Below, in pieces: positions 1 to 10,333 of a stretch of 10,333 nucleotides of DNA (positions within the stretch are counted from its first letter, which is position 1; each line of letters opens with the position of its first letter). The position numbers and the translations under genes were made by a program. A model generated the notes under the pieces. That model was not told the origin of the DNA and made no database searches. It was given only the letters and a program-made list of their open reading frames with translations. Source of the DNA: Candidatus Methylomirabilis sp. (GTDB lineage Bacteria > Methylomirabilota > Methylomirabilia > Methylomirabilales > Methylomirabilaceae); the NCBI GenBank assembly GCA_041498975.1, contig JBGQJI010000090.1, forward strand, positions 1 through 10,333, given 5' to 3'.

Positions 1-1506
1 CTCGATATGCTCGCCACGTTTGCTCAGGAGGGTCTGCACGGGCGTCCACAGGGCATACTCGCCCAGAAGGTCGGTCAGCGTCCGGAGCAACGTGCTCTTG
101 CCATTGGCCCCGATCCCATGCAGAAGAAACCACACCTGCATCGCCGTGCGTCCCGTGAGGGTGTACCCGATTGCTCGCTGGAGAAACGCGATCAACTCCA
201 CACAGTCGTTGAGAATGCGGCGCAGGAATCGCTCCCACGTTGGAGCCTTGGCATGTGGATCGTAGGCGACCGGCGCCAGCTTCGTGATGAGGTCCTTCCT
301 CCGGTGCGGCAGCAGTGACCCCGTTCGCAAATCCAACGTCCCGTTCGCCACGGTCAATAACATGGGATCGAGGTCGAACTCCTCAGGACGCACGATCAGT
401 TCTGGCTCGCTCTGGGCCACGCTCAGGAGGGCGCGGAGTTTACTGTCCGCCTCGCAGCGTGCCGCATGCTGGGCGAGCGCCTTCCGCTGTCTCTCGTCTT
501 CGCACCCGCTGGCTTCTCGATAGACAGATCGGATCGTGTCTTTGGCCCGCCGAAATGGCTCGCCGGTGTCGTCCCGTTGCCAGCGCCGTCCGTCCCAGGT
601 GACCCACGCCCGCCACGCGAAGCAGTAGCGGAGGTCGCGGCCGTGCAAGGCGACGAGCCGCCGGGCGTTGCCCAGGTCGGTCAAGTGTTCGGGTTCGGCG
701 CCACCCGTCCCGCTGGGCTCATAGCGGGCTACACTCTCGGCGATTTCTCGCACCTCACGCTCCGCTAACAGCGGGCGGCATCGTTGAGTGTTCACCGCAG
801 TGAGGCCCGCGAAGATTTCATCAGCGGTCATCCCGCGCCGTCGCATAGACCCGGCCAGGGAGGTTAAGGTGTTATTGCGCTGCCCACCGCCAATGATCGT
901 ATCCGTGGCTGCGTGGGTGCTTGCTTCGCCACGTTGTCTCTCTTGTTGGTGAATGAGTTCGACAACGGCGTCAGGGAGCGGAGCAAAAACCCCGAATGGG
1001 TGGTCAGGGTCCTCTCGATACCCTGGCGTGGGCGGGACGACGACGAGTCCGTTGACCAACACGTCCACGCCGCAGGTTTTTCCTTTCTTCCACCCGCAGG
1101 GGTGCACTTCCTGGGCAAGCCGGATCTTTCGCTTGAGACCATTCACATTGTCTGGCGGGCTGAAGTAGCGATGGGGGAATCCGGATTGACTATAATTGGT
1201 CGAGGTCTCAGGGAGTGTGATCCCCGTCGCCTCCCATGCCGCCTCCGCGTGCGGTCCGTCGAAATCGACCACGACGATCGGCGAGAACGGATGGGTCAGG
1301 AGCGCGACACCATGTGGGGGCACCGCGAACAGCGATCGGATGTCCTGGGCCGACTGGCCGTCGCGCAGCCATCGGGCCTGAAACTCTTCCTTCCACTTGA
1401 CGGTCGGGGTTTTGTCCTTTGTCACTGGCAGGACGGCGAAGCCCTGCTCATGGTAGAGCATCGCCGCTTCAAAGATCTGATCGCGGGAGGCGTCGTCGAG
1501 GCTCAT
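1..1506 (-). CDS. Bifunctional primase/polymerase (Prim-Pol) + PriCT-1 + D5_N + SF3 helicase, P4-family phage/plasmid primase (partial, 3' end outside window)
   Basis: Translated by hand; absent from the ORF track because it has no stop. The ATG at 1506 overlaps the xis stop (ATGA) and the frame stays open for 502 codons to position 1. Motifs: YHEQGFAVLPV..KTP..W, VVVDFD, SQSGFPHRYF, GVDV..VVVPP (AEP Prim-Pol); GQRNNTLTSLAGSMRRRG..EREVREIAESV (PriCT-1); TDLGNARRL..WVTWDGRRW..DPMLLTVANGTLDLRTG (D5_N); APTWERFL..LQRAIGYTLTG..LHGIGANGKST (SF3 Walker A). Confidence 0.93.
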   Translation of the reverse strand, partial: MSLDDASRDQIFEAAMLYHEQGFAVLPVTKDKTPTVKWKEEFQARWLRDGQSAQDIRSLFAVPPHGVALLTHPFSPIVVVDFDGPHAEAAWEATGITLPETSTNYSQSGFPHRYFSPPDNVNGLKRKIRLAQEVHPCGWKKGKTCGVDVLVNGLVVVPPTPGYREDPDHPFGVFAPLPDAVVELIHQQERQRGEASTHAATDTIIGGGQRNNTLTSLAGSMRRRGMTADEIFAGLTAVNTQRCRPLLAEREVREIAESVARYEPSGTGGAEPEHLTDLGNARRLVALHGRDLRYCFAWRAWVTWDGRRWQRDDTGEPFRRAKDTIRSVYREASGCEDERQRKALAQHAARCEADSKLRALLSVAQSEPELIVRPEEFDLDPMLLTVANGTLDLRTGSLLPHRRKDLITKLAPVAYDPHAKAPTWERFLRRILNDCVELIAFLQRAIGYTLTGRTAMQVWFLLHGIGANGKSTLLRTLTDLLGEYALWTPVQTLLSKRGEHIE

Positions 1507-1739
1507 CGCTGCGAGCCACCGGCCCGCTCGCCCTCGCGGGCCTTCCCGCCCTGTCTGAGCGCTCGTTCCGCGAGCAGTCGCTCAACGCTCACTCGCGTAT
1601 ACACCCTGACGCCAGCCGTGCCGACGCGGAATGCCTTCAGTTTTCCACGCTCTTCGAGCTGCCGGACCCGTCCTGACGTCACGTCGAGCAAACGCGCCAC
1701 GTCTGAGCTAAGTAGAAAATCCGTTCGTGTCTCCACCAC
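1503..1739 (-). CDS. Excisionase/AlpA-like helix-turn-helix protein (HTH_17/MerR-like), 78 aa
   Basis: LLSSDVARLLDVTSGRVRQLEERGKLKAFRVG..RVYTRVSVERLL matches the Xis-type winged-HTH pattern. A strong SD (AGGAGG) lies just upstream of the GTG, and the gene is translationally coupled to the primase. Confidence 0.85.
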   Translation of the reverse strand: MVETRTDFLLSSDVARLLDVTSGRVRQLEERGKLKAFRVGTAGVRVYTRVSVERLLAERALRQGGKAREGERAGGSQR

Positions 1740-1787
1740 CCGTCCTCCTGTGTTCGGATTCTCTCTGGAGCATAGGGTGGAAGAGTT

Positions 1788-1839
1788 ATTAGAGGAAGGG
1801 GCAATTGATAGTCAATCGAGGCAAACTGGCGGGCAAACT
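1788..1839 (-). promoter_or_regulatory. Putative sigma70 promoter for xis-primase operon with operator-like repeats
   Basis: TTGACT (1815-1810), 16-nt spacer, TCTAAT (1793-1788). The palindrome ATTGA-CTA-TCAAT (1804-1816) overlaps the -35, and the direct repeat GGCAAACT occurs at 1820-1827 and 1832-1839. Confidence 0.5.
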
Positions 1840-1879
1840 TGGTATTTGTACCTGTCGGGTCGTGGGTGGTCAGGTCTGG

Positions 1880-2545
1880 CTAGAGAAAAACGCTTTGGTG
1901 TAGGCGCGTGACGATTTCCCTATTGTCTCTGTTCACCCGCCTGACACGGTCGCGCAACTCGTCGGGACCATGTCCCTTCTCCGTGTCCATCTTGAACTTG
2001 TTCGGTGCGACCTCATGCAGAAGTGTGAGCGCCCACTCGTAATGGGCGCGGCGAAATCGGCGCTTGAACTCCTCAACGAGCACCGCTGCCAGAATGTTCT
2101 CTTTCGTCGGCCCACGCCCACTGCGCCGCAATGACTGATCCTTCATGTCTGTGATCGAGTCACCTATCTGCTTGATCCGTCGGTGAATCTGTAGCCACTC
2201 CATGTGGTCTTCGAGCCGAGTGAGCGAGGCGTGGCAGCTCCTGGAAAGCGTGTCTTCAATCTGCTCGCCTTTGAGGTGGTGCAGAAGTGTCTGCAGGCTC
2301 TTGGCCGCTCGCTTGAGCGCGTCTTGTGCAGGGCGAGACATCACGCGCAGTGGTCGCAGCGGATTCAACCCTTGCTTGATCTGGCGTTCACGCAGGGTCC
2401 AGAGGAAGGCTCGTAGGCGAGCGGCCTCACCGCCGTGTTTGACGTAGTGATCGAGGATTGGTTGACTGGGCTTTGATTGCAAAAAGCCGCAATAGTCGCG
2501 CCACTTCCGCCGTAGGTAGGCATTGCTGTGCAGGTTGTATAACAT
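1880..2545 (-). CDS. Hypothetical protein of the island, 221 aa, basic and helical; possible DNA-binding regulator
   Basis: Long ORF with a purine-rich SD (AGGGGA) before the ATG, co-oriented with neighbours and directly upstream of xis. No family recognised. Confidence 0.7.
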   Translation of the reverse strand: MLYNLHSNAYLRRKWRDYCGFLQSKPSQPILDHYVKHGGEAARLRAFLWTLRERQIKQGLNPLRPLRVMSRPAQDALKRAAKSLQTLLHHLKGEQIEDTLSRSCHASLTRLEDHMEWLQIHRRIKQIGDSITDMKDQSLRRSGRGPTKENILAAVLVEEFKRRFRRAHYEWALTLLHEVAPNKFKMDTEKGHGPDELRDRVRRVNRDNREIVTRLHQSVFL

Positions 2546-2574
2546 GGCTTCCCCTGTCGAAGCCCCTGAAGGGA

Positions 2575-2629
2575 TCGCCCGGCCAGGCCGTCAGGAGCGG
2601 CTTTTCGGGTGCGACCCTAGGCCAGGCGA
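2575..2629 (-). ncRNA. Structured three-way-junction RNA, int-alpA-motif-like candidate
   Basis: A 10-bp closing stem UCGCCUGGCC/GGCCGGGCGA encloses hairpin GGGU-CGC-ACCC, a GAAAA linker and hairpin GCCG-CUCCUGA-CGGC. It sits in an intergenic region of the island upstream of the hypothetical and xis/alpA genes. The family assignment is from recollection, not from a search. Confidence 0.6.
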
Positions 2630-2653
2630 AACACTGTGAGACTCCAGCTCAGG

Positions 2654-3010
2654 CTACCGTCCGATCCTCCCGTAGCCAGCGCGGCTCCCATCCGCGTTGT
2701 AGAAGTTCACGGAGCCGCTCCCAATCACGCCGTAGCCGATGTGACGGGAGCCGCTGTCATAGAGTTCAATCGTCCCGCCGCTCACGCGGCCGTATCCCAC
2801 ATGCTGGCCGCCACGATCACAGAACTCGACGGTCTGTGATCCGCCCCCCCTTGGCGCGATTTGGGAGGCGTCAAGGTGCAGCGTCCCGTCCATCAACTGC
2901 TGATACGTCCTATCGCGCCATGCAGCAAATCCACAGGCGGAAACGAGGAGGCACCCTGTCACGAGGATCCCGATACCCCTGCTCAACCTGAACGACCGTT
3001 CACTGGCCAT
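2654..3010 (-). CDS. Small putative lipoprotein/exported protein with three 20-aa beta-hairpin-like repeats
   Basis: Basic N-terminus, hydrophobic stretch and lipobox-like VTGC20/VSAC26. C-terminal repeats: TVEFCDRGGQHVGYGRVSGG / TIELYDSGSRHIGYGVIGSG / SVNFYNADGSRAGYGRIGR. Confidence 0.7.
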   Translation of the reverse strand: MASERSFRLSRGIGILVTGCLLVSACGFAAWRDRTYQQLMDGTLHLDASQIAPRGGGSQTVEFCDRGGQHVGYGRVSGGTIELYDSGSRHIGYGVIGSGSVNFYNADGSRAGYGRIGR

Positions 3011-3084
3011 GTACTGTCTATAGCCCGTTCAAATTCATTCAAATTGACGTAGAGAGGTTCAACCAGCAAACCTGCATCGAGCCC

Positions 3085-3135
3085 AAGAAAAATGGGAGCT
3101 TCCCGCATTTTGGGACACTTGCGGAGGCTCCCATT
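3085..3135 (-). terminator. Imperfect inverted repeat with U-tract (terminator-like and/or att junction)
   Basis: Minus strand reads AATGGGAGC-CT-CCGCA [12-nt loop] TGCGG-GAA-GCTCCCATT followed by TTTCTT. Confidence 0.65.
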
Positions 3136-3143
3136 GTCGCCTT
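3118..3143 (-). ncRNA. 5' fragment of a putative tRNA group I intron (P1 internal guide and 5' strand of P2)
   Basis: After anticodon CCU the sequence is AAGGCGACAAU-GGGAG-CCUCCGCAAG. GGGAG (3132-3128) can pair with exon UUCCU, giving the diagnostic U·G at the splice site. The layout parallels bacterial tRNA introns (guide followed by a CCU.. P2 stem). No catalytic core follows. Confidence 0.6.
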
Positions 3144-3180
3144 AGGAAACCCTTGCTCTATCCATCTGAGCTACGGGCGC
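3144..3180 (-). tRNA. tRNA-Arg(CCU), 5' half only (through anticodon)
   Basis: GCGCCCG-TA-GCTC-AGATGGATA-GAGC-A-AGGGT-TT-CCT gives an acceptor 5' strand, a complete D arm with GG and A20 (Arg identity element), and the anticodon stem 5' strand. The expected ACCCT strand, T arm and acceptor 3' strand are absent from the window. Confidence 0.88.
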
Positions 3181-3210
3181 CAGGATCTCTGCGTTGAACA
3201 AAGGCACTGA

Positions 3211-3735
3211 TCAGAATTGGATGAGCGAGAAGACCTCGTGATCTTTCAACCGGTCCCTTCCCTGTAGGAACAGCAGCTCAACCAAGAATGCCACCCCCGC
3301 CACCGTGCCGCCGAGGCCCGTGATCAGATCGATAGCGGCGGCCATGGTGCCGCCCGTGGCCAGCAAGTCATCTGCCATCAGGATCCGTTGATTCGGCAGG
3401 ACGGCGTCCTGGTGGATCTCGAGGGTGTCGGAGCCATACTCCAGGGCATACGTGGTGCTATGGGTTTTGTACGGAAGTTTCCCCGGCTTCCGGATCAACG
3501 TGGTGCCCGCGTGGAGCTTGTAGGCCAATGCTGCAGCGATGATGAACCCTCTCGCCTCGACACCAACCACGAGATCGATGCCCCGGTCGGAAAACCGTTC
3601 GGCAATCTGGTCAATGGCTGCACGGAAGGCCTTGCCGTCCGCGAGCAACGGCGTGATATCCTTGAAGAGGATGCCCTTTTGGGGAAAGTCTGGGATGTCC
3701 CGGATCTTCTCTTTCAGCCCTTCGATGGGGAGAAT
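3211..3735 (-). CDS. apt: Adenine phosphoribosyltransferase
   Basis: Motifs [42 protein letters not shown] and the PRPP-binding motif [10 protein letters not shown]. The start is uncertain: placed at an ATT 7 nt after SD AGGGAGG, since the ORF-track ATG at 3843 overlaps the upstream gene. Confidence 0.96.
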
Positions 3736-3754
3736 GGCTTTCCCTCCCTGGTGG

Positions 3755-4252
3755 TCAGGCCGTGGGCCGCGGTCGGGGCGAGTCGCCAGCCGGCAAGCGT
3801 GAGATGGCGGCAAAGGCCTGGTCAACGGCATCTTCTGGATCATGGGCTTGGATCATTTGGGGATCGTGATACGTCGTCTTGAGCCCGATGACAGGCACGC
3901 CCAGCTGAAGCGAAAACGCGATCTCAGAGAGGGTCCCGTACCTGCCCTCGATGGCCATCACCGCCTGAGACGACCGAACCACCACCAGGTTCCTGGCCAG
4001 GCTCAGGCCCGTCACGACCGGAATGTCCACGAAGGCATTCGCTTCATCCGGCCTGGCGCCGGGCAGGATCCCAACGGTGGTCCCTCCGGCCGCCTTCGCC
4101 CCCTTGCAGGCACCTTCCATCACGCCCCCGAGGCCCCCACAGATCAGGATGGCGCCTCGGCGACCGATCCCCTCCCCTACCCGCTCTGCCAGTCGATAGA
4201 TCTCCCGAGAGCAGCGTCCTGAGCCGATCACGCCGATTCTGGCGTTTCGCAC
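3755..4252 (-). CDS. TIGR00725-like / LOG-SLOG family Rossmann-fold nucleotide-binding protein
   Basis: [54 protein letters not shown]. Start placed at GTG 4252; the ORF is open to 4336. Confidence 0.88.
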
Positions 4253-4369
4253 CACCGTCCCGTGGATGGTAGGTGAAGGAAAGAGCCGCGCATGACTTGT
4301 CTCTCCTTCGTCTCGAACCTCACGCACTTTCGCCAACGAACCCCATTGCTAGGCGAGACATGAATATGT

Positions 4370-4447
<78 letters not shown>

Positions 4448-4449
4448 CG

Positions 4450-5094
4450 TCAAACCTTCCACCCCTGCTGCCCGACCAACTTGACGAATGTGCAATTTAC
4501 GAGGTCGGTCCAGATGATGTCTGCCCCTTTCTTCATGCCTTTCTTCAGGACCTGCTGCTCGATCTGGCCCACAGGCACCACGAGGCGACCATCCTCGCCG
4601 AGTTGCTCCGCGAGGCCCATCGGGACCTGTGGAGCGCCCGCGCTGACGAGAATGGCGTCGAATGGCGCCATCTCCTTCCACCCGACGGAGCCGTCCCCAA
4701 CCCGAATCAGGACGTTGTAGTAGCCGAGCGATCCCAGACGCTCCCTCGCGCGCAGCGCGAACGACTGGATCCGCTCGACAGAGTAGACCTTGGCGGCCAG
4801 TTCGGCCAGGATCGCCGTCTGATACCCTGACCCGGTGCCGACCTCCAGGACCCGGTCATGTTCTTCCAGCTCGAGCGCCTCGGTCATGAGGGCGACCATG
4901 AACGGTTGAGAGATCGTCTGCTTCTGACCAATGGGCAGCGGGGAATCCCCGTAGGCCCTCCCCCAGAGGGCCTCCTCCAGGAAGAGATGCCTGTGCACCT
5001 TCGCCATGGCCTGCAGCACCTTCGCGCTCTTGATGCCTCGCTCCAGCAACTGCTCGGCCACCATCCGCTGTCGGGCGACAGCGAAATCCGTCAT
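4450..5094 (-). CDS. pcm: Protein-L-isoaspartate(D-aspartate) O-methyltransferase
   Basis: [49 protein letters not shown]; located downstream of surE as is usual. Confidence 0.96.
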
Positions 5095-5135
5095 GAAGCT
5101 GCCAAACTGCCCTTCATAGGCCCCAATGACATCCT

Positions 5136-5164
5136 ACTATACCATGGCGCCTTCATGCTGTGAA
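5136..5164 (-). promoter_or_regulatory. Putative sigma70 promoter for pcm
   Basis: TTCACA, 17-nt spacer, TATAGT with an extended -10 TG, in the surE-pcm gap. Confidence 0.6.
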
Positions 5165-5179
5165 GAATGAGTGGGCGGA

Positions 5180-5998
5180 TCACCCGGTCGCGCTTCGCTT
5201 CCTCCGCGTGCGGGGCTGTGAACGCCGTGGCTTGTCCGCCTCCCCCCACGCCCCCCAGGGGAATTCCCAGCGCCGCACCTCTTCGAGGGCCCTCGGGTTG
5301 GTGAGGTCCAGGTGAAGGGGCGTGATCGAAATACACCCCGCCATCACCGCGGCATAGTCGCTCTCTTCCGATGGTTCCCACGTGGGCTCCTTTCCCCCGA
5401 TCCAGTAGTAGGCCTTACCACGAGGATCCACTTTCTTCACGATGATATCGTCGTAGTGCCGCCTGCCCTGTTGAGTGATCGCCACCCCCTTGATCTCTGA
5501 GGGGCGGAGATTCGGGACGTTCACGTTCAGCAAGGTGTCGTTCGGCAGGCCGTTTTTCGCGATCAGTTGCGCGAGCGTGACGGCGATCCCGGCTGCGGCG
5601 GTGAAATCGACCCGCCGCTCAGCCGCAACAGAAATGGCAAAGGCGGGAAGGCCGAGCAGCGTGGCCTCGAAGGCGGCGGAGACCGTCCCGGAGTAGGTCA
5701 CATCATCGCCCATGTTCGCCCCGAGATTGATGCCAGAGGCGACCAGATCGAACTTTCGTTTGGTCATGCCCATGACTGCCAGGGCGACGCAATCGGTCGG
5801 CGTCCCGTCAACGGTGTACCAGGTCGGACCAACCTTGGTGACCCGAAGCGGTCGATTCAACGTCAGCGAATGGCTTGCCGCACTCCGCTCACGATCAGGC
5901 GCCACGACCCACACCTCACCAAGGCTGGATAGGGCGTCCGCGAGCACACGGAGGCCGCGAGCGTGAATGCCATCATCGTTCGACACCAGGATGTTCAT
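5180..5998 (-). CDS. surE: 5'/3'-nucleotidase SurE
   Basis: Begins MNILVSNDDG; contains VVAPDRERSAASHS, DGTPTDCV, SGINLGANMG..YSGTVSAA, SITPLHLDLT. The ORF-track extension to 6118 overlaps a tRNA and is rejected. Confidence 0.97.
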   Translation of the reverse strand: MNILVSNDDGIHARGLRVLADALSSLGEVWVVAPDRERSAASHSLTLNRPLRVTKVGPTWYTVDGTPTDCVALAVMGMTKRKFDLVASGINLGANMGDDVTYSGTVSAAFEATLLGLPAFAISVAAERRVDFTAAAGIAVTLAQLIAKNGLPNDTLLNVNVPNLRPSEIKGVAITQQGRRHYDDIIVKKVDPRGKAYYWIGGKEPTWEPSEESDYAAVMAGCISITPLHLDLTNPRALEEVRRWEFPWGAWGEADKPRRSQPRTRRKRSATG

Positions 5999-6007
5999 CG
6001 GTGACCC

Positions 6008-6036
6008 AAAAAAAAGAGCAGATGCGATATCTGCCC
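6008..6036 (-). terminator. Intrinsic terminator downstream of tRNA-Pro(GGG)
   Basis: Stem GGGCAGAT / ATCTGCTC (8 bp including one G·U) with a 5-nt loop, followed by T8. Confidence 0.7.
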
Positions 6037-6073
6037 GCGAGTGCGCGTCACACGCCGATGAGGAGGAGGGAAT

Positions 6074-6150
6074 TGGTCGGGGCGATTGGATTTGAACCAA
6101 CGACCCCTGGCCCCCCATGCCAGTGCGCTACCAGGCTGCGCCACGCCCCG
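6074..6150 (-). tRNA. tRNA-Pro(GGG)
   Basis: Complete 77-nt cloverleaf, anticodon arm CTGGC-AT-GGG-GG-GCCAG, encoded CCA. This is the familiar position after an IHF/HU-MerR pair. Confidence 0.97.
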
Positions 6151-6169
6151 AATATGCGCGGTCCTCACG

Positions 6170-6580
6170 TTAGGGGGAAGGTCTGCGCAATAATGAGGAG
6201 ATATCCTTCAACTCGTCCTTGATCCGTTGCAGGGAATCCAGCACCGTCGGCGCGAGAGGGCCCTGCTCCGCCGCAAGACGACGCCTGGCGCCGGCGATGG
6301 TGAATCGCTGCCGGTAGAGTAACTCCTTGATGCGCAGGACAGCCAGGACGTCATTGCGTCTGTACAGGCGCTGGCCGCTACGGCTTTTGGCCGGACGGAG
6401 GGTGCCGAACTCCGTCTCCCAATAGCGGAGGATGTACGGTTGGACCCCGGTCAGCTCAGCGACCTCTCCGATCTTGAAGTAGAGCTTATCCGGGACCTCG
6501 ACCGTGTCGCCAAGGCGGGAGCCGGGCTTTTGTGGGGCCCGAGCCTTCGATCGCGCCAACCTCACCCGTCCGCTCGGCAC
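6170..6580 (-). CDS. MerR-family HTH transcriptional regulator (ihfA-associated type)
   Basis: [50 protein letters not shown]. The start is uncertain (GTG 6580 after a GGAGG run; ORF open to 6601). Confidence 0.92.
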
Positions 6581-6610
6581 GACCCCTCCCTCCTCCACCA
6601 AGCGGGCTAG

Positions 6611-6889
6611 CTAGCCCCCAGCGTTCACAAGCTGATGCAGGGCCTTACCGGGCTTGAACTTGAGGACCTTTCGAGCCGCGATGGTGATCTCTTCGCCGGT
6701 CTGCGGGTTTCGCCCCTTCCTCGCCCGTTTGGCTCTCACTTGAAAGGAGCCGAAGCCGACAAGCTGGATCTTCTCTCCCTTCTTGAGGGCATCCTTCACC
6801 ATGTCGAGGGTGGCCTCCACGGCCTCCATCGCCTGTTTCTTGGTAAGGCCCTTCTCGGCGACGATCGACGCTATGTCGGCCTTGGTCAT
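6611..6889 (-). CDS. HU/IHF family nucleoid-associated DNA-binding protein
   Basis: MTKADI..LVGFGSF..RKGRNPQTG..FKPGKAL, with SD GAGGAGG before ATG 6889. The sequence is HU-like while the gene position is ihfA-like, so no symbol is given. Confidence 0.96.
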   Translation of the reverse strand: MTKADIASIVAEKGLTKKQAMEAVEATLDMVKDALKKGEKIQLVGFGSFQVRAKRARKGRNPQTGEEITIAARKVLKFKPGKALHQLVNAGG

Positions 6890-6953
6890 CGTGTCCCTCC
6901 TCTCCCGCTGCACATATGCCGCTACCGGGATCCGGCAGCCTCACACGCCCCTG

Positions 6954-7844
6954 TTATTTCGTGACGATGAGAGTTGGAAACCCCTTCTCTCGAAGCTCCT
7001 TGGCTTTGTGGATCGCTTCACCCCGGCTGCTGAACTGGCCCACTCTGACGAGGTGCAGCGTGGAGCTGCCTGTTTCTGAGACGATCTTCGGGGTGAAGCC
7101 TTTCTTCTGGAGCTCGTGCGCAAGGTCGATCGCCTGATCCAGTCCGGCCGACCTGCCGGCCTCCACGCGATAGCGGCCATCCGACTCGCCCAGGATGGCC
7201 GGAACTCCCTCGGCCCTGAGTTTTTCCACCAGGGTGTCCGCTTCCGCCCTGTCAACGGCCGCTGTCACCAGGACGACATGCTGGGTGGCGGGCGTGTGGG
7301 CCTTCCGGATCGTCACAGGGTACCCGAGCTTCTGCAGCCTCTGCCTCAAGGCGAGCGCGTTGCGCTCGCGTGCCATTGCCCCGACTTGGATGCTGAAGCG
7401 GCCTTGCGAAGCCGCCTTTGGGGCCAAAGGCGCAACAGCTTCCGGCGGCTGCATCGCCCGTGGCTGAGGCGGCTCGGATTCGGCATTCTTTTCCGGCGGC
7501 GACGCGACGGGACGCTTCGACTGCGGCCCTGTGTCCGAATCAAACCCCTTTGCCGGTCGTTCTGGGATCACCACGGCAGACGGCATGAAGGGCGCCGGTG
7601 AAGGTCGAGAGGCTTGTTCTGGTGGCGGAATCACGGTACGCCCCGGGGTGGGTGAGGGCGTGTCGGATCCCCTACCGATGTAGGTCCCGATGAGGTTCTT
7701 GGCTCCAAGCGCGGCAACCACGACCAGGAGCAGGCTGAGAAGGAAGATCCGACGGCTCGACGGGTGTGGGGCAGTCGGTTCTGGCGGCGCCTGATCGTCA
7801 GCCTCACCAGCGTTTGCCGGTTTCATGAGATTGAAGCGCCTCAT
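6954..7844 (-). CDS. Bitopic membrane protein with Pro-rich linker and C-terminal SPOR domains (FtsN/DedD-like architecture)
   Basis: TM segment IFLLSLLLVVVAALGA, a Pro/Ala/Ser-rich linker, and SPOR-like segments FSIQVGAM..NALALRQRLQKLGY, YRVEAG..AIDLAHELQKKGF and HLVRVGQFSSRGEA..LREKGF. The ATG overlaps the miaB stop (TGATG). Confidence 0.85.
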   Translation of the reverse strand: MRRFNLMKPANAGEADDQAPPEPTAPHPSSRRIFLLSLLLVVVAALGAKNLIGTYIGRGSDTPSPTPGRTVIPPPEQASRPSPAPFMPSAVVIPERPAKGFDSDTGPQSKRPVASPPEKNAESEPPQPRAMQPPEAVAPLAPKAASQGRFSIQVGAMARERNALALRQRLQKLGYPVTIRKAHTPATQHVVLVTAAVDRAEADTLVEKLRAEGVPAILGESDGRYRVEAGRSAGLDQAIDLAHELQKKGFTPKIVSETGSSTLHLVRVGQFSSRGEAIHKAKELREKGFPTLIVTK

Positions 7845-9241
7845 CAACTCTTCATTCGGAGATTTGCGATATCATAGAGAGTGGCCGCAGGCTTGTCAAA
7901 TCCTTTTTCCCTTCGTTCGGCGGCCCCCCCTAGGATCAGTTCCCCTTGCAGATGAAGGGGGCTGGCGCCCATGATCGTCACAGGCACCAAGTCCCCGTCG
8001 CTCGCCCCTTCCCCGAAAAAGTGGACGATCTTATTCTGTCTGGTCCGACCCGCGAGGCGAGCGGGATCACCCTTGGCATCCTCGCGATCCACGAGGACCT
8101 CCACTGTTCGCCCGACGTACGCGCGGTTGCGATCCAAGGACAGGCGGCTCAGGAGAACCTGCACCTGCTCCAAGCGACGCCCCTTGACCTGATCCGGGAG
8201 CTGTTCGGGCATCTGCGTGGCCGGGGTGTGGGGTCTCGGGGAGTACTTGAAGATGAAGGCTCCGTCGAAGCCGACCTTGTCCATGAGGCTCAGGGTTTCC
8301 TGGAAGTCGTCCTCTGTCTCACCGGGAAATCCGACGATGATGTCGGTGGTGATCGCGAGGTGTGGGGTCTTGGATCGGAGGAGCGCGACTTGTGCCAAGT
8401 ACTCATCTCGACTGTAGCCGCGCTTCATCTGACGAAGGATCCCGTCAGAGCCTGATTGAACCGGAAGATGGATATGCTCGCACAGGCTGGGAAGGTCGGC
8501 GATTGCCTCCGCCAGTTCTTCGGTCACATCGGCAGGGTGAGGGCTCGTGAATCGCACTCTCACCTCCCCATCGACGACACCATCGATCTGTCGGAGCAAC
8601 TCCACGAAGCTGGCGCGCGGTCGGAGCTTCTTCCCGTAGGAGTTGACGGTTTGCCCCAGGAGGGTGATCTCGCGGTACCCCTGCCGCTTCAGTGCGTGGA
8701 TCTCCTCCAGGATCTCGAGGGGAGGTCGGCTCCGCTCCCGTCCCCGAGTGAAAGGAACCACGCAGAAGGTACAGAAGCGATCGCACCCCTCCATGATGCT
8801 GACCCAGGCCTTGACACCGCTTCGCCGTTTGATCGGCGCGGCCGCAGGATAGGAGAAGCCGGGGGCCCTGGCCGTCGCAATGCCGCGATTGCCTCGTGTG
8901 CGCAGGAGCTTGGGAATCGAGGTAAGCTGCCCTGGACCGACCACGAAATCGAGATAGGGGAAACGATCGAGCAGCGCCTGCCCCTCCTGCTGGGCGACGC
9001 ACCCGCATATGCCGATGCGGAGGCCTTCCTTCCGGCGCTTCAGCACCTGAAAGGTCCCGAGGCGGCTATAGACCTTGTGCTCCGCCTTCTCGCGGATGGC
9101 ACAGGTATTGAGAAGGATCAGGTCGGCCTCCTCTTCACGCTCGATCAGTTCGTACCCCTCCCGGGCCAAGACGCCGGCGATTCGCTCCGAGTCCAGCTCG
9201 TTGGCCTGGCAGCCATAGGTGATCAGCTTCAGCTTAGGCAT
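7844..9241 (-). CDS. miaB: tRNA-2-methylthio-N6-dimethylallyladenosine synthase MiaB
   Basis: UPF0004 motifs TYGCQAN, LNTCAIREKAE, GCVAQ; radical SAM motif GCDRFCTFC; HLPVQSGS, TTDIIVGFPGET, YSPRP; C-terminal TRAM domain (GRTRQNKIV). Confidence 0.96.
   Translation of the reverse strand: MPKLKLITYGCQANELDSERIAGVLAREGYELIEREEEADLILLNTCAIREKAEHKVYSRLGTFQVLKRRKEGLRIGICGCVAQQEGQALLDRFPYLDFVVGPGQLTSIPKLLRTRGNRGIATARAPGFSYPAAAPIKRRSGVKAWVSIMEGCDRFCTFCVVPFTRGRERSRPPLEILEEIHALKRQGYREITLLGQTVNSYGKKLRPRASFVELLRQIDGVVDGEVRVRFTSPHPADVTEELAEAIADLPSLCEHIHLPVQSGSDGILRQMKRGYSRDEYLAQVALLRSKTPHLAITTDIIVGFPGETEDDFQETLSLMDKVGFDGAFIFKYSPRPHTPATQMPEQLPDQVKGRRLEQVQVLLSRLSLDRNRAYVGRTVEVLVDREDAKGDPARLAGRTRQNKIVHFFGEGASDGDLVPVTIMGASPLHLQGELILGGAAERREKGFDKPAATLYDIANLRMKS
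7871..7899 (-). promoter_or_regulatory. Near-consensus sigma70 promoter inside miaB 3' end, upstream of SPOR gene
   Basis: TTGACA (7899-7894), 17-nt spacer, TATGAT (7876-7871). Confidence 0.72.
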
Positions 9242-9318
9242 TGCTCATCTATCTCTTGCTGTATGACACGCTACGTTGTCCTCCGACTCCAGCGGACTGC
9301 CGTTACTGGATGAACGCG

Positions 9319-9445
9319 CAGCTATCAGCCGTCAGCTTTCAGCAAAGGCAGAAGAATACTAGAAGAGTTCCCCACTCCCCACACGAGGTCTTGTACAGCA
9401 CCTATTGTTTTCATTTGTTCCGCTCATTGCTGACCACTGACCGCT
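9319..9445. repeat. Heptamer tandem repeats arranged as an imperfect inverted repeat
   Basis: CAGCTAT-CAGCCGT-CAGCTTT-CAGCAAA at 9319-9346, and the complementary-sense TTGCTGACCACTGACCGCT at 9427-9445. Confidence 0.6.
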
Positions 9446-10333
9446 TCAGGCGTGAAGCGCCCCCAGGGCTTGCGCCATCCGGTCCGCCCCCTTGACGATC
9501 GCCTCCATCGGTGTCGCGTATGAGAGGCGGAGGTGCGCATCACTGCCGAAATCGGCTCCCGGGACCAACGCGACATGTGCGTTCTGCAAGAGATAGGTGG
9601 CCATCTCAGCGGAGTTCCGTATCGGGCCGCCGTTCGACCTCCTCCCGTAGAAGGCCGAGACGTTCGGGAAGAGGTAGAAAGCGCCCTCTGGGTTCGTACA
9701 ATGGAGACCGGGGATGGCATTCAGCCGGCCGACCAGATAACGCCGACGCCGGTCGAATTCTGCCGCCATGGCCCGGACATCATCCTGCGGACCGAGGAGA
9801 GCGGCGACGGCGGCCTTCTGTGCGATCGAGGTGGGGTTCGATGTCACCTGGCTCTGGATATCGCCCATTGCCTTGATGATCTCCTTCGGCCCCGCCGCGT
9901 ACCCGATCCGCCAGCCGGTCATGGCATACGCCTTGGAGACTGTGTTGACCACGATCGTGTGCCGCTTCGCCTCATCGCCAAGCGATGCAACGCTGACGTG
10001 GGCGTGTCCGTCATAGGTCAGGGATTCGTACGCCTCGTCTGAGATCAGCAAGAGGTCTCGTTCGACGGCTAAGGCGGCAATGGCCTTCAACTGATCGATC
10101 GGGATCATGGCGCCGGTCGGGTTACAGGGACTGTTGAGCAGAATCGCCTTCGTCCTGGGCGTAATGGCCGGCTCCACCACCCGGCATGACAGGTGGAACG
10201 CATCCTCCTCTCGCGTCTGGACGATGACCGGGCGCGCGCCGACGAGACGAATCTGTTCCGTATAGGTCACCCAGTAGGGGGCCGGGATGATCACCTCATC
10301 CCCCGGCTCCAACAGCACCTCGGCGATGTTGAA
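9446..10333 (-). CDS. PLP-dependent aminotransferase class I/II (aspartate aminotransferase-like), partial, 5' end outside window
   Basis: PGDEVIIPAPYW, NSPCNPTG, ISDEAY, PLP-lysine motif SKAYAMTGWRIGY, PEGAFYLF, LRLSYA. The frame is open to the window edge. Confidence 0.95.
   Translation of the reverse strand, partial: FNIAEVLLEPGDEVIIPAPYWVTYTEQIRLVGARPVIVQTREEDAFHLSCRVVEPAITPRTKAILLNSPCNPTGAMIPIDQLKAIAALAVERDLLLISDEAYESLTYDGHAHVSVASLGDEAKRHTIVVNTVSKAYAMTGWRIGYAAGPKEIIKAMGDIQSQVTSNPTSIAQKAAVAALLGPQDDVRAMAAEFDRRRRYLVGRLNAIPGLHCTNPEGAFYLFPNVSAFYGRRSNGGPIRNSAEMATYLLQNAHVALVPGADFGSDAHLRLSYATPMEAIVKGADRMAQALGALHA

Follow-up and report, generated by a model that had tools for sequence, protein, structure and literature searches.

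A tyrosine-integrase element probably inserted into the anticodon loop of tRNA-Arg(CCU) in Candidatus Methylomirabilis, displacing the 5' half of the gene

What has happened to the tRNA-Arg(CCU) gene at this locus of a Candidatus Methylomirabilis genome? The stretch of DNA analyzed here (10,333 nt, hereafter the window) contains the 5' half of the gene, which stops in the anticodon loop and adjoins foreign DNA. Some bacterial tRNA-Arg(CCU) genes carry group I introns at this position, and an earlier interpretation of the letters alone (the sequence-only reading) had proposed that the gene is split by such an intron, that the intron is itself interrupted by an island inserted in its P2 region, and that tRNA, ribozyme and satellite form a three-layer system. 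We examined the half gene, its counterparts in related genomes and the DNA on both sides of the break.

Read from 3180 to 3142 on the minus strand, the half consists of the acceptor-stem 5' strand, the D arm, the anticodon-stem 5' strand and a loop, TTCCTAA, with the anticodon CCT. An identical 39-mer forms the 5' part of an intact, 77-nt tRNA-Arg(CCU) gene in nine of 11 related loci. ARAGORN called no tRNA at 3142 to 3180 and found only two tRNA-Pro genes in the window. A degenerate pattern for the T arm and the acceptor 3' strand gave 0 matches in the window at up to three mismatches, and no second copy of the tRNA 5' half is present in the window. The sequence-only reading was therefore right that island genes follow the half with no T arm and that the gene is not restored at this end. 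On the chromosomal side, the stop codon of apt lies 30 nt upstream of the tRNA fragment, and the genes further upstream encode a TIGR00725/SLOG protein, pcm, surE, a MerR regulator, IHF-alpha, a SPOR protein, MiaB and an aminotransferase. The features on this side are as follows.

3142 to 3180, minus strand: 5' fragment of tRNA-Arg(CCU), 39 nt, probably displaced; tRNA positions 1 to 38 plus one extra D-loop base (read directly)
3142 to 3148, minus strand: anticodon loop TTCCTAA, putative crossover (overlap) segment; tRNA homology stops at its 3' edge
3211 to 3843, minus strand: chromosomal apt (adenine phosphoribosyltransferase); NCBIfam apt equivalogs, E 1e-69, ORF residues 41 to 210
4370 to 4446: tRNA-Pro(CGG) (ARAGORN)
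6074 to 6150: tRNA-Pro(GGG) (ARAGORN)

We scanned genome contigs with the exact 39-nt half as the query and retrieved 11 loci with 10-kb flanks, all on MAG contigs. Nine of the 11 are titled Methylomirabilota or Methylomirabilis, and the source contig of the window is not among them. The source MAG of two loci, L001 and L010, is titled “Patescibacteria group bacterium,” yet these contigs are 77–84% identical to Methylomirabilota loci. An exact scan finds only those island-borne halves that are identical to the native half and, as the query included the AA that follows CCT, an intron placed right after the anticodon could be found only if it began with AA. ARAGORN identified an uninterrupted 77-nt tRNA-Arg(CCU) gene in nine of the loci and none in the other two (L001 and L003). 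In all nine intact genes, the 39-mer runs straight into ACCCTGTGTCGCAGGTTCAAGTCCTGTCGGGCGCACCA. Seven of them (L002, L004–L008 and L011) lie in the native apt/tRNA-Pro context, with flanks 75–83% identical to those of the window over 1.8–4.0 kb and with apt in synteny. The upstream flank of the window is likewise syntenic with these native loci and is 82–83% identical to L003 and L004 over 3.3–4.0 kb.

These relatives define the point at which the gene is broken. The last base homologous to the tRNA is position 38, which closes the 7-nt loop on its 3' side. Intact relatives read TTCCTAA and then ACCCT; therefore, the AA after CCU represents tRNA positions 37 and 38. The half described by the sequence-only reading is thus real, but it does not end exactly at CCU, as was claimed, since the tRNA sequence continues through AA to the edge of the loop. 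In the window, L001 and L003, which are three separate assemblies, similarity to the intact gene stops at one and the same base, directly after TTCCTAA. Past the break, L001 is homologous to the window for ~145 nt, through a shared block that reaches the ATG of the first island ORF, and L003 is unrelated to the island end of the window. The upstream flank of L003 is 97% identical to those of L004 (over 3317 nt) and L002 (over 1864 nt), both of which have an intact gene. To judge from these flanks, L003 and L004/L002 are a near-isogenic pair of occupied and empty sites. Among the genes downstream of the tRNA in L004 we found no integrase, and nothing there points to a classical 3'-type island. 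The fragment ends at the loop, adjoins foreign DNA and keeps the orientation of the gene, as expected of an island with a 5' tDNA fragment. The crossover probably took place within the anticodon loop, where we place it because of how anticodon-loop att sites work, as outlined in a review (PMC8371274).

If an element has inserted here, its other end should be informative, and this far end is known from relatives only. L001 and L010 come from one MAG assembly, and the link between them consists of MAG membership and synteny to the uninterrupted locus L006, not of continuous sequence. The upstream flank of L001 is 83.8% identical to L006 over 4013 nt, up to position −10 from the tRNA, and L010, from tRNA position +39 onward, is 77.3% identical to L006 over 783 nt and 77.6% identical to L011 over 750 nt. 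Side by side, L001 and L010 resemble a single L006-like locus into which DNA has been inserted. In L010, the 3' end of a tyrosine integrase gene is followed by an intact tRNA (217–293) and then by the normal downstream gene (TPR). Positions 1–216 encode the C-terminus of a tyrosine recombinase on the tRNA strand, open from the start of the contig (LLGHS...RYSH; ...VKELLGHSEIAMTMRYSHPTPENKRRAVNLL...). The PF00589 match of this fragment (E 5.7e-4) falls under the curated cut-off because just 25 domain residues are present. The two repeat copies, in L001 and L010, share the tRNA sequence from +1 to the loop plus one base, and upstream of +1 they are different. An element that has to provide a functional 5' half would be expected to show these limits.

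A second locus, L009, shows a similar layout on a single contig, and binning is therefore no issue. The order is apt, an island end of the L003 type, ~3.5 kb of cargo (Rieske/FAD reductase, Hva1_TUDOR and DUF488 genes), an integrase remnant, an intact tRNA and the TPR gene also seen in L010. The displaced half and about 55 nt are deleted at the island end homologous to L003. The remnant comprises the last ~25 integrase codons and a spacer, and can be aligned to L010 upstream of the tRNA (88% mean column identity across the alignment, identical tRNA included). By this gene order and alignment, L009 is a decayed version of the L001/L010 layout. Both layouts indicate that the element brings a 5' half and that the chromosome keeps the 3' half. 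One of the outcomes listed by the sequence-only reading was that the far island end provides a new 5' exon; this is seen in L001/L010 and in L009, but no ribozyme is involved. A search of the tRNA strand upstream of the rebuilt tRNA in L009 and L010 found no sigma-70-type promoter. In the L009/L010 alignment, conserved blocks are visible by eye in this region (TTGTRC, TAACTAT and AAAGGA), which we do not call a promoter.

The integrase gene itself overlaps the tRNA. We compared the 84-aa ORF of L010 with longer proteins and obtained 151 matches, 120 of which were listed. The best four of the 151 (P0001–P0004) are 378 aa long and are 90, 77, 77 and 77% identical to the L010 fragment. All four end in APVAQMDRARVS, which is the exact translation of window positions 3180 to 3142, with the TAA of the anticodon loop as the stop codon. 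The tRNA 5' half and anticodon loop thus double as the final 12 codons and the stop codon of the integrase ORF. This overlap is present in five related sequences, with no stop or frameshift in the variable 22 codons that precede it. At least seven tails resembling a translated tRNA 5' part were seen by eye among the 120 matches listed (P0001–P0004, P0007, P0008 and P0091), of which those of P0007, P0008 and P0091 were judged by eye and not computed. With the crossover at the stop codon of the integrase, integration leaves the gene whole. An attP that splits the ORF, the hallmark of “suicidal” integrases of the SSV/pTN3 type, is not what we see, as the L010 copy and the four 378-aa relatives are open to the stop.

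These relatives bear on whether the tRNA gene is rebuilt in the genome of the window as well. The far end of the element lies beyond the window, which holds neither a 3' half nor a second 5' half, and tRNA-Arg(CCU) might be switched off while the element is integrated, or dead, with AGG read by another tRNA-Arg. There are phages that interrupt a tRNA gene and leave it unrestored, according to the preprint account of pelagiphage HTVC019P (10.1101/410191), and tRNA-dependent lysogeny has been described as well (excerpt of PMC10865867). However, the island end of L001 that is homologous to that of the window goes with a rebuilt tRNA in L010, the rebuilt gene has been retained in L009 although the integrase has decayed, and four related full-length integrases carry the tRNA 5' half at their 3' ends. 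We therefore regard a gene left unrestored as unlikely. Most likely, the element of the window carries its own 5' half and would rebuild the gene at its far end, as the comparison with these relatives suggests.

Short repeats provide a further link between the two ends. L010 has two copies of the 10-mer ATGGACAGTA, spaced by 11 nt, at −121 and −110 from the loop, and L009 has the pair at −122 and −111 with 1–2 mismatches. On the distal side, the pair recurs with the same 11-nt spacing and 0–2 mismatches at +128 and +139 in L001 and at +127 and +138 in the window, where its copies are as follows.

3021 to 3012 and 3010 to 3001, minus strand: 10-mers ATAGACAGTA and ATGGCCAGTG, 11 nt apart, candidate arm-type integrase sites

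All copies of the pair are on the tRNA strand. The 10-mer has a count of 4 in the whole window against 4.08 expected by chance, so what counts is that the copies are paired, how they are spaced and that their distances from the loop mirror each other. The presence of the pair on both sides links the distal end of the window type to the integrase end of the L010 type, and the pairs may be the arm-type integrase sites of one attP. This would fit the arm-DNA-binding domain PF12167 annotated in P0003. L010 contains one more ATGGACAGTA, at +137 within its chromosomal DNA, where the TPR gene is variable; it is not kept in L006, L011 and L009, and it may be a chance occurrence.

Beyond the break, profile matches identified island-type genes, and the island part of the window is composed of the following features.

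3084 to 3134, minus strand: stem-loop (3134 to 3092) plus T-rich tract (3091 to 3084), resembling an intrinsic terminator (folding)
2998 to 3141, minus strand: island terminal block, conserved with the island end of L001 (alignment; blastn 75% over 93 nt)
2654 to 3010, minus strand: first island gene, ORF of 118 aa with a lipoprotein-like N-terminus and repeated G-Y-G motifs (translation)
2564 to 2627, minus strand: int-alpA RNA motif RF02996 (49.4 bits against a gathering score of 35.8, E 5e-8)
1880 to 2545, minus strand: ORF of 221 aa directly downstream of the int-alpA motif; no family match in Pfam, PHROGs or NCBIfam
1503 to 1739, minus strand: ORF of 78 aa, excisionase/AlpA-like helix-turn-helix (weak match, phrog_66, E 1.7e-5)
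1 to 1506, minus strand: primase-polymerase/D5_N primase-helicase gene, cut off by the left end of the window (Pfam Prim-Pol, PriCT_1, D5_N)

The 118-aa ORF has no match in Pfam, PHROGs or NCBIfam. For the 78-aa ORF, phrog_66 is annotated as “excisionase and transcriptional regulator,” other excisionase PHROGs match at 1e-3, and NCBIfam gives no match. The primase gene matches phrog_1156 (DNA primase, E 2e-67) and the P4-family C-terminal domain TIGR01613 (109.6 bits against a cut-off of 108.7). Its best matches in a phage collection are distant (<60% identity) and do not help in typing the element. No integrase or capsid-related genes were detected within the window, composition does not set the island apart (G+C 0.61 versus 0.62), and a comparison of the island DNA (1–3143) with all 11 loci returned only the 93-nt tip match in L001. 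Taken together with the relatives, we consider it probable that this is a site-specific element driven by a tyrosine integrase, with a P4-like replication module consisting of the primase, the AlpA-like protein and the int-alpA RNA.

The tip of the island folds into a hairpin of 43 nt (−20.9 kcal/mol, z −3.8; matched by 0 of 200 shuffled sequences). The homologous end of L001 folds its own stem from different bases (−24 kcal/mol, z −5.5), followed by the T-run GATTTTTGG. Both have a G+C-rich stem and a U-run on the transcribed strand, as in intrinsic terminators. A simple terminator scan of the window did not list the hairpin because its loop exceeds the 8-nt limit of the scan. The island end of L003 starts with a much longer hairpin that is unrelated to that of the window (−45.9 kcal/mol, z −6.8). 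We discarded a consensus fold of the window and L001 hairpins as meaningless, since MAFFT placed the stems out of register, and we claim no covariation. The hairpin would be expected to stop transcripts that arrive from apt and the old tRNA promoter and, in the excised circle, from int. The stretch that the sequence-only reading took for P1 and P2 of an intron, GGGAG...CUCCGCAAG, falls inside this structure, with GGGAG as its 5' arm. It is better described as a hairpin with a T-run, comparable to the one at the homologous end of L001, where alignment with the window shows that the word GGGAG is not conserved.

The explanation that we favor, with a probability of about 0.8, is that a tyrosine-integrase element inserted into the anticodon loop, that its attP carries the tRNA 5' half, and that the gene is rebuilt at the far end with no intron involved. 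The attP would hold a copy of the 5' part (positions 1–38) at the 3' end of the integrase gene, and in the circle the 3' end of int, together with the first 10-mer pair, would be followed by the tRNA 5' half, the crossover loop, the hairpin/terminator and the other 10-mer pair. Recombination with the anticodon loop of the chromosome would leave apt, the old 5' half and the island tip with its hairpin at the end seen here. The minus-strand fragment at 3142–3180 would then be the original 5' half of the chromosome, displaced by the insertion. At the far end, the integrase would be followed by the island 5' half joined directly to the chromosomal 3' half (ACCCT...CGGGCGCACCA), giving an intact tRNA gene of 77 nt. 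Transcription of the rebuilt tRNA would start in island DNA, as part of the int transcript or from signals within the final ~130 nt, a stretch that L009 kept despite losing the integrase.

Two other explanations of the junction do not hold up well. All of the data are metagenome assemblies and deletions do occur at the locus, as the loss of the displaced half in L009 shows, so the junction might be an assembly chimera or a deletion scar that starts by chance in the anticodon loop. This is very improbable given an identical break base in three independent assemblies with two unrelated island ends and the homology between L001 and the window past the break; moreover, the only repeat open to mis-joining is 39–40 nt long. 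The second is the group I intron after the anticodon with an island in its P2, to which we give next to no credence: such introns do occur at this position, and a pairing of UUCCU with GGGAG, which lies 13 nt beyond CCU, is possible on paper, but the AA after CCU belongs to the tRNA, GGGAG is one arm of a hairpin whose counterpart in L001 lacks the word, and orthologous genes have no intron.

Several of these points deserve detail. Rfam gave no group I intron match at the gathering score in the whole window, and for positions 1–4400 at E≤10 it gave nothing but int-alpA and a junk raiA match. This negative is not decisive alone, as the sequence-only reading expected the intron core outside the window. 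That reading had named beforehand an intron-less tRNA-Arg(CCU) at the apt–tRNA-Arg locus of relatives as the outcome that would speak against it, and this is what the comparison revealed: seven of the 11 loci are intron-less in native context and two more carry rebuilt genes, all of 77 nt, and among the native loci are L002 and L004, whose flanks are 82–83% identical to those of the window. As for the proposed guide pairing, 5-mers able to pair with UUCCU (RGGRR) occur in 16% of all 26-nt segments of this sequence, or 26% as calculated from per-base frequency; therefore, the GGGAG pairing is not beyond chance. From these sequence comparisons, we conclude that no intron is involved. The resemblance to group I introns in bacterial tRNA anticodon loops is limited to the position beside the tRNA-Arg(CCU) anticodon, whereas this locus has no core, intron-less orthologues and a terminator-like hairpin in place of P1/P2. 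A false lead is thereby removed, and there is no three-layer system of tRNA, ribozyme and satellite.

Mobile elements that use the 5' half of a tRNA gene have been described, in small numbers. In the account of Islander by Hudson, Lau and Williams (2015, PMC4383910), a 5' tDNA fragment is present in 159 of 3919 islands and a 3' fragment in 3760, and the filters look for a 5' fragment on the upstream side of the tDNA. As far as that account goes, this minority class resembles our locus: a tyrosine-integrase island in a tRNA gene, an att centered on the anticodon loop, and a displaced 5' fragment that precedes the regenerated gene and points the same way. According to the relevant passages of the review cited above (PMC8371274), bacterial recombinant tRNA genes keep their own promoter with very few exceptions, and pTN3-like integrases of Thermococcales use the tRNA 5' half as attB, with the rebuilt tRNA downstream of the integrase and expressed from its promoter, an arrangement encountered only rarely among bacteria. 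Those archaeal integrases are “suicidal,” the gene being split by integration, whereas here the gene stays whole and P0001–P0004 keep the tRNA-encoded tail. Pelagiphage HTVC120P, as summarized in its preprint (10.1101/410191), integrates in the middle of a tRNA-Arg gene, and its partial 5' end completes the split host gene. It is a T7-like podovirus of SAR11 whose half carries two base changes; the island-side half in L009 and L010 is identical to the native 39-mer, but our scan demanded identity. Given the Islander, pTN3-like and HTVC120P cases, the layout of the window belongs to a known, rare kind.

Classical anticodon-loop islands and prophages, in the description of the same review (PMC8371274), likewise use the 7-nt loop as the overlap, flanked by a symmetric stem. 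They bring a 3' part, displace a 3' fragment and keep the chromosomal promoter. At our locus, the polarity is mirrored and the element would supply the transcription signals. The dusA-specific integrases, in the portion of PMC4482086 available to us, also insert in the 5' end of their target, which is a protein-coding gene. The excerpt of PMC9897764 that we consulted contained nothing useful on 5' fragments. Limited searching of the literature by name found no Methylomirabilota example and no record of this integrase family.

The overlap of integrase and tRNA raises the thought that the two genes are coupled, such that integrase output would sense integration and the AGG-reading tRNA of the host would depend on transcription of the element. 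When the element is an excised circle, transcription of int would finish at the terminator hairpin of the island, leaving a message that can be translated to its own stop. Once the element is integrated, the message would read on into the complete tRNA, and processing at the tRNA 5' end would remove the int stop codon. The two features behind this idea are the conserved ORF/tRNA overlap and the hairpin, and we consider such coupling distinctly doubtful.

This locus provides a clean bacterial example of a rare “mirror” type of tRNA-gene integration. The phylum has received little study (Methylomirabilota-type MAGs), and its loci include occupied sites next to empty and decayed ones. Island finders that seek displaced 3' fragments alone would miss such elements. 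Integrase ORFs of these elements extend into the tRNA gene, which is a trap for annotation. Furthermore, the tRNA-Arg(CCU) of the host would rely on island DNA for its 5' half and for being transcribed, which may make loss of the element difficult; the remnant in L009 points the same way.

At the integrase end of the related element in L010, a metagenome-assembled contig that also carries the intact rebuilt tRNA, the tRNA 5' half lies within the integrase ORF (L010:1-255, + strand), and the stop codon of that ORF is the TAA of the anticodon loop. Four full-length, 378-aa relatives (P0001-P0004) all share the C-terminal end APVAQMDRARVS, which is the exact translation of window positions 3180->3142. 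Visual inspection, the sole method used for these further tails, shows sequences resembling translated tRNA genes in integrase relatives P0007, P0008, P0036, and P0044 as well; one tail seemingly spans an entire tRNA, and two resemble the tRNA reverse strand. These tails suggest that ORF calls extend into att-site tRNAs on either side.

Features of the window on both sides of the displaced tRNA half are as follows.

2564-2627, - strand, int-alpA RNA motif (RF02996, 49.4 bits)
2654-3010, - strand, first island ORF, 118 aa, lipoprotein-like signal with Cys
3001-3021, - strand, 10-mer pair, ATGGACAGTA or near copies, 11-nt spacing
4370-4446, - strand, tRNA-Pro(CGG)
6074-6150, - strand, tRNA-Pro(GGG)

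No Pfam, PHROGs, or NCBIfam family matches the 118-aa ORF, in which a G-Y-G-containing unit is repeated three times. The int-alpA motif is located directly 5' of a 221-aa ORF without a known family; neither an integrase nor the AlpA-like gene itself occupies that downstream position. On the chromosomal side, the two tRNA-Pro genes are ~92% alike and flank surE-pcm. Across related loci, gene order is conserved as IHF-alpha, MerR, tRNA-Pro, surE, pcm, tRNA-Pro, SLOG, apt, tRNA-Arg. L001, which holds the distal island end from the same MAG as L010, and L010 itself (DATMXF010000094.1 and DATMXF010000014.1, respectively) are both titled "Patescibacteria group bacterium." This label or bin looks wrong, as both contigs are 77-84% identical to Methylomirabilota loci over kilobases.

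A second island end, unrelated to that of the window, abuts the tRNA half at the same base in related locus L003 (1-2889). It opens with a near-perfect hairpin of ~70 nt and contains a tandem TTCACACCA-like pair. A homologous stretch is retained next to apt in L009, where the integrase of a decayed element (4196-7720, with a masked run of N at about 7508-7541) is down to its last ~25 codons. The displaced tRNA half is gone from this element, while the rebuilt tRNA and its island-derived ~130-nt leader are retained.

Pairs of ATGGACAGTA, exact or near copies 11 nt apart, flank the putative core of the element's attachment site (attP) on both sides, and lie at matching distances from the anticodon loop in the window, L001, and L010/L009. 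An exact ATGGACAGTA also occurs within a TPR gene on the chromosomal side (L010:381-390, +137 from the loop), at the distance expected for the island's distal pair. This copy is not kept in L006, L011, or L009, and may be chance or the vestige of an earlier element. The integrase-side copies code for DGQYMDSK, a motif in the tail of the protein. Many of the 120 integrase matches listed have a similar tail, DGHYMDTK; therefore, this protein "motif" may reflect DNA sites.
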